Below, one piece after another: positions 1 through 64,000 of a stretch of 64,000 bases of DNA. The notes below the pieces were generated by a model. The model saw only the letters and a list, made by a program, of their open reading frames with translations. It did no database searches and was not told where the DNA came from. Location of the stretch: the sequence record SRR20825006_727. One strand, given 5' to 3'. A program made the position numbers and the translations under genes. Every line of letters starts with the position of its first letter. Positions within the stretch are counted from its first letter, which is position 1.

Positions 1-121
1 TGTCTTCGCAATTGGTTTCTCCCGTGGGAGGACAATCTAAACAAGAGCTTTTTTCCTTTTTGCATGAAAAAGCAAACAGGAGCGCGAACATTAATCCGCT
101 ATAAAGTAAATAACGTTTCAT
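1..121 (-). CDS. Lipoprotein, N-terminal part only (runs off the left edge)
   Basis: Manual translation from ATG at 121: MKRYLLYSGLMFALLFAFSCKKEKSSCLDCPPTGETNCED; signal peptide with lipobox-like FS-C followed by KKE. Not in the ORF track. Confidence 0.75.
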   Translation of the reverse strand, partial: MKRYLLYSGLMFALLFAFSCKKEKSSCLDCPPTGETNCED

Positions 122-653
122 GTCTTAGCCTTTGTTTAAATAAAAAATACTACTCGTTTTGGGAGAATGGGAGTTTTTATTTACACTAGCGATAAACGGG
201 AGGAACCAACTTTTTTCCAATGAAAATCGTGTCTTATTTAAAAGCACAGAAAATGGGCAATATGGAATCATTAGTGGTTTGATATTGGGAAGATATGAAA
301 AAATTACCATACGGGTTAAATTTAAATTGTTTTCATCAACGTGTGAATTAATTGATTTCCAGACATGTCGACTGTTTAATATTTTTTCTTGCGTATTACG
401 GACATATTGAATTGAGGGTTTTTAATTCTCATCAAAGACTTAGAATAGTTAGCGTTTTTCAAAAGGTTAATTTGTGCAATATACAATAAATATCATAAAT
501 GCGTATTTTTTGTAACTTATAACTCTTACTTTGATTACACATTTCGCTGTCAGCCCAGTTATTTATGCTCATAAAGTGAATTACTCTCATTGGATTTCAA
601 TTCATTTCCCGGCACAAAGGCTTTCAAAAAAAGCGTTTCCTTCACTTTTAATT

Positions 654-661
654 TATCTTTG
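654..661 (+). promoter_or_regulatory. Bacteroidota sigma-A -7 element (TATCTTTG)
   Basis: Exact TAnnTTTG match about 50 nt upstream of ATG 713. Confidence 0.6.
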
Positions 662-712
662 TAAGGAAACCTAACTGAAATTGATCTAACCCTCAAAAAA
701 AAATCAACACAC

Positions 713-1282
713 ATGACTTGGGAGACATACACTCAACTTTTCGAACAAATTCTTGACGGTTCACACCGCGATTCGCCTTATGACAACGAAAGTTATCTTA
801 CATACACAAAACTTAATTTTTCGCGTCAGAAGAGATGGTTAAAACAGGCAGAATTGAGCGAAGAACTCGTAAATCAAATCAAGAAGATACAATCGAAGCA
901 ACAGTGGATTCTAATCACAGAACCTTGGTGTGGCGATGCTTCTCACTCAAATCCCTTTGTTTATCTTCTTTCCGAGTTTTCGGATAAGATTGATTTCTCG
1001 ATTAACTTGCGCGATGCAGGAAGCGGGATGATAAACGATTACTTAACGAATGGCGGAATGTCGATTCCGATTTTGGTTGTAAGAGACGAAAATGGAACGG
1101 ATTTATTCAGTTGGGGACCTAGACCAGCGGATTGTCAAACGCTCTTTTTAGCGAACAAGAATGACGATTCTAAAACAGAGGAAGAAAAGAAAATTGAACT
1201 TCAAGCGTGGTACAACGAGAATAAGGGGAAAGACTTGCAAGCTGAATTGCTTTCTTTATTGAAGTCGGTGAGTAATTCATAA
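713..1282 (+). CDS. Thioredoxin-family protein (WCGD type)
   Basis: ITEPWCGDA motif, TNGGMSIP cis-Pro loop, WGPRP motif. Confidence 0.85.
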   Translation: MTWETYTQLFEQILDGSHRDSPYDNESYLTYTKLNFSRQKRWLKQAELSEELVNQIKKIQSKQQWILITEPWCGDASHSNPFVYLLSEFSDKIDFSINLRDAGSGMINDYLTNGGMSIPILVVRDENGTDLFSWGPRPADCQTLFLANKNDDSKTEEEKKIELQAWYNENKGKDLQAELLSLLKSVSNS

Positions 1283-1293
1283 GGAAGAAAAAG

Positions 1294-1585
1294 CTTATCC
1301 GCTGGAGGAAGAAAAAGCACTGCTTTTGAAGAGGGGTGACAACATCGTTTCTGAAGGGACGGAGAATAAAAACACTCTAAATCATCAATATGCTCACCCC
1401 TCTTTTATTCTCCCCTCAAGGGGAGCGAAATGCTTCGGGAAGCAAATAATCGTGAAGTCAAGACTTATCCCTTTGAGGAAGAAAAAGTACTGCTTTTGAA
1501 GAGGGGTAATAATAATATAAGCTGAATTTCTTAGAGTCACCTCTCTCAATCTCCTTTACTTCGACGGGCTCAGCTTACGGAGAGA
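1294..1585. repeat. Cluster of REP-like direct and inverted repeats between convergent genes
   Basis: 44-bp imperfect direct repeat at 1294-1337 and 1464-1507; AAGAGGGGTGA (1329-1339) inverted at 1394-1404; hairpin CTCCCCTCAAGGGGAG; CTTCGACGGGCTCAG at 1559-1573. Confidence 0.7.
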
Positions 1586-1597
1586 AACCAGGACTAA

Positions 1598-2302
1598 CTA
1601 GATTTTCCTTCCGTGATATTCTAACGTCAACGTTCTATATTCCTCAGTGTAGCTTCCGTCTGAATTTCTAACGGTAAAATAGCGCGTTGTTGAAACAATA
1701 TCTTCCCTGGAAAAATGAAGAATGATTCTATTTGGGGGGACTTCGGTCTTCCCATGGATAACAATCGATTCTTTTAGAAACAGATTACTTTGCTCCGCTG
1801 AGTCTAACCATATCTTGCGGTCGGAAAATGGCACGATGACCCAAACTGCACCTTCTTCCGCCAATAAACTATTTGATTTATCAAAAAAATCGTCTATCGG
1901 AAGGGCTGAAACATGACGTGATTGTGCTTTTCGTTCATCCGTGTTTTCCAGTGTTGAACTATAATACGGAGGATTACTCACAATCAAATCAAACCTAGTT
2001 TCCGTTTTAAACGATAAGAAATCTCCTTGAGTTACCGCTAAACGATCTTTCCAAGAAGAAAGTGTGAAATTTTGTGCGCACTCTTTAACTGCGGGTTCAT
2101 CGATTTCAATTGCCGTGATATGTAATTCAGGATTCCGTTGAGCAATCATTAATGCAATTACTCCAGTTCCAGCGCCAACATCGAGCGCGTTGCTTTTATC
2201 GACTGCTTTTATGAACGCGCCGAGTAACATGGCATCTGTTCCTACCTTCATGGAAGATTGAGACTGATGAACGCTGAAATACTTAAATTGAAAAACGGAC
2301 AT
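1598..2302 (-). CDS. trmN6: tRNA1(Val) (adenine37-N6)-methyltransferase
   Basis: FQFKYF..Q...MKVGTDAMLLG N-terminus, LDVGAGTG SAM-binding motif, SNPPY motif; downstream of rimM. Confidence 0.85.
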   Translation of the reverse strand: MSVFQFKYFSVHQSQSSMKVGTDAMLLGAFIKAVDKSNALDVGAGTGVIALMIAQRNPELHITAIEIDEPAVKECAQNFTLSSWKDRLAVTQGDFLSFKTETRFDLIVSNPPYYSSTLENTDERKAQSRHVSALPIDDFFDKSNSLLAEEGAVWVIVPFSDRKIWLDSAEQSNLFLKESIVIHGKTEVPPNRIILHFSREDIVSTTRYFTVRNSDGSYTEEYRTLTLEYHGRKI

Positions 2303-2829
2303 TATCCGAGGTAAAGTTCTACCAAACCGGCAGGCGCTTTTATGTGAAGTTCTTTCTTTTTTCGATCTACTTTTTGAATCACTCCTTCGATAAGGGGAAC
2401 GAGTACTTCTTTTTCGTCCTTAAAGATTTGCAACAGCGGATTCACCTTGAGGTCAATTACTTGTTCAAGAATTCCGATATCTCCGTGTTCAGTATCAAAC
2501 ACTCTAAATCCAGCCACTTCATGATCGTAGAAATGAATCCCATCTAATTCAGGGAGAATTTGCGCAGGCAAGTAGATGCTTTTTCTCATCAACTTTCTGG
2601 CAGTATTTTCGTCATCCACTCCTTCCAAACGTGCAGCTGCAAAGCCTTTGTTTTTGAGTTTAAAGGAGGTAATGAAGAATGGGGTTAAGTGGTCATTTAA
2701 ATCAATGAAAATTGCGTCTAGACTGCTGTAATCCTCTGGATTAGTAACGTCTAAAAACAGCGAAACTTCACCTTTAAATCCGTGAAGTTTCGCTACATAT
2801 CCTAAATGAAAGCAATCTGCTTTATTCAT
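2302..2829 (-). CDS. rimM: Ribosome maturation factor RimM
   Basis: LGYVAKLHGFKGEV and C-terminal PRC barrel; follows rpsP. Start moved to MNKAD at 2829 to avoid overlap with rpsP. Confidence 0.95.
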   Translation of the reverse strand: MNKADCFHLGYVAKLHGFKGEVSLFLDVTNPEDYSSLDAIFIDLNDHLTPFFITSFKLKNKGFAAARLEGVDDENTARKLMRKSIYLPAQILPELDGIHFYDHEVAGFRVFDTEHGDIGILEQVIDLKVNPLLQIFKDEKEVLVPLIEGVIQKVDRKKKELHIKAPAGLVELYLG

Positions 2830-2839
2830 TAATGATTTT

Positions 2840-3496
2840 TTATTCTCCTTTTGTTTCTTCAGAAGTTTCTTCTGCTGCTGGAGCTTCTGCTTCAACTGCT
2901 GGAGTTTCCTCTGCTGCTGGTGCTTCTACTTCCGCTACTGGAGCTTCTTCAGTTGTTTCAGCTACTGGAGCTGCAACTTCTTCCGCTGGTGCTTCTTCAG
3001 CAACTGGTGCTTCAACCACCTCTTCTTCAACTACTTCTGGAGTGTTTTTTGCTTCGATTTCTTTCGCTCGAGCTTTGTTCACATCTTCTTCTGCTTTTTT
3101 ACGATCCGCTTTATCTTTATCCGCAGATTTAGATAATCCGTCACGCTTAGCATCAATTTTCTGCTCTTTTTCCTCCAACCATTTTGCGAACTTCTCTTCA
3201 ACTTGCGCTTCGTTCAAAGCACCTTTTGCGATTCCGTTCAACAAGTGATTTTTGTACAAAATACCTTTGTAAGACAAAAGTGCTCTTGCAGTATCTGTCA
3301 TTTCAGCACCCACTTGAACCCATTTCAACGTTGAATCAAAATCGATTTCAATTGTTGCTGGATTTGTGTTTGGATTGTACGTTCCTAATTTCTCGATGAA
3401 CTTACCATCTCTCTTTGATCTGCTGTCTGCAGCTACGATGTGGAAGAAAGCTTTTCCTTTCTTACCGTGTCTTTGCAATCTAATTTTAGTTGCCAT
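2840..3496 (-). CDS. rpsP: 30S ribosomal protein S16 with long acidic C-terminal extension
   Basis: MATKIRLQRHGKKGKAFFHIVAADSRSKRDGKFIEKLGTYNP. Confidence 0.98.
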   Translation of the reverse strand: MATKIRLQRHGKKGKAFFHIVAADSRSKRDGKFIEKLGTYNPNTNPATIEIDFDSTLKWVQVGAEMTDTARALLSYKGILYKNHLLNGIAKGALNEAQVEEKFAKWLEEKEQKIDAKRDGLSKSADKDKADRKKAEEDVNKARAKEIEAKNTPEVVEEEVVEAPVAEEAPAEEVAAPVAETTEEAPVAEVEAPAAEETPAVEAEAPAAEETSEETKGE

Positions 3497-3548
3497 ATTG
3501 TTTTATTATTTGGGGTACGAAACCCCGATTCATAAATTATTTGAGGCG

Positions 3549-3556
3549 CAAAGATA
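3549..3556 (-). promoter_or_regulatory. -7 element (TATCTTTG) for rpsP-rimM-trmN6
   Basis: CAAAGATA on + strand, about 52 nt upstream of the rpsP start. Confidence 0.65.
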
Positions 3557-3652
3557 CTACTAAAATAAATATAAACGATGGCTTTCAGCAATTTAATGTC
3601 TCTCTAATGAAGTTCAATTCTGTTAATGCAAGAAGTTTATTAATTTCAACTT

Positions 3653-4666
3653 ATGCAAAAAGACTATCAAGCGGCCATTTTTGAAATGGTAAAACAAAAA
3701 ATCAATGGTCAAGATTCTCTTGGAAATGCACTCGGTGAAGTTCTTTCGATTAGTCCAGATGCTGTTTATCGCAGATACAGGGGTGAAACTCAGCTAACGA
3801 TTTATGAGCTTGAGAAAATTGCGCGACACTATTCTATTTCGTTGGACACGCTGTTCGGAGTGAGAGAAAACCAAGTTGTTTTTGACTTTTCTCCTCTTTC
3901 GGAGTATGATTTCTCCATGGATGGATATTTAAATCGCATCCTCTCTGGATTGAAATCTATTCGTGCAGGAAAAAATCCAACGTTAATTGCAACGATCAAT
4001 AATACTCCGTTGCTTCAAATTCTGAACTTCCCACATCTGGTTCGTTTCAAATTGTTCTTCTGGGCAAAAACGCATTTGCAGATGGAGGAATACGCACACG
4101 TAAAATTTAAACGTGAGAAGGCTACTGAGAAGACCTTTTTATTGGGCAGAGAAGTTTTGCAAAATTACAACGCCATTCCTTCGAGGGAACTCATCGATCC
4201 TGATTTTTTACGCGGTTTTGTTCGCGAGATTCAATATTACTTTAATGCTCACCACTTTGAAGATCGAACTTATGCGATTTATTTGATCGATCACCTTTTG
4301 GAGTTTGTTGTTCACTTTAAAAAGCAGTGTGAAATTGGTAAAAAGTTCATTTATGGCACACAACCGCCTGCTGACGGGAACGATTTTGAGGTGTATCACA
4401 ACGAAGTATTGAACGGAATTTCCTCCACATTCTACAGAAACTCTGAATCAAACGGCTTGTATTTGGTGCATAATATTATGAATCCGCTTCATACTGCCAA
4501 TGAGGAATATGTACTCGAAAGTGAAAAAGTGCTTGATAAAGAACTTGCGAATGCCAGCATAATAAGTGTGGTAAACGAACGAGAGCGAAACAACTTTTTC
4601 CATCAAATAGAAACGATGATTCTTCGAGCAAGGAAACAAATGGAACTGGAATTGGAAGAGGCATAA
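3653..4666 (+). CDS. N-terminal HTH (BetR/XRE-like) putative transcriptional regulator
   Basis: LGEVLSISPDAVYRRYRGETQLTIYELEKIARHYSISLD helix-turn-helix; uncharacterised C-terminal domain. Confidence 0.7.
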   Translation: MQKDYQAAIFEMVKQKINGQDSLGNALGEVLSISPDAVYRRYRGETQLTIYELEKIARHYSISLDTLFGVRENQVVFDFSPLSEYDFSMDGYLNRILSGLKSIRAGKNPTLIATINNTPLLQILNFPHLVRFKLFFWAKTHLQMEEYAHVKFKREKATEKTFLLGREVLQNYNAIPSRELIDPDFLRGFVREIQYYFNAHHFEDRTYAIYLIDHLLEFVVHFKKQCEIGKKFIYGTQPPADGNDFEVYHNEVLNGISSTFYRNSESNGLYLVHNIMNPLHTANEEYVLESEKVLDKELANASIISVVNERERNNFFHQIETMILRARKQMELELEEA

Positions 4667-4692
4667 AAAAAGGGAAACTTAACGTCTCCCTT
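4667..4692 (-). terminator. Probable intrinsic terminator between convergent genes
   Basis: A-tract then AGGGAAAC-ttaac-GTCTCCCT imperfect hairpin (U-tract on the - strand). Confidence 0.5.
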
Positions 4693-4717
4693 CGATAATC
4701 GTTTATTAACTCGCTTC

Positions 4718-5545
4718 TTAAAAATTAAACTTAACGCCTATATTAAGGAAAGCACCGTTAAAGTTTGTTGTTGTTGCCAACTCTTGTCTCGCTTTATTGA
4801 AGTCAACATTTGATGCATCTGAGTTGTAATTCAAGTTATTCGAAGAACTATTCAATTCATCAACAAACTCAATTTCTTTTCCGTAAGTTGGAGTTGTTCC
4901 AAGTTGATCTTCTCCAGCAACCGTGTATTTAGTTAATGAACGCGTCGCCGATTTAATTCTCAAATATGCTCCTGACATTTCACCAAAAATGGAAAGCTTC
5001 TCACTTAACATATATTTTACTCCAAATGCTCCGTGATAACCAAGTGAAAAAGCTCCTTTTGACTCCAAATCTTGCTCAACTTGTGGTCCTGCAGTATTAT
5101 CTCTAACTTCCGTAGTTGTTGATCCAGAAACTGGAAAGATAAATCCAGCACGTGTGTAAACTGCTAAATCTCCTCCCGATGAAATAACAAACGAGGGAAT
5201 AATTCTGACCTGATTTGATTTGCTAATTATTGTTGCAACCCCTGAAGGAGTGCTTACATCCATTGTGGTTAACTTGGATCCTATAAAGTAATTCAATCCT
5301 AAATCTGCACCAAAATGCTCACTAAACATATAGCCTACGTTCAAACTTGAATTCGAACCTGCTCCTAGCGAACCATAAATATTAGTTTCCGTTAGATTTC
5401 CATTTGCATCATATACCTGCTTCGTTCCAACCGCATCTGCCGGAGCTGAAAAACCATATCCCGTTGCCAGTCCAACATACAATCCTTGTGCACTCAACAT
5501 TCCTCCTGAGAGCAACAATGCTCCTAATAAAATTCCTTTTTTCAT
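4718..5545 (-). CDS. Outer-membrane beta-barrel protein
   Basis: Signal peptide, alternating beta-strand pattern, terminal GVKFNF (BAM signal). Confidence 0.8.
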   Translation of the reverse strand: MKKGILLGALLLSGGMLSAQGLYVGLATGYGFSAPADAVGTKQVYDANGNLTETNIYGSLGAGSNSSLNVGYMFSEHFGADLGLNYFIGSKLTTMDVSTPSGVATIISKSNQVRIIPSFVISSGGDLAVYTRAGFIFPVSGSTTTEVRDNTAGPQVEQDLESKGAFSLGYHGAFGVKYMLSEKLSIFGEMSGAYLRIKSATRSLTKYTVAGEDQLGTTPTYGKEIEFVDELNSSSNNLNYNSDASNVDFNKARQELATTTNFNGAFLNIGVKFNF

Positions 5546-5811
5546 CGTGTAGTAATAATTTGTTTGTAACTAGTTAATCCTTTCAAGTTCTTTAACTTAT
5601 TCTTAAAACTAGCATTATTTTCATTATTCATTCCCTTTAACCCAAAATATTATGCGTTCCTAGCTATTTTTATCGCTCAGAGTTGATCTGGCAGACATTA
5701 AATCGTGTGAATTCAAGCTTTGACCTACTTTTTTCTCCTTCGAAAGAATAGGTATGTAATTATCCTTTTGAAGAAAACCATTCATTTCCTTAATTTCGTC
5801 AAAAACTCATT

Positions 5812-8148
5812 ATGAAATTCCTTCTTTCGCTCACTTTTGTTTTCTGTTCTCTGACACTGGTCTTTTCACAAGTTCCGAATAGCTCACCTTTAAAATTGAA
5901 TGAGATAATGAAGGGAGATGAATTTATTGGGCAACAACCTTTTAATGCTGTTTGGACCTTCGATAATAGCATTTTATTCAATTGGAATCCAACGAATGCG
6001 CCTGATGCTTCTACGTATATGTGTTCTCCAGTGAGTAAAAAACCAATATTACTCGCCATTGATCATCAAAATTATGCAGATGCGACACTTGGAAGCGATC
6101 TTGTTGAGTACTTCCTTCAAGACGGAAATTTATACGTGTATAATCGCAAAACAAAAAGTGCGTCATGTCTTATTCAAACTTCATCCTATTTGTACAACTT
6201 GCAACAGTTTAAAAAATCGGAGAGCGTTTTTGTTGAACAGGACGGAAAATTAATGTCTTATCAACCTGCGCTTGGACAGTGGAAGGAAATTATTCGATTC
6301 TCGAAAGGCAAAAAAGCAACGAGCGATGAAAAAATCACTCATTGGGAAAAAGAAGAATTAGAATTATTCAACTACCTCCGAGAAGAAAAAGCAGAAAAAG
6401 AGTGGAGAAAAGAACATCAAGCCAAGAAAAAAAATCCAACTATAAACTACGATTGTGATGGAATTAGTAATGTTCAAATAGATGGAAGTGCACGTTTCGT
6501 TACCTTTCGCGAAGATTACTATCCAAATGACCAAAATACACATGTCGAACATCACATCTCGGCAGATGCACACACTTATGCGAAAAATGCGCGTTCAAAA
6601 GTTTCAGATAATGACCCGACGCATAAACTAGGGATTTACGATCTAACATCGGATTCTCTTTACTATGTAGATTTTTCAACGCTTCCTGGAATTCGCGCAA
6701 CGCCAAATTACCGGGTTGAATTCTACAACGATGATGCAACATTAGCCGAAGATCGAAAATTGATCATGCATGAGATTATTTATTCGGAAGATGGAACGCA
6801 AAACGCACTCGATGTTAGAAGTTACGATAACAAAGATCGATGGATTGTTTCGGTTGATTTATCTAGTGGAAAACTCAGCGTTATCGATCATCAACATGAC
6901 GATGCTTGGATTGGAGGCCCTGGAATTAGCGGCTGGAATATGGTTCCTGGAACACTCGGCTTTGTGGACAACAATGTGATCTACTTTCAATCAGAAGAAA
7001 CAGGTTTTAGTCACCTTTACACTTACAATCGTTCTACCAAAACGAAAACTGCACTCACAGAAGGAAAATGGGAAGTTCATGGTGTTCAGCTTTCAGCGAA
7101 AAAGGATAAATTCTACATAACGGCAAACAAACTTCACCCAGGAAACCGCGAGTTTTATCACCTCATCATTGCTTCAAAAAAGTTAATTCCGATTTTAACT
7201 ACGAATGGTAATCATGAAGTTGTTGTTTCACCAGATGAAAAAATGCTCGCCGTTCGTTTCTCGACAATCACACAACCGTGGGAATTATACTTCGCCTCAA
7301 ATATTTCAGGAGCAAAACTTACCCAAATAACACATTCGACAACTAGCGAATTTGATAATTATACGTGGAATGAGCCTTCGGTTGTTTCTTTTCAGTCGAA
7401 TGAGCAAACTCCTGTTTACGCTCGCTTGTATGAGCCAACAACTTCTTCCAAAAACGGAGCGGCAGTTATCTTTGTGCACGGCGCTGGATATCTTCAAAAC
7501 GCTCATAATTACTGGAGTTCTTATCACCGTGAGTATATGTTTCACAATCTTCTACGAGATAACGGCTACACTGTTTTAGACATCGATTATCGCGCAAGTG
7601 AAGGTTACGGTCGAGATCATAGAACGGCTATTTATCGACACATGGGAGGCGCCGATTTGCAAGATCAACTCACAGGAAGACAGCTTTTGATCGATTCTTT
7701 AGGAATAGATCCGAATAGAATTGGAATGTACGGAGGTTCTTACGGCGGATTTATCACTTTAATGGCATTGCTAACCGAACCAGGGAAATTCCAATGTGGT
7801 GCGGCATTGCGTTCAGTGACGGATTGGTTTCACTACAATCATGAGTACACGAGTAACATCCTCAATTATCCAAGTTTGGATCCTGATGCTTACAAAAAAA
7901 GCTCACCAATTTACTACGCAGATAATCTAGAAGACAAACTGTTAATGCTTCACGGAATGGTGGACGACAATGTTCAATTTCAGGACGTTGTTCGACTTTC
8001 TCAGCGTTTTATAGAACTTGGAAAAGACGATTGGGAATTATCCGTGTTTCCTGTAGAAGCGCACAGTTTTGTGAAATCGTATTCATGGACGGATGAATAC
8101 CGCAGGATTTACGAATTATTTTACGAAGAACTTATTTTGAATCGCTAG
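5812..8148 (+). CDS. S9 family peptidase (DPP IV / prolyl oligopeptidase-like)
   Basis: Signal peptide, propeller region, GGSYGG nucleophile, HGMVDDNV, EAHSF. Confidence 0.92.
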   Translation: MKFLLSLTFVFCSLTLVFSQVPNSSPLKLNEIMKGDEFIGQQPFNAVWTFDNSILFNWNPTNAPDASTYMCSPVSKKPILLAIDHQNYADATLGSDLVEYFLQDGNLYVYNRKTKSASCLIQTSSYLYNLQQFKKSESVFVEQDGKLMSYQPALGQWKEIIRFSKGKKATSDEKITHWEKEELELFNYLREEKAEKEWRKEHQAKKKNPTINYDCDGISNVQIDGSARFVTFREDYYPNDQNTHVEHHISADAHTYAKNARSKVSDNDPTHKLGIYDLTSDSLYYVDFSTLPGIRATPNYRVEFYNDDATLAEDRKLIMHEIIYSEDGTQNALDVRSYDNKDRWIVSVDLSSGKLSVIDHQHDDAWIGGPGISGWNMVPGTLGFVDNNVIYFQSEETGFSHLYTYNRSTKTKTALTEGKWEVHGVQLSAKKDKFYITANKLHPGNREFYHLIIASKKLIPILTTNGNHEVVVSPDEKMLAVRFSTITQPWELYFASNISGAKLTQITHSTTSEFDNYTWNEPSVVSFQSNEQTPVYARLYEPTTSSKNGAAVIFVHGAGYLQNAHNYWSSYHREYMFHNLLRDNGYTVLDIDYRASEGYGRDHRTAIYRHMGGADLQDQLTGRQLLIDSLGIDPNRIGMYGGSYGGFITLMALLTEPGKFQCGAALRSVTDWFHYNHEYTSNILNYPSLDPDAYKKSSPIYYADNLEDKLLMLHGMVDDNVQFQDVVRLSQRFIELGKDDWELSVFPVEAHSFVKSYSWTDEYRRIYELFYEELILNR

Positions 8149-8153
8149 ATATT

Positions 8154-8591
8154 ATGGAAATTAGAGAACTCTCCACTAAAGAGGAAATGCTTAAGAGCTA
8201 TTCTATCCTCACTCAAGTTTATCCAAATTTAACCTTGGAAGAATACGATCGTGAACTTGATGCTATGATTCCACATAATTACGGTCAAATTGCGGTTTAC
8301 GAAAATGAAGTATGCATCGGATTGAGCGGATTTTGGATCGGAACAAAACTGTGGTGCGGTAAATACCTCGAAGCGGATAATGTTGTTGTCGATCCAGCGT
8401 TTCGAAGCAAGGGCGTAGGAAAAATACTTTTTGATCTTTTGGAAGAAAAGGCGAAAGAAGAAAATTGCGGATTGTTAGGACTTGATTCTTATACAACAAA
8501 CTTCAAAGCGCACAAGTTTTTCTACAATCAAGGATACGAACCTCGCGGTTTTCATTTCATCAATGTTCTGAACAAAAAGGCCATTCGTTAA
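8154..8591 (+). CDS. GNAT family N-acetyltransferase
   Basis: VVDPAFRSKGVG acetyl-CoA motif; AHKFFYNQGY. Confidence 0.9.
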   Translation: MEIRELSTKEEMLKSYSILTQVYPNLTLEEYDRELDAMIPHNYGQIAVYENEVCIGLSGFWIGTKLWCGKYLEADNVVVDPAFRSKGVGKILFDLLEEKAKEENCGLLGLDSYTTNFKAHKFFYNQGYEPRGFHFINVLNKKAIR

Positions 8592-8778
8592 TTGTGCCTC
8601 ATCACGGATCACACATCCCAGACTTCTGTTTTTCATTTCATCAATTACTGAACAAAAAGGTGATTCGTTAATTGTGTAACTCATCACGGATTACAAATCC
8701 GCGTTCGCTTGTTTCGATACATCAAATATCGTTTTCGGGTTTCAAGAGCGACAGTAGTCGCGGATTTGTAATCCGTGA
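8549..8778. repeat. 80-bp tandem duplication plus REP-like 20-bp perfect inverted repeat
   Basis: 8549-8618 is repeated at about 8630-8700; TCACGGATTACAAATCCGCG (8684-8703) is exactly inverted at 8759-8778. Confidence 0.85.
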
Positions 8779-9696
8779 CTACTTTAGTCCGCCAATAGCA
8801 GTTACAAATGCATCGATTACTTTCGCCATTCTGACAAAATCGATTGTATCAACGGTATCGGTATCCTGATGGTAATTTTTGTTTCTATAAAAAGCGGTAT
8901 CGGTTATCATCAGTGCGTCGTAACCAGCATCCCAATAATTTCTGTGATCCGAAAAGTCAATTCCCGTCAATGATCTTGGTCCAGTAAAAAGCTTTGTCTT
9001 CACTTTATCTGAATGCTTATATTTTCGGCAAAATGACCGTGTAAATGAACCTTTGTTTAGTCGTCGAACGAGTGTGATATAATTTCCTTTTTTGCCGTAA
9101 AACAGTTTTAGAAAACCAAGCGGGTAAGATTGAGAATCTTTTTCATCCGAAAAATAACCGATCATTTCCAAAGAAACCATTCCCTTAACTTCTAATTCAC
9201 GGTCCTTAAGCGATTGAGCATGCACCGCGCTTCCCATGTATTTTGATCCGAAAAATGGCGGCTCTTCCAACGTGTAAGCCACAAATTCCAAGCAATAATC
9301 GCCTGAATAATTTTTGAGCTGCTGAATCGCTTGAATCAGTCCAACCACTCCAGTTCCGTTATCATCCGCACCTTGCTGTTGATCACACACATCATAATGC
9401 GCTCCGATCACAATCCGTGGCTTCATCGTGTCCCCCACCAGCCCAATCACATTCCAATACGTCTTGTACTCGATCTCAAAAGATTGGCGACGCACATTTT
9501 TGCACACCAGTTTAAATTCACTTTCGATATATCTTCCGACGGCGTTCAGCGTTGCAGTATCTGTCCAGGTTCTAAATCCTGGTCGATTCACTATGGTCTC
9601 AAGCTGTCTTTTAATCTCTGTGGGATTGGTTTGCGCCTTCAAAGAGACACAGGATAAAAAACAAAAGATGAATAGAAAAATGCGTGACATATACAT
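8779..9696 (-). CDS. M28 family metallopeptidase
   Basis: IGAHYD, GADDNGTG, LEEPP, SLEMIG, SDH, YHQDTD. Confidence 0.9.
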   Translation of the reverse strand: MYMSRIFLFIFCFLSCVSLKAQTNPTEIKRQLETIVNRPGFRTWTDTATLNAVGRYIESEFKLVCKNVRRQSFEIEYKTYWNVIGLVGDTMKPRIVIGAHYDVCDQQQGADDNGTGVVGLIQAIQQLKNYSGDYCLEFVAYTLEEPPFFGSKYMGSAVHAQSLKDRELEVKGMVSLEMIGYFSDEKDSQSYPLGFLKLFYGKKGNYITLVRRLNKGSFTRSFCRKYKHSDKVKTKLFTGPRSLTGIDFSDHRNYWDAGYDALMITDTAFYRNKNYHQDTDTVDTIDFVRMAKVIDAFVTAIGGLK

Positions 9697-9857
9697 TGAA
9701 TAAAGCTAAAAGTAATTCCCTTCGAACAGTGAAAGAAGAGCTTAAAAATAGTTGTTTTACACAAACCGATTCTAAAATAGTGAACAGAAAGAACTTTTTC
9801 GATACTCGAACAAAGGTTTCCTATTGAAAAGTCGTCTATTTTAAAAAGTCTTATTCT

Positions 9858-10577
9858 ATGATGAAGCTCTTACCTCTTATATTTTTTACCTTTTATTCAT
9901 TAACGCTTCTTTCTCAGCAAGATGGCGTTTATTATGTTTCTAGGGATTTATCCACTTGGAACGAAGTTTCGTTAAAATTAAAAGTGAGTAAAGCTTGGTC
10001 TTTTAGTATTTCTGAACAACTAAGACTGAAGACAAACAGTTCTGAACTTGATCTTTTTTTTACTGAAGTTGGGACGGACTATAAATTCTCTAATGGTTTT
10101 GCTATTGGAGCTGGATATCGCTTTATTGGAGAAAAGACTGGAAGTGGAGATCTCGATTTAGAGCAGCGCTTTCAAGGTGATCTATCGTACGATTTTGGTG
10201 TTAAACGATTCGATTTTTCTCTCCGTTTGAGAGGGCAAACCCGAAACGACATTGGTGAAAATAGATCCGAAGATGGCGATTATGGTAGAAGAGCACTCCG
10301 TCTAAAATTGGAAATTGAATATGATATCAAAAAATGGAAACTTGATCCAATAGCAAGTGTAGAAATTTTCAGAGAAAATGGGAAGTACGTAGCCGCGAGC
10401 TTTAGTAAATTTAGAACAACAATTGGAACAAGTTATAAATTCAAAAAAGCAGGTGAAATTGGAACATTTTACCGCTTTGAAAAAGACCTAAATACACTTT
10501 ACGGTCTCAACAATAACATTGTTGGACTTCACTATAAATTCACGCTAAAAACTTACCAGAATGAGATTAAAAAATAA
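9858..10577 (+). CDS. DUF2490-like outer-membrane beta-barrel protein
   Basis: Signal peptide; EQLRL, EQRF, RLR patterns; overlaps the next gene. Confidence 0.75.
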   Translation: MMKLLPLIFFTFYSLTLLSQQDGVYYVSRDLSTWNEVSLKLKVSKAWSFSISEQLRLKTNSSELDLFFTEVGTDYKFSNGFAIGAGYRFIGEKTGSGDLDLEQRFQGDLSYDFGVKRFDFSLRLRGQTRNDIGENRSEDGDYGRRALRLKLEIEYDIKKWKLDPIASVEIFRENGKYVAASFSKFRTTIGTSYKFKKAGEIGTFYRFEKDLNTLYGLNNNIVGLHYKFTLKTYQNEIKK

Positions 10578-11907
10578 ACACTGGCTCATCAGTTTCACCC
10601 TATTACTTAGTATCTCTTCTTGTCACAAAGAAATATTTATTGCGGCAGGAAATGGATTAGCAGACTGGACATTTATCTCACATTCCGGGTTAGCTCCCGC
10701 GGATTACGGAATCGTTTTTGACCAAACTAAAGTCAATCGAGTGGATTTTGTGATTGATGAAGGTGATTGGAAAATTATGCAAGATAACTTGAAAGACATC
10801 ATCGGTCAATCTTCTGGCGGACCTGGTGGAACCACATTTTCTGAGGAGAGCCCCGTATATGTCAAAACACAGATGTTCTTTAACGGTAAACAATGGTATG
10901 ATGTTGGAATTCGATACAAAGGTAATTCAAGTTTAACAGCGTCAACAGGGAAACTACCCTTTAGACTCAAATTCAATGAGTTTGAAGACGAGAACCTAGC
11001 AATAACAAATCAGAAATTCTACGGGTTTCAAGAAATGTCGCTCAGTAATAATTTCAACGATGCTTCTTTCTTACGGGAAAAAATAACCTGCGATCTATTC
11101 CGAGAAGCGGGCATAAACGCTCCGAAAACAGCATTTTACGAGGTGTATATTGATCACGGAGATGGTTCAATCTATTTTGGACTTTACACCTTCGTAGAGG
11201 TCGTCACAGATAATATGATAAAAGCTCAATTCGGCAGTAACGTAGGGAATATTTACAAACCTGACGGTGATGCTGCTGCCTTTAAAAATGGTACTTTCAA
11301 TACTTCTGAATTAGAAAAAAAGAATAACGAATATACTGACTGGAGTGATCTTGAAAAACTATACACGATCTTAAATTCATCCGAGCGTTTGAACGCTCCT
11401 GAAACATGGAAAGAAAATTTAGAAAGTGTGCTAGATGTTAATCAATTCCTAAAGTGGCTAGCCGTGAATACAACCGTTCAAAACTGGGATACCTATGGAA
11501 CGATGACGCACAATTATTACCTCTATGCAAATCATACGGATGGCAAGTTTAATTGGATTCCATGGGACAATAACGAAGCACTGCAGGATGGGAAAATGGG
11601 AGGTACATTACCTTTTAATTTCAGTACCACCACTAACGGAGAATGGCCGCTCATAGAATACTTGTATGGTCAAGCTGAGTACAAATCAATTTACGACGGA
11701 CACATCACCGATTTCATCTCGAACGTGTTTATCCCAAGTACTATGCAAGCCCGCTACGACACATGGAAAGCTATCATTTCGGAGTCGGTGAATAAAGAAA
11801 TCTCTGGATATACTTTTCTCTCAGGGCCTTCATCATTTGAAAACGCCATAGAGGAATTAAAATCGCACGTTTCATCGAGGTATACTGCTGCAGTTAACTA
11901 CCTTTAA
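10561..11907 (+). CDS. CotH kinase family lipoprotein
   Basis: ISSC lipobox, VGIRYKGNSS, DASFLRE, NWDTY..HNYYLY, WIPWDNN. Confidence 0.88.
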   Translation: MRLKNKHWLISFTLLLSISSCHKEIFIAAGNGLADWTFISHSGLAPADYGIVFDQTKVNRVDFVIDEGDWKIMQDNLKDIIGQSSGGPGGTTFSEESPVYVKTQMFFNGKQWYDVGIRYKGNSSLTASTGKLPFRLKFNEFEDENLAITNQKFYGFQEMSLSNNFNDASFLREKITCDLFREAGINAPKTAFYEVYIDHGDGSIYFGLYTFVEVVTDNMIKAQFGSNVGNIYKPDGDAAAFKNGTFNTSELEKKNNEYTDWSDLEKLYTILNSSERLNAPETWKENLESVLDVNQFLKWLAVNTTVQNWDTYGTMTHNYYLYANHTDGKFNWIPWDNNEALQDGKMGGTLPFNFSTTTNGEWPLIEYLYGQAEYKSIYDGHITDFISNVFIPSTMQARYDTWKAIISESVNKEISGYTFLSGPSSFENAIEELKSHVSSRYTAAVNYL

Positions 11908-12018
11908 TTCTAGCAGGAGATCTTATTATCTTGTTAAAACGCCCCGAATACTCCTATCTTCAATTAAGTTAAGGAGATTACAGTTAAATATTCTAACTTT
12001 AGGCTTCAAGCTAAAATT

Positions 12019-13980
12019 ATGAAAAACTCTCTACTCTTTCTATCGTTCCTCTCTGGAGCGGTACTCACTTTTGGTCAAAATGAAACGCATCCACATTGTT
12101 CAAAGCGCGATGCATTTCATGCCGTAAACAAAAGTGCTTCATTAACCGTTGCACAAATTACAGAAACTGAACGTTATGATGTTCATTACTACGAATTAGA
12201 TGTAACGATGGACAATCTCTCGACCTATGTTGCGGGAACTGGCGAAATTCACGGTTCTGCTCGTGAATCACTTGATTCAGTGCTTTTTGAATTATTTCCA
12301 ACATTTACCATTTCAGAAATTCGTTTAAATGGAAGTCCAATTACGTACTCGCGCGTCGCTTCACGTATCAAAGTTCCTGTAAACCTATCTACTGGACAAT
12401 CATTCGAAATTGCAGTCGATTATGCAGGAACTCCGCCAACAGCAGCAACCAATCCATTAGGAGGAGCGGGAATGACGAATGCAACATCTCCTTCTTGGGG
12501 AGCGCAAGTTACTTGGTCGCTTTCAGAGCCGTTTTCTGCGTACGAATGGTGGCCGTGTAAGCAATCGCTTCGAGACAAAGCAGACAGCGTAGCCGTTAAA
12601 GTAACCGTTCCAAATAACTGTAAAGCAGGTTCAAATGGACTCTTAGAAAATGTCGTTGATCTTGGAAACGGATCTTCGCGCTACGAATGGAAACACCGTC
12701 ATGCGATCGATTATTATCTTATTTCTGTGGCTATCGCGGAATATGTTGAGTATAACGTGATTGCTAATCCAGTTGGAGCACCGAACCCAATTTTAATTCA
12801 GAATTTTATTTACGCGAATCCATCAACACTTCCTTATTTTCAATCAGATATTGATGAAACAGCCGACTTTATTGAATTATTCAGCGATTTATTTGGAATG
12901 TACCCATTTGCAGACGAAAAATATGGACACTGCATGGCACCACTTTCAGGTGGAATGGAGCACCAAACGATGACAACTCAAGGCTTTTTTAACAAAGGAC
13001 TTACATCCCACGAATTAGGTCACCAGTGGTGGGGCGATCATATTACATGCGCATCTTGGGCTGATATCTGGGTGAATGAAGGATTTGCGTCTTATTCAGA
13101 ATACTTAATGTTAGAGGATCTTTATCCAGCTGAAACGAACATGGATATGCTAGACCGTCATTCAAATATAATGTCGAACAATGGCGGAAGTACTTGGGTA
13201 GAAGACAGCTTAAACGACAATCGTATTTTCAGTGGTCGATTGACGTATGATAAAGGTGCAGCGATTATTCATACATTCCGTTATATGATGAACAACGACG
13301 CAAACTTCTTTCAAGCCTTGAAAAACATTCAAACAATTTATGCCGACAGCACACTCATTGGATTGGATATTCGTGACGAGTTTCAGGCTCAATCAGGCGT
13401 AGATTTCACCAATGCGTTCAATGAATGGTATTTCGGAGAAGGTTTTCCGATATATTCTGCACGCTGGAACACCGTTGGAACCGACTTATTGCTTGAAATC
13501 ACGCATACGACTTCAAGTACAACCCCAACCTTCACAAATCCTTTGGACATTCGTTTCATGCGATCAGGAGCAGTTGACACAACCATTCGCGTTGACATCA
13601 CTGGAAATTTGAATCAATTCTTAATTCCAAATATGGGGAATGCGTCAGTGCTTTCTAAAATTGATCCAGACAACTGGATTATTAATGATCAAGGAACAAT
13701 TACGAAAGATCCTGCATTTGTCGCTTCAGTGAACGAAATTACTGTAGAACAAGCCTATACAATTTTCCCAAATCCTTCGAATGGAATCTTCACAATAGAA
13801 GCAAATACCGAAGGAAACCACGCATATCGCATTGTTGATACACGTGGAAGACTCATCGAATCTGGGAACTTTGCAACAGCCGTTCCTATTAACTTAAGTA
13901 GTAAAAATGACGGTTACTATCTCCTTCAACTATCGAATGGAAATGGTCAAAAATGGGTAAAAACGATTCTTAAACAGTAA
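12019..13980 (+). CDS. M1 family aminopeptidase with T9SS C-terminal domain
   Basis: GGMEHQ, HELGHQWWGD..WVNEGFASY, YDKGA; C-terminal IFPNPS...GYYLL. Confidence 0.92.
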   Translation: MKNSLLFLSFLSGAVLTFGQNETHPHCSKRDAFHAVNKSASLTVAQITETERYDVHYYELDVTMDNLSTYVAGTGEIHGSARESLDSVLFELFPTFTISEIRLNGSPITYSRVASRIKVPVNLSTGQSFEIAVDYAGTPPTAATNPLGGAGMTNATSPSWGAQVTWSLSEPFSAYEWWPCKQSLRDKADSVAVKVTVPNNCKAGSNGLLENVVDLGNGSSRYEWKHRHAIDYYLISVAIAEYVEYNVIANPVGAPNPILIQNFIYANPSTLPYFQSDIDETADFIELFSDLFGMYPFADEKYGHCMAPLSGGMEHQTMTTQGFFNKGLTSHELGHQWWGDHITCASWADIWVNEGFASYSEYLMLEDLYPAETNMDMLDRHSNIMSNNGGSTWVEDSLNDNRIFSGRLTYDKGAAIIHTFRYMMNNDANFFQALKNIQTIYADSTLIGLDIRDEFQAQSGVDFTNAFNEWYFGEGFPIYSARWNTVGTDLLLEITHTTSSTTPTFTNPLDIRFMRSGAVDTTIRVDITGNLNQFLIPNMGNASVLSKIDPDNWIINDQGTITKDPAFVASVNEITVEQAYTIFPNPSNGIFTIEANTEGNHAYRIVDTRGRLIESGNFATAVPINLSSKNDGYYLLQLSNGNGQKWVKTILKQ

Positions 13981-14356
13981 CAGTCGCATTAAAGGGCGAG
14001 TTTAGTTTTAAGATATCATTGGAGGAATTGCAAATAATTGCTTTACCTCGATACATGGCAATCGGTGCCTTAAGTAATTCAGGATGGTGCATAATCATTG
14101 TGTACCATCCGTAGTTGCTTAGTTCCTTCCCGCGGAGCTCCTTCTGATAAAACGGTTGTGATTTGTCTATCATTAGTTTAGGATCTCCCCCGAGTTTATC
14201 AACAAGCATGTAAAATAGCGTTTCAGAAACCCGAACAGTTCGGATGTCTTGTCTATTTATTTTTCGGGAGACAACGTGCGCCGTTGCAAGCGTTTTGCGA
14301 TCTAGCTCCCGCTGTTTATCGTACAGGAGCGTGATTTCATTTTCTTTGTAGTACAT
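13970..14356 (-). CDS. ArsC/Spx-like thioredoxin-fold protein
   Basis: C-terminal HPELLKAPIA resembles ArsC/Spx P-LI-RPI; start placed at MYYKENE. Confidence 0.6.
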   Translation of the reverse strand: MYYKENEITLLYDKQRELDRKTLATAHVVSRKINRQDIRTVRVSETLFYMLVDKLGGDPKLMIDKSQPFYQKELRGKELSNYGWYTMIMHHPELLKAPIAMYRGKAIICNSSNDILKLNSPFNATVTV

Positions 14357-14562
14357 GACGGAAGTTTTTAGTTTAAATATTAATTTACTGAAAAACAGCG
14401 ACATATAAAAATAATTCGTTAAGAAAAATCGATTTAGCACTAAAATATGTTATTCCATTTGTTAAAATAGCGGGAAGCCAAACGTAAACCAATTGAAATT
14501 TCTATCTTTTAATTTTTCAGAGGAATAGCCACTGACTTTTTGTTAAACTAAAGTATTTACAG

Positions 14563-15615
14563 ATGAATTTAACGAATAACGTATCCCGCATAAAACGCTC
14601 AATTTCAGAACTTGACCACGTCATTTCAGAACTCCGAGAATTAAAAAGTGCGTTCATTACCACAAAAGATGTTCCTTACCAATTTCACACCGCAATCGAT
14701 AACTTTGACGACTACGATCATTTAGAGCATTATTTTCCCATTGATCCATCAGCTCAAGTTCGGTTTAAAATTGGTCAATCAGAACCGTTACATTCTCTAA
14801 TACTGGGAAAGAACTTCGAAAAAATTTGTCTTTTCAATCAAAAAAATGGCGACTCAAACCGCTACCTCCATTATCAGATGGAAATCCAAAAAGATCAAGA
14901 ACGCTGTACGCTGCGGATTGGACTTTCCTGCCAAAAATTACGGCAAAAATCAAAAGACGATTTCATTCAACTCATCACTCATTTGGTTCGGCAAAAATTA
15001 CTCGTTATGACCCGACTGGAGATTGAAGATTTCGCAAACTGCATTATGGAGATTAATTCCGATGCTTTTTCTGGAATTTCGGCTTTCAAAGATCAATTCG
15101 AAGTGCTTACCGTTCCCGATTTCAAGCCCGTTGGCGGAATTCACTTTGTTCCTTCAATCATAACTCTCGATTTCTCACAAGACCATGCTAAGTTATTTGG
15201 AGGATTTGAGAAAATGGCAGTAGCGTTCTTATCTGCAATGGACACTTTCTTTGCCGATCAAGAGTATGTTGTTAAAGGCACAATTATCTGCGGAAATTGC
15301 TCAAAAATCTCCGAAGAAATTAAATCTATTCCCTACCAAACGGTAAGAATTCCCGTAAGCTTAACGTTAACGGATGAACATTTAGTTTCGCTAGGAAAAT
15401 CCTGGTCTAACATCAATGGAAAACGCAAGCGCATTGAAATTCGAAATTTTGCATGGAAAAATAGTAAGTCTACCTATACCGAAAATAGAATTACAATTAC
15501 ACCATTGGACGATGAAGCAGCCGTAGAAATAACCACTGAGTTTGACATCCGTGTAACCAACAAAGTTTTCAATGAAATCCACTCTACGCTTGTGCATGAA
15601 GGTGTGAGTTGTTGA
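14563..15615 (+). CDS. Hypothetical protein
   Basis: 350-aa ORF, no recognisable motif or signal peptide. Confidence 0.7.
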   Translation: MNLTNNVSRIKRSISELDHVISELRELKSAFITTKDVPYQFHTAIDNFDDYDHLEHYFPIDPSAQVRFKIGQSEPLHSLILGKNFEKICLFNQKNGDSNRYLHYQMEIQKDQERCTLRIGLSCQKLRQKSKDDFIQLITHLVRQKLLVMTRLEIEDFANCIMEINSDAFSGISAFKDQFEVLTVPDFKPVGGIHFVPSIITLDFSQDHAKLFGGFEKMAVAFLSAMDTFFADQEYVVKGTIICGNCSKISEEIKSIPYQTVRIPVSLTLTDEHLVSLGKSWSNINGKRKRIEIRNFAWKNSKSTYTENRITITPLDDEAAVEITTEFDIRVTNKVFNEIHSTLVHEGVSC

Positions 15616-15632
15616 TCTTTCAGAAGTTCGGA

Positions 15633-15694
15633 TTTCCGCATTAATAAAACCGTATTTTCCGAATTAACAATCTCGCCTTTTTTCTCTAGTTTAG
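15633..15694 (+). promoter_or_regulatory. Direct-repeat operator candidate and -7-like element upstream of the hydrolase-caspase operon
   Basis: TTTCCGCATTAATAA (15633-15647) and TTTCCGAATTAACAA (15656-15670); TAGTTTAG at 15687-15694. Confidence 0.4.
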
Positions 15695-15753
15695 TTTCTT
15701 ATCGTGAAGCACCTAACCATTTGTATTCTTGGTGTGATTTAAAGAAAATAACC

Positions 15754-17181
15754 ATGGAACTTAAAGATTTTGTAGTAAATATTGGTCCACAAGGAACATT
15801 TAAACCTTCAGGAAAGTATAACACCACTCCTTCGCATGTTGATGCGCTATTTGAAAGATATCATCAAGAGAATATCAAAAAAATTACGTTCTACTTTCAC
15901 GGTGGATTGGTAAATGAAAAAAGCGGGATGGAAACCGCCGTCGCTATGGAAAAAGTACTTTCAAGCGTTGGACAAACTCCCGTCTGTTTTGTGTGGGAAA
16001 CTGGATTATTTGAAACCGTTTCAACCAACATAGGTAAGATTTCAGAGACAAAACTATTCGAAAAACTTATTAAAATACTTACGAAAAAGCTCGCTTCAAA
16101 ACTAGGTTTTGCAGAGGCTGTTGGACGAGGTGCAGACGGAACATTATCCGAAGAAGAAATCGACAGTGAACTCATGCGAGAAGTTCCGTTCGAAAACTAT
16201 ACACTTGGCACGCTAGAAGCTTCGGGAAGAGGAATTAACCCAACAGATCACTTACCTAGCTCACCAGACGACCTCGAGGTAGAATTTATGTTCGAAGTAG
16301 AGAGTGACTTGGAACTAATGATGATTTTTCAAGATTCTGAACAAGCTGAATCACCCGATCCTGGAGCCCGTGGAATTTTCAGTTCTGCCGCATTGATAAA
16401 ACACCTAGCAAAAATCGCTTATCGGGTAATCAAGCGATTTATTGCTAAACGAGATCATGATTTCTACCCAACCGTTATTGAAGAATTGCTCAGAGAATTG
16501 TACATCGCGGATTTAGGAGCTTGGGTCTGGAATAATATGAAGGTTAAATCCGAAGAAATGTGGCAATCGAACACTGGAATCTTTGGAAAACATCAGCACG
16601 CAGGTCGTTATTTCTTGGATAGATTGATTGTTTTTCATCAAAAAAATCCAGAAGTCGAAATCAATTTAGTGGGACATAGCGCAGGATCCATTGCCATTTG
16701 CAATTTACTTAAAGCGAGTGCACAGCTGTCTCCATCGCTTAAATACAATTCAATTATTCTCATGGCACCTGCATGTAGAATTGACCTTTTTAAAAGTGAA
16801 GTAGTTGATCATCCTGAGCGTTTTAATTCTTTCAGAATGTTCACAATGACTGACGAAAATGAAAAGAAAGATAGACTTCTGCCTTACGTTTACACTCATT
16901 CTCTGCTGTATTTAGTTTCTGGAATTCTAGAAAATGAAGGAAACGACTTCGATGCGCAAATTCTCGGTTTAGAACGTCACATCGATCCTGATCAACAATA
17001 TCAATCGATTCCAGAAGTTATGGCGACGCATAAATTTCTTTTCGGAGAAGGTCAACAAAGAGTCGTGTTCTCGCTAAGTGAAGCTAATGCTGCGGATGGA
17101 TTAAAAACACATTCGCTCGCTCATGGCGACTTTGATGACGACGAAGAAACAATTAAAAGTATTCAATTCATGTTGAAATAG
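15754..17181 (+). CDS. Alpha/beta-hydrolase (lipase/esterase-like, DUF900-like) with large acidic insertion
   Basis: FYFHGGLV oxyanion region, LVGHSAGS nucleophile elbow, ILMAPA, C-terminal AHGDFDDD; no signal peptide; start MELKDF. Confidence 0.8.
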   Translation: MELKDFVVNIGPQGTFKPSGKYNTTPSHVDALFERYHQENIKKITFYFHGGLVNEKSGMETAVAMEKVLSSVGQTPVCFVWETGLFETVSTNIGKISETKLFEKLIKILTKKLASKLGFAEAVGRGADGTLSEEEIDSELMREVPFENYTLGTLEASGRGINPTDHLPSSPDDLEVEFMFEVESDLELMMIFQDSEQAESPDPGARGIFSSAALIKHLAKIAYRVIKRFIAKRDHDFYPTVIEELLRELYIADLGAWVWNNMKVKSEEMWQSNTGIFGKHQHAGRYFLDRLIVFHQKNPEVEINLVGHSAGSIAICNLLKASAQLSPSLKYNSIILMAPACRIDLFKSEVVDHPERFNSFRMFTMTDENEKKDRLLPYVYTHSLLYLVSGILENEGNDFDAQILGLERHIDPDQQYQSIPEVMATHKFLFGEGQQRVVFSLSEANAADGLKTHSLAHGDFDDDEETIKSIQFMLK

Positions 17182-17182
17182 T

Positions 17183-18196
17183 ATGATGGAAGATTTCGCA
17201 ATCGTAATAGGGATTAACGATTATATCCCGCCCAATGAATTTGGCTTGCGCACATTAAAAGGCGCAGTAAATGATGCCAATGCTTTTGCCGAATGGCTGA
17301 CCGATCCGTCTGGGGGAAATCTTCCTGAAGGAAACGTTCAAAAAATCATTTCCTCTCCTACTCCATTAAAACCATTTCAAGATGAAATTGATGATGGTTT
17401 TCTGGCCATTGAATCCGATGTGATCCAAAAAGGAGGAGCCGCTCGCCGACTCTATTTTTATTTTGCGGGGCATGGCTTAGGAACCTTGGAAAGCGCCATT
17501 GACACTGGGCTTTGTCTTGCCAACTGGACTGAAAAACGACGCGATTCGGCACTTTCCTCTGAATCCTATAAAGACCGGATCAAGCAGTACGGATATTTTG
17601 AAGAGATTCTGTTTATGGTCGACTGCTGCAGAAATACCAAAATTAACATTACTCCTCAAGGCCCTAAATTTTCCAGCATCACACCTGGAAGAAACTCTGG
17701 AAAGACAAAGCTATTTATGGCATACGCTACTCAATATCAAGATCAGTCCTACGAAGTAGAGTCCAACGGATCTGAAATGAGAGGAGCTTTCACGACAGCA
17801 CTGATTGACGCTTTGAATGGCGCGGCAGGAAAAAATGGACAACTTACACCGAATGATTTAAAGGATTATTTGTTCATCGAAACGCCTAAAATCGCTCAAA
17901 AAAATGGCTACAAGCAGATTCCTGAAATCTCGCATACATATCCCAATGACACGCTGCTTTTTACTTTCGAGAATAACGACACAAACGTCACCATTACATT
18001 CCTAGAAAGTCGTGAAAATCCCATCGAGTTGTACGACGGAAGTTACTCTCTGATTCAAACAATCGATCCAAAGGCGAATAGAACCAACGAATTACAGTTG
18101 GAAACAGGTTTGTATTTGTTAAAAGATACGGTCACAAGCGAGTTATTGCCATTCCAAGTTTCACCCACTCAAAGCACACACAATGTCACCTTCTGA
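17183..18196 (+). CDS. Caspase-like (peptidase C14) protease with C-terminal beta-sandwich domain
   Basis: AIVIGINDY...LKGAVNDA, YFAGHG (His), VDCCR (Cys), GAFTTALIDALNG, Q.P. Confidence 0.92.
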   Translation: MMEDFAIVIGINDYIPPNEFGLRTLKGAVNDANAFAEWLTDPSGGNLPEGNVQKIISSPTPLKPFQDEIDDGFLAIESDVIQKGGAARRLYFYFAGHGLGTLESAIDTGLCLANWTEKRRDSALSSESYKDRIKQYGYFEEILFMVDCCRNTKINITPQGPKFSSITPGRNSGKTKLFMAYATQYQDQSYEVESNGSEMRGAFTTALIDALNGAAGKNGQLTPNDLKDYLFIETPKIAQKNGYKQIPEISHTYPNDTLLFTFENNDTNVTITFLESRENPIELYDGSYSLIQTIDPKANRTNELQLETGLYLLKDTVTSELLPFQVSPTQSTHNVTF

Positions 18197-19796
18197 ATTG
18201 CTCCAAAAACACCTCATTTCCGTTCGAGTGGATGAAGAATTTATCCATTTGGTCAAACTATTTCTAATTGATTCAAAAAACAGAATGGTTCTGGCAAACT
18301 TTTCTTCTAACGAAAAATACGAATTTGAAGTAGACAAAGGTCTTTATACTTTTCGAATTGAAATTAGTGGAGAAATTAAGGATGAAATTATTGTGATTGA
18401 TGCATCAAAAAACATCCGAATCTCCAGTGAATATTCGGAAGAATCTGATACATTAATCATTCATCCACCGATGCAATATTCTTCGGCGCCTCTCAGTGGA
18501 ACGCATTCAAAAACATACAATTCTTCGCACGAATATTATACCTATCCAGCGATTGAAATTAGCAAAACAGATACTTTTTCATTAGAAAGTGAATCATCTG
18601 AAGACAGTAATTCCTCACTGTTTATATTTATTCGTTTTCCATCAGTAGAAAAATATCACGATCTAAAATCGCATTGGGAAAAACCGTTTTACGCAGATTT
18701 TGAACTTGTGGATGAATACGGTGAACAACTTGTTGATTTTAACACAAAAAACGGAGTCATTATCGATGAGCAATTTGGCTCTGTTGGCTTTAGCGCGAAA
18801 CTTCCGAACGGTATTTATTACTTGATTTATCGCGGCGATGACGCACGACAAATTCCGATTTACGTTTTCAAGAATTGGCATACGCAGTTCTTTCTAACGC
18901 TCGGCACGAAACCTCTTTTTGGAACAATTCGCATTTTTGTTTCTAATTCCCGTGCATTCAATCCAACGGAAAAAACTAACAAATACATCGATGTTCTCTT
19001 GGATAAACTCCAAAATAGAGATTACTCAATTGATCAACAATTGATTAACATTGCCGCAAGTGGTAAGTTTCAATCTCCCATGCTTGGACTCATTTGTTCG
19101 TACATTTATCTAAAAAGTAAAGAGACGAAAAGCGATCAATTGTTCTCTGTGATCACTAGGAACATGAGCAACTTAATCCTTCGCGAGAACGATGAGTCTC
19201 CTGATCTTTTTGCGCTCAAACTAATAGCTGCCGAACATTTCAATCGAGATTCAGCCGATGTCGATCTTTCAACTAAGCTCATTGGAACGCCCATGTTCCG
19301 TGTAGGATTTGAAGCTATTCAAAGAGCATCCGTATTTGATCCCAACTTAATTGATGAACGCGGAATTAATGACTTTATCACAGAATCGCTTTACTACGAT
19401 TCGCCGTTCAATACTTTTAAACCGATTCCTTTCTACAAAGCAACAAAACCATTGAGCGATTGGAATATTAAGTCTAGCATAGATGAATTGCCCAGGCTTG
19501 AAGAGATTCCAAAAGTCATGACGTTTCTTGATGCAAAAGATGCCTTTCTGGAAGAAAACGAAGAATCGTATATTTCGGATAAATTTGCCGTGAAGGTCAG
19601 TGCACTTTTTGATAACAATACACTGAAGCGCATTCGAGAATCTTCAGAAAACGTAAAAGCTGATGACTCTTGGGTAAAGTCTGCGATTGCCGATATTATT
19701 GTGGAAAATGATCAATTAACCATCAACGAAATTGCTGAAGACATTGGCGTTTCAGGAAACACGGTGACAAGGATCATTTCGAGCTGGAAGGAATAA
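18183..19796 (+). CDS. Hypothetical protein with beta-sandwich repeats and a C-terminal HTH
   Basis: 14-nt overlap with the caspase gene; C-terminal LTINEIAEDIGVSGNTVTRII. Confidence 0.75.
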   Translation: MSPSELLQKHLISVRVDEEFIHLVKLFLIDSKNRMVLANFSSNEKYEFEVDKGLYTFRIEISGEIKDEIIVIDASKNIRISSEYSEESDTLIIHPPMQYSSAPLSGTHSKTYNSSHEYYTYPAIEISKTDTFSLESESSEDSNSSLFIFIRFPSVEKYHDLKSHWEKPFYADFELVDEYGEQLVDFNTKNGVIIDEQFGSVGFSAKLPNGIYYLIYRGDDARQIPIYVFKNWHTQFFLTLGTKPLFGTIRIFVSNSRAFNPTEKTNKYIDVLLDKLQNRDYSIDQQLINIAASGKFQSPMLGLICSYIYLKSKETKSDQLFSVITRNMSNLILRENDESPDLFALKLIAAEHFNRDSADVDLSTKLIGTPMFRVGFEAIQRASVFDPNLIDERGINDFITESLYYDSPFNTFKPIPFYKATKPLSDWNIKSSIDELPRLEEIPKVMTFLDAKDAFLEENEESYISDKFAVKVSALFDNNTLKRIRESSENVKADDSWVKSAIADIIVENDQLTINEIAEDIGVSGNTVTRIISSWKE

Positions 19797-19826
19797 GGAA
19801 TTCAGTTGTTAGATGGCTTATTAGAT

Positions 19827-20294
19827 ATGAAAAAAACTGAATCCTACGCGAATCGTCTGAGAGAGGTAATTCTGAACGGAACATGGATCGCAAATACGAA
19901 TTACAAAGACCAATTGGAGCATTTAGATTGGAACCATGCCGTTTCCAAATTGGAAGGTTTCAATTCAGTTTCAATGTTGGCGCAACACATTCATTACTAC
20001 ATTAACGGAATCAACAATGTGTTCGATAAGGGAACGCTTGAAATCAGGGATAAATTCAGTTTCGATTTTCCACCAATAAACTCTCAAAACGAATGGGAAG
20101 CATTTTTGACTAAATTCTGGGAAGACACGGAACGTCTTGCTTCATCGATAGAACAAATGCCCGACGAAAAACTGAGTGAACATTTCGTTGATGAAAAATA
20201 CGGAACTTACCAGCGAAATCTTGACGGTATGATTGAACACAGTTACTATCATCTAGGTCAGCTTGTTCTGCTAAAGAAATTCGTTTCAAATTGA
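19827..20294 (+). CDS. DinB-superfamily protein
   Basis: NSV..LAQHIHYY and IEHSYYHLGQ metal-binding His pattern. Confidence 0.85.
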   Translation: MKKTESYANRLREVILNGTWIANTNYKDQLEHLDWNHAVSKLEGFNSVSMLAQHIHYYINGINNVFDKGTLEIRDKFSFDFPPINSQNEWEAFLTKFWEDTERLASSIEQMPDEKLSEHFVDEKYGTYQRNLDGMIEHSYYHLGQLVLLKKFVSN

Positions 20295-20467
20295 CGTAAC
20301 AGTTCTCATTCGATTCGTCCTCCATCTTCCGTTCTAGAAACAAAGTCTACTTCTTAACTGACCTAAAACTATTCCCTTCAAAAAGAACACCGAGTCAAAA
20401 TTCTAACTACTATTGTTATTGAATAGCGACTGCTTTTTTTCAAATGTAGCCCCAAATATTTTTTGTC

Positions 20468-22462
20468 GTGTCAAGTTCAAATAAATCCATGAACCCTCTA
20501 ACACTCGGAGGAGTTTTAATTACAGTCGGAATCGTTTTTGGTGACATTGGAACATCTCCATTGTATGTTTTTCAAGCGATTACAGGGAATGGTACCAACT
20601 TTTCCCACGACCTCATCATGGGCGGACTATCGAGCGTTATCTGGACGCTAATTCTACTCGCCACAACCAAGTATATTTTCTTTGCACTCAACGCCGACAA
20701 CAAAGGCGAAGGTGGAATTTTCGCCCTCTTTGCATTGCTCAAAGCAAGAAAAATAAAATGGGTAATCATTCCAGCTTTAATTGGTTGTGCTACCTTGCTT
20801 GCAGATGGTTTCATCACTCCCGCCATATCCATTTCGTCTGCCGTTGAAGGATTAAATAGTATCAATCCTGACATTCCTGTAATTCCAATTGTGATTGCCA
20901 TCATTGTATTACTTTTTTCTGTTCAACAATTTGGAACTTCCGCAATCGGAAAAGCGTTCGGACCAATTATGCTCATTTGGTTCTTATTTCTCGGTTACTT
21001 GGGAGTTATGGCAATTTCTAAAAACACCGCTGTACTCGCTGCGTTCAATCCATATTGGGCATACAATATGATCGTGAATGTAGACGGTGGATTTTGGGTA
21101 CTTGGCGCCGTATTTCTTTGCACCACTGGCGCAGAAGCATTGTACTCCGACCTTGGACATTGTGGAAAATACAATATCCGTGTTTCTTGGTCGGCTATGA
21201 GCACCTTACTCGTTCTAAACTACTTAGGACAAGCGGCACTCTGTTTAACTCCCGGGTTTGAACTTGCGCCAAACAAAACAATCTTCTATACCATGGTTCC
21301 CGACAATTTGCTCTACTTCGGGATTGCCATCGCAACGGCAGCAACCATTATTGCCTCTCAAGCACTCATTACAGGCGTTTTCACACTCATGAACGAAGCA
21401 ATCAAACTCAAGTTGTGGGTCAATTTAAAAGTAAAATACCCATCCGAGCACAAAGGTCAAATTTACATTCCGTTTATCAATTGGTTTTTGATGGCAGGCT
21501 GTTTAGCCGTTATTGCTGTTTTCCGCAAATCAACCGCTATGGAAGCGACCTATGGTCTAGCAATTACTATCGACATGGTAATGACTTCCATTTTGCTCGG
21601 CTACTTATTGATCTTGAAATATCCGAAAGTCAAAATACTTTACATCCTCATTTTCACAGTTTTCATATCAATAGAAGGAATTTTCTTGCTTTCGAACTTA
21701 GGAAAAATCGTACACGGAGGATGGTTCACACTCCTGTTGGCTATATGCTTTTTCTCCATCCTGTTTTTGTATTACAAAGCACGAAACTTGCGAAAAACCA
21801 TTGCGGAGTACATCCCGATGAGAAAGGTAGTTCCGTTATTGAAAAAGGTACAAGCCGACGAGAAAATCCCGTACGAAGCAACAAATTTGGTCTATCCAAC
21901 CCGCAGTCCAAATCCCAATCAACTAGATGCTGGTGTATATTATTCGCTTTTCAAAAAACGTCCACGACGTGCAAAAATCGTATGGTTTATGCACCTTGAA
22001 ATTCTTAATGAGCCCTGGGGTGTGCATTATTCCGTGAACGAAATCATTGACAAACACTGTTATTACATTACGCTCCAACTAGGTTTCAAGGAAGAACACC
22101 AGATCGAATACATGATGAAGAAAATCAATCAAAAAATGATTGAAAAAGGAGAATTGAAGAACGAAAGTGTTTTTGATTGCGTGAATGGCGAATTTGACGA
22201 AGCTGACTTTAAATTTATCGTCTTGAATTCTCGTGTTGCAACAGACAATAAATTAACCCCATTCCAGAACTTGTTCGTGAAAGTATATCGTTTGATTAAA
22301 AGTTCAGGTTTACAAGCAGCTGAAGACCTCGGATTGGACAAAACAAATGTTGTAGTAGAACACATTCCTATCAGTGTGACAAAGCAATACAATTTCGAAA
22401 TAATCGAAGATTTCGAGGATTATTCCGACAAAACGGTGATCCAAAGAACAAAGAAAAAGTAG
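20468..22462 (+). CDS. kup: KUP/HAK/KT potassium transporter
   Basis: GIVFGDIGTSPLY, ADNKGEGG, DGFITPAIS, TGAEALYSDLGH. Confidence 0.95.
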   Translation: MSSSNKSMNPLTLGGVLITVGIVFGDIGTSPLYVFQAITGNGTNFSHDLIMGGLSSVIWTLILLATTKYIFFALNADNKGEGGIFALFALLKARKIKWVIIPALIGCATLLADGFITPAISISSAVEGLNSINPDIPVIPIVIAIIVLLFSVQQFGTSAIGKAFGPIMLIWFLFLGYLGVMAISKNTAVLAAFNPYWAYNMIVNVDGGFWVLGAVFLCTTGAEALYSDLGHCGKYNIRVSWSAMSTLLVLNYLGQAALCLTPGFELAPNKTIFYTMVPDNLLYFGIAIATAATIIASQALITGVFTLMNEAIKLKLWVNLKVKYPSEHKGQIYIPFINWFLMAGCLAVIAVFRKSTAMEATYGLAITIDMVMTSILLGYLLILKYPKVKILYILIFTVFISIEGIFLLSNLGKIVHGGWFTLLLAICFFSILFLYYKARNLRKTIAEYIPMRKVVPLLKKVQADEKIPYEATNLVYPTRSPNPNQLDAGVYYSLFKKRPRRAKIVWFMHLEILNEPWGVHYSVNEIIDKHCYYITLQLGFKEEHQIEYMMKKINQKMIEKGELKNESVFDCVNGEFDEADFKFIVLNSRVATDNKLTPFQNLFVKVYRLIKSSGLQAAEDLGLDKTNVVVEHIPISVTKQYNFEIIEDFEDYSDKTVIQRTKKK

Positions 22463-22463
22463 G

Positions 22464-22551
22464 GCACTCGAGCGCGTCATTCGCTGTATCCTTTTCCTCT
22501 CACTTCCAAAAAAGCTCGGAAGAAAAGGGATGCCGCTACTACCGCTAGTGC
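22464..22551. repeat. Structured intergenic element (repeat or ncRNA candidate)
   Basis: Nested stems: GCACT..AGCG with CGCT-AGTGC; TATCCTTTTC with GAAAAGGGATG; CTTCC with GGAAG. Confidence 0.45.
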
Positions 22552-22789
22552 GAAAACCTCTCAATCATTCTCATTCATACGATTTGAAGAGGAGAAGACA
22601 ATCAATCACTATTGAATCAGTATAGTCGTGTAACAACGAACAACTTATTAAAGTTCAAAAAAGTGGTCTGATTATTGAAATAAATACTTGAAAAACTTGC
22701 TTTTTTTTGTAACTTACTCTTAAAAGTGTAGTTAGAATAGATGTTGACAATTAATTTTAGCTAATTTTGCACCTTTAAAACAAACAATT

Positions 22790-22945
22790 ATGGGATTTGA
22801 TAAGGCCATTAGTAACTTGAAAACTAAGGATAATCGAGAAAAAATTGTGAAAGAAGAGAAGATTAAAAAAGATTCTTCTTTTAAAGTATTAACAGAATCG
22901 GAGATCAAGCAAATTAGAATAGAAAAATACGAATTCGCTCTATAA
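22790..22945 (+). CDS. Small hypothetical protein (51 aa)
   Basis: MGFDKAISNLKTKDNREKIVKEEKIKKDSSFKVLTESEIKQIRIEKYEFAL; TAATTTTG -7 element at 22762-22769 and A-rich leader; below the ORF-track size cutoff. Confidence 0.7.
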   Translation: MGFDKAISNLKTKDNREKIVKEEKIKKDSSFKVLTESEIKQIRIEKYEFAL

Positions 22946-22970
22946 TAATTTAGAGTCTAATAATTAAGAT

Positions 22971-22998
22971 AGCCGAACTTTATAGTTCGGCTTTTTTT
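22971..22998 (+). terminator. Intrinsic terminator
   Basis: AGCCGAACT-ttat-AGTTCGGCT followed by a T-tract. Confidence 0.8.
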
Positions 22999-23010
22999 CT
23001 GAAATAAATC

Positions 23011-23598
23011 ATGTTTAATAAACCTAGCCACGCCAAACAATTGGGATTTAAAAATTTCAAAGGAGATCCTGACAAAACACTCCCTGATAAAAGATACATC
23101 TATAAGACTAAAACAACCGACAACAAACCGTATTTGATTTACTTTGAGGAGTTTGAAACAAACTACATTTTCGTCAAATTCTTCCCCAGTCGTTATTCAT
23201 CGAGTGAAAAAAAATATAAAATTAGACTTAATGAAAAAACACTTCCAAATAGGCTCTTAGCGACAATTGTCAAGGTCGTTCGTGAAAAAATGATAGAACT
23301 TCCACACTGTACATTTGGAGTCTATGGTCAATGGGACGATATTGATGTCAAAAGAAATTCAACAAATAGTCAACGTTACAATCTTTGGAAAAAAATCGCA
23401 GTCAGTAAATTTAGCAGTGACCATTTTCACTTTGTAGTGAATGAAAAATACAACGTATTTCTTCTTATTCCTCGTCAAACATTCTCCAATGAATATGTTC
23501 ATCGCACCGAACAGTTATTTCGGGAGAGATTTAAATCCAAATTAGAGTATTTACCCGTCCCAACAAAAGAGGAATTTGAGAAATTTTACTGCCAGTAG
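23011..23598 (+). CDS. Hypothetical basic cytoplasmic protein
   Basis: 195-aa AT-rich ORF; YLIYFE..IFVKFF, KYK, FGVYG, QRYNLW. Confidence 0.75.
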   Translation: MFNKPSHAKQLGFKNFKGDPDKTLPDKRYIYKTKTTDNKPYLIYFEEFETNYIFVKFFPSRYSSSEKKYKIRLNEKTLPNRLLATIVKVVREKMIELPHCTFGVYGQWDDIDVKRNSTNSQRYNLWKKIAVSKFSSDHFHFVVNEKYNVFLLIPRQTFSNEYVHRTEQLFRERFKSKLEYLPVPTKEEFEKFYCQ

Positions 23599-23604
23599 AA
23601 CTTC

Positions 23605-25476
23605 TTAAACATACTCCGAAAGCTCCAACCAACGATCCGTTTTCTCTTCTAGTTCTTTCACAACAGTAGACAAACGATCACCAACGGTTTGGAATTCATC
23701 TCCGCTCAACGAACCATTCGAGAGCTTTTCAGTGAGGTCATTCTTCTCGTTTTCCAATTTTTCCATGAGGTCTTCCAGGCCATCAAATTCTTGTCGCTCT
23801 TTGTAGGAAAGCTTCTTCTTTTCTTTCTCCTCAACCTTGATAACAGGCTTCTCCTCTACTACAATTTGGGCTTGTCCCGCCTTCTTTTCTTCACGTAGCT
23901 CTGTGATTTTATTCTGGCGATACGTTGTATAATTTCCTGTGAGATCTTTAATTTCTCCTTCTCCTTGGAAAACAAATAAGTGATCGACCATTTTATCCAT
24001 GAAATAGCGATCATGCGAAACAACGATCAAACATCCCTGGAAACTTCTCAAGTAATCTTCCAATACGGCAAGTGCAAAAATATCAAGATCGTTTGTTGGC
24101 TCATCGAGAATCAGGAAGTTTGGATTCTTCATCAGAATTGTGAGTAGCTTCAATCGTCGCTTTTCTCCTCCACTAAGTTTTTTAACGAACTGGAAGTGCA
24201 TTGAACGTGGAAACAAAAACTTCTCGAGCAATTGCGCCGCTGACATTTGTCGACCTTTTTCCAATGGAATAAACTCTGCAATATCTCGAATAACATCAAT
24301 CACTTTTTTATCCGCTTCGCACACCAATTGTTGCTGGTTGTAATAACCAAAAACAACCGTTTCTCCCAATACTACTTTTCCTTTATCAACGGATTCTAAT
24401 CCGAGAAGCATGTTTAAAAACGTAGATTTTCCCGTTCCATTATTCCCTACAACTCCAACCCGTTCTTGACGCTTGAACATGTAGGAAAATTCATTGATGA
24501 TTTTCAAGTCACCAAACGCCTTACCAATTTTGTGCAATTCGAGAATCTTTGTTCCCAAACGCTCCATTTTAACTGGAATTTCCAACTCATCTTCATCGAT
24601 GTGCTGTTTGGCAACCTTTTTAGTCTCGTGAAACGCTTCAATTCGCGCTTTCTGCTTAGTTCCTCGTGCTTTTGGTTGTCGTCGCATCCAATCCAACTCC
24701 TTACGAAATTGATTTTTAGCTTTTCCAATTGTCGCCATGAGTTGTTCTTCACGCTCCGCCTTTTTATCGAGGTAATAGGAGAAATTTCCTTTGTATTTGT
24801 AGATTGTTTCGTTGTCAATCTCGAAAATTGTATCACACACCACTTCCAAAAAGTAACGGTCGTGCGTAACCATCAAAAGTGTTGCTTTCGACTTTACCAA
24901 AAACTCTTCTAGCCACTCAATCATGTCCAAATCAAGGTGATTGGTAGGCTCATCGAGAATTAAAAAATCGGGTTCAGAAACCAATACTTTCGCAAGTGCA
25001 ACACGTTTTTTTTGTCCACCAGAAAGTTTATCAATTTTTTTGTCTACGTCTTCCAACTTCAGCACAGACAAAATTTGTCGAACCTTTACTTCTGTGTCCC
25101 ACGCATTGAGTTCCGTGATTGCCTCAAATGCATTTTTAATCAACTCTTCATCGTTGAGTCGCATTGCACGATTGTAATCCTTCACCGCCTTAAGTTCAGG
25201 AAGTTCGTGCGAAAACACTTCTTCTAAAATGGTATTTGAACTCACCAGATCATCACTTTGCTCCATGAAAGCGATGCGTAAATCCTTACGGAACACGATT
25301 CTTCCATCATCTACCGGCTCTTGTCCAAGTAAACAACGCAAAAGGGTCGTTTTACCACTCCCGTTTTTTGCAACAATGGCCGTTTTTTGCCCTTGCTCAA
25401 TTCCAAATGTCAGCTTATCGAAAATTACGCGATCGCCGAACGTCTTTGTAATTTCCTCTACAGATAAATAATTCAT
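23605..25476 (-). CDS. ABC-F family ATP-binding protein (Uup-like)
   Basis: Two ABC domains (AKNGSGKT/LSGGQ/LDEPTNHLD and GNNGTGKS/LSGGE/LDEPTND), C-terminal KLSYKE coiled coil, no TM helices. Confidence 0.93.
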   Translation of the reverse strand: MNYLSVEEITKTFGDRVIFDKLTFGIEQGQKTAIVAKNGSGKTTLLRCLLGQEPVDDGRIVFRKDLRIAFMEQSDDLVSSNTILEEVFSHELPELKAVKDYNRAMRLNDEELIKNAFEAITELNAWDTEVKVRQILSVLKLEDVDKKIDKLSGGQKKRVALAKVLVSEPDFLILDEPTNHLDLDMIEWLEEFLVKSKATLLMVTHDRYFLEVVCDTIFEIDNETIYKYKGNFSYYLDKKAEREEQLMATIGKAKNQFRKELDWMRRQPKARGTKQKARIEAFHETKKVAKQHIDEDELEIPVKMERLGTKILELHKIGKAFGDLKIINEFSYMFKRQERVGVVGNNGTGKSTFLNMLLGLESVDKGKVVLGETVVFGYYNQQQLVCEADKKVIDVIRDIAEFIPLEKGRQMSAAQLLEKFLFPRSMHFQFVKKLSGGEKRRLKLLTILMKNPNFLILDEPTNDLDIFALAVLEDYLRSFQGCLIVVSHDRYFMDKMVDHLFVFQGEGEIKDLTGNYTTYRQNKITELREEKKAGQAQIVVEEKPVIKVEEKEKKKLSYKERQEFDGLEDLMEKLENEKNDLTEKLSNGSLSGDEFQTVGDRLSTVVKELEEKTDRWLELSEYV

Positions 25477-25478
25477 TA

Positions 25479-25955
25479 TTAACGAAGTCTGTCTAGTGAT
25501 TCTAACAACTTCTTATCTCTTTTAATTCCAATATTCGCTAGAAAAGTAAATGGTAATCCACAAATCAACAACAAAAATCCTAATCCCATTTCTCTTTTCG
25601 GAGCTGGAACATCGAGTAATTTATCGCCCATTGTAGAAACCAAAATCACGCTTACGATCATCACGAAGTAAAGTCCAAAAATGGTTCTTCCCAATTTGAA
25701 TTGTCTCTTAAGGTTTTTGTACGACATCATGCATACAAAACTCAGTAAGATTAACGCGATAAACCCAATAAAGATGGGCCAATTATTTGCTTTCACCAAC
25801 TCATTGGAAGTAACATCATATTCCATGATTCCATAGCTGCTGAATGTAAATCTGGATTTATCTCCAACAAAACTCACTATTTCCGTTCCAAAAGTCACTA
25901 TTGACAGCAGGATAATCACAATTAACAGGTAGATCGTTTGTACGCGTTGTATCAT
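25479..25955 (-). CDS. DUF4293 family membrane protein
   Basis: MIQRVQTIYL start, YKNLKRQ, IKRDKKLLESLDRLR end; -7 element at 25972-25979. Confidence 0.88.
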   Translation of the reverse strand: MIQRVQTIYLLIVIILLSIVTFGTEIVSFVGDKSRFTFSSYGIMEYDVTSNELVKANNWPIFIGFIALILLSFVCMMSYKNLKRQFKLGRTIFGLYFVMIVSVILVSTMGDKLLDVPAPKREMGLGFLLLICGLPFTFLANIGIKRDKKLLESLDRLR

Positions 25956-26335
25956 AATTTTGTCTTTGCCGCAAAGATAGTTTTTTCAGGTGATAGTGGG
26001 CGAACAGAAATGTAGAACTATAAAAATGACGTATGCAATACTCTTGGGAATCGAATGATTTAACGCTGCGACATATTTGCACTAAAAAACCTTTTGAAAG
26101 AACAATTACGTGTGTATCGAGGTTGAATTTTACAACACAATCACTTTTTGCTTTTCCTACATGAACATTGAACTAGATAGACTACTGTTAACGAATCAAT
26201 TATCCAATTCACAATATTGAAATGTGAGTTAACTCTTCGCAACAAGCGAGATAAAACGATACAACAAAACCTCGTGAACGCTTCTAAAATAAATCTAAGT
26301 AATGTATCTTGCCGATCTATCTAAAGGTGAAAATT

Positions 26336-28210
26336 ATGGAAGACAGTAAAATGCTCAATTATATTAAAGATGTATTAGAAAATATGCCCGCTAGTTGGTT
26401 GAGTCTAACTACCCATCGACTAGATATTTATGATGAAAAATTGGCAAAAACTCAATTCTTAGATCAGTTTGAAACCTTATTTAATAACACCGGTTCTACT
26501 TCGACTCTCGGAGAATCACTGAGTGAGTTACCAACGGCTTATGATTATATTCGATTAGGTCATCCATTATCGTGCATCTTAGAATGGACAATTGCGAACT
26601 TAAATGGCCTAAAGCCTGAGAATGTAATCAGTTTTTCATCGAAAACGGTTCCTGTTTTAGCAATTCTCAGAAAGAATTTGTTCGAAAATAAAAACACTTT
26701 AATCGCATATACAGGTGAATTACCAGATTGTTTTGATGCGAAAGCATTGCAACATGTTTACGGATATAAATTTGAATTAAAACACGTTGAAAAAGCAGAA
26801 GACATCTCGGAGTTTAACGGTAGCACAATCTTCATTTCACAACGAGATGAAATTTCTACCATTGATCTCAACTCAACTATTGACTTTTTCATCAACATTC
26901 ATGCTGCTCACGGAGATATAGATTCTCCCCTTGGAAGTGTTTTACTCGTAAATGGTCAGCAAAACGAAAATTATATTTCTGAAATTCAGCATGTTCGAAG
27001 AAGAGAAACAATTGCGATGACTCCATCTAATTGTCTTGCAGCTTTGGAACTTCTCGTGGATAAACCTTCTTTTGATCGTCAAAAAAGTAATGTCGAAGCG
27101 AATAAAACACGTGTCGTAGATTCAATTAATGAAATTACTGGAACAACTACGAAAGCACTTGTTGCTTCAAGTGGATTATCTATTCAGTATGCTATTTTAA
27201 TGGGACTTATTGACGATGCCCAAGAAAAACACAAAGGAAAAGCGATCAAAATTATAGTTCCACCAAACTGTTATGGAGGAACAAATGACCAAGCAAGACG
27301 TGTTGCTGCATGTCTCGACAATGTTGAAATCGTTGACTTACACGTTGATGGCGGTAATGATATGAATCAAAGTATTGATCTCGTTCTAGCTAAAATTGCT
27401 AACGAAGATGCGATTCCTTATATCATCGCTGAAATTCCAACGAATCCAAGAGTTGAAGTTCCCAATCTTATACAATTAAGAGATGTTTTAAGTGCGGAGC
27501 GCAAAACGGCCACTGGTGATATTGCTATCGACCCGGTTTTTATTTTAGACCAAACATTTTGTCCTAACGTGCTCTTTTTGGGCGAAGGTGAAATACTCTC
27601 AACTGTGAGAACGATTTCATTTGCGAGCGGATCGAAATTTCCAAGTGGCGGACTTTGTACTGCAGGTTACTGTGTAGGAAATAAGAAAACGGAAGCTTTG
27701 ATGGAAAAAATTGAAAAGCATCTTCTTCTTTGTGATAATGAGGCTACAGATCTTCAGTATGAAATACTTGCCAAACAATTGCCTTCAATGAATGAGAGAA
27801 TCGCTGGCGCATACAAAAACACGCGTGAGTTTGTAAACTTCATCAACGAAACGTTACCAGAAGCAAAAATCAATTTTGTTTCTGAAGAATTGGCTCAACA
27901 AGGCTTTACTCCATCGGTGTTTTCATTGGACCTTCCTACAAAAGGCGCTAATGATGAAGAAAGAGAAGCCTATAAAAGAGCTTTAAATCATAAGTTAATC
28001 AATTTAATGATTACCGAAATCCCTAATGAAAGCAAGTATTGTGTAAGTTATGGTCAGTTAAAGGGCTGTTACTGGACGATCCCTGCCACGTCTACGCAAG
28101 GAACGACGAAAGAAGGCGATAAAGACTATATTGCACGTGTCGCTCTTTCTCCAAATATGGATCTTGAACTTCACAAAAAAGTCTTTTTAGATTTTGTAGG
28201 TCAAATTTGA
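26336..28210 (+). CDS. Extended Cys/Met-metabolism PLP-dependent enzyme (cystathionine synthase/lyase-like)
   Basis: YDYIRLGHP, ASSGLS, CYGGT, EIPTNP, LDQTF, SGSKFPSGG (PLP lysine); about 624 aa. Confidence 0.8.
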   Translation: MEDSKMLNYIKDVLENMPASWLSLTTHRLDIYDEKLAKTQFLDQFETLFNNTGSTSTLGESLSELPTAYDYIRLGHPLSCILEWTIANLNGLKPENVISFSSKTVPVLAILRKNLFENKNTLIAYTGELPDCFDAKALQHVYGYKFELKHVEKAEDISEFNGSTIFISQRDEISTIDLNSTIDFFINIHAAHGDIDSPLGSVLLVNGQQNENYISEIQHVRRRETIAMTPSNCLAALELLVDKPSFDRQKSNVEANKTRVVDSINEITGTTTKALVASSGLSIQYAILMGLIDDAQEKHKGKAIKIIVPPNCYGGTNDQARRVAACLDNVEIVDLHVDGGNDMNQSIDLVLAKIANEDAIPYIIAEIPTNPRVEVPNLIQLRDVLSAERKTATGDIAIDPVFILDQTFCPNVLFLGEGEILSTVRTISFASGSKFPSGGLCTAGYCVGNKKTEALMEKIEKHLLLCDNEATDLQYEILAKQLPSMNERIAGAYKNTREFVNFINETLPEAKINFVSEELAQQGFTPSVFSLDLPTKGANDEEREAYKRALNHKLINLMITEIPNESKYCVSYGQLKGCYWTIPATSTQGTTKEGDKDYIARVALSPNMDLELHKKVFLDFVGQI

Positions 28211-28226
28211 CACTAAAAATAAAACA

Positions 28227-28541
28227 ATGAAAAAACCATCACCGGAAGCCAAAGCGCTTTCCCTTTTTCTAATGGCGTTTAAAAAGACAAATCCTAGTTG
28301 CAAGGAACATTCTAAACGCATCAACAAGCGATGGGACCTTTTGATAGCGCATGAAATAACCAAAGAAGATTACAACGAGGAGGTTGAAAAAATGCTCACA
28401 TCTTACGGAGGATATTCAGAAGTTATTGAAAAAACAGTTCGGTTTTACATCGAGAAAACAGGCGAATGGAGTTTAGAAGGAACTGACAAATATTGCGTCG
28501 ACGCTAAACAAATCGCTGATAAAATTTTGAAACAAAAGTAG
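28227..28541 (+). CDS. Hypothetical protein
   Basis: 104 aa, A-rich leader, 16 nt after the PLP enzyme gene. Confidence 0.7.
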   Translation: MKKPSPEAKALSLFLMAFKKTNPSCKEHSKRINKRWDLLIAHEITKEDYNEEVEKMLTSYGGYSEVIEKTVRFYIEKTGEWSLEGTDKYCVDAKQIADKILKQK

Positions 28542-28545
28542 GATC

Positions 28546-28923
28546 ATGATGAAACACACGCGCAGAGGAGACTTAATTCATGTATCGATTGAGAACATGG
28601 ATTTTTCTTACCGAATTCCGCTCGATACTCTTGGAAAAACGATCAAATGGAAAATAGGGAAATACGGCACGGAAGGTATTGTCCTGAAGAATGTTTCTAA
28701 ATGGGTACTTCAATTATTCACAAAACAACCGCTCGACGAAAAGTACCTCGAGGAGTTTAAGAGTATTGTCCAAAAACACGCTCTGAAAAATTCAATTGAT
28801 TGGAAAGAGACTCTATTGGCGGTCGCTGTTCAAATTGAATACAACAGCTTAAAATCAGCGGATAATGAATTGGAAGAAGACGAGATAATTGCGCGATTAG
28901 AAGAGAAATATAAACTTGCATAA
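28546..28923 (+). CDS. Hypothetical protein
   Basis: 125 aa, 4 nt after the previous ORF. Confidence 0.65.
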   Translation: MMKHTRRGDLIHVSIENMDFSYRIPLDTLGKTIKWKIGKYGTEGIVLKNVSKWVLQLFTKQPLDEKYLEEFKSIVQKHALKNSIDWKETLLAVAVQIEYNSLKSADNELEEDEIIARLEEKYKLA

Positions 28924-28945
28924 CGTCGGATACTTTTAACTGGAG

Positions 28946-30202
28946 CTACTCCGCTACCATCAACTCAAGACGACGTGACTTCCCCTCTCGTTCGACGTTC
29001 AGAAAATAATATCCTGATTTTAACTCAGGTAGGTGAATTGAACCGAAACTTCCTGCAACGTATTGGTCGGAAACAATCTTCGAATCCATACTGTAGATCG
29101 TAACTCGTGCGTTGTCAATCGTCTGATTAAAATACACATCAGCACCACTTTGCGCTGGATTGGGATACATTTGAAGCGTTGTAAATGGATTTACCTCATC
29201 AATACCCAATGTCTGCTCATGAAGCCTAACAAGTCCTTTTGAATAGGTTCCAATCCAAACATTATCGTCTGCATCTTTTGTGATCGATAAAATATGATCT
29301 TCTGGTAAACTTGAATTTACTGTTGAATAAAATGTAGATGTCGCGTTATTGCGCTTAATCATTAGACCTAGGAGTTGCGTTCCCATGTAGATGTTGTTAT
29401 CGACATCGAGCTTCATTGCTGTTAAACTATTCGTAAGCAACAATGAGTTGGACATATTGAATGAAATCCAAAGTTGATTTCCAGGATCGGTGAACAAACC
29501 TCCAGCAGAACCAGCATACCAGGGCTTTCCTAAATTATCAACTTCCACTTTTAGCGCCGAATTATCTGGAACACCGGAGTTTAAAACATAGTAGTTCGCA
29601 GTTATATTGGACGCATTGTCCATGTAGATCAGTCCTCCGTTAATTGTTCCGATGTACTTTTCGTTATTAAGTCCAACGCCTATTGACGCGATATTATTCG
29701 TTGAGATCGAAGAGTTTGCAGTGGTCCAAGTTACCCAAGAAGTATCGTCGAAACGTGTGAGTCCTTCGACAGTTCCTAACCATTTGTGACCAAGGTTATC
29801 AATGGATATTGTTTTAATGAAATTATCGGGAATGTCGGAGTTCGAATAATTAAAACTTTGAAAGGTCACTCCATCGTACTTGAGAAGTCCATTTAAAGTC
29901 GTTCCAATCCAAATATTATTGCTTTGATCAACAGCTAATGCCCGGATATAATTATCCCCAATAGTAGAATTCGACGTATTAAAAACTTCCCAAACGCCAT
30001 TACTTAGATGAGCTAGACCGTTATCGGTTCCAACCCACAATTCATTGTTATTATCAACTTCCAAACAACGAATCGTATTATTTGGGAGAAAAGAATTTGC
30101 TTCGTTGTAAACTTCCCATGTGGGAATGATTGTTTGTGCAAACAGACTAGTTCCACTGCACAAGTACAGTGAAACTAGAAAGTAAAAAGTTGATTTTAAC
30201 AT
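28946..30202 (-). CDS. Beta-propeller (Reg_prop-like repeats) protein with T9SS C-terminal domain
   Basis: Repeated NS.LP.N.I..L.VD..N..W.GT..GL units; MYPNPA...GYYFL. Confidence 0.88.
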   Translation of the reverse strand: MLKSTFYFLVSLYLCSGTSLFAQTIIPTWEVYNEANSFLPNNTIRCLEVDNNNELWVGTDNGLAHLSNGVWEVFNTSNSTIGDNYIRALAVDQSNNIWIGTTLNGLLKYDGVTFQSFNYSNSDIPDNFIKTISIDNLGHKWLGTVEGLTRFDDTSWVTWTTANSSISTNNIASIGVGLNNEKYIGTINGGLIYMDNASNITANYYVLNSGVPDNSALKVEVDNLGKPWYAGSAGGLFTDPGNQLWISFNMSNSLLLTNSLTAMKLDVDNNIYMGTQLLGLMIKRNNATSTFYSTVNSSLPEDHILSITKDADDNVWIGTYSKGLVRLHEQTLGIDEVNPFTTLQMYPNPAQSGADVYFNQTIDNARVTIYSMDSKIVSDQYVAGSFGSIHLPELKSGYYFLNVEREGKSRRLELMVAE

Positions 30203-30208
30203 CTGGAA

Positions 30209-32311
30209 TTAATGAATAATCACTCGAGTAGAGTAATCTTTATCTTCGAAATGAATGTTAACGATATAAACTCCTTTCGCTAATCCTTGTTGATCAAAGC
30301 TCCATGAATTTAATCCAAGTTTATGAGCAAACGTGCTAGTATGTACTGCCTTTCCAATCATATTTACGATTTCAATTTCAACCTCTCCGTCATAATCCGT
30401 TGCGAACTCAAGAATGAATTCTCCATCGTTTGGATTTGGAACGAGTTTAATTGATTTTTTAAAGGCAATATTCTCACCAATTCCAGCACACGATTTCACT
30501 ACTGCGTCAACCGCTACCATTGGACTTGCACATGAACTGTTCGATGTCAATATTTCCCAATTGTAAAAATAGTAGTAGTAAGATGCTCCTGCGGATGCTC
30601 CAATAATTGACATAATTCCTGGCTCAACGTATGGATATATTGCGCTGTTATTATTTCTGTAAAGTCCTCCTGAATTGATGTTAGTTCCAACAAGTCTCAA
30701 AGCTGAATCGGCAGGAACACTAAACCCTAAGTTTACAACATTTTGACCTGCAACCAACGTTACTGTAGTTGTCTCCAACATTGCTCCAGTGTTATCTTGC
30801 AGTTGAATTGTTACATCACCATTTCCTTGAGAATAAACCAATACTGATTCAAGTGTAAATGGAACTTCACTTGTGAAAATTTCATATTGTGTACTTGATA
30901 AAAATCCACCGCCACCTATGCCGTTTGTATAAGGTTCTGCGTTCAATGTATCAGCGTATGAATTGGTATTCTGTGCATAATAAGTAGTTGTTGTAGTGAG
31001 AACTGGTGTAGTATAAGAGTTTCCTGTTCCAACTAAAATTCCTTGGCTATCAAACCATGTTACCGTTCCTGTCCCTGTTCCTGTTAGTGTCATGGCACCA
31101 GAAACACACACGGAATCTCCATTAACCACTGGAGCGTCAGTTGAAATTAAGTTAACCTCAAACGGATCAGAAGTATTCACTCCGCAATAACTTGTCACTT
31201 CGCATGTATAAGATCCAGCGACTGTAGTTTGGATAGATTGAGTTGTTTCTCCATTTGACCATAGGTAGCTGCTTCCTCCAGATGCCGTAAGTTCAATTCC
31301 TTCTCCCGCACATAAATAATGTGAGTTATCCGATGTAATAAAAGGTGTTGACGGTGTTCCTGCTGGCAATTGTTGCGTTAAGGTAACTGGCACAGCCGTA
31401 TAATTGTTGTCGTCATTTTCCTCAATAAAAACCTCATTTCGGTCAATTTCAAGAACGATAAAGTAGTCACCGTTACATGTATTTGGTGGAACGTTAATCC
31501 ACATACCATCTAAGTGCTTTCCATATACATCTGTCCATCCTGAAGAGATTCCTTGTTCAACAACGGAACAGTTATAGTTTCCTCCACCCAAATTCCAGTT
31601 AGGAAAGTCAGCGTTCATTAAGAGATTTCCTCCTAAATAAACAGTATTGTCATCTCTACAGTGTCCGTAGTAAGTTGATCCAGAATTTGTACCACATTGA
31701 CCATAATCCATCAAACAAAATCCAATTTTTGCGCCAGTACCAACAATTGGCCAATTTCGTGGATCTGGATCCGCCGTTTGAACGCGTAATGTCATTACAG
31801 CCCAATCATCAACGTGATTGTGACCATGAGCAGGGTGATATGTCATACTTCCTACATACTGATCCACATAACTCATTGAATTACCATTCTTCTGATAAAT
31901 TCTCTGAATTAATAATTGCTTTGGATTCGCGTAACCATTTGGGCAGGTAAACTGACCTGAGGATGACACGCCAAAAACGGTATCATTCCCACATAAAAAT
32001 GTTCGCTCGTTGTTATCATCTAAGCCTCTTACGGTAAATGATCCGTGTCCAATATTTGGAGTTGATCCAGATACACGAATCCGTCCATCATCTGAACCTT
32101 GATTTGTGTAATTTTCACCTGCGCCAGTTTGAGGATACTCGATGTATCCATTATTGCTTATTCCAAGCCAGGATGCCGTAATATCGGGTAAAAGTAGACA
32201 ATCAGACGTGCCGTTTTCACAAACGCACGACGTCGCATTGGTTGTTGTACACTGAGCGCTGACGAGCTCGGTGGTAAAAAGTAGAATTCCGATAAGTAAT
32301 GTAGTTTTCAT
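30209..32311 (-). CDS. Lysyl-oxidase-like protein with Ig-like repeats and T9SS C-terminal domain
   Basis: LLPDI, NIGHG, YHPAHGHNH, AKIGFCLMD, QGISSGWTDVY, E.NDDNN; start MKTTLL. Confidence 0.8.
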   Translation of the reverse strand: MKTTLLIGILLFTTELVSAQCTTTNATSCVCENGTSDCLLLPDITASWLGISNNGYIEYPQTGAGENYTNQGSDDGRIRVSGSTPNIGHGSFTVRGLDDNNERTFLCGNDTVFGVSSSGQFTCPNGYANPKQLLIQRIYQKNGNSMSYVDQYVGSMTYHPAHGHNHVDDWAVMTLRVQTADPDPRNWPIVGTGAKIGFCLMDYGQCGTNSGSTYYGHCRDDNTVYLGGNLLMNADFPNWNLGGGNYNCSVVEQGISSGWTDVYGKHLDGMWINVPPNTCNGDYFIVLEIDRNEVFIEENDDNNYTAVPVTLTQQLPAGTPSTPFITSDNSHYLCAGEGIELTASGGSSYLWSNGETTQSIQTTVAGSYTCEVTSYCGVNTSDPFEVNLISTDAPVVNGDSVCVSGAMTLTGTGTGTVTWFDSQGILVGTGNSYTTPVLTTTTTYYAQNTNSYADTLNAEPYTNGIGGGGFLSSTQYEIFTSEVPFTLESVLVYSQGNGDVTIQLQDNTGAMLETTTVTLVAGQNVVNLGFSVPADSALRLVGTNINSGGLYRNNNSAIYPYVEPGIMSIIGASAGASYYYYFYNWEILTSNSSCASPMVAVDAVVKSCAGIGENIAFKKSIKLVPNPNDGEFILEFATDYDGEVEIEIVNMIGKAVHTSTFAHKLGLNSWSFDQQGLAKGVYIVNIHFEDKDYSTRVIIH

Positions 32312-32691
32312 AGCCAAGTTTTTCTGAACTACAAAATAGTAAAAAAAACCGTAAAATTCCATGCGAAAAAAAGCAGTAAAAATCCAAATCAAAACACTGA
32401 ATTACAATCAATTAAAGTCAAGTAGAGAGTTTTCCTAAATAAACCCAATGCGATTTAAAGGCTATTATTTCTGTGAAGAATACTCGACTTTGAACTTGAT
32501 CACTCAAATTAAAAATCAAAAAAAATAGAAACTATTTGATACATCACTTATATTCACATCAAGGACTTTCGGGATGAAACTAAATACACCAAGTCAAACT
32601 TACTTTTATATAATTGAACCAGTTATTGAAGGCTGAAAAAACATAATATTGATCTAACGTTGAACTGTAACAATCATTTACACTGTGCCTA

Positions 32692-33294
32692 ATGAAAAAG
32701 TTAATCCTAGGAATTGTCATACTTACCTCGATTATTATTCATTCGTGTGAATCCAAAAGCTCATCTCCTGAAAATAAAGAATGGAGTAAACTCAAATGTG
32801 GACTTTACATCAATTCCAATGGTGACGTAGGCTTCCCGAGCCAACCTGAAAGAGTTTTTACACCGAGAAGAATGGGATCTGAGGAATGTCCGAATATTTT
32901 TATTACAAAGTTCGGTACTTCCGAAGGCACCACACAACTTAAGGATATTGTAGACACTGCAACTTTTGAAGTTGTCGGTGCGGACTTTTACAAGGATAAA
33001 AACCACGTTTATTCCTATTCTGCCATGTGTGATGGAGGTTATTTGTATATTTTTTCAGACAAAACAGCCTCCTTTCATTTTCTGGGAGGACAATACATTA
33101 AATTTGAATCGAAAATATATCATTCTAGCTGGAAAGAATTGGATGCCGATTTGAAAACATTCAAAGTCTTTAACGAAATTGGAAACCTTGCAAAAGATAA
33201 GAATGGTTATTTCTATTTTTCGGAGCGCATGAATGAAGAAGAATTAAAAAAGGAGCTGGGAGCAGCACAATTCGAACGATTAAAAAAAATATAG
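32692..33294 (+). CDS. DKNYY-repeat lipoprotein
   Basis: IHSC lipobox; VDTATFEV..FYKDKNHVY and ADLKTFKV..AKDKNGYF repeats. Confidence 0.75.
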   Translation: MKKLILGIVILTSIIIHSCESKSSSPENKEWSKLKCGLYINSNGDVGFPSQPERVFTPRRMGSEECPNIFITKFGTSEGTTQLKDIVDTATFEVVGADFYKDKNHVYSYSAMCDGGYLYIFSDKTASFHFLGGQYIKFESKIYHSSWKELDADLKTFKVFNEIGNLAKDKNGYFYFSERMNEEELKKELGAAQFERLKKI

Positions 33295-33338
33295 TTAGAA
33301 AACGAACCTAAAAACCTATTAATCAACTCTTATCGATA

Positions 33339-34778
33339 ATGAAAATCAATCTCTTAATCACGCTTTTAATCTTTGCCTCCAGTTACAATGCAAATTCTCA
33401 AACAGCTCAGGAGTTGATGGATTCGAGCCAAGTAAATATCTTCGCGGGCAATTACAGCATAGCAATTTCCCAATTGGATGAAGTAATAAAATTGGATTCA
33501 TCTGAATTCGATGCATTCGTTCTAAGAGGTATTTCAGAGTCAGGTTTAGGTAACTTCGAAAAGGCGATTGCCGATTTTCAAAAAGCAAAATCGATAGACT
33601 CAACCGATGTTAATTCGTACGCCTATTGCGGAAAAACAAAATTTGATCAGGGAGATTTCCAGGGTGCGATATTAGAATTCACTAGTGCTATCAAGCGAGA
33701 TTCAACCTACATTGTAGCCTATAGTCAAAGAGGTGTAGCATTTTTACACACTCAACATTTCCAGCTTGCTTTAGAAGATTTCAATCGAGCATTGCTATTA
33801 TACAGTGAGAAAGAAAGATCCCCTCCTCTTTTATCGTATTACTTCAGAGGAGTCGCACATGAAGAATTAGGTAATCTCAATGAAGCGTTATCCGATTTCA
33901 ACATTTCTATTGAAATTGATTCGACCTATTTGTTAACCTATTATCAGCGTGGAATAATTCAAAATAAGCTGGAACAGTATGCACCTGCACTTTCCGATTT
34001 CAACAAGGTAATTGAAACCGAGATTACGGATAGTTCTGTTTTCTTCTACCGCGGAATGGCACACTATTATTTAAACAATTATATAGATGCCATTGAAGAC
34101 CTTAATCTGTCTATTCAACAAAGCTCTTCCCACTACGATGCCTATTATTATCGGGGCTTGACCCATTTAGGCATGAATAACAATGATGCAGCATTACTGG
34201 ATTTTAATCAAGTAATGAAACTATTTCCGGATTTTGAAGCAGGTCATTTTTACAGAGCGCTTGTTCACAAAAATTTACAGAATAATCAAGCCGCTATTGA
34301 AGATTTGAATGCAGCTGTAGCCATAAATCCTAGTCACTTTGGTTATTACTATAATCGAGGAAATGCTAAAATGGCATCAGACGATTTTCAAGGTGCGGAA
34401 GTAGATTTTTCACTAACAATAGCTTTGAATCCAGACTATCGTGGAATATATTTTCAAAGAGGAATTTCAAGGTACAGCGCAGCAAAATATGCCGAAGCTT
34501 TAGAAGATTTCAACTACGCACTAAAAGTAGAACCTGATGATATCGATCCATACTACTACCGTGCATTGACAAAGTTGAAGATTCAAGATTACGATGGAGC
34601 AATTGAAGATTTGGACATTATAGTAACTGAATATCCTAAATTCGCTGATTCTTACTATTACAGAGCGACAGCCAAAGTTGCGCTTAATCGAAGTGAAGAA
34701 GGCTGTGTTGATTACTACCGCGCCAAAGAGTTGGAATACAAAAATATTGAAGAAGATTTAAAAATGCTCTGCGACTGA
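33339..34778 (+). CDS. Exported tetratricopeptide-repeat protein
   Basis: Signal peptide plus roughly 12 34-aa repeats (YY.RG...A..DF..AI). Confidence 0.92.
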   Translation: MKINLLITLLIFASSYNANSQTAQELMDSSQVNIFAGNYSIAISQLDEVIKLDSSEFDAFVLRGISESGLGNFEKAIADFQKAKSIDSTDVNSYAYCGKTKFDQGDFQGAILEFTSAIKRDSTYIVAYSQRGVAFLHTQHFQLALEDFNRALLLYSEKERSPPLLSYYFRGVAHEELGNLNEALSDFNISIEIDSTYLLTYYQRGIIQNKLEQYAPALSDFNKVIETEITDSSVFFYRGMAHYYLNNYIDAIEDLNLSIQQSSSHYDAYYYRGLTHLGMNNNDAALLDFNQVMKLFPDFEAGHFYRALVHKNLQNNQAAIEDLNAAVAINPSHFGYYYNRGNAKMASDDFQGAEVDFSLTIALNPDYRGIYFQRGISRYSAAKYAEALEDFNYALKVEPDDIDPYYYRALTKLKIQDYDGAIEDLDIIVTEYPKFADSYYYRATAKVALNRSEEGCVDYYRAKELEYKNIEEDLKMLCD

Positions 34779-34827
34779 AACTAAATCAAAGAATGCACAC
34801 TGAATTTCAAATTAACTTGATTAAGGC

Positions 34828-35313
34828 ATGTACAAAAAAATGAAACCTGCACAACCAATTATTGTCATAGGAACAAGCGTTTTATTGATTCTCCTTGCCT
34901 TCTTTTTTCACGTTGATTTAATGGCTTTTTCATTGGCTCAATTTGAAGGAGTATCATTCAGCACTAACATATTTGGTTCCATTTCAACTCCTTTCACATT
35001 AATCGCTGCAATTGCTTCCATCCCGATTTTCTACTTCGTCATTCATCGAATATCAGCTATTAAAACGATTTCCCAAACCATCTTGTTTTTGTTGTTCACT
35101 ATCCTCTCTGGAATTCTATTTTGGATACTCAGATTGAACTACTTAACCAGAGTTATTCAACATTTTGAAATTGATCCTACTATTCAACAAACCGTGGATG
35201 CAAGTAAACTACAATTTGAGCTATTCTGTTGGGTCGGCTTTTTATTCGGTGCGCTCCTTTCTTTCGTAATTTTAAACCTTCTGAATCGCAACAAACTCGC
35301 CTATGATATTTGA
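34828..35313 (+). CDS. Hypothetical membrane protein
   Basis: About four hydrophobic segments. Confidence 0.7.
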   Translation: MYKKMKPAQPIIVIGTSVLLILLAFFFHVDLMAFSLAQFEGVSFSTNIFGSISTPFTLIAAIASIPIFYFVIHRISAIKTISQTILFLLFTILSGILFWILRLNYLTRVIQHFEIDPTIQQTVDASKLQFELFCWVGFLFGALLSFVILNLLNRNKLAYDI

Positions 35314-35809
35314 AACTGAACGCTTACGAATAAGACTGCTACTCGAAGAAGATCGAGAATTTTTCTATGACTTGATGAGCAACCCCAAAGTGATACATCC
35401 TATTCCGCGGGAGATAATGGATCGTAAAACAAGTGATGAGCATTTTGAAAAACATTTAAATGCGCTGAACATCTCTCCAACAAAAGTATGGGCAATAGAT
35501 TCTAAAAATGGAGACCAATTGATCGGAATTGCCGCTTTTCTCAAAAACGACAAGAATGAAGATGAGATTGGATATCGATTGCGAGAAAAATTCTGGGGAA
35601 TTGGATATGGAACGGAAATCGCGAAAGGATTGCTCGACTATGGGTTTATTCACTTAAAACTTGACCTGATAACGGCTGATGTGAACACTGAAAATGAACG
35701 ATCGGTTAAAATACTCGACAAGTTCTTTCACCGCGACTTCGAATTCTATAATCCAGCCGATAAATGCACCGATCGCAGATATAAGCGAACTCGACAAGAA
35801 TGGCTATAA
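35303..35809 (+). CDS. GNAT N-acetyltransferase (RimJ/RimL type)
   Basis: ETERLRIR, EIGYRL..FWGIGYGTE, N.RS.KIL.K. Confidence 0.9.
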   Translation: MIFETERLRIRLLLEEDREFFYDLMSNPKVIHPIPREIMDRKTSDEHFEKHLNALNISPTKVWAIDSKNGDQLIGIAAFLKNDKNEDEIGYRLREKFWGIGYGTEIAKGLLDYGFIHLKLDLITADVNTENERSVKILDKFFHRDFEFYNPADKCTDRRYKRTRQEWL

Positions 35810-35892
35810 TCATTTTTCCGATTTGAGATCTAAGCTTAATTCCATAAATTGGAATATCAAAATTATTGCCAGGATAAAGAAGTACACCGTAA

Positions 35893-36459
35893 ATGAAAGA
35901 GCAAATTAAGAGATATTTCAGTCGATATGTTGAGTTTTCAGATGCTGAAGTCGATGAGATTTATGCTCAACTGACCTTCAAAACAGTCGAAAAGAAAGGC
36001 TATATTCTGCGTGAAGGACAAGTTTGCAAACACAATTTCTTTATTCTAAACGGATTAGTTCGCTCGTTTCATATTGACACGAACGGGACTGAAAAAATAA
36101 CGCTTTTCGCTATTGAAAACTGGTGGGTAACAGAGATGGATAGTTTTATCAACCAAACTCCTTCCCTATCTTCCATCCAAGCGCTCGAGGAAACCGAACT
36201 CTTACTTATCAGCAAAGAAGATTTGGAAAAACTATACATTTCCATTCCCAAGCTCGAAAGGTTGTTCAGAATTATCACTGAAAATATGCTCATCGCTATC
36301 CAACGAAGGAACAACGTATATTTACAAATGAAAAGTAAAGATCGGTATGACGATTTAATTCATCACTTCCCCGATTTTAGTCAGCGCGTTCCACAATATA
36401 TGATCGCTTCGTATTTAGAAATCACCCCCGAATATTTAAGTGAACTAAGAAGAAAATAA
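35893..36459 (+). CDS. Crp/Fnr family transcriptional regulator
   Basis: cNMP-binding barrel; RVPQYMIASYLEITPEYLSELR HTH. Confidence 0.92.
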   Translation: MKEQIKRYFSRYVEFSDAEVDEIYAQLTFKTVEKKGYILREGQVCKHNFFILNGLVRSFHIDTNGTEKITLFAIENWWVTEMDSFINQTPSLSSIQALEETELLLISKEDLEKLYISIPKLERLFRIITENMLIAIQRRNNVYLQMKSKDRYDDLIHHFPDFSQRVPQYMIASYLEITPEYLSELRRK

Positions 36460-36472
36460 TTGATTTAGTTTC

Positions 36473-36516
36473 TTAAGATACCTTAATTTTTATCCACCCG
36501 CGACGGTCTAAGTTTG
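36473..36516 (+). promoter_or_regulatory. Palindromic operator plus -7 element for the AhpD-like gene
   Basis: TTAAG-ATAC-CTTAA (36473-36486); TAAGTTTG (36509-36516). Confidence 0.6.
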
Positions 36517-36539
36517 TTGCATAATAAAAAACAGATATT

Positions 36540-36989
36540 ATGGAACGAATTACATTTAGTCAGATCCCAAAAGGAATGGTAGAACGTCTAATGGCCATCG
36601 AAGCGTACATTAAAGCATCAAAATTAGACTTGCCGCTTTTAGAACTCATGCGTTTACGTGTCGCGCAAATTAACAAATGTGCATACTGTATCGACATGCA
36701 TTATAAGGAATTAAAGCACACAGGAGAAACCGAATTGCGGATGTCAACTGTGAGTGTTTGGAGAGAAACGTCGTTTTTCACAGAGAAAGAAAAAGCCGTT
36801 CTTCAATTTACAGAAGCACTCACCGAGATCAGCGAAAAGGAAATTTCAGATGATCTTTTCAACTCACTTTCAATCTTCTTCGATATAGAAGAAATTTGCG
36901 ACCTAACTTTTGCCATTTCTCAACTCAATACTTGGACAAGGCTCGTGCGAACATTCAAATTCACAGCAGGAAAGTACGAAGTGAAATAG
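36540..36989 (+). CDS. Carboxymuconolactone decarboxylase / AhpD-like protein
   Basis: ELMRLRVAQINKCAYCIDMH; WRE..FTEKEKA. Confidence 0.9.
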   Translation: MERITFSQIPKGMVERLMAIEAYIKASKLDLPLLELMRLRVAQINKCAYCIDMHYKELKHTGETELRMSTVSVWRETSFFTEKEKAVLQFTEALTEISEKEISDDLFNSLSIFFDIEEICDLTFAISQLNTWTRLVRTFKFTAGKYEVK

Positions 36990-37016
36990 CATTCAATTTC
37001 CTCAAATGCATCAAAG

Positions 37017-37053
37017 ACAAGGGCGTTTGAAAACACATCAAGCGCCCTTGTTT
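37017..37053 (+). terminator. Stem-loop / probable terminator
   Basis: ACAAGGGCGTTTGA ... TCAAGCGCCCTTGT inverted repeat. Confidence 0.6.
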
Positions 37054-37140
37054 CCAATATAATTGCTCGAATTAAACGTACATCTGAATAAAGAGGAAAT
37101 TAGCTACCTTTGGATATCCACCGATATTTTGAAAACATAG

Positions 37141-37719
37141 ATGACAACACAAATTTTGCAGAACATCCGTTCATTGGTTCAACTAAATGACGAAGAACAA
37201 GAGGCTTTTTTGCGAATTTTAGAGGTCAAAAAGTTTAATAAAAAAGAGCTTTTACTTCAGGAAGGACAAGTGTGTAACAAAGTTACTTATATAAACAGCG
37301 GCGTTGTTCGGTTATTCTATACCGTTGAAGGAGTCGAAAATACAATTCAATTCTTTTTTGGAGATCGTTGGTATACCGACTTTGCCAGTTTTTTGACCGG
37401 AACTCCAACTCTTGAGAACCTCCAAGCGCTTCAACCTTGCGAAGTTGTTCAAATAGAAAAGGAAGATCTTTATCGCTTATACGCTGATTATCCCGTTTTT
37501 GAAAAAGTCGGTAAAATTATGGCTGAAAATGCGTTTCTATCTGTTTCACTGCTCAATCAAATGCGCGCGAATATGGAGCCTGAACTTCGCTATTTAAACC
37601 TTTTAAAAGAACGCCCTGAACTGATGCAGCAAATTCCCCAACATTATGTTGCTTCGTATTTGGGAATAAAACCAGAATCTTTGAGTAGAATTAAAAAAAG
37701 AATTTTAGAATCAAAGTGA
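37141..37719 (+). CDS. Crp/Fnr family transcriptional regulator
   Basis: IPQHYVASYLGIKPESLSRIKK HTH. Confidence 0.92.
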   Translation: MTTQILQNIRSLVQLNDEEQEAFLRILEVKKFNKKELLLQEGQVCNKVTYINSGVVRLFYTVEGVENTIQFFFGDRWYTDFASFLTGTPTLENLQALQPCEVVQIEKEDLYRLYADYPVFEKVGKIMAENAFLSVSLLNQMRANMEPELRYLNLLKERPELMQQIPQHYVASYLGIKPESLSRIKKRILESK

Positions 37720-37796
37720 TTTCATAACTCAAGTCAACGTTTTTTAGTTTCTATCCCCTCATCTTTGCAGTGTTAAATAAATTAAACAGTGCAAAA

Positions 37797-38360
37797 ATGA
37801 AAATCTCCCAAATAGTTTTATTGTTTTCACTATTGTTTGTCAGTAGTCGAACATTTGCTCAATCCAGCGTCGATTCTCAAAAAAAATGGGGTCTTGAAAC
37901 GGAGCTCGTACAGCCTTTCATTCCAACCGTTGGGATTATCCGAATTACAGGAACCTGCACGATCACCTCATCCGAACGCAAAATGAAGGGCGATTTGCTG
38001 TTCGGTTTGTATCTCCGACCAAATGTTGAGCACGACGTGGTAGAAAAAATCAATGAATACATGTTGGTTTTAGGTTATCGACACTTTTTTTGGAAGGGCT
38101 TACATGTTGAAGCAAAATCAAATATGGGTTATGCGTGGGGTTCAGAAAACCTCATCGATGGTAAAGACTACGAAACTCCAACCTGGTTTTGGGAGGCAAA
38201 TGCAGGTTACAAATTCAATTTAACGAACAGAACCAAGAGTAACATATACGTCATTCCACAAATTGGAGGTCTTGGAAAAATTATCGCGGATATTGGCCCG
38301 CGTGGTGGTAAACCAGATAACTTCTTACAAGCCAATTTACTTATCGGAATTAATTTCTAA
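37797..38360 (+). CDS. Putative outer-membrane beta-barrel protein
   Basis: Signal peptide; terminal LLIGINF. Confidence 0.7.
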   Translation: MKISQIVLLFSLLFVSSRTFAQSSVDSQKKWGLETELVQPFIPTVGIIRITGTCTITSSERKMKGDLLFGLYLRPNVEHDVVEKINEYMLVLGYRHFFWKGLHVEAKSNMGYAWGSENLIDGKDYETPTWFWEANAGYKFNLTNRTKSNIYVIPQIGGLGKIIADIGPRGGKPDNFLQANLLIGINF

Positions 38361-38378
38361 ACTCAAAACTCACACATA

Positions 38379-39035
38379 ATGAAGATTATTTTTTCACTTG
38401 TAACATTCGTTACGATCAGCTCTGCTGTGTCCTTCGCTCAGACAGAAACAAAACAAGATTTTGCGTACAGCAACAAATTCAGTGTACTCTTTGGCATGAT
38501 TCAGCCCGCCGTTCTTCAAGGATTCAATGTTGAATTAAACTACGCAACCAAAAGAATGATTTTTGACTATTCTCACGGAATCTCCCTTGATCCACCAGCG
38601 GCAGGAGATTTTCAAACCCAAAAGTTAGCCTTGCACCTTCCCTATTCGACTGGTTTTGGCATTGGATATCGCATTTCATCGTACTTAGATGTCCGTTTCG
38701 AACCTAAACTGCACAGTTGGGAAATCTATCATGAAGGAGAAGTACAAAGGAATGAAACTAGAATTGCAGATTTTAAAACGTTCACACTGGGAATCGGCGT
38801 TTACTATCGTTACATGCCGTTTAAAAACAGTGAAAGCAAATTTCTACAAGGCATTACGACTAGCTCTAGTATTCGCTACTGGCAAAATGTCGGAACGACT
38901 TTAAAAAATGACGAGTTTTCATTTACCAATAAAGAGTCGAACGTTACCCAAACGATCAAAGCTCCGAATATTGGAATGGCGAATACACCGCTGATCATCA
39001 ATATAGGAATTGGTTATACTTTCGGCGGGAAATAG
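38379..39035 (+). CDS. Putative outer-membrane beta-barrel protein
   Basis: Signal peptide; terminal INIGIGYTF. Confidence 0.7.
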   Translation: MKIIFSLVTFVTISSAVSFAQTETKQDFAYSNKFSVLFGMIQPAVLQGFNVELNYATKRMIFDYSHGISLDPPAAGDFQTQKLALHLPYSTGFGIGYRISSYLDVRFEPKLHSWEIYHEGEVQRNETRIADFKTFTLGIGVYYRYMPFKNSESKFLQGITTSSSIRYWQNVGTTLKNDEFSFTNKESNVTQTIKAPNIGMANTPLIINIGIGYTFGGK

Positions 39036-39138
39036 CAAAATAGACGAATTGAAGTCGCTTTGAAACAAATTAATACATGTATATTGTAGATTGGAAATAC
39101 CCCTCAATAACCCGATAGAGCTCCAATTTCAGTAAAAA

Positions 39139-39639
39139 ATGAAGATAATTCTCGCATTATTTCTCCTCATACCAATAGCCGCTTTTTGTCAAGAAACAGA
39201 CGAAAACGACGATTATGTTTTAAAGGGAACCACAGTATTAAAATGGAGTGATAAATACCGCCAAACACTTTATCAATATGGCTATTACCTAGACGACATA
39301 AAATCAAGCGACTGTGAATCTCAAGGTGAAAGAATTGAAGAATTAAGTGATCTGGTAACTTCGATTCGACATACAGATTCAACCATAAACGTCACCATTA
39401 CGAAAATCGGTAACTGTACAGACCAATTCTTGGGCGAGATTGAAATCATTGATGATTCTATAATCAATTTAGTCACTCATGGATATGGCGGAAGATCAAC
39501 GTGTTTGTGTTGCTTTGGTTTAGAATTCATTATTAATATGGAAACCGTCGACAAAAAAATTAAGTTCGTCATGATTGATGGAAATCGGGAAACGATAATG
39601 GAAATGATTCCACAAACGCCTATTCGAGATAATCATTGA
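39139..39639 (+). CDS. Hypothetical exported protein (Cys-rich, CLCC)
   Basis: Signal peptide; GNC and STCLCCF. Confidence 0.7.
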   Translation: MKIILALFLLIPIAAFCQETDENDDYVLKGTTVLKWSDKYRQTLYQYGYYLDDIKSSDCESQGERIEELSDLVTSIRHTDSTINVTITKIGNCTDQFLGEIEIIDDSIINLVTHGYGGRSTCLCCFGLEFIINMETVDKKIKFVMIDGNRETIMEMIPQTPIRDNH

Positions 39640-39685
39640 ATCACAAGTTCTTATTTTCACATTAATAAAATTCGAAATCTAATTA

Positions 39686-40234
39686 ATGAACACTAAAAAA
39701 AACATTCTCGGAATCTGCGGAAGTGCCAGCCAGAACTCTGGAAACCTTTTGATTCTCAAATTCATTGCTGAATCGGAAAAACTAGATTTCAATGTTGAAA
39801 TAATAGATAACTTAACTGAACTTCCACATTTTAGAACGGAGTTAACCGACGCTAACGTTCCTGCGAAAATTAGTGAGTTCAGAGCGCAAATTGAAAATGC
39901 AGATGGCATCATCATTTGTACTCCAGAGTATGTTTTTAGTATCCCGAGTGGATTGAAAAATGCCATTGAATGGTGTGTATCAACAACTGTTTTCTCTGAC
40001 AAACCAATTGGACTCATTACTGCTTCGGCAAGTGGTGAAAAAGGACATGAAGAATTAAAATTGATCATGGAAACCGTTCAAACGAAATTTTCCGATGAAA
40101 CAGCCCTACTGATTCAAGGCATAAAAGGAAAAATAAATGCTGAAGGGGAAATTACCGATCTGCAGACGGAAAAAGCAATCCTAAAACTCATTCAATCCTT
40201 CAAAGGTTTATTGGAGAATTCAAACAACATCTAA
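39686..40234 (+). CDS. NADPH-dependent FMN reductase
   Basis: GICGSAS..S.N, ADGIIICTPEY..SIPSGLKNAIEW. Confidence 0.92.
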   Translation: MNTKKNILGICGSASQNSGNLLILKFIAESEKLDFNVEIIDNLTELPHFRTELTDANVPAKISEFRAQIENADGIIICTPEYVFSIPSGLKNAIEWCVSTTVFSDKPIGLITASASGEKGHEELKLIMETVQTKFSDETALLIQGIKGKINAEGEITDLQTEKAILKLIQSFKGLLENSNNI

Positions 40235-40771
40235 ATGAAACTACTCTTTCTCATATCGACAGCCTTCTTCCTTACGATAACACTTAGTTCTTGCAACCGA
40301 ATTAAGGATAAATCAGAAAAAGTAGTCGAAAGTATCACCACAAAAACCAAGAAAGTATTTGACGAACAAAGTCAAAAAGTCGTGGACAAAGTGTTTCCAA
40401 GATTCGACCATCATAAAGCCGACACTGAGAATAACAAGAAAAGGTTCACAGACTTCTTAAAAGTCGAAATAACACCTGACGTTAAGAACATCTATTGTTT
40501 CGATGACGCCATCGGGATTGACGCTGATTACATGTTCGCGTTTAATTGTTCGCCAACCACCTCAAAAAAAATAATCGAAGTACATAAGCTAACTGTCGAC
40601 TCCAAAAACGATGACAATGGATTTGGAATGCAGAACGACCTCGATTGGTGGGATAAAGAACGTATTGAAAAACTTCAAAAATATAGCTGGACAAACGAAA
40701 ATCAATACTTTAAATACTATTGGTATGACAGCGAGAATCAAAAAGCCTATTTCTTCGACTTTGATATGTAA
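40235..40771 (+). CDS. Hypothetical lipoprotein
   Basis: LSSC lipobox. Confidence 0.75.
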   Translation: MKLLFLISTAFFLTITLSSCNRIKDKSEKVVESITTKTKKVFDEQSQKVVDKVFPRFDHHKADTENNKKRFTDFLKVEITPDVKNIYCFDDAIGIDADYMFAFNCSPTTSKKIIEVHKLTVDSKNDDNGFGMQNDLDWWDKERIEKLQKYSWTNENQYFKYYWYDSENQKAYFFDFDM

Positions 40772-40893
40772 AAGAGGCTGTTCGTCACTGGATGATGAAC
40801 TGCCAAAAAAAACTAAATCTCCGCTGTAAAAAAAGAACTTATCAGCTTGAGTAGTATATTGAAACCAAAATTCCATCCGTTAAACCAATCCGA

Positions 40894-41691
40894 ATGAAAA
40901 AGTTTCTAAAGCGATCAATTGTTGCAGTTTCATCATTATATATTTTGCTCTGCATATTGATGTTTTTCTTCCAAGAGCGGGTCATTTTCGTTCCAACCAA
41001 GTTAGAGAAAACCCATCAATTTCACTTTGATCAAAAATTTGAAGAGCGTAATATAAAAGCCAGCGATGGAATTAATCTGAATGGCGTTCTATTTAAGTCC
41101 GAAAATTCACGTGGGCTGATCTTTATGATGCACGGAAATGGCGGTTCACTTGAATCCATCGGAGGGGTTGCGGAAACGTTCACCCAATTCAACTATGACG
41201 TTTTCATTCTCGACTATCGTGGATATGGCAAGAGTGAAGGTGAAATATCCAATAGAGATCAACTTTTTGATGATATCCAAAGAGCATATAACGAGATGAA
41301 AAAAGAATACTCCGAAAGCGAAATCATTGTTTTGGGTTATTCAATTGGCACAGGATTGGCGGCTAAAATCGCCTCTACCAATGACCCGAAACTCGTAATT
41401 CTGGAGGCACCGTATTACAATCTCACAGATTTAATGAGAAATAGGTACCCGATTCTGCCCACATTCATTTTAAAGTATAAATTTGAAACAAACGAGTACT
41501 TGAAAAAATGTCAAATGCCCATCGTGATCTTTCATGGAACAGAAGATAAATCGATCTACTACGGTTCATCTGTGAAGTTGAAAAAAGAGCTGAAAGACAA
41601 AGTTGAACTGATTCCGTTGTCTGGACTCGGACACACAGGATTCAGTAAGAACGAAACATATTTAACCGAGCTAGAACGTATTTTGCATTAG
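40894..41691 (+). CDS. Alpha/beta-hydrolase with N-terminal membrane anchor
   Basis: HGNGGS, DYRGYG, GYSIG, HGTED, GH. Confidence 0.9.
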   Translation: MKKFLKRSIVAVSSLYILLCILMFFFQERVIFVPTKLEKTHQFHFDQKFEERNIKASDGINLNGVLFKSENSRGLIFMMHGNGGSLESIGGVAETFTQFNYDVFILDYRGYGKSEGEISNRDQLFDDIQRAYNEMKKEYSESEIIVLGYSIGTGLAAKIASTNDPKLVILEAPYYNLTDLMRNRYPILPTFILKYKFETNEYLKKCQMPIVIFHGTEDKSIYYGSSVKLKKELKDKVELIPLSGLGHTGFSKNETYLTELERILH

Positions 41692-41743
41692 GGAACAATA
41701 CTACAACACTGACTTTGAAAAAATAATTAATCATCAATCTTCC

Positions 41744-42640
41744 ATGAAACCATTCCTAATCAGTCCAAACCAAAAGAAAGAATTTGAAAATACAGGATTT
41801 CTCGTATTGAAAAATGCGATTCCCACGGAATTGTTGACCAAATGGCAGCGCTTATTGGATGAATTCAATGAATCGGCAATTGATTCGTATCGAAAGTCTT
41901 CGACTCCTCAAAACACTTGCTTTATTGAAAATAATGGTAATCCTTTACTGAGTAGAATAAATGATCTCTTGGCGATTTATCCAGATGCATTGCTGGAACT
42001 AATGGCGAGTCCAGCGGTTATGGCTGTCGCAAGGGATTTATGTGGTCCAAACGCAATTCCACTCCAATGTGATGCGGTTTTCAAACACAATCATCCTACT
42101 TCGGCGGTTTTATGGCACCAAGATGTGGTTCATTCGCGCGCCTTTCCATATATAAACATTGGAATTTACCTTGATGATTCCGATGTAAACGATGGATGTC
42201 TCACATGCGTTACCGGCAGTCAACACGAGCAGGTAGAAATTTGTTCTTTAGTTAAAAAACACGGCTGGAATATTCCAAATACCGCCGATATTCCAGTTAA
42301 AGCAGGAGATATTATCATCCACGACATGATGATTCTTCACGGTTCTCAGATTAAGCAAAATGACAACATCAGAAGAACGATTTACATTGAAATGAGACCT
42401 TCAACCGCGGTGATTGATGAAAAAATTCATAGTAAGGAATGGATTGAATTGAGAAAACGTTGGATGGGAATTATTGCGCGTAAATCAGACGAAACATGGC
42501 CAGAAGAATCCCACGGTGAATTGCCAAAGTACTTGAAGAGCGATCAAGAGGAAGTTCGTGAGATTTTTAGCATTCGAGAATCACCACAACCCTCCAATTG
42601 CTGTTTTGAAACGATTGATTTACCTGGATATCCGTGTTGA
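41744..42640 (+). CDS. Phytanoyl-CoA dioxygenase family Fe(II)/2OG enzyme
   Basis: WHQD, GCL...GS, AGDIIIHD..LHGS..N...RR. Confidence 0.88.
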   Translation: MKPFLISPNQKKEFENTGFLVLKNAIPTELLTKWQRLLDEFNESAIDSYRKSSTPQNTCFIENNGNPLLSRINDLLAIYPDALLELMASPAVMAVARDLCGPNAIPLQCDAVFKHNHPTSAVLWHQDVVHSRAFPYINIGIYLDDSDVNDGCLTCVTGSQHEQVEICSLVKKHGWNIPNTADIPVKAGDIIIHDMMILHGSQIKQNDNIRRTIYIEMRPSTAVIDEKIHSKEWIELRKRWMGIIARKSDETWPEESHGELPKYLKSDQEEVREIFSIRESPQPSNCCFETIDLPGYPC

Positions 42641-42740
42641 AATAGTTGGATCAAACAATAATTGCTTGTAAAAAGTGGAGAACTCAGGTTAATAGTTCCA
42701 CGATCCTCTTTCAACAAAATTTATTTCCTAGGTTTGCAGC

Positions 42741-43730
42741 ATGGCAATTTCCTTAGTTACCGGTGGAGCTGGTTTTATTGGATCACATTTAGCAAACTAC
42801 CTCATAAAACGAGGCGATCAAGTCGTTGTGTTAGATGATCTTTCTGGAGGATTTCTAGAGAACATTCCCAAAAATGCCATTTTTCGTGAAGGGTCAATCA
42901 CCGATCATGAATTTGTTGACGCGGTTTTTGATGAGTTTAATTTTGATTTTGTCTACCATCTTGCGGCATACGCTGCGGAAGGACTGAGTCATTTTATTCG
43001 ACGATTCAACTATACAAATAACCTCATCGGAAGTGTCAATTTGATCAACGCTTCCATTCGCAGTGAAGTGAAATGCTTTGTTTTTACTTCTTCGATTGCT
43101 GTTTATGGCGAAAATGCATTACCGCATACGGAAAATCAAACTCCCTTGCCGCAAGATCCTTATGGAATTGCAAAATATGCTGTTGAACTCGATCTAAAAA
43201 ATGCGCATCAGTTGTTTGGTTTGAACTCCATCGTATTTCGTCCGCATAACGTGTATGGTACCAACCAGAATATTGGCGATAAATACCGAAATGTTGTGGG
43301 GATTTTCATGAATCAATGCCTTAAAAACGAACCTATGACGATTTTCGGAAACGGAAATCAATCCCGCGCATTTACGTATGTTGAAGACATTATTCCAGCA
43401 CTTGCGAATTCCGTTTTAGAAGAAAGGAACTTTAATCAAACGTTTAATCTTGGCTCAGAAGAGGTTACTTCGGTAGCTCTACTCGCAAAACTAGTTTCAA
43501 AAACATTAAACTCCAACTCAGAAATTCGTTTTTTGGAAAGTCGAGAAGAAGTTTTACACGCTTATTCAGATCATTCGAAGTTGGAGAGTCACTTTGGTGC
43601 GCTACGGAATACTTCACTTCCAGATGGACTTCAAAAAATGGCCGATTGGGTAAAACATCATGGCGCGAGGGAAAGCACTACTTTTGACCACATAGAAATT
43701 ACTAAAAAACTCCCCGATTCATGGCAGTAA
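42741..43730 (+). CDS. NAD-dependent epimerase/dehydratase
   Basis: TGGAGFIG, TSS, YGIAK. Confidence 0.92.
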   Translation: MAISLVTGGAGFIGSHLANYLIKRGDQVVVLDDLSGGFLENIPKNAIFREGSITDHEFVDAVFDEFNFDFVYHLAAYAAEGLSHFIRRFNYTNNLIGSVNLINASIRSEVKCFVFTSSIAVYGENALPHTENQTPLPQDPYGIAKYAVELDLKNAHQLFGLNSIVFRPHNVYGTNQNIGDKYRNVVGIFMNQCLKNEPMTIFGNGNQSRAFTYVEDIIPALANSVLEERNFNQTFNLGSEEVTSVALLAKLVSKTLNSNSEIRFLESREEVLHAYSDHSKLESHFGALRNTSLPDGLQKMADWVKHHGARESTTFDHIEITKKLPDSWQ

Positions 43731-44743
43731 ATGATCAACAACCCTTGGTTTCAATCGTTATGGCGATTAAAGACACAGCGATTTACTTACCTGAATGTTT
43801 AGACTCTATTATCGCACAAACTTATCAAAACTGGGAATTGATTGCGGTGAATGATCACTCAAGTGATGAAACCCCCGAAATTCTGGAAGAATACTCAAAA
43901 AAAGATGCCCGAATTCGCGTTTTTCACAGCGATGCTCCAAAACTAATTCCAACCTTGCAATATGGTTATCGCTACGTGAAAGGTGAACTCATTAATCGCA
44001 TGGATTCCGACGACAGAATGCCTGATTACAAACTCCAAGTGCTCGTTGATGAATGGATGAAATTTGGAAAAGGAACCGTTATCGCAGGCGGAACAGAGCA
44101 TTTTGTGGATGAAGGTGAAGTTGGAGAAGGCTTTTTAAACTATGAGCGCTGGCTAAATCAGGTCGCTAAAAATGGAACACATTATCAGGAAATTTACCGT
44201 GAATGTGTGATTCCTTCTCATTGTTGGATCATTCACAAAGACGATTTCGATGCCGTGGATGCCTTTAATCCCCTGGTTTATCCTGAAGATTACGATCTAT
44301 GTTTTCGATTTTACCGTAAGAAGCTAAACGTGGTTGGAATTGATAAAATTCTGCACCATTGGAGAGATCGATCTAATCGAATTTCTCGCACGTGGGATGA
44401 ATACAAAGACAATCGCTATTTTGATATGAAGCTGCGCTTTTTCTATGAATTAGATCGTGACTTAAATCGACCGTTGGTTATTTGGGGAGCTGGGAGAAAT
44501 GGAAAAGACATGGCACGTTTGATTCAAGCTAAAAATGACGTTTTTCATTGGGTGTGCGATAACGCCAATAAAATCGGGAAAGACATTTACGATGTAAGAA
44601 TGAAACACTTTTCGGCTATTTTGGAACTCGAAAATCCACAAATTATGATTGTTGTTTCTTCGCCAGACGGAAAGGCAGAAATTCAGGCGTTGCTTGATGA
44701 ATGGAACCTAAAACCTGTGAAAGATTATTGGTTTTTTGCCTAG
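43721..44743 (+). CDS. Glycosyltransferase family 2
   Basis: VSIVM, VNDHSSD, RMDSDD, EDYD. Confidence 0.92.
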   Translation: MAVNDQQPLVSIVMAIKDTAIYLPECLDSIIAQTYQNWELIAVNDHSSDETPEILEEYSKKDARIRVFHSDAPKLIPTLQYGYRYVKGELINRMDSDDRMPDYKLQVLVDEWMKFGKGTVIAGGTEHFVDEGEVGEGFLNYERWLNQVAKNGTHYQEIYRECVIPSHCWIIHKDDFDAVDAFNPLVYPEDYDLCFRFYRKKLNVVGIDKILHHWRDRSNRISRTWDEYKDNRYFDMKLRFFYELDRDLNRPLVIWGAGRNGKDMARLIQAKNDVFHWVCDNANKIGKDIYDVRMKHFSAILELENPQIMIVVSSPDGKAEIQALLDEWNLKPVKDYWFFA

Positions 44744-44744
44744 A

Positions 44745-45068
44745 ATGGAACTCACGGAGATTTTACGACCAATTATTCATTATGGTTTGCATTTTATTGC
44801 TCCGTTGGGGATCGCGTTCTGGTTTTATCGCGATCGATGGAAAAGCGCATATCTTCTACTCGTTGCTACCATGGTCATTGACCTCGACCATCTTCTAGCA
44901 AGTCCTATTTTCGATCCAAACAGATGCAGCATCGGATTTCATCCACTCCATTCGTATGTCGCGATCGGAATCTATCTTCTGCTCTTATTCTTTCCAAAAA
45001 CGAGAATAATCGGAATTGGACTTGTGCTGCACATTCTTGCAGACGCTCTAGATTGCTGCTGGATCTGA
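44745..45068 (+). CDS. DUF6122-like membrane protein
   Basis: HYGLHF, TMVIDLDHLLA.PIFDPNRCSIGFHPLHS. Confidence 0.8.
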   Translation: MELTEILRPIIHYGLHFIAPLGIAFWFYRDRWKSAYLLLVATMVIDLDHLLASPIFDPNRCSIGFHPLHSYVAIGIYLLLLFFPKTRIIGIGLVLHILADALDCCWI

Positions 45069-45185
45069 GAAAAATCAATCCTTCTTCATTTTAACTCAAA
45101 ATATAATACCTACTGATTACCAGTAAATTAAAGTTGTCCAAATGAGGATTTTTATCTACCTTGTTAATACTACGAAAGAAGTATT

Positions 45186-45677
45186 ATGAAGCTGATTTGG
45201 ATGACCCTAAGCATACATCTCTGCCTGTCTTTTTCTTTGTCTGCACAGGTAAGTACCGATGCACATTCTCCCAAGGAACTGGGAAAGATGGTTTTCTCTG
45301 CGCTTCAGAATTACGAGCTTTCTCTTTATCAAGAACTGATTGCGCTCGAAACCGATTGTGATGTCATCGTTCACAATCTATCCAACGAAGTAAAGGACCT
45401 AAAGCGCGCTGACTTAGTTGAAAATGCACAATTCTGTGAAGCAATTTCCTTGAAAATATTTTCGGATGCCGTCAATCACATCTATACCCATCAAATAGAC
45501 CTTCTTCAAACATCGATTATTGAAATCAAGTACGAAGTCAAAACGGACAGAGGTATCGAATCCACGGATATATTCATGAATTTACGTTACATGGACAAAG
45601 TATTCACTTTAGTAATTCATGACTGCGTTAAAGCAGATCGTTGGGTAATTGTCGGCGGAATTGAAATCATTTTCTAG
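45186..45677 (+). CDS. Hypothetical exported protein
   Basis: Signal peptide ending LSAQ. Confidence 0.7.
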   Translation: MKLIWMTLSIHLCLSFSLSAQVSTDAHSPKELGKMVFSALQNYELSLYQELIALETDCDVIVHNLSNEVKDLKRADLVENAQFCEAISLKIFSDAVNHIYTHQIDLLQTSIIEIKYEVKTDRGIESTDIFMNLRYMDKVFTLVIHDCVKADRWVIVGGIEIIF

Positions 45678-45683
45678 TATTAC

Positions 45684-45706
45684 CGGACTTCGAGAGCCTC
45701 AGTCCG
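45684..45706. repeat. REP-like short hairpin
   Basis: CGGACT-tcgagagcctc-AGTCCG; core CTTCGAGAGCCTCAG resembles CTTCGACGGGCTCAG at 1559. Confidence 0.45.
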
Positions 45707-45744
45707 CTAGTGTCTTCCGAGAATAAAGAGACTTCAGCAGGTTA

Positions 45745-45893
45745 AAAAACATTAATTACTTCAGTTAATTGAACGAATTAACGTTAATTGCTTAAGTAAG
45801 ATCAACTAATTTACGTTAATTGCTTCAGTCAAATCAATTAATTTACGCTAATTATTTCATTACATTCAATGATTTTACGTAAATTACTTCAAT
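45745..45893. repeat. Tandem array of 32-bp degenerate repeats (about 4.5 units)
   Basis: Units start at 45752, 45784, 45816, 45848, 45880; consensus TTAATTRCTTCA-N12-AATTWACG. Confidence 0.9.
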
Positions 45894-45905
45894 TAAAAAT
45901 TGATT

Positions 45906-47048
45906 ATGGAGTTCATCCAGCGAAAAATATTCGAAGAATTTACGAAGAAAGTAAGAGCAAATAAGGTCTTGATTCTATTGGGAGCTAGGCGTGTTGGCAA
46001 GACAGCACTCATTAAAAAGTATTTGACTACTCAAAATGAGAGTGACTATCTGTTGTTGAATGGAGAAGATTTATCTACTCATGATATGCTGGTAGAACGC
46101 ACGGTTAAGAATTATACTCGATTGATTGGTAAGCAAACCCTTCTTGTAATCGATGAAGCTCAGAAAATTCCAGACATCGGATTGAAATTAAAACTCATGA
46201 TTGATTCGATTGAGGGATTAAGAATTATAGCAACTGGCTCTTCCGTTTTTGATCTTGCCAATAAATTAGGAGAACCATTGTTAGGAAGATCAAACACTAT
46301 TCAATTATTTACACTCGGGCAAATCGAACTAAACAACGTAGAGAGGTATAAGGAAACCAGGGAAAAATTAGAGGAAAGGTTAATATTTGGGGGCTATCCT
46401 GAACTAGAGCAACTTGATGAGTGGGAAGAAAAGGTCAATTATCTCGACAATCTTGTAGGATCGAACCTGATTCGAGATATTCTAGAATTTGAAGGTGTGA
46501 AAAAAGCGGATAAAATAATGGATCTTCTGAAATTACTGGCTTTTCAAATCGGGCAAGAGGTAAACATTGATGAGCTGGCTAAAAACCTTAAAAACATCAG
46601 CAGAAATACTGTTGAACGATATCTCGACTTATTGGAAAAAGTCTTCATCATATATAAAGTAAGAGGATTCAGTAGGAACCTGCGAAAGGAAATCACAAAA
46701 TCAAACAGGTGGTACTTTTATGATAACGGTGTTCGAAATGCGATAATCCGAAATTTCGGACGGATCGATCTACGCATAGATATTGGAATGTTATGGGAAA
46801 ATTATTTAATGGCAGAACGAATAAAATACAATCATTACACCAGAAGAACCATTAATTACTATTTCTGGAGAACCTATGATCAACAAGAAATAGATTTAAT
46901 TGAAGAGGAAAATGGAAAATTGTCTGCATTTGAGTTTAAGTGGAGCGAAAAGAAAAAAGTGAGGGTTCCTGGTGGCTGGAAAAACGCCTATCCAGAAGCT
47001 TCATTTGAGGTTATTACACCATCCAATTATCTAGATTTCATTTCTTGA
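45906..47048 (+). CDS. AAA+ ATPase (AAA_14-like) with DUF4143 and C-terminal PD-(D/E)xK-like domain
   Basis: GARRVGKT Walker A, VIDEAQ Walker B, ATGSS, GGYP, YFYDNG, WENY, QEIDLI..AFEFK. Confidence 0.9.
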   Translation: MEFIQRKIFEEFTKKVRANKVLILLGARRVGKTALIKKYLTTQNESDYLLLNGEDLSTHDMLVERTVKNYTRLIGKQTLLVIDEAQKIPDIGLKLKLMIDSIEGLRIIATGSSVFDLANKLGEPLLGRSNTIQLFTLGQIELNNVERYKETREKLEERLIFGGYPELEQLDEWEEKVNYLDNLVGSNLIRDILEFEGVKKADKIMDLLKLLAFQIGQEVNIDELAKNLKNISRNTVERYLDLLEKVFIIYKVRGFSRNLRKEITKSNRWYFYDNGVRNAIIRNFGRIDLRIDIGMLWENYLMAERIKYNHYTRRTINYYFWRTYDQQEIDLIEEENGKLSAFEFKWSEKKKVRVPGGWKNAYPEASFEVITPSNYLDFIS

Positions 47049-47093
47049 AGCGAAATCAAACTTCTTAACTAAATACGAACCTGAAAAATAGCT

Positions 47094-47444
47094 ATGAATA
47101 AAACCACCTTTTTGATGATACTATTCATCCCGTCTCTACTTGGCTGTACATACAGAAACTATGCTCCATATAAAAAAGAAAAGGGAGAATTGTGCATTTA
47201 TGGCACTGCTATTGACGCAAAAGCTGGAGCGATTGTTTCCACTTCTCAACTCGGAATATTTTACATCGAAGGAAAAAAAAGCTGGGATGAAAAAATTGTA
47301 GGAAAAGAAATTATCGTTTTAGGAAGGTTAATTACTGTTGATCATGGTTTAGAAAAAGCAGATTTTCAAAACATATCTGGTCTTCAAAAAATTGTGATCA
47401 AGGCAAAATGGAAACTAGCTGATGATGATTCATGGAAAATTTAA
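47094..47444 (+). CDS. Hypothetical lipoprotein
   Basis: LLGC lipobox; GTAIDAKAGAIV. Confidence 0.7.
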   Translation: MNKTTFLMILFIPSLLGCTYRNYAPYKKEKGELCIYGTAIDAKAGAIVSTSQLGIFYIEGKKSWDEKIVGKEIIVLGRLITVDHGLEKADFQNISGLQKIVIKAKWKLADDDSWKI

Positions 47445-47450
47445 AAGAGC

Positions 47451-47536
47451 AAAAAACATTAATTGCTTCAGTCAACTGAACGAATTAACATTAATTGCTT
47501 CAATTGGATCAATCAATTAACGTTAATTACTTCAAT
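47451..47536. repeat. Second array of the same 32-bp repeat (about 2.5 units)
   Basis: Units start at 47459, 47491, 47523; same orientation as the 45745 array. Confidence 0.9.
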
Positions 47537-47564
47537 GATTGGCATTGCTACGCATTATTAGAAA

Positions 47565-48629
47565 CTACACCAAACTCGTTGCTTGATTTCGTAAAAACAT
47601 ATCCAACACAACAATCGCTGCCATAGCTTCAACAATAGGCACAGCTCTCGGAACAACGCACGGATCGTGACGTCCTTTTCCCATCACTTTTACTAACTCG
47701 CCCTGGTTATTGATCGAATCTTGTTCTTGAATTAATGTGGCAACTGGTTTGAACGCTACTCGAAGATCAATCGGCATTCCGTTACTTATTCCTCCTTGAA
47801 TTCCTCCCGAAAAATTAGTAACCGTTGAACCATCTGGGTTGAAAATATCATTGTGCTCTGAGCCACGCATTTCTATGCACGAAAAACCGCTTCCGAATTC
47901 AACGCCCTTGACCGCATTTATAGAAAACATCGCCTTTCCAAGTTCTGCGTGCAATTTATCAAAAACTGGTTCACCCAACCCTGGTGGTACGTGATTGATT
48001 TCGCAACGAATGCTTCCGCCAATTGTATCGCCCTCCTTTTTAATCTGCTTAATCAATTTCTCCATTCGTCGAGCATCTTTCCTATTTGCGCAGCGCACAG
48101 GATTTTGATCAATTTCGTTGTGATCAACAGCTCCTTCCAACTTAATCGCACCAACTTGGTCCACATACGCTACAATATCGATTCCCTGCGTTCCAAGAAT
48201 TTGCTTGGCAATGGCACCAGCAACAATTCTACTAGCCGTTTCCCGTGCAGATGATCTTCCACCACCGCGGTAGTCTCTCGCTCCATACTTTTTATCGTAC
48301 GTGAAATCTGCGTGAGATGGGCGATAAACGTCTTTTATGTGATCGTAATCTTTTGATTTTTGGTCTTCATTCGGAATAATGAATCCTATTGGAGTTCCCG
48401 TTGTCTTCCCTTCGAAAATACCCGAAAGAATTTGTACCGAATCCGACTCTTTTCGCTGTGTAACGATATCCGACTGTCCGGGTTTTCTTCGATCCAGCTC
48501 TGCTTGAATTTCATCTAAATCGATAGGCATATTCGCTGGTACGCCATCAATTACGCCGCCAAGTGCGACTCCATGCGATTCCCCAAAAGTGGTTAAGCGA
48601 AATATTTCTCCAAATGTTGATCCAGCCAT
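47565..48629 (-). CDS. aroC: Chorismate synthase
   Basis: [29 protein letters not shown]. Confidence 0.98.
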
Positions 48630-48658
48630 GTTACAAATATAGAAGGGATTTTGTTACT

Positions 48659-50161
48659 CTATGAGATCTCGCAATATTGCGCATAAATATCCGAAAAGCA
48701 AACTACTTTTCCGTTGATCTGTTTGAAAATGAATTGTCGATTTAAGTCGGACAAATTATGACAACCCGCAGCCGAAAATAAAGCAAGAAAATCTTTAATC
48801 GCCTCGTTTTGATAATTGCGTACACGTTGCCATTTTTCCTCCACAACCAATCCCCTCATTTTGGAAGGGTTATTTGTCGCTACTCCTGCGGGACACGTAT
48901 TTTTATGACATTCTAGCGCCTGAATGCACCCAAGAGACAACATCATTCCACGAGCGGAGTTACATACATCAGCTCCAAGGCATAACGCTTTAAAGATATC
49001 AAAACCAGTAATTATCTTCCCTGAAGTAACAATTCGAATGTCCTTTTTCAGATTATACCTTTCTAAAGTATCCACCACAAATACGAGCGCATTCTCCCAA
49101 GGCATTCCAACGTGATCAGAAAAGACAATTGGTGCGGCTCCAGTTCCACCTTCTGCTCCATCTACTGTAATAAAATCTGGTTTTCGACCTGTTTTAACCA
49201 TCGCTTTACAAATCTCTTCAAACTCAATCGTATCTCCAATACAGAGTTTAAATCCAACTGGTTTTCCATCCGCTAATTCACGCATTTCATCGAGCAATTC
49301 TAATAAACCTTCTGCATTGCTAAACGCTTTATGTCCAGGAGGAGAATCGACTTCGGTATGGGGTTTTACACCTCGAATTTTAGCAATTTCTTCATTGTTT
49401 TTAGAAGCTGGTAGAATCCCTCCGTGCCCAGGTTTTGCTCCCTGAGACAATTTAAGTTCGATCATTTTTACGGTAGGAATAGCCGCAGTGACTTTAAATT
49501 TTTCCCTATCAAAATTTCCATCTTCAGCGCGACAACCAAAATAGCCCGTCCCAACCTGATAAACGACATCTCCGCCCATTTGATGATACGGTGAAACACT
49601 TCCTTCCCCTGAGTTATGATAAAACCCTCCAGCCTGTGCTCCTTTGTTCAACGCCATGATGGCATTCTTACTCAACGATCCAAAACTCATCGCTGAGATG
49701 TTTAATAAACTTGAATCATACGGCTGCGTGCATTTCTCGCCTCCAAATCGAACTCTTGGTGCTTCTTCGAGGTGTTTTGACGGATAAATGGAATGCTTCG
49801 CCCATTCGATTCCTTCTTTTTGTAAATCGTGTTCTGTTCCAAAAGGATGATTTGAATTTTCTCCTTTTGCCCGTGAGTAGATGTATGCTCGCTGGTTTCT
49901 ATTCAATGGCTTTCCTTCCAGATCAGATTCTACGAAGTATTGCCTAATTTCTGGACCAATTCCCTCCAGAATGTATCGCAGGTGACCAACTACTGGAAAG
50001 TTTCTTAAAATCGTATGCTTTTTTTGCGTGAGATCGTGAATTCCGACCACTACCAGAACTCCCAAGAGCACGAAAACCATTGGTTTTGGGAAAATCATCA
50101 AAAGAACAGCCACCAGAATAAGTGTGACAACCGCTGTGATAAAAACTACTACTTGTCTCAT
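48659..50161 (-). CDS. FMN-binding glutamate synthase family protein (stand-alone, membrane-anchored)
   Basis: SAMSFGSLS, KLSQGAKPGHGG, DGAEGGTGAAP, CIQALECHKNTCPAG. Confidence 0.9.
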   Translation of the reverse strand: MRQVVVFITAVVTLILVAVLLMIFPKPMVFVLLGVLVVVGIHDLTQKKHTILRNFPVVGHLRYILEGIGPEIRQYFVESDLEGKPLNRNQRAYIYSRAKGENSNHPFGTEHDLQKEGIEWAKHSIYPSKHLEEAPRVRFGGEKCTQPYDSSLLNISAMSFGSLSKNAIMALNKGAQAGGFYHNSGEGSVSPYHQMGGDVVYQVGTGYFGCRAEDGNFDREKFKVTAAIPTVKMIELKLSQGAKPGHGGILPASKNNEEIAKIRGVKPHTEVDSPPGHKAFSNAEGLLELLDEMRELADGKPVGFKLCIGDTIEFEEICKAMVKTGRKPDFITVDGAEGGTGAAPIVFSDHVGMPWENALVFVVDTLERYNLKKDIRIVTSGKIITGFDIFKALCLGADVCNSARGMMLSLGCIQALECHKNTCPAGVATNNPSKMRGLVVEEKWQRVRNYQNEAIKDFLALFSAAGCHNLSDLNRQFIFKQINGKVVCFSDIYAQYCEIS

Positions 50162-50172
50162 ACGCTAAAAAT

Positions 50173-50204
50173 AAAAAGGGCCATACGCGAAACGTACAGC
50201 CCTT
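50173..50204 (-). terminator. Probable intrinsic terminator after the phosphohexomutase gene
   Basis: AAAAAGGGC...GCCCTT imperfect hairpin with U-tract on the - strand. Confidence 0.5.
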
Positions 50205-50224
50205 GAAGTTATTTTAATCCACTT

Positions 50225-51622
50225 TTAGTGGCAAATTGTTTCCTCGGTAACTTTCAAGATAGCTCTTACCTCGTCCATTGTTGGAGCTTCTGCATACGTT
50301 CTCAAAACGGGCTCTGTTCCTGAAGGGCGAATCATTACCCAACGATCTTCGTCAAAGAAATATTTGAATCCGTCAAGCGTTTCTAATCGCTGTACTTTAT
50401 ATTCTCCAAAGTTCTCATAAGCTCCAGATTTGCAGTTAGCAATGATTTTCTGCTTGAGAAGATCCGTAATGTGCAAATCGCTTCTTTCAAACTTAAATTC
50501 ACCTACAATTTCGTAGACTTCATTAATAAGGTCGTCGAGTGATTTTCCAGATTTTGCCATGAATTCCCAGATGATCAATCCCATCCAAATTCCATCGCGC
50601 TCCGGAATATGTCCTTTCGTAGCAATTCCTCCGGACTCTTCTCCTCCAACGAGTACATCTTCCTCCACCATAATGTTGGCGATGTATTTGAAACCGATTT
50701 TTACTACTTCGGATTCCAATCCATAATGTTCTGCCATTTTCCCAACGCGCGGTGTTGTACTAAACGCTGTTGCAACCTTACCGGTCATTTCCTTGTATTT
50801 TCTAAGGTAATGAATCAACAATAAGATAATATGGTGAGAATCTATGAATTCACCTTTTCCGTTATATAATCCAATTCTGTCTGCATCACCATCTGTTGCT
50901 AAAGCGCAATCGATGTTTCCACGTTCTTTAATGAAGGATTCTAATTCTTGTAAATTTTTCGCGATTGGCTCTGGAGCTTGTCCCATAAATGATGGATTGC
51001 TCTCACAGTGCATAAATTCTATTGAAGGAAGCAGACGTTTCATTGCGTTTTGTCCTGCTCCGTACATCGCGTCGTACATCAAGTTCAATCCCGATTTTTC
51101 AATCGCTTCAAGGTCAAAATTCTGACGTGCATGTTCTACATACATCGTCTCCAAATCAACTACTTGAACCAAGTTAGAATCGAGTGAAATCTGTTTTAAG
51201 TTTAATCCATGCTCAGATGGAATAATATCTTCGATTTCTTGTACTTTTTCCGGAGAAAGCGGTCCACCGTGGTGCGACTTCAACTTAAATCCGTTGTAAG
51301 ATGGAGGATTGTGACTTGCTGTAATAACAACTCCAAGCGAGCATCCTAGTTTCACTGCGCCTAAAGAAACCATTGGTGTTGATACGAATCCTTTCGCCAT
51401 TCTCACTTCAATTCCTTCGTTCACAAATACGCGAACAGCTGTGTCCATGAAAAGCTCACCAGCAAAACGGCAATCATGACCGATCACCACTGAAGGATTA
51501 TCGAAATTACCTTTCAGCCATTTAGCTGTAGCCAAAGATACTCGTGCGACATTGTCCACCGTATACTCTTCTGCGATGATTGCTCGCCACCCGTCTGTTC
51601 CAAATTTAATTGCGTTTGCCAC
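50225..51622 (-). CDS. Phosphoglucomutase/phosphomannomutase family protein
   Basis: FGTDGWR, TASHNP, DGDADR, GEESGG, RPSGTEP. Confidence 0.95.
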   Translation of the reverse strand: MANAIKFGTDGWRAIIAEEYTVDNVARVSLATAKWLKGNFDNPSVVIGHDCRFAGELFMDTAVRVFVNEGIEVRMAKGFVSTPMVSLGAVKLGCSLGVVITASHNPPSYNGFKLKSHHGGPLSPEKVQEIEDIIPSEHGLNLKQISLDSNLVQVVDLETMYVEHARQNFDLEAIEKSGLNLMYDAMYGAGQNAMKRLLPSIEFMHCESNPSFMGQAPEPIAKNLQELESFIKERGNIDCALATDGDADRIGLYNGKGEFIDSHHIILLLIHYLRKYKEMTGKVATAFSTTPRVGKMAEHYGLESEVVKIGFKYIANIMVEEDVLVGGEESGGIATKGHIPERDGIWMGLIIWEFMAKSGKSLDDLINEVYEIVGEFKFERSDLHITDLLKQKIIANCKSGAYENFGEYKVQRLETLDGFKYFFDEDRWVMIRPSGTEPVLRTYAEAPTMDEVRAILKVTEETICH

Positions 51623-51810
51623 TTCTTTTTCTTAAATGATTGATTGCAAATATAGTGATTTGATAGCCTGTTTTTGGGAAGAATAACAATAAAAGTGTTG
51701 AATTTAGAAGCTTTCTAGTATTTAGTTAAATACACTTTAGATTGCCCCTATATTCACCTTGTAAGACTTTGGTTCATAGCTAAATCGGTTATTCGTTGTA
51801 ATTACAGAAA

Positions 51811-52323
51811 CTATTCATGAAATGCTTTAAGTGATTTTGACATAAATGTCATGCAATCTAGCTGATTTCCCAACGTAGAAAAATCTCCAGTATCGATCAC
51901 TTCATTTTCACTATTGAGCACAACGAAATAAGGTTGAGTGTTGGTTTCAAAGGCTGTTATCTGAAAATCCGAGTTTTTTTCACCAATTGTATTTATTGGG
52001 CGTTTTTTGATCGACGAAATATACTTGTCTGCTTCGTCTAGTTCTGTTCTATCATCAACAAAGAGCGGAACGAAAATGAAATCTTCCTCCAACGAGGTAT
52101 AGATGATTTCTTCTGAAAGCACAGAGTTTTCCAATCTCCTACAGTTCACACATGCATACCCCGTGAAATAGATGAGAATTGGCTTATTTTCCGTCTCGCT
52201 TCTGGTCAATAATTCTTCGCTAAAAACTTGCTCTTGATCCACAATTTCATCAAACCTTGTTTGCGCGAAACTCGTTGTCAACGAAAAATGAACAGCTAAA
52301 AAAGCGATTAAATACTTCATCAT
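51811..52323 (-). CDS. Exported thioredoxin-family protein (DsbD C-terminal-like)
   Basis: Signal peptide from MMKYLIA; FTGYACVNCRRLE; TQPYF. Confidence 0.82.
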   Translation of the reverse strand: MMKYLIAFLAVHFSLTTSFAQTRFDEIVDQEQVFSEELLTRSETENKPILIYFTGYACVNCRRLENSVLSEEIIYTSLEEDFIFVPLFVDDRTELDEADKYISSIKKRPINTIGEKNSDFQITAFETNTQPYFVVLNSENEVIDTGDFSTLGNQLDCMTFMSKSLKAFHE

Positions 52324-52336
52324 GAATTTGTTGTTA

Positions 52337-52888
52337 CTATAAATCATCCGTAAAATGTTCTCTTCGCTTTGGTTTTGAGAATTTCTCTTGATTGTATTCG
52401 TTGGAATTTCCTTTTGGAATTGATAAGGATGTCCACGTATTATCTTGCACCATTTTTCCAATGAAAACGATTTGTCCTACGTGATACGGATAATGCGCAA
52501 GTTGACGATGAATGGCTTCCGCGGCTGTATGCCCCATATTTCGAATAAAAACTTCTCTTTGCAAATCTTCTTCGGTTAATGGAGTGATTGCATCGAATAA
52601 GCATTTCCATCCTTCATTCCAAAGCGCGAGCAGTTCTTCTTTTGTAGAAATCGAGTTTTCAAATTCGGCATCGCGCTGACGCCATTCTTTTTCTCCATCA
52701 GATGTCAAGAAATCAGTCCAACGAGACATCATATTTCCATGAAGGTGTTTAACGATTGTTGCTATGCTATTACTTTCTTCGTTGAATTGCCAAAACAACT
52801 TTTCTTCTGGAAGTTGATCAAAGGTTTTTTCTCCAATTGATTTATAATATTCGAATTGTTTAATAACGGAGGTTAGAAAGTGATCCAT
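52337..52888 (-). CDS. DUF1572 (DinB-like) protein
   Basis: NSIATIVKHLHGNMMSRWTDFLTSDGEK..RDAEF; HYPYHVGQI. Confidence 0.9.
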   Translation of the reverse strand: MDHFLTSVIKQFEYYKSIGEKTFDQLPEEKLFWQFNEESNSIATIVKHLHGNMMSRWTDFLTSDGEKEWRQRDAEFENSISTKEELLALWNEGWKCLFDAITPLTEEDLQREVFIRNMGHTAAEAIHRQLAHYPYHVGQIVFIGKMVQDNTWTSLSIPKGNSNEYNQEKFSKPKRREHFTDDL

Positions 52889-52998
52889 CTGCTTGTTTTT
52901 AGTTCAATAAACGCTAATAATTACGAAAAATGAAATCTCAATTACGTCTTGTTTGTTGAGTTGTTTCACGTCAAATAAATGTAATTATTTACTGGCAA

Positions 52999-55659
52999 TT
53001 AAAACCGTAGAATCATCTTTAAATTGAATCTTCTTTGCGTCAGATAATTGGGGATGGAATAGTAAACTCCTTGTGTGTCCTGCACCCATTGCTTTGAAAG
53101 AACATTATTGATTCCTAACAGGTTGAACACTTCAAAGGACAAGATCGCGTCTTCAAAGTTTCGTGACCAAAAATTCTTTTCCTCTTTTTGTTTGTATAAG
53201 AAATCATACGACAATCCGATATCTACCCGGAAGTAAGACTTCAAACGCAAGGTGTCTTTGTAACGATCGAGTCCTGTATTTGGCGGTCCGTGTGGTAAGG
53301 AAGATCCGTACTGGATTCCAACTTGAACGCTAAAACTTTCGTATTTCGGCATTCGATCTTGAATCAACGCTCCAAATGTGAGCAATTGGTCTGTTGGACG
53401 TGGAATATAACCAGGATAAATCGTTGCGCTGTCTACTACATTTTGATCGTCGCTGTACCCAAAAATGATTCTTTCTCCAGCGGCATTGTAGAATTCTTTG
53501 TACGAATCATTGAGAATATCTTCTTTCGTTGAAAGGATTCCAACTTTAAAAAACGATTCAATTCCTTTCACAAACTCTCCAAAAATATTCAAATCCAATC
53601 CGTATGCATAAGCCACCGCATTATTGTCTGCATAATAACGTGTTCGCACATTCTCGATTTCATAAGGATTCACATCCCACAGGTATTTGTAAAACGCTTC
53701 TGCCGTGAATTTGAACGGAACTTCGCGGTCCCACATGTTGAAATAAACATCCGTTCCTGTTACAAAATGAAAGGATTTTTGAGATTTCACATTCAGATTC
53801 AATTGCCCGTCAAATGTTCTAAACTCTCTGTAAAAAGGCGGTTGATAGTACAATCCCGTCGCTGCTCTAACATTCACTTGTCGACGAATGACCTGATCGT
53901 TTCGCACCATATAAACACGAGGAGAAAAGGACACTGAAGCTCTCGGAGTTACGTAAAGTTCATTGTTCGCTGTAGTATATCCACCGCGTGTTCCAATACT
54001 AAATGCCCAGTCAGAAGCTGATTCTCGAATGGTATCTTTGAACACCCTATCGTATTTCATTCCTAGAGAATCTTTGAACGATTTAGTAATAGATACGAAT
54101 CTATCAAGTTGATTGTTCTTCCAACGTGAATTCAATTGAATGAAAGACGTATATCGTTGCGATCTCAAACTCAGCTGACCTTTAATTGTCTCAAACAATA
54201 CTACTTGGTCTGGTGAATTTTGTGGCACCGAGTATCCCGCTGAATCTACGTATTTCCATTCGCTAAGCACATCGTAGAAGTCATCTGATTGGAAGTTTAC
54301 TCCCCATTTTAATTCTCGACTTCTAAACTTCGAGCGTTCGTCATCCTTGAAACCTTTGAATAAAGTGTGACTTCCGTTGTGATAAACATTAATAATTGTG
54401 GCATTCAATCGGTTTCTTCCGTGATTTAGAAAACTTCCAATTCCTAAAACCGCGATTGAATCACCAAATTCTTCCTTCGAAGGATCTGTTTCCAGTTGAT
54501 TAATGAAATACTGTCCAAGGATATCAAAATATTCTCTCTCATCGGTATTGAAAACCGTTGTGTAGAAATCGAGCTTCGTATTGTCAGTTACCTGCCAATT
54601 GAGCGAAGTTCCTCCCATCATTGTTTGGAAACGCGTTTCTTCTTGACCTTCAAAGTAGACTTTAAATGAATATGCTTCATTCGCCGTTCCGAAATCTGTT
54701 TCTTGCGTTTGCGGTGAAAAGCGGTAATTATTCGACGAAAAGTGTCCTAAAACAGACCAGTTTAACTTTTCCGTAATAGCGAAATTGGTTAAAAATTGTG
54801 CATCCCAAAAAACTGGATTGTACGCCCCTTTTGCTGGAAGTGAGTTCAATAAATATCCGTTTGATCGATACCTTGCTCCCACCAAATAATTGAACCTCGG
54901 ATTTACTTTATTCTCAACATGTGCTTCCACTCCAAGCAACGAAGCAACGAGCGAACCTTGCAAAGAATCGGGTGTTTTGTAATCAATATCGAGTACAGAT
55001 GATAATTTGTCGCCGTATTCAGAGTTAAATCCTCCAGATGAAAAGCGAATATTTTTCACTAGAGCAGAATTGATAAAACTCATTCCTTCTTGTTGTCCAG
55101 AGCGTGTTAAAAACGGTCGATATACACTAAAACCATTCACGTACACCAAGTTTTCATCGTAGTTTCCTCCGCGAACGTTATAGTTAGAAGTTAGCTCGTT
55201 ATTGGAGACAACTCCTGGCGCTGTGAGGATTACAAAACGCTCAACACCTCCTGTTCCTGGAACCTGTTGAAGATCTACAAATTTCATTGGTTCAATATCG
55301 AATGGATTTACCACAACGTGATTCACCTTCACTCCAACCAATAATTGAATATCAAATTTAATATCCCCCAGATTCATTTTTTCTGAAGAAACCGCCACGA
55401 TAATATCGCTGCTACTTTCATTATTAAAGCGAATCAATACGGAATCATTGATAGATGCCGCGAGTGAAAAACGTCCATCTTCCCCAGTAAAGAACTGTCT
55501 TTGAGAGGTTTTCTCTCCTTTAATAATAACTCCTGCCTTAATTGTTACTCCGTCAATGGGTTTACCGCTTTTATCAACGCATCGACCTGTAATTGTTGCA
55601 TCTTGTGCCAACGACGAAAATCCAGTTAATAGAAAAAAGAAAAGAAGTAGTTTATGCAT
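52999..55659 (-). CDS. TonB-dependent receptor
   Basis: Signal peptide, N-terminal beta-sandwich, plug YNVRGG..ENLVYVNG, GGF...YGDKLSSVLDI, terminal Phe. Confidence 0.9.
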   Translation of the reverse strand: MHKLLLFFFLLTGFSSLAQDATITGRCVDKSGKPIDGVTIKAGVIIKGEKTSQRQFFTGEDGRFSLAASINDSVLIRFNNESSSDIIVAVSSEKMNLGDIKFDIQLLVGVKVNHVVVNPFDIEPMKFVDLQQVPGTGGVERFVILTAPGVVSNNELTSNYNVRGGNYDENLVYVNGFSVYRPFLTRSGQQEGMSFINSALVKNIRFSSGGFNSEYGDKLSSVLDIDYKTPDSLQGSLVASLLGVEAHVENKVNPRFNYLVGARYRSNGYLLNSLPAKGAYNPVFWDAQFLTNFAITEKLNWSVLGHFSSNNYRFSPQTQETDFGTANEAYSFKVYFEGQEETRFQTMMGGTSLNWQVTDNTKLDFYTTVFNTDEREYFDILGQYFINQLETDPSKEEFGDSIAVLGIGSFLNHGRNRLNATIINVYHNGSHTLFKGFKDDERSKFRSRELKWGVNFQSDDFYDVLSEWKYVDSAGYSVPQNSPDQVVLFETIKGQLSLRSQRYTSFIQLNSRWKNNQLDRFVSITKSFKDSLGMKYDRVFKDTIRESASDWAFSIGTRGGYTTANNELYVTPRASVSFSPRVYMVRNDQVIRRQVNVRAATGLYYQPPFYREFRTFDGQLNLNVKSQKSFHFVTGTDVYFNMWDREVPFKFTAEAFYKYLWDVNPYEIENVRTRYYADNNAVAYAYGLDLNIFGEFVKGIESFFKVGILSTKEDILNDSYKEFYNAAGERIIFGYSDDQNVVDSATIYPGYIPRPTDQLLTFGALIQDRMPKYESFSVQVGIQYGSSLPHGPPNTGLDRYKDTLRLKSYFRVDIGLSYDFLYKQKEEKNFWSRNFEDAILSFEVFNLLGINNVLSKQWVQDTQGVYYSIPNYLTQRRFNLKMILRF

Positions 55660-55697
55660 TATTTAATTGTCTCGTTTAAAACGAATTTCGAGGTTAA

Positions 55698-57299
55698 TTA
55701 TTTCGTTGTTTCGGATTCATCCATAATGATTAATCCAGTTTCAAAAGGAGAAATCGCTTCGTACATCTTCGCTAATTGGTCAAAAATCTTTCCATCAGCA
55801 CAAAAATGCAAAAAGTTAAATCTTCTTTCTTGAAGTCCATTTTCAGGGAACAAACGATCTTTCACAAAATCTATTGCATTCATTGCCGTTTCATGCTTTC
55901 CTTTCGCCGTTTTAATCAGTTTGGCTTTGATTCCATCGATTTGCTTGTCTAAACGCGCGTTTTCTGCTTCTGCATATTGTTTCAAATTCGATTCTACGGA
56001 AACGATTTGCTCAATCAACGTGTTTTTCAATTCCTCGAGCGCATTTTCCACAGACCCGAAATCGAGTGAATCTTCCGAATTTTCGGTCACGTAACGTTTT
56101 TTAAGAACATCTGAATTTTCAAAAATGTCCATTATTGACAATCCTGCTTGACTGATCTTTTTCCCTGTTGTTTTATCAATGATAATGAATGAATTTCGCA
56201 CTTGAATGAGCGGATAACAAATTCCAGCTGTTTCGAATACTTTCCCTAGTTGCAACCAATACGAAATCTCTCCACCTCCTCCAACATACGCTAGATTTGG
56301 TAAAATAACTTCTTGATACAACGGCCTAAGCACCACATTTGGAGAAAAGCGTTCTGGAAACTCCTCCAATTGCTTCAACAATTCTTCTTGCGTAAAACTT
56401 CCGACTCCCTCTATGGAATATCCATTCTCGTCCGCAATAATTCTTTCACGAATTCCATCCGCTAAATAAAAGAGATTGATTGGTCGCGCATGAATCTGTT
56501 CACTTAACCCAAGTGTCGACAATTCCTGATTTGCTTCATGCACCGCTTTCTCAGAAAAACCTTCTGTCAATTCACGTTTCATGATCGGTGAAAACAGTTT
56601 CTTCAAACTTGAATCGTTGCCATCAATGATCACCAACCCAGACTCTTTAAACAATTCGTTGACTAAACCGCGCGTTGCTTCTACTAAATTAGCTCCAGAA
56701 TATGCACTTAACAATCTCTCCAGTTCTTCTCGCTTTTCTTCGCCAAAAAAATTGCGGATTTCTTCTTTGAACGCATCGAGCTGATCCAATTTAAAATTCC
56801 CAACCGCTCCTCTCTGTTGATAGTCGATAGAAACTGGCTTTCCAAATAAATTAAGTGATTGAATTTCTTCGTAATCGTGATCTTCGGAAGCCATCCAATA
56901 CACAGGCACGAAATGATTTGCTGGATTTCGGTCATTCAACATTGCTGCTTGCTTAATTACATGCATAATCTTGATTACGAAGTAAAGCGGTCCTGTGAAC
57001 AACGATAACTGATGTCCAGTTGTAACCGTAAATGTATTGTTCAGCGCCAATTTATCCAGATTCTCTTTTACGGCTGAAGAAATTGATGTTTCTTTATATT
57101 GATTGTTTAATGCATTTACTAAAATCGAGCGTGTTTCAGAAGAATAATTTCCTGACTTGATCCCTATTTGCTTTTCAAACGCGTCAACACTAAAAGGCAA
57201 TCCAATAAGCGATTTCAAGGCATTTTGGTCTTGCACCAATTTAATTTGCTGGTCCGAAAAAAGACCTGTTTCTGCGCGATTTACAGTGTGAATTTGCAT
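55698..57299 (-). CDS. bshC: Bacillithiol biosynthesis cysteine-adding enzyme BshC
   Basis: TTGHQL..FTGPLY, YWMASEDHD, SPNVVLRP, YVGGGGEISYW, LQER. Confidence 0.95.
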   Translation of the reverse strand: MQIHTVNRAETGLFSDQQIKLVQDQNALKSLIGLPFSVDAFEKQIGIKSGNYSSETRSILVNALNNQYKETSISSAVKENLDKLALNNTFTVTTGHQLSLFTGPLYFVIKIMHVIKQAAMLNDRNPANHFVPVYWMASEDHDYEEIQSLNLFGKPVSIDYQQRGAVGNFKLDQLDAFKEEIRNFFGEEKREELERLLSAYSGANLVEATRGLVNELFKESGLVIIDGNDSSLKKLFSPIMKRELTEGFSEKAVHEANQELSTLGLSEQIHARPINLFYLADGIRERIIADENGYSIEGVGSFTQEELLKQLEEFPERFSPNVVLRPLYQEVILPNLAYVGGGGEISYWLQLGKVFETAGICYPLIQVRNSFIIIDKTTGKKISQAGLSIMDIFENSDVLKKRYVTENSEDSLDFGSVENALEELKNTLIEQIVSVESNLKQYAEAENARLDKQIDGIKAKLIKTAKGKHETAMNAIDFVKDRLFPENGLQERRFNFLHFCADGKIFDQLAKMYEAISPFETGLIIMDESETTK

Positions 57300-57375
57300 A
57301 TACAAAAGTAAGGAAGCAAATCAAAAAATGGGAAAAAAAACCTAGAGAACGTATCTTTGTATAAAATTGATAAAT

Positions 57376-57828
57376 ATGCAAGCAGTAATTAAGACAAATA
57401 AGGGAACAATGACGGCGGAGTTGTATTCTCAAGAAACGCCGAAAACAGTAGCCAATTTCGTGAAATTAGCGAAAGATGGTTTTTACGATGGATTGCAGTG
57501 GCACAGAGTACTTCCTGATTTTGTAATTCAAGGTGGGTGTCCAAACTCTAAGCCAGGAGCAAAAGGAATGGCAGGAACAGGTGGCCCAGGTTACAAAATT
57601 GATTGTGAAGTAAATGCAGAAAAACAGCACCACGAGCGTGGAGTACTTTCGATGGCACATGCTGGAAGAAATACAGGTGGATCACAATTTTTCGTTTGTC
57701 ACTCGCGTAACAATACAGCACACTTAGATGGAAATCATACGTGTTTTGCGAAAGTGATTGACGGTGTAGATGTAGTGGATGAAATTCGTGAAGGAGATAG
57801 CATCGAATCCATTTCGATTATCGATTAA
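57376..57828 (+). CDS. Cyclophilin-type peptidyl-prolyl isomerase
   Basis: FYDGL.WHRV..FVIQGG, LSMAHAGRNTGGSQFF, HLDG.HT.F; -7 element at 57352-57359. Confidence 0.95.
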   Translation: MQAVIKTNKGTMTAELYSQETPKTVANFVKLAKDGFYDGLQWHRVLPDFVIQGGCPNSKPGAKGMAGTGGPGYKIDCEVNAEKQHHERGVLSMAHAGRNTGGSQFFVCHSRNNTAHLDGNHTCFAKVIDGVDVVDEIREGDSIESISIID

Positions 57829-57830
57829 TC

Positions 57831-59309
57831 TTGACTCAAAAGAAAGCAATAGTTATTGGTTCAGGGGTGGCTGGTTTAGCCGCCTCTGTTCGTTTAGCGA
57901 AAGCTGGTTTTCAAACGCATGTTTTTGAAGCCAACGCTTTTCCAGGTGGAAAAATAAACAGTAAATGGCACGGAGCATACCGCTTCGATCAAGGTCCATC
58001 TATTTTTACGGGTCCAGAATACGTCAAAGAACTCTACGATTTATGCGGTGAAGATTTCGCTGAATTTGAGCTTACTCCACTCGATCATTCGTTTAGTTAT
58101 TTTTTCAATGATGGAACGCGACTGAATCTTTCCAGCAAGCGCGAACAAATTATTTCGGAGCTAGCGGAAAAACTAGGTGAAAACCCAACTCAACTGCGTA
58201 AATACCTCGCCAAATCTGGAGAAAACTATAAACGCATCGCTCCACTTTTCATCGAAAAATCACTTCATCGCTGGAGAAAACTCTTTGGAAAAAAGTTGTT
58301 TTCTGCCTTGGTTAGAATTCCGAAGTATCGTCTCTACACAACGATGCACGAGGAAAACAAAACATTTTTTAAGAATCCCAAAACGGTTCAAATTTTCGAT
58401 CGATTCGCGACTTACAACGGAAGCACGCCCTACAAAGCGCCAGCAATGTTGAATATGATCTCTCATTTGGAATTAAACATTCCTCCTTTTCTTCCAAAGA
58501 ATGGAATGATTCAGATCACAGAATCCATTTATCAACTTGCGCTAAAACAAGGAGTTAAGTTTCACTTCAATACACTCGTGAACGAAATTATCGTTGTGAA
58601 CGGAAAAGCTGTTGGAGTTAGAATCGGAGAAAGTGAAATAAACGCGGATGTGGTTTTTAGCAATATGGATGTCGCTTTCACCTATGAGAAATTACTTCCA
58701 AATGAAGAACATCCGAATAAAATTCTCGCACAAGAAAGGTCAAGTTCTGCGGTCGTTTTTTATTGGGGAATCGATCGTTCATTCCCCGAATTAAAGCTGC
58801 ACAATATCTTCTTCGCGGATAATTATGAAGCGGAATTCTCAGCCATTTTTGATACAAAAACCATTCATTTCGATCCAACCATTTACGTCAACATTACCTC
58901 AAAACACGTTGTGGAAGATGCGCCTGAGAATCACGAAAATTGGTTCGTCATGATCAACGCACCGATCAACACAGGTCAAAATTGGGAGAAACTTGTCGGA
59001 GATGTTCGGGCGTTGTTGATTAAAAAACTCTCAGATGTTCTAGCGTGTGATGTTGAAAAACACATTGTAGAAGAAGCACATTTAGACCCGACAATAATCG
59101 AGTCGAGGTATTCAGGTAAAAGTGGATCGATATACGGAAACGCATCAAATAATCGATTTGCAGCATTTTACAGACATGCGAATTTTAGCAAGCAATTAAA
59201 AGGAATCTACTTTGTAGGTGTTTCTGTTCATCCTGGAGGAGGAATTCCATTGGCGTTAAACAGTGCGAAAATTGCAGTAGAATGCATGCAAGATGACCTT
59301 AAAAACTGA
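57831..59309 (+). CDS. crtD: Phytoene desaturase family, probable 1-hydroxycarotenoid 3,4-desaturase
   Basis: GSGVAG FAD motif, RFDQGPS, ATYNGS, QERSSSA, ENWFVMINAP, HPGGGIP. Confidence 0.75.
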   Translation: MTQKKAIVIGSGVAGLAASVRLAKAGFQTHVFEANAFPGGKINSKWHGAYRFDQGPSIFTGPEYVKELYDLCGEDFAEFELTPLDHSFSYFFNDGTRLNLSSKREQIISELAEKLGENPTQLRKYLAKSGENYKRIAPLFIEKSLHRWRKLFGKKLFSALVRIPKYRLYTTMHEENKTFFKNPKTVQIFDRFATYNGSTPYKAPAMLNMISHLELNIPPFLPKNGMIQITESIYQLALKQGVKFHFNTLVNEIIVVNGKAVGVRIGESEINADVVFSNMDVAFTYEKLLPNEEHPNKILAQERSSSAVVFYWGIDRSFPELKLHNIFFADNYEAEFSAIFDTKTIHFDPTIYVNITSKHVVEDAPENHENWFVMINAPINTGQNWEKLVGDVRALLIKKLSDVLACDVEKHIVEEAHLDPTIIESRYSGKSGSIYGNASNNRFAAFYRHANFSKQLKGIYFVGVSVHPGGGIPLALNSAKIAVECMQDDLKN

Positions 59310-59347
59310 TCAGAATAGTATATTTGTGCAGATTTAAAATCTTGTCA

Positions 59348-60595
59348 ATGCGATCCTTACTCATCATTCTTTTATCCACGCTTAGTTTTAATAGTGAAGC
59401 AAGTGTTCGCTTTGTACGCGCCATGTTTAACTACAACGCATCAACCGGAATTACGATAGGTTGGGATCAAATTGAAGGAGAAAATCCGATTTTATATTAT
59501 GGAACAAGTAATCCTGCTGATTACAATTTTTCAGATTCCGCGAAGATAAATCGTGTTGAACATGCCAAATCGATGAATAATCATTTTGTGCGACTCAGAA
59601 ACTTGAAGCCGAATCAGCGTTATTATTTCTGCATAAAAGATTCTCAAGGTTATTCGAGAGTGTATTATTTTTCAACTGTTTCGGATCAACCAACCGACCG
59701 TCTCTCATTTATCGCTGGTGGAGATTCAAGAGATCAATCAGAAGTCCGCAGAAAAGCAAATGAACTCGTTGCAAAATTAAAACCACATGCTGTTCTCTTC
59801 AATGGAGATTTCACGGGCTACGATATTCCAAAACAATGGGTGGAATGGTTTACCGATTGGGAATCGAGTATTGCTGAGGATGGAAGAATTTCACCGCTTG
59901 TTGTCACACGAGGAAACCATGAATTATCGAATCGATCGATTGAAAAACTATTTGATGTCCCGAGCAAACGCATTTATTATAGTGTTGAATTCGGTGGAAC
60001 ATTGGTTAATTTAATCTCGTTGAATTCAGAAATTCTAAAATACGGTCGACAAAAAGTGTTTTTGCGATCAACATTGAGAAGACACGAGCATTTCGATTGG
60101 CAGTTACCACAATATCACCGCCCAATTCGTCCGCACGTCGCACACAAAAAAGAAATGCAAACTCAATACCGCAATTTCGTTCCGCTCTTTGAAAAGTACG
60201 CGAATGTTCGTTTGTGTTTAGAGAATGATTCTCACACGTGTAAAATCACTTGGCCGATCCTTGCCAGTGATAAAATGGGTTCTGAAGAAGGATTTATTCG
60301 AAATGATTCCATTGGAATTGTGTATGCTGGAGAAGGATGCTGGGGCGCACCCTTGCGCGCTGCAGATGATAATAAATGTTGGACCCGAAACTCAGATGCT
60401 GTAAATCAATTCAATTGGATTTTTATTGACCAGCAAAAAATAGAGTTGAGAACTGTTTTGTATGAAAATGCAGCTGATGTTGCTGAGCTTACCGAAGAAA
60501 CGCGTTTCGAGCAACCAGAAGGAATTGCTTTGTGGACTCCTTCGAATGGAAGCTTAGTCGAGATTTTTAAGCGTCCAGAAGCCATTAAAAAATAA
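59348..60595 (+). CDS. Purple-acid-phosphatase-like metallophosphoesterase with FN3-like N-domain
   Basis: Signal peptide; GGDSR, NGDF, RGNHE, YHRP, ENDSH. Confidence 0.85.
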   Translation: MRSLLIILLSTLSFNSEASVRFVRAMFNYNASTGITIGWDQIEGENPILYYGTSNPADYNFSDSAKINRVEHAKSMNNHFVRLRNLKPNQRYYFCIKDSQGYSRVYYFSTVSDQPTDRLSFIAGGDSRDQSEVRRKANELVAKLKPHAVLFNGDFTGYDIPKQWVEWFTDWESSIAEDGRISPLVVTRGNHELSNRSIEKLFDVPSKRIYYSVEFGGTLVNLISLNSEILKYGRQKVFLRSTLRRHEHFDWQLPQYHRPIRPHVAHKKEMQTQYRNFVPLFEKYANVRLCLENDSHTCKITWPILASDKMGSEEGFIRNDSIGIVYAGEGCWGAPLRAADDNKCWTRNSDAVNQFNWIFIDQQKIELRTVLYENAADVAELTEETRFEQPEGIALWTPSNGSLVEIFKRPEAIKK

Positions 60596-60601
60596 CACTG
60601 G

Positions 60602-60665
60602 TTATCCATATTTATCCCGAGTTATTAACAGCATACGCGTACCCAATCAATTTCGATTATCTTTG
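60602..60665 (+). promoter_or_regulatory. Three phased DnaA-box-like 9-mers and -7 element upstream of dnaX
   Basis: TTATCCATA (60602), TTATCCCGA (60612), TTATTAACA (60622); TATCTTTG (60658-60665). Confidence 0.5.
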
Positions 60666-60670
60666 TATTT

Positions 60671-61786
60671 ATGAGTGAATTCGTTGTATCGGCAAGAAAA
60701 TATCGTCCGCAAACCTTTGATACGGTTGTCGGGCAACAGTCGATTACGTCTACGCTAAAAAATGCGATCAAAAATGATCATCTTGCACAAGCTTTTCTAT
60801 TCTGCGGTTCACGTGGAGTTGGAAAAACTTCATCCGCTAGAATTCTCGCCAAAACGATCAACTGTTTTAACAGAACTGAGGCTATTGAAGCGTGCGACAC
60901 CTGTGATTCTTGTACCTCTTTCAATTCTGGAGCTTCGTTAAACGTCTACGAATTAGATGCGGCATCGAACAACTCTGTTGAAGACATTCGAAATCTAATT
61001 GATCAGGTTAGAATCGCGCCACAGCTTGGAACACATAAAGTGTATATCATTGACGAGGTTCACATGCTCTCCACTGCGGCATTCAACGCATTTTTGAAGA
61101 CATTAGAAGAGCCACCGAAGCACGCTATTTTCATTTTAGCGACTACGGAAAAACATAAAATTATTCCTACCATTCTTTCGCGTTGTCAAATTTTCGATTT
61201 CAATAGAATTCGCGTAAAAGACATCGCAGAGCATTTGGCGTATATCTCGCAGCAAGAACAAATTTCTGCTGAACCAGATGCATTGCACATGATTGCCCAA
61301 AAAGCAGACGGAGCGTTGAGAGATGCCCTTTCGATTTTTGATCAGATTGTAACCTTCTCTGGGAATTCTGTGACGTATAACGACGTTATTGAAAATTTGA
61401 ATATTCTCGATTACGATTATTATTTCAGAATTGTTGAAAGTGCCCAAAAAGAGGATATTCCAGCAACGATGTTGTTACTCAACGACATTATCGAAAAAGG
61501 ATTTGATGCGCACAACTTTGTAGTTGGATTGGCGAATCACTACCGCAATTTATTGGTTTGCAAAGATGTTCGGACAGCAAAATTGCTTGAAGTAGGCGAA
61601 TCTATTCAGGAAAAATATGTCGAGCAATCCAAAGTAATCACTGGCGACAATATTCTGCGCTCGCTTGGAGTACTCAGTAAGACAGATGTCGACTATAAAG
61701 CCTCCAAGAATCAACGATTGCTGGTCGAAATGGCCCTCATGCAATTGTGTTCCATTTCAAAGGAGCTCGAAAAAAAAAATGGCTAA
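60671..61786 (+). CDS. dnaX: DNA polymerase III gamma/tau, N-terminal (gamma-length) frame
   Basis: SARKYRPQTF, GSRGVGKT, ELDAASN, IIDEVHML, TILSRC; stop 4 nt after the A10 run. Confidence 0.97.
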   Translation: MSEFVVSARKYRPQTFDTVVGQQSITSTLKNAIKNDHLAQAFLFCGSRGVGKTSSARILAKTINCFNRTEAIEACDTCDSCTSFNSGASLNVYELDAASNNSVEDIRNLIDQVRIAPQLGTHKVYIIDEVHMLSTAAFNAFLKTLEEPPKHAIFILATTEKHKIIPTILSRCQIFDFNRIRVKDIAEHLAYISQQEQISAEPDALHMIAQKADGALRDALSIFDQIVTFSGNSVTYNDVIENLNILDYDYYFRIVESAQKEDIPATMLLLNDIIEKGFDAHNFVVGLANHYRNLLVCKDVRTAKLLEVGESIQEKYVEQSKVITGDNILRSLGVLSKTDVDYKASKNQRLLVEMALMQLCSISKELEKKNG

Positions 61787-62400
61787 CGGATCCAGTTGAG
61801 ATCATTCCTTTTCCTAATCAAACTTTAAGAGATAAGGCACCAAAAGCAAAACCAGCAGCGCCATCCACTCCACCGAAGCAAGTTCAAACTGTTTTTGACC
61901 GCCCGCAACCCAAAGTGATGCTCGCTCCTAGCGGAAAATTGACTTCATCCACTCTTTCGATTAAGAAGATGATTGCGCCGAAAGTGAACGAAGATGGACT
62001 AGCGGTGGATCTCACAAACATGCCAATGAATGACTTCGATTTGGACGATTTCAAAATGGCTTGGCGAAGATATGCGCATATTTTAAAGGATAGAGGTGAA
62101 AAAACCTTTTACAACGCATTGATCAAACGCGATCCAATTCCGCAACCGAATCATCAGTTTATTTTGGAAGTGGACAATGAGGTTCAGGTAGATACGATCC
62201 GTTTGAAAATCTCTGAACTTCTCGGATATTTACGTGGTGAGTTAAAGAATCACGGAATTGATATCGAGCTGAAAATCACTACAAATCAGGAAAGTGAAAT
62301 AAAATTCCAAACTGGAAAGGACCGATTTGCTGCGCTTGCTAGAAAGAATCCAAATCTTCACGCGTTGAAGAAGATGTTTAATCTGGATATTGAGTTTTGA
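61770..62400 (+). CDS. dnaX: Probable tau C-terminal extension in the -1 frame, reached via the A10 run
   Basis: ORF 61747-62400 stays open across A10 (61770-61779); Pro-rich linker then a domain ending KNPNL..LKKMFNLDI. Confidence 0.75.
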
Positions 62401-62432
62401 AAGCCGCGTACTTTTCAATCTTCGCCGTTACT

Positions 62433-64000
62433 TTGAGAAAATTCATTTTAATTCGACCATACTTACTTGCCTTCATAGGATTCATAGGCATAATGTGTCA
62501 TTCTTTTGGTCAAACTGATCTTGGACCAACCTCAACTATTGATCAGGAATTACTTAATCATTTCATTCTTCAAGAAGTAAACAAATACAGAAAAGCCGTT
62601 AAAGCAGAACCGCTTGTAAATGAATCGCTTTTGTTTTTAGCAGCGAATGATCATTCTAACTATATGTTGGAGAAGAAAAAGGTAACGCATTATCAACGAA
62701 ATAAAATAAAGAAAACGCCCAAAAACCGCGTCGATTTTTACGGTGAACAGTTCGCCACTGTTGGAGAAAATGTTCAACAAAACAGTCTAAATTTGGGTTC
62801 AACCGCAAACGATAAAACACATCCTCTTGTTCACACGTACGAGCAATTGGCAGAAAAACTCGTTCTTGCTTGGCGAAATTCTCCTCCGCATTACGCCAAT
62901 ATGATCAGTGATAACTACTTGAACACTTACACTTCGATTTCAGTTTCAGAAAATGGTGAAGTCTACGCCTGTCAACTTTTTGGTGGTTCCGTATATCACG
63001 ATAAATACAAGGAATTTAATGACACTGTTCACTATAAACCAGATAATCCGCGTAAATGTCGGAGTTGTCGCTCACGTCCTCCAGTTGGATATGTAACTGT
63101 TCTCGCTGACAGCACCATCCTTTTCCAATATTCTATCCCAAAAATCAAGCTGCATTTCTCAAAATCCCGAATGCGTTTTTACAATCCTTGGAGAGATGGA
63201 CTCGCGGCTGACATTGTTGTGAAATCTCAATATTCATGCGACAGTAGCTCATATTCTAACGGTAAAACTGGAGTTTCAGGAATTCCACTAAAACCAGTTT
63301 ATAAAAAAGACTTTGGGTTTATTGGACTGAAAAGGACCTCTATTGTTTTGGGGAAAGTACCGGATTACATCGATGAAGAATTTGAAGTAAACTTGACTGT
63401 GATTCAGAATAAAAGAACCTGTGTTAATGTTGTTTATTACACTCAACCAGCACGTTTTAACGTTGAAATCCCTTTGGATTTAGGTCTGAATCAAGCAGAT
63501 ATTCTCCAAACCGAATTTATCTATGATACAATGTCTATCAAATTGTTTTTTGATAAGTCGATCACCACTTTAAGCGATAGTTCCTTAGTCCAGGTGACGG
63601 AATTGATTCACAAAAATGCTCCGATTGCCACTAAAATAGAACTTGCAGGTTTTGCGAGCATCGAAGGAAGCACTGAAAACAATATTGAGTTGTTTAAACG
63701 GAGAACGGAGTTACTTTTCGACCATCTGATTTCATTAGGCATCGACTCGAACAAGATTACGGCTAAATCCGAAGAGAACTTTACAGACTTTCGACAAGAC
63801 ATCAATGAAACGGAATTGGAGGATTGGAATCAACTTTCGGATTCCGAGTTAAAAAGTCGATTGCAAGACAAAAAACTCAGTGATTCACTTGAATTTCTGC
63901 TTAAAAATCATCGTTTTGTCGAATTGAGAATTGAAACAAAAAAGGAAGTCAGTCGAAAGTTTACAGGCAAAGAAATTCTTGCCCAGCTCCAGAAGAACAT
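62433..64000 (+). CDS. CAP (SCP) domain protein with OmpA-like domain, partial (runs off the right edge)
   Basis: Manual translation from TTG 62433: signal peptide, EVNKYR, AANDHSNYM, GENV, WRNSPPHYANM; in-frame GFASIEGSTENNIELFKRR near 63645. Confidence 0.8.
   Translation, partial: MRKFILIRPYLLAFIGFIGIMCHSFGQTDLGPTSTIDQELLNHFILQEVNKYRKAVKAEPLVNESLLFLAANDHSNYMLEKKKVTHYQRNKIKKTPKNRVDFYGEQFATVGENVQQNSLNLGSTANDKTHPLVHTYEQLAEKLVLAWRNSPPHYANMISDNYLNTYTSISVSENGEVYACQLFGGSVYHDKYKEFNDTVHYKPDNPRKCRSCRSRPPVGYVTVLADSTILFQYSIPKIKLHFSKSRMRFYNPWRDGLAADIVVKSQYSCDSSSYSNGKTGVSGIPLKPVYKKDFGFIGLKRTSIVLGKVPDYIDEEFEVNLTVIQNKRTCVNVVYYTQPARFNVEIPLDLGLNQADILQTEFIYDTMSIKLFFDKSITTLSDSSLVQVTELIHKNAPIATKIELAGFASIEGSTENNIELFKRRTELLFDHLISLGIDSNKITAKSEENFTDFRQDINETELEDWNQLSDSELKSRLQDKKLSDSLEFLLKNHRFVELRIETKKEVSRKFTGKEILAQLQKN

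Follow-up and report, generated by a model that had tools for sequence, protein, structure and literature searches.

We analysed a 64,000-nucleotide stretch of DNA (hereafter the window; sequence record SRR20825006_727) from a Bacteroidota chromosome. The ORF listing of the window contains three co-oriented genes on the + strand:

15754..17181, + strand: alpha/beta-hydrolase, putative zymogen effector, 475 aa from the ATG (ORF and AF2 model)
17183..18196, + strand: C14 caspase/metacaspase-like protease, 337 aa (PF00656 and the PADLOC 'caspase' profile)
18183..19796, + strand: ORF3, 537 aa

The hydrolase stop codon ends at 17181 and the caspase gene starts at 17183, leaving a 1-nt gap, and the caspase and ORF3 genes overlap by 14 nt at positions 18183-18196. 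The longest frame of the hydrolase opens at an alternative TTG start at 15721, while the ATG at 15754 gives the 475-aa product. The shared orientation, the gap and the overlap had been reported in a preliminary description of the locus and were found at the same coordinates in the ORF listing. Direct reading of the translations also agreed with its statement that signal peptides are absent, with no hydrophobic leader at the N-termini of the hydrolase, the caspase or ORF3, and the GHSAG, FAGHG and DCCR motifs that it had named were present at the translated coordinates.

The first gene had been described as an alpha/beta-hydrolase. Pfam gave only sub-threshold alpha/beta-hydrolase matches for its product (Hydrolase_4, 16.9 bits vs 27), and DUF900 (PF05990) reached 15.2 bits against a gathering threshold of 20.5; PF05990 is a precomputed match in some homologues, and P0306 reaches 31.3 bits. 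The assignment was borne out by the AF2 model (pLDDT 89.2, pTM 0.89), which VIA-align superposed on 324 solved alpha/beta-hydrolase chains at Z of at least 8, with a dienelactone hydrolase as the top match (Z 12.9) and lipases, PLA1 and thioesterases also matched. A likeness to lipase effectors is plausible, and an ester or lipid is our leading guess for the substrate. The family is very large, with 696 homologues in one search and 3544 representative clusters (defined at 50% identity) at E <= 1e-3, and the best 150 of these 3544 clusters in the profile search were all of the ~480-aa type. The catalytic features are as follows:

15898..15906, + strand: putative oxyanion-hole motif HGG (His49-Gly50-Gly51), identical in all 46 aligned sequences
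16672..16686, + strand: GHSAG nucleophile elbow (Ser309), with G307, H308, S309 and G311 invariant
17122..17124, + strand: His457, putative catalytic His (in HGDFDDD), invariant in 46 of 46

HGG was also kept in plasmid-borne relatives and in relatives fused to a papain-like (C1) peptidase, and His457 was kept in all 9 sequences of a second comparison (window, plasmid, genome and C1-fused). Asp400, the presumed catalytic acid, is absent from both C1-fused relatives.

The alpha/beta core is interrupted by an insert of ~190 residues, and basic-small dipeptides at residues 125, 159 and 206 stand amid otherwise variable sequence:

16126..16131, + strand: Arg125-Gly126, predicted caspase cleavage site 1 (alignment and model)
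16228..16233, + strand: Arg159-Gly160, possible extra cleavage site, close clade only (alignment)
16369..16374, + strand: Arg206-Gly207, predicted caspase cleavage site 2 (alignment and model)
16129..16371, + strand: acidic middle segments, residues 126-206, predicted to be excised (net charge)

At site 125 the P1 residue was Arg in 43 and Lys in 3 of the 46 sequences, followed at P1' by Gly (39), Ser (5) or Ala (2); at site 206 it was Arg in 39 and Lys in 7, with Gly or Ser at P1' (Gly in 42). Site 125 lies within segment 122-127 and site 206 closes segment 197-206, and these two disordered loops are the sole regions of the hydrolase model with pLDDT <50. Site 159 was basic in 40 of 46 sequences (Arg 35, Lys 5; P1' Gly in 29 and Ser in 10), the surrounding residues 151-170 were modelled with pLDDT ~64-65, and the site was not kept in the plasmid relatives. 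The basic residue at site 125 was kept in all seven caspase-paired hydrolases from the window, plasmid and genome loci, and site 206 was kept in the caspase-paired plasmid relatives. The net charge of the window hydrolase is -7 over residues 126-159 and -12 over residues 160-206 (medians of -3 and -6 over 46 sequences). In the two C1-fused relatives HGG, GHSAG and the catalytic His are all present, but both sites are missing, site 125 being deleted in 2/2 and site 206 absent, and 61-66 residues replace the insert of 193-231 residues. Across these comparisons the insert and the basic sites co-varied with caspase pairing, and the papain-fused relatives, which lack the insert, provide a natural control.

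The product of the second gene matched Peptidase_C14 (PF00656; E 8.1e-14, 52.3 bits against a cut-off of 21.4) and the PADLOC 'caspase' profile (E 1.2e-21), and 131 homologues were collected. Its catalytic residues are:

17468..17476, + strand: Gly96-His97-Gly98, catalytic His (within FAGHG), invariant in 43 of 43
17621..17632, + strand: Asp147-Cys148-Cys149-Arg150, catalytic Cys motif, all four invariant in 43 of 43

D31, D147 and E191 are invariant acidic residues, and residues ~255-337 form a small, beta-rich C-terminal tail. The nearest solved sequences were metacaspases (metacaspase-9, Mca1 and MCA2; E 4.7e-5), in an alignment that covers only the first ~100 residues. With the metacaspases/orthocaspases (Peptidase C14B) the protease shares the Pfam C14 domain, the invariant His/Cys dyad and a D-x-C arrangement ahead of the catalytic Cys, and it differs in its DCCR motif, where metacaspases carry DSCHSG, and in the short beta-rich tail. 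Metacaspases cleave after Arg or Lys, and a basic P1 preference would likewise be expected of the window caspase. The protein consists of the C14 domain and the ~80-residue tail only, with no fused NTPase/repeat sensor of the VMAP, STAND or WD40 kinds, and no NTPase gene was found beside the trio. The EACC1-associated caspase (NCBIfam NF047832) was rejected as an assignment, with 52.2 bits against a curated cut-off of 140 and no EACC1-like small protein gene beside the caspase.

ORF3 was modelled by AF2 with pLDDT 82.3 and pTM 0.81 and was divided into three parts:

18183..19433, + strand: constant core, residues 1-417 (AF2 model and hhalign conservation)
19437..19577, + strand: disordered variable linker, residues 419-465 (pLDDT <50, no alignment consensus)
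19671..19790, + strand: C-terminal winged-helix/HTH, residues 497-536 (model, sub-threshold Pfam)

The core comprises two Ig-like beta-sandwiches (~9-93 and ~145-254) and a helical repeat (264-402), for which structural matches were generic only; ORF3 contains no NTPase and no known sensor domain. That the protein ends in an HTH, as previously described, was supported by the fold, with residues 497-536 modelled as three helices and a winged-helix match at Z 8.2 (rmsd 2.1, 64 residues). In Pfam, the HTH_24 match (E 5.3e-4, 20.0 bits) fell below the cut-off of 21.9. Within this domain R530 is invariant and W497, I517 and T527 are nearly so, and the tail gave weak PDB matches to Z-alpha and HTH regulators. 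ORF3 homology was detected by hhalign at further loci (L024 100%, L025 99.9%, L031 99.5%, L019 95.6%, L033 90.6% and L028 85%). The tail is an HTH in the Bacteroidota clade and Trypsin_2 plus PLDc_2 in L025, while no tail domain was recognisable in L024, L031, L028 and L033. All 3 full-length matches to the ORF3 profile in 401 genomes lay within trio loci, and the 14-nt overlap with the caspase gene was retained in Rhizobium, Sinorhizobium and Mesorhizobium plasmids. Moreover, in one genome a caspase and an ORF3-like region are fused in a single protein of 872 aa; the ORF3-like region has the SSHEY and SPMLG motifs in common with ORF3, in a weak alignment (prob 44%, E 2.4e-4). The conserved adjacency, the overlap kept across phyla and this fusion support the view that ORF3 goes with the caspase. 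The new part of the cassette is ORF3, a putative caspase partner from a family not yet described.

The trio recurs in two related genomes, L001 and L002. Among 401 sampled Bacteroidota genomes the hydrolase was found in 8; the caspase gene follows it directly in seven of these, and in the eighth a papain-like peptidase is fused to the hydrolase instead. A hydrolase match was present in 17 plasmid records, 8 of which also had a caspase match within ~350 bp. A Cytophagales plasmid of 45 kb and Rhizobium megaplasmids likewise carry the cassette, some of the plasmids being large and symbiotic. Because the same order and spacing recur in unrelated genomic contexts and in two phyla, the arrangement of the trio is not due to chance, and co-occurrence in other genomes, which the preliminary description had proposed as a check, was thus observed. 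The cassette is sparsely distributed (8/401), its flanks differ at each occurrence, its plasmid copies adjoin IS elements and the L002 copy lies inside an integrase/recombinase/TrwB element, indicating that it is horizontally mobile. The flanks of the window copy contained no integrase, prophage or known defence gene, and housekeeping genes surround most chromosomal copies; the suggested enrichment in defence islands was not seen around the chromosomal copies. PADLOC recognised the caspase but neither the hydrolase nor ORF3, and no phage records held the hydrolase. The neighbours of the plasmid copies include antirepressors, papain-like proteases, nuclease-trypsin fusions and PLD nucleases.

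The trio had not been recognised as a named system in the preliminary description, but the hydrolase-caspase pairing has been published before. It was first noted in VMAP/MoxR-vWA systems by Kaur et al. 2020 (eLife; PMC7159879), according to whom a caspase in VMAP systems always has an alpha/beta hydrolase neighbour. In the preprint of Evans et al. 2025 (bioRxiv; PMC12642450), LcCaspase of Lysobacter capsici cuts LcHydrolase, which has 161 homologues, at two Arg-Gly (R-G) sites, and the N and C fragments together kill E. coli. As set out there, that system likewise has an alpha/beta-hydrolase gene directly beside a caspase-like protease gene, two conserved Arg-Gly sites bracketing a middle fragment, an N piece with the first strands and a C piece with the nucleophile, and it is a mobile module that recombines with different partners; the likeness is one of architecture and motif. 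The window hydrolase is longer than that of the preprint (475 vs ~300 aa), as are its predicted N fragment (125 vs 73 aa) and middle fragment (81 vs 44 aa), and a third basic site occurs in its close clade, unlike in LcHydrolase. The caspase described here is short (337 aa), without the WD40, STAND or VMAP fusion of the published versions, and is accompanied instead by the separate, conserved 537-aa ORF3. The hosts are Bacteroidota and Alphaproteobacteria, whereas Evans et al. name Actinobacteria and Pseudomonadota, and the main text of PMC12642450 makes no mention of terms beginning with Bacteroid, of helix-turn-helix or of DUF900.

The adjacency of the genes, the conserved dipeptides and the Lysobacter precedent lend good support to the earlier suggestion that the caspase may be the switch and the hydrolase a zymogen effector. 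We propose that the hydrolase would be made as an inactive zymogen, its core (HGG, Ser309 and His457) being broken by the ~190-residue insert. On activation by a presumed trigger, the caspase (His97, Cys148/149) would cut after Arg125 and Arg206, and in the close clade perhaps also after Arg159, probably with the help of ORF3, excising the inhibitory insert from the dormant hydrolase. The acidic middle segments would be released, and pieces 1-125 and 207-475 would form an active hydrolase that then damages the cell. ORF3 would be the dedicated partner of the caspase, with a core that most likely binds the protease and controls the time of firing; it may stand in for the STAND, WD40 or VMAP sensors that published versions carry on the protease itself, and its HTH tail would be a clade-specific add-on. 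The trio looks like a cell-death or defence module, and we lean, by a modest degree, towards reading it as a compact, horizontally mobile one in which a protease gates cell death or defence through a zymogen hydrolase, with ORF3 as the caspase partner.

A sensor role for ORF3 is suggested by this scheme, but its variable part is the C-terminal tail rather than the core, so that ORF3 could also be a second output controlled by the caspase. The core would then dock on the protease, and a cut in the linker (419-465) would free the C-terminal module, in this case a DNA-binding HTH and in Mesorhizobium a trypsin with a PLD nuclease, so that a transcriptional response and the hydrolase are both switched on while the trigger is sensed elsewhere, for example by the caspase. 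The constancy of the core beside a varying tail and the ~47-residue linker of pLDDT <50 before the HTH are consistent with this, and the introduction of PMC12642450 cites CRISPR-linked proteases that release sigma/anti-sigma factors (Csx30, CalpT). However, ORF3 has no conserved Arg/Lys-Gly site: each of the 12 positions with a basic share of 80% or more precedes a hydrophobic, polar or charged residue or a proline, and none lies in the linker, which is itself not conserved; in several homologues, moreover, the tail domain is missing altogether. We consider a second output unlikely. Equally doubtful is its broader form, in which the core is a new kind of constant component, free of any NTPase, that is coupled to metacaspase-like proteases of different phyla, with C-terminal modules that can be swapped (HTH, or trypsin with PLD nuclease) and likewise exchangeable effectors upstream of the caspase (alpha/beta hydrolase, S8 peptidase and others). 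If it were true, one proteolytic event would arm the hydrolase and free a DNA-binding domain, giving a bacterial caspase with two outputs, enzymatic and transcriptional.

The cassette might also serve no immune function, acting in regulated proteolysis and lipolysis for stress, development or programmed death, or as an addiction/competition module that stabilises plasmids or islands. The housekeeping surroundings of the window copy and most other chromosomal copies, without defence neighbours, and the copies beside IS elements on large symbiotic plasmids would fit such a role, and stress-response functions of protease-effector modules are raised in the discussion of Evans et al. (PMC12642450). 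We hold this to be rather improbable, as a sparse and patchy spread over two phyla, in changing surroundings, is what conflict systems typically show, the plasmid neighbours listed above speak against it, and published members of such modules act in anti-phage systems (PMC12642450). Least probable of all, and very unlikely in our view, is that the HTH protein is a plain operon regulator and that the caspase and hydrolase are independent, with other proteins of the cell or of a phage as the caspase's targets, as for effector-less caspases and type IV Thoeris. ORF3 does end in an HTH, related caspases act without a dedicated effector, as in the TIR plus caspase pair of L029, and the discussion of Evans et al. 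(PMC12642450) includes an effector-less E. coli caspase; but most of the distant ORF3 homologues lack the HTH yet keep the 417-residue core, the hydrolase insert and basic sites follow caspase pairing, and the hydrolase and caspase genes are almost always neighbours.

Control of death effectors by proteases has recently come to light as a widespread principle of bacterial immunity, and in the published alpha/beta-hydrolase example the sensor is fused to the protease. The present cassette extends the caspase-hydrolase module to Bacteroidota and rhizobial plasmids, and its ATPase-less ORF3 family may reveal the way in which caspases of this kind are regulated. The gated-zymogen model names individual residues for the predicted cleavage sites, the catalytic positions and the fragment ends, which makes it directly testable. 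Bacterial gasdermin-protease systems similarly place a protease beside a latent death effector released by cleavage, as is predicted here, but the effector in the window is an enzyme with catalytic Ser and His rather than a pore former, and neither Pfam nor PADLOC gave a gasdermin match among the five genes at 14563-20294. Type IV Thoeris pairs a TIR protein with a caspase-like protease (Rousset et al. 2025, cited in PMC13069673); no TIR match was found among the window ORFs scanned, and the window caspase differs in having a dedicated hydrolase neighbour and ORF3. The caspase families are nevertheless related, with a TIR-adjacent caspase on a Proteus plasmid matching at 31.7% over 67% of the query.

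The three genes of the cassette are encoded on one strand:

15754-17181 (+), ORF1, hydrolase, 475 aa if translated from the ATG (TTG 15721 opens the longest frame)
17183-18196 (+), ORF2, caspase-like protease, 337 aa
18183-19796 (+), ORF3, protein of 537 aa

These ORF coordinates bore out the three co-oriented genes with a 1-nt gap and a 14-nt overlap reported in the preliminary description, and the motifs quoted there were found at the expected codons of the window; together with the Pfam C14 match and the folds of the models, they confirmed the observation as a whole. Otherwise the window consists of ordinary Bacteroidota chromosomal DNA, encoding T9SS-tailed proteins, BshC, RimM, S16 and chorismate synthase, and no integrase or recognised defence gene was found near the trio in the window. 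When the trio was checked for defence families with PADLOC, the 'caspase' profile was recognised and no other profile matched. A promoter and terminator scan was set aside as uninformative: it returned fewer sites than shuffled sequences did, and the sigma-70 consensus is unsuited to Bacteroidota.

Two ORFs flank the trio:

14563-15615 (+), 350-aa ORF just 5' of the trio, no family
19806-20294 (+), DinB-like 162-aa ORF, beginning 10 nt after ORF3

The sole match of the upstream ORF was SLATT_4, weak and far below threshold (E 0.015, 15 bits vs 55), and the DinB and DUF1572 matches of the downstream ORF, which is not conserved beside the trio elsewhere, were also sub-threshold. Both were rejected as cassette members because neither has a counterpart in L001 or L002, the loci of two related genomes holding the trio. 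The window also carries, at 45900-47048 (+), a gene for an AAA_14 and DUF4143 ATPase; ATPases of this type are frequent in accessory regions.

Homologues were sought in a collection of 5.8 billion proteins, which yielded 62 for ORF3, 131 for the caspase and 696 for the hydrolase (the best 120 listed), and several of the named records bore adjoining locus tags (GC194_14515/14525, OA88_20485/20495, JWO03_2399/2400/2401 and HOP30_21260/21265). As a proxy for co-occurrence, the three sets of homologues were also compared by the length of their longest contig: at least 25 of 29 ORF3 contigs of 10 kb or more had a length in common with a hydrolase or caspase match, but this proxy misses known cases such as L001 and was set aside. 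A related-locus search with the single ORF3 protein sequence returned two loci, and the two related genomes (L001 and L002) carry the same three genes with equal spacing and different flanks. The hydrolase was present in 8 of 401 sampled genomes of the same phylum. In seven of these eight a caspase gene lies directly after it, one locus ending at the contig edge, while the eighth encodes a fusion of the hydrolase with a papain-like C1 peptidase. Wherever the contig extends past the caspase in these genomes, the next gene encodes a third protein, of 473-565 aa, which was identified as ORF3 by BLASTP in two loci (L018 and L017) and by profile comparison in another (L019; prob 95.6%, E 1e-8). The survey of gene neighbourhoods, which had been proposed as a check, therefore found the co-occurrence: the trio recurs as a conserved unit, and hydrolase and caspase are adjacent in all but one of the hydrolase-positive genomes. 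At a further locus (L022), the caspase gene encodes 872 aa, and its product shares SSHEY and SPMLG motifs with ORF3 and is probably a caspase-ORF3 fusion, judging from a weak alignment of residues 394-704 with the ORF3 profile (prob 44%, E 2.4e-4). The chromosomal Bacteroidota copies mostly have housekeeping genes as neighbours, and one is flanked by an integrase, a serine recombinase and a TrwB-like gene. The hydrolase was not found in phage records.

At the sequence level, ORF1 matched alpha/beta-hydrolase families of Pfam only below threshold. VIA-align matched its AlphaFold2 model (pLDDT 89.2, pTM 0.89) to 324 chains of solved alpha/beta hydrolases (Z of at least 8), which bears out the fold originally assigned to it; dienelactone hydrolase (Z 12.9, rmsd 4.1, 203 residues) ranked first, ahead of phospholipase A1, lipases, thioesterases and PGAP1. 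Foldseek against the PDB returned nothing at E <=1e-3 for this model. H49-G50-G51, G307-H308-S309-x-G311, D400 and H457 were invariant in the hydrolase alignment (n=46). In the model, a mostly helical insert of ~190 residues separates the second core strand from the nucleophile strand, and its variable, acidic part contains three dipeptides of a basic and a small residue.

Residues at the three basic-small dipeptides of the hydrolase insert (n=46)
Site 125: P1 R 43, K 3; P1' G 39, S 5, A 2
Site 159: P1 R 35, K 5; P1' G 29, S 10
Site 206: P1 R 39, K 7; P1' G 42

The pLDDT of the hydrolase model fell below 50 at two segments only, 122-127 and 197-206, each of which holds one of these dipeptides (125 and 206, respectively). 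The stretches that separate the dipeptides are acidic, their net charges being -7 and -12 in the window protein, with medians of -3 and -6 across the alignment. Caspase-paired hydrolases of Cytophagales and Alphaproteobacteria retain sites 125 and 206, with Gly, Ser, Thr or Ala after the basic residue, but not site 159. A natural control is provided by two relatives that form fusions with C1 peptidases: they retain HGG, GHSAG and the catalytic His, but only 61-66 residues stand where the insert of 193-231 residues would be, and sites 125 and 206 are both absent, indicating that the insert and the basic sites accompany caspase pairing. The hydrolase thus has the look of a zymogen that carries its own predicted cleavage sites.

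Several relatives of the hydrolase have other architectures:

L023:826-2838 (-) and L026:4606-6660 (+), the two C1-fused relatives, papain-like C1 peptidase plus hydrolase, 670-684 aa
H11-H16, six plasmid records, 'C1 family peptidase' fusions to the hydrolase family
P0258, 909-aa protein from the hydrolase profile search, metallo-beta-lactamase-fold domain (Lactamase_B, 33-112) and hydrolase (427-908)
L021:7728-9680 (+), hydrolase homologue of 650 aa, extended N-terminally by ~190 residues

The two domains of P0258 correspond to two of the protease-activated effector types described by Evans et al. (PMC12642450). The extension at L021 begins like a signal peptide and is partly masked (reads X), and a caspase ORF follows this hydrolase ORF with an 11-nt overlap.

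The assignment of ORF2 to the C14 proteases was upheld by Pfam (Peptidase_C14, 52.3 bits vs a cut-off of 21.4), while its score for the NCBIfam 'caspase, EACC1-associated type' was far under the cut-off (52.2 vs 140 bits). H97, D147, C148, C149, R150, D31 and E191 were invariant in the caspase alignment (n=43). The nearest solved sequences were plant, yeast and trypanosome metacaspases (E 4.7e-5 to 7.6e-3). Metacaspases cleave after Arg or Lys, and the basic P1 residues in the hydrolase agree with this specificity. We consider it likely that the caspase cuts the hydrolase at the predicted sites. A sandwich domain common to the C-terminal tail of the caspase and the first sandwich of ORF3 was considered and rejected, the match being too weak (prob 42%, E 2.6e-4).

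The hydrolase-caspase pair is of an already known kind. Kaur et al. 2020 (PMC7159879) described the caspase in VMAP ternary systems as always occurring with a neighbouring alpha/beta hydrolase, and Evans et al. (bioRxiv, Nov 2025, PMC12642450) reported that LcCaspase of Lysobacter capsici cleaves LcHydrolase at Arg73 and Arg117, that the R|G motif is conserved across 161 LcHydrolase homologues, and that the N and C fragments kill E. coli with exact junctions required. According to the same preprint, the substrate of LcHydrolase is unknown, and the associated proteases are fused to WD40 or STAND sensors. The window cassette follows the logic of LcHydrolase/LcCaspase in gene pairing, motif and fragment order, but differs in hydrolase size and in having a third site; the main difference is that its caspase is short and is followed by a separate, conserved and NTPase-free partner, ORF3. 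Literature searches for the trio returned the Evans preprint alone for the hydrolase-caspase pair and no paper describing an ORF3-like partner. The main text of PMC12642450 makes no mention of helix-turn-helix, DUF900 or terms beginning with 'Bacteroid', and further members, Bacteroidota ones among them, may appear in its supplements. The variant with three genes, including the ORF3 family, is new. The earlier remark that the trio was not recognised as a named system fits this variant; the hydrolase-caspase pair is already published (PMC7159879, PMC12642450).

What the analysis shows directly is the architecture, conservation, co-occurrence, fusions and folds; we infer the following biochemical steps, and a possible anti-phage role. 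ORF3 would hold or license the caspase; upon a trigger, the caspase would cut the hydrolase after Arg125 and Arg206, the acidic insert would leave the cleaved hydrolase, and the N and C pieces would form an active Ser-His hydrolase, by which the cell would be killed or arrested. We lean slightly towards this overall model of a caspase-gated hydrolase with ORF3 as partner. The mechanism put forward in the preliminary description, with the caspase as the switch of a zymogen hydrolase, is largely in line with the recently published sister system.

The AF2 model of ORF3 (pLDDT 82.3, pTM 0.81) comprises the following parts:

residues ~9-93 and ~145-254, two beta-sandwich domains
residues 264-402, helical repeat
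residues 419-465, disordered linker
residues 497-536, three-helix C-terminal domain

The HTH previously noted at the end of ORF3 was sub-threshold by Pfam, but was modelled as the three-helix domain with winged-helix matches. Fold searches gave only generic matches (Ig-like, TPR/HEAT-like and winged-helix): Foldseek against the PDB found tandem Ig matches (best E 1.3e-4, TM 0.14), VIA-align gave middling Z scores (at most 8.2) against helical repeats and winged helices, and the PDB sequence search gave weak HTH matches. The ORF3 core (1-417) is conserved and the tail varies, and no conserved basic-Gly site was found. The ORF3 profile matched 31 of the 401 Bacteroidota genomes at E <=1e-3. Only three matches were full-length, all within trio loci, while the other 28 genomes (e.g. 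L039-L047) matched in the HTH alone, with profile positions ~450-530 aligning to proteins of ~345-390 aa; the ORF3 tail is therefore a common HTH type. An Atlas feature-based search returned unnamed ~450-aa clusters of Actinomycetota and Pseudomonadota (score 0.91), which we regard as no more than a lead.

In a tblastn search of 72,556 plasmids, the hydrolase matched 17 records and the caspase 20, and in eight records the two matches were at most ~350 bp apart. A 45-kb plasmid of Chondrinema litorale carries the full trio adjoining an IS5 transposase, a papain-like protease and an antirepressor, its third gene matching ORF3 with prob 100% (E 3e-40). On a Rhizobium leguminosarum megaplasmid, a hydrolase of 496 aa and a caspase of 352 aa are accompanied by an ORF3 homologue of 576 aa (prob 99.5%, E 2e-22) with the same 14-nt overlap. 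Two other rhizobial plasmids carry a caspase and ORF3-like pair, also with a 14-nt overlap, behind a different upstream gene, an S8 peptidase on one (L033) and an unrelated 452-aa protein on the other (L028). These varied combinations indicate that the hydrolase-caspase and caspase-ORF3 pairs behave as recombining modules, and the plasmid records extend the cassette to a second phylum and to mobile DNA. Three of the plasmid loci are set out here:

L025:9522-13871 (+), Mesorhizobium onobrychidis pOM4, 1449-aa protein after hydrolase and caspase
L033:3207-7572, Mesorhizobium huakuii plasmid p_2, S8 serine peptidase replacing the hydrolase before the caspase and ORF3-like pair
L028:8635-10560 (+), Sinorhizobium mexicanum plasmid, fusion of a DNA/RNA non-specific endonuclease with a trypsin domain

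The pOM4 protein has an N-terminal ORF3 core (prob 99.9%, E 1.4e-34), after which come a trypsin-like peptidase and a PLD nuclease domain; the next gene encodes another, separate trypsin-like peptidase, and IS21 lies upstream. Transposases are found alongside the M. huakuii locus, and the S. mexicanum endonuclease-trypsin gene is directly downstream of a caspase and ORF3-like pair without an alpha/beta hydrolase. Three candidates were rejected: the pYEATS-containing third gene of Sinorhizobium meliloti, whose likeness to ORF3 was not significant (prob 2.5%), and, as Lc-type hydrolases, a 306-aa protein encoded ahead of a giant caspase of Nostoc (L035) and the 452-aa protein that precedes the S. 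mexicanum caspase, both unrelated to the hydrolase.

Related caspase genes were also observed in other settings. On Proteus penneri plasmid pPp47 (L029), a TIR-domain gene lies immediately before the caspase gene, the type IV Thoeris arrangement, and this pair adjoins Tn7-like transposition genes, with aminoglycoside-resistance genes nearby. On Bacillus mycoides plasmid p539 (L034), the caspase gene is flanked by a P-loop NTPase gene and by a retron St85 effector and reverse transcriptase.

Follow-up and report, generated by a model that had tools for sequence, protein, structure and literature searches.

The 64,000-nucleotide stretch of DNA analysed here (the window; sequence record SRR20825006_727) carries, on its plus strand, genes for an alpha/beta-hydrolase, a caspase-family protease and a third protein, gene 3 (Table 1). 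Pfam alpha/beta-hydrolase matches for the hydrolase are weak and below cut-off, and DUF900 has a share of 19-36% in its Atlas clusters. The AlphaFold model, which was built from a 148-row alignment (mean pLDDT 93, pTM 0.93), has a dienelactone hydrolase as its top structural match (Z 13.1, rmsd 4.4, 204 residues aligned), and model, structural match and alignment agree on an alpha/beta-hydrolase fold with a near-invariant Ser-Asp-His triad. From general knowledge of alpha/beta-hydrolases, we take the HGG sequence to be the oxyanion-hole motif. Foldseek with this model gave nothing at E≤0.001 and VIA-align returned generic alpha/beta-hydrolases only, so that the fold points to no substrate. The searches yielded 696 homologues, the best 120 of which were aligned, and among 50%-identity representatives the family comprises 544 clusters at E≤1e-30.

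Table 1. Genes and sequence features of the hydrolase-caspase locus, with positions in the window.
Feature	Position	Strand	Basis
Alpha/beta-hydrolase, 475 aa from ATG, predicted zymogen, DUF900-like	15754..17181	+	ORF calling
HGG, presumed oxyanion-hole motif, residues 49-51	15898..15906	+	invariant in 120/120 best homologues
Basic helix preceding insert, residues 100-118, net +5 (family median +5)	16051..16107	+	model, charge count
Site 1, R125/G126, predicted caspase cut	16126..16131	+	conservation; co-varies with site 3
Acidic helical segment G126-R206, 81 aa, 9.0 kDa, net -19, predicted cut-out	16129..16371	+	composition, model
Site 2, R159/G160, optional extra predicted cut	16228..16233	+	144/215 distant, 113/120 close relatives
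Site 3, R206/G207, predicted cut; new N-terminus G-I-F-S	16369..16374	+	Arg or Lys in 120/120
Basic helix following insert, residues 207-235, net +6 (family median +5)	16372..16458	+	model, charge count
GHSAG nucleophile elbow, residues 307-311, Ser309	16672..16686	+	Ser in 335/336 aligned relatives
Asp373, likely triad acid	16870..16872	+	kept in 315/336 aligned relatives
His457, likely triad base	17122..17124	+	328/336 aligned relatives, gaps in remainder
Caspase-family protease, 337 aa, H97/C149 dyad, directly after hydrolase	17183..18196	+	PF00656, E 8e-14
Caspase Ala95, two residues before catalytic His	17465..17467	+	goes with Arg-only partner sites
Gene 3, 537 aa, overlaps caspase gene	18183..19796	+	model, profile comparison

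The 350-residue ORF directly upstream (14563-15615, plus strand) matches no family above cut-off, has no homologue in 66 genome loci and lies outside the conserved operon. A Flavo-1 RNA is found on the minus strand at 22466-22556, just after a 664-residue ORF (20468-22462), and the closest named relatives are Bacteroidota; from both, the source is probably of that phylum. About 6 kb of the window (34779-40893) hold no ORF of at least 250 residues and no Rfam match, and in a scan for promoters and terminators the shuffled sequences yielded more sites than the real one.

An earlier note on this DNA had described an acidic segment with three small-R-G motifs between the HGG motif and the GHSAG elbow, and this is confirmed in the hydrolase ORF, although the positions given there cover the motif cores (GRG, GRG and GARG) and not the full seven-residue motifs. 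The protein contains exactly three Arg-Gly dipeptides, at R125, R159 and R206, and all lie in the acidic stretch. Asp and Glu make up 24% of residues 118-211 compared with 15% of the whole protein, Lys is absent from this region and three of its four Arg belong to RG pairs, and the net charge of residues 126-206 exceeds in magnitude the family median of -11. In 200,000 shuffles of the acidic segment, the probability of at least three RG was 0.0024 and that of at least three small-R-G motifs was 4.5e-5, and shuffling of the whole hydrolase gave 0.09 for at least three RG; all three values are post hoc, and conservation is a stronger test of the motifs. The insert is modelled as mostly helical and well packed, with conserved residues E139, L140, P145, F146 and D185, and model confidence falls only in the three RG loops (pLDDT block means of 68, 81-82 and 57-70 for loops 1, 2 and 3). 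Hence, the linker-like context formerly ascribed to the motifs does not describe the insert overall. The length of the insert varies widely among the relatives, the sequence of the predicted cut-out fragment is less conserved than the core (0.49 vs 0.66), and mutual information over the hydrolase alignment gave no convincing contacts between the insert and the active site.

The sites themselves are conserved although nearby columns vary. At sites 1, 2 and 3, respectively, a basic residue (Arg or Lys) occupies P1 in 118, 113 and 120 of the 120 best homologues and Gly occupies P1' in 108, 83 and 110 of them, whereas conservation in the P3-P4 columns is no more than 16-46%. A pooled set was assembled from the best homologues, distant representatives and loci, and it contained 335 sequences with an intact N-terminal part and 215 after thinning to <60% identity. 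An [RK][GSA] pair lies no more than three residues from sites 1, 2 and 3 in 196, 144 and 200 of these 215 relatives, against a background of 96 in 1171 (8%) 8-mers taken from the insert helices. With a slash marking the predicted scissile bond, the consensus across relatives is G-[GAS]-[RK]/G, and at site 3 positions P2'-P4' are conserved as hydrophobic-hydrophobic-Ser. Basic-small motifs are thus retained in loops that are otherwise variable and modelled with low confidence.

The residues at sites 1 and 3 also switch between Arg and Lys together. Both are basic in 201 of the 215 relatives (RR 116, KK 58, RK 16 and KR 11), the 14 rows without a basic residue at one site having been set aside. 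On a tree built from the hydrolase core, with the insert left out, 41 tree-independent pairs differ at site 1; the change at site 3 has the same direction in about 25 of them and the opposite direction in about two; eight control R/K columns gave 0.2-5.7 either way with no trend like that of site 1, and whole-protein K/R usage does not account for the co-switching. Indeed, when columns were not chosen beforehand, corrected mutual information placed R125-R206 fourth among 110,215 pairs of columns. Site 2 follows site 1 more weakly (12 vs 2), and mutual-information pairs involving site 2 are unremarkable. From the alignments, sites 1 and 3 are the core pair and site 2 is an optional one, and the sites behave like substrates of a single protease.

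The neighbouring caspase has the features expected of such a protease. Its profile matches to solved structures are metacaspase and MALT1, the dyad is intact in 67 of 67 family members, and of the acidic S1 residues D147 is present in all 67 and D31 and E191 in 66 each. By motif position rather than by superposition, these three residues probably correspond to D365, D462 and E500 of MALT1, described in PMC4357240 as its Arg-binding S1 residues. They are placed on alpha1, L4 and L5, as in the Arg/Lys-specific clan CD proteases for which that source gives positions (MALT1 and TbMCA2), and TbMCA2 Ser156 is listed there in the S1 pocket (PMC4357240). Self-cleavage of the caspase or of the gene-3 product at RG is not supported, as their RG/KG pairs are unconserved save for a core xRG at caspase position 200.

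A single position of the caspase goes with the residue found at the partner sites. Of 260 columns, residue 95 best separates caspases with Arg-site partners from those with Lys-site partners (p 1e-5, 54 loci), a column chosen post hoc among the 260. All 62 basic partner sites are Arg in the 23 loci where the caspase has Ala95, compared with 84 Arg and 58 Lys in the 50 loci where it has Ser95, and 16 of these 50 Ser95 caspases have Arg-only hydrolase partners. Among ten later loci examined by eye, with two duplicate loci dropped, four of four with Ala95 were Arg-only and five of six with Ser95 had Lys. The caspase of the window has Ala95, and its hydrolase partner has three Arg sites. Since the tree gives just four supported independent pairs (sign test p 0.125), we regard the residue-95 rule as a strong lead and not as proof. 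By the numbering of the catalytic His, residue 95 is presumably the same position as Ser156 of TbMCA2, and a parallel is provided by Ser190/Ala190 of the trypsin-like proteases. If the Ala/Ser rule holds, it would furnish a one-residue predictor, read from natural enzyme-substrate pairs, of Arg versus Lys preference in bacterial caspases.

The conserved unit across loci consists of three genes, and gene 3 comes after the caspase in 61 of the 62 caspase loci with enough DNA. The gene 3 model shows two beta-sandwich domains, a helical domain, a disordered linker and a C-terminal HTH, and the family scan gave a weak C-terminal HTH match only. Structural matches, sought chiefly outside the middle domains, are limited to generic beta-sandwich and HTH folds (best Z 8.2, rmsd 2.5, 65 residues aligned), and an Atlas lead, Y4kD_C, scored 0.81, below the trusted level. 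The gene 3 profile does match the C-terminal domain of three of three Lysobacter-type caspases (E 2e-9 to 1e-3; hhalign 85%), and therefore the caspase together with gene 3 represents a split form of that type. We consider the gene-3 product a probable regulator, adaptor or trigger component, and because it is encoded by a separate gene, the trigger can be studied alone. Fusions are also seen between the members of the unit: the caspase is joined to gene 3 in six loci, the hydrolase to the caspase in one protein (P0201), and, by eye, a gene-3-like domain to the hydrolase in two others (P0127 and P0264). In plasmid NZ_CP062230.1 (L154:10522-15905), a trypsin-like protease and a PLD domain form a fusion with gene 3, the linker of which contains Leu-Glu motifs; the following gene encodes a second trypsin, so that two protease-effector modules are chained.

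The presence of the sites also goes with the presence of the caspase. Among 99 insert-bearing loci (47 insert-less loci were left out), a caspase is present in 79 and absent in seven, and 13 are too short downstream to tell; an orphan hydrolase is defined here as one with no caspase within the flanking DNA covered. Among complete copies, 72 of the 75 next to a caspase retain site 1 versus none of the five without a caspase, and site 3, read in register as [RK]G, is retained in 71 of 75 versus two of five, the five caspase-less copies representing four lineages only and including one fused to subtilisin. Site 1 is likewise missing from a further orphan, which has a housekeeping-type gene as its neighbour. 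Copies with neither caspase nor sites thus exist, and they retain the hydrolase core. The sister hydrolase family has no insert and no caspase neighbour, and a papain-type C1 protease is fused to the hydrolase in 10 of 11 members scanned.

A number of individual relatives depart from the standard arrangement. The subtilisin (S8) fusion (L017:5957-8761) is an insert-bearing hydrolase without RG sites that has Ala/Gly-rich loops at the site positions. Another caspase-less relative (L131:2387-3922, L135) has a basic insert (net +8) instead of an acidic one, and at L018:7004-8386 a fragmented hydrolase gene is accompanied by a short caspase ORF, gene 3 being absent. Two relatives, P0195 and P0183, have repeats of a Leu-Glu-small motif in place of the usual RG and, judging by these motifs, may pair with a Glu-specific protease; no loci for them were found in the sampled genomes. 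The insert-less sister hydrolases lie behind a papain C1 domain (L019-L065, e.g. L019:5432-8182 and L061:5417-8215), which in some is itself preceded by a GH19 or amidase domain; they have a conserved RRRPEG at the insert position and are possibly another self-contained zymogen family. In P0206, P0212, P0252 and P0253, hydrolases mostly without RG sites follow a 200-residue domain with conserved Cys and His that has no Pfam match and looks thiol-protease-like by eye. In P0180 and P0144 the fusion partner of the hydrolase is an MBL-fold domain or another alpha/beta-hydrolase (DUF7379), and by domain make-up these are tandem effectors.

The insert-bearing form is sparsely distributed, with occurrences in 6/400, 2/390, 0/390 and 2/390 sampled genomes of four groups (centres not counted), and plasmid occurrence amounts to six records at ≥80% cover. 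Clear defence neighbours were identified by PADLOC in four of 22 loci (107 of 115 neighbour proteins covered, the orphan locus left out), in which the module is flanked by type I restriction genes, comes immediately after Gabija, or is a neighbour of AbiL or of PDC-S73. For the three window genes PADLOC gave no dedicated system, only a generic caspase model, and no relative was found in viral contigs. The patchy spread and the defence neighbours fit a defence role without proving it, and the context is modest.

Based on these data we put forward a mechanism in which the three genes form a protease-effector module and the hydrolase is made as an inactive zymogen. We propose that the Arg-specific caspase next to it would cut the hydrolase after R125 and R206, and often after R159 too, to release the acidic 81-residue segment, and that the 13.9 kDa piece with the oxyanion motif and the 30.8 kDa piece with the Ser-Asp-His triad would stay together as the active enzyme. 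The gene-3 product would probably control the caspase or act alongside it, and the active hydrolase would most likely kill or arrest the cell during phage infection. We consider this explanation likely as a whole. Cleavage of the hydrolase by the caspase, which the earlier note had suggested, is very probable in our view: site conservation, Arg/Lys co-switching, loss of the sites in caspase-less relatives and coupling to the S1 residue all support it, as does the experimental work on a hydrolase-caspase pair of Lysobacter capsici AZ78 (Evans et al., 10.1101/2025.11.14.688446). In that study, LcCaspase cuts the 296-residue LcHydrolase into three, putatively at R73/G and R117/G, the N- and C-terminal pieces together are toxic and the middle piece is dispensable for toxicity. 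That cleavage activates the hydrolase is also highly likely, and an anti-phage role for the module is reasonably so. The feature is real and the mechanism advanced in the earlier note, removal of the insert, as a putative autoinhibitory lid, by the adjacent caspase, is very likely right in outline; in the Lysobacter model, removal of the middle piece lets a lid form and does not take a lid away (10.1101/2025.11.14.688446).

How loss of the segment would lead to activity can be pictured in more than one way. The acidic insert and the basic helices on either side of it, with family medians of -11, +5 and +5, suggest an electrostatic shield over a membrane-facing surface, and it is conceivable, if somewhat doubtful, that loss of the segment unmasks the two helices and that the enzyme then reaches membrane lipids. 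A more ambitious and correspondingly more speculative version holds that this is a cross-phylum three-gene death module in which Ala or Ser two residues before the catalytic His sets Arg-only versus Arg/Lys cutting and has repeatedly co-evolved with the substrate sites. Free-standing gene 3 would then be the trigger-sensing subunit, removal of the acidic shield would expose a pair of basic helices by which a lipase is brought to the membrane of its own cell, and copies fused to other proteases would have swapped RG for other motifs.

An alternative that differs in the last step only, and that we think unlikely, retains the same cuts and activation but has the freed ends, above all G207-I-F-S, refold into a lid, and the acidic pieces may stay bound. 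The toxicity of LcHydrolase requires junctions exactly at the scissile bond, and its new N-terminus is modelled within the lid (10.1101/2025.11.14.688446); here, the hydrophobic-hydrophobic-Ser pattern after site 3 is conserved, the insert, with its conserved residues, is modelled as well-packed helices, and all three pieces stay bound in the MBL nuclease zymogen. Against this, the LcHydrolase middle piece is dispensable, the sister family has no insert at all and the insert is highly variable in length. It is improbable that the caspase instead switches an active hydrolase off, or that the released acidic fragment is the product that matters. The fragment is indeed strongly acidic, and the caspase-less, site-less copies that keep the core suggest that the uncut form may be active, but the sites all bound a dispensable insert and none lies in the catalytic core, the fragment is less conserved than a core whose triad is near-invariant, and the Lysobacter relative that was tested is switched on by cutting (10.1101/2025.11.14.688446). 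Most improbable is that the RG motifs are hinges or docking marks bound by the caspase without being cut, since Gly-rich loops are commonly hinges but a hinge would not explain why two sites far apart co-switch between Arg and Lys, track a caspase S1 residue or decay where the caspase is missing, and the dyad of the caspase is invariably intact.

The proposed zymogen module resembles the Lysobacter pair in several respects. In both, the alpha/beta-hydrolase gene adjoins the caspase gene, and the stretch from the HG motif to the nucleophile elbow contains an acidic middle piece flanked by R/G (or K/G) sites. Homology is also seen between the caspase domains (hhalign 98%), and the LcCaspase type, a caspase with a C-terminal beta/helical domain, is present here in split form as the caspase gene and gene 3. 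Indeed, the window combines what marks a module of the type of Evans et al., namely a triad-bearing fold, an adjacent intact caspase and two conserved R/G sites around a cap-region fragment. The two systems differ in that LcHydrolase has 296 residues and a cut-out of about 44, compared with 475 residues, a cut-out of 81 and a third site here; in gene order, which is caspase-hydrolase in the Lysobacter-type loci examined and hydrolase-caspase-gene 3 here; in gene 3, which is separate and has extra beta-sandwich and HTH parts in place of a fused C-terminal domain; and in distribution, since the closest named relatives here are Bacteroidota whereas Evans et al. name Actinobacteria and Pseudomonadota (10.1101/2025.11.14.688446).

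For the hydrolases themselves, comparison was made with 119 relatives of a Lysobacter-type family member of about 290 residues that was reached via a short motif, rather than with LcHydrolase itself. K/G stands at both sites in 110 of these 119, and R206/G aligns, weakly, with their second site. No significant sequence or profile similarity to these 119 motif-found relatives was detected: hhalign gave a probability of 11.7% (E 0.0025), and cross HMM searches of the two families gave best E values of 0.021 and 0.0026 in sets of 264 and 119. Since the likeness of the hydrolases is weak, the Lysobacter cleavage result transfers by analogy. Hence, the module would work like the Lysobacter pair, with a hydrolase that appears, from these comparisons, to be a separate, larger sequence family outside the LcHydrolase family.

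Other known systems share parts of this arrangement. In the MoxR-vWA-VMAP ternary conflict systems, Kaur et al. 2020 (PMC7159879) describe caspases that are obligately paired with an alpha/beta-hydrolase encoded next to them; the pairing is the same, whereas the conserved unit here is three genes, and the scanned flanking genes matched an unknown protein and a DinB-like one and included no recognisable MoxR, vWA or VMAP gene. Double cleavage of a linker by trypsin-like proteases activates a latent effector in the MBL nuclease zymogens of Avs and Hachiman (10.1101/2025.11.14.688446; see also PMC12799240), but fold, protease class and P1 (Ile) differ from those here and all three pieces are needed there. 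Metacaspases and the MALT1 paracaspase have the same His-Cys dyad and acidic S1 positions, whereas the caspase here is bacterial, has a dedicated neighbouring substrate and has an Ala/Ser residue 95 that tracks Arg/Lys in that substrate. The papain(C1)-fused sister hydrolases share the core HGGL, GHSAG, SLLYL and HG but are about 133 residues shorter between HGG and GHSAG, without the acidic insert or a caspase neighbour. The papers of Evans et al. and Kaur et al. were the only literature found to bear on the long hydrolase family, in a search that most subscription papers fell outside; the accessible parts of PMC8195603 and 10.64898/2025.12.03.692087 contain nothing specific to it, and the supplement of Evans et al. 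may show its neighbourhoods. The family is apparently unstudied.

Double R/G cleavage that activates a hydrolase-caspase pair is already known from Lysobacter. What is new here is that the hydrolase family is larger, that a third site is optional, that the caspase domain is split and that Ala/Ser at residue 95 offers a lead on specificity. The mechanism, tested so far on a single Lysobacter pair, is thereby extended to a second, larger hydrolase family, and because the exact cut sites and fragment masses are named, the test is cheap.
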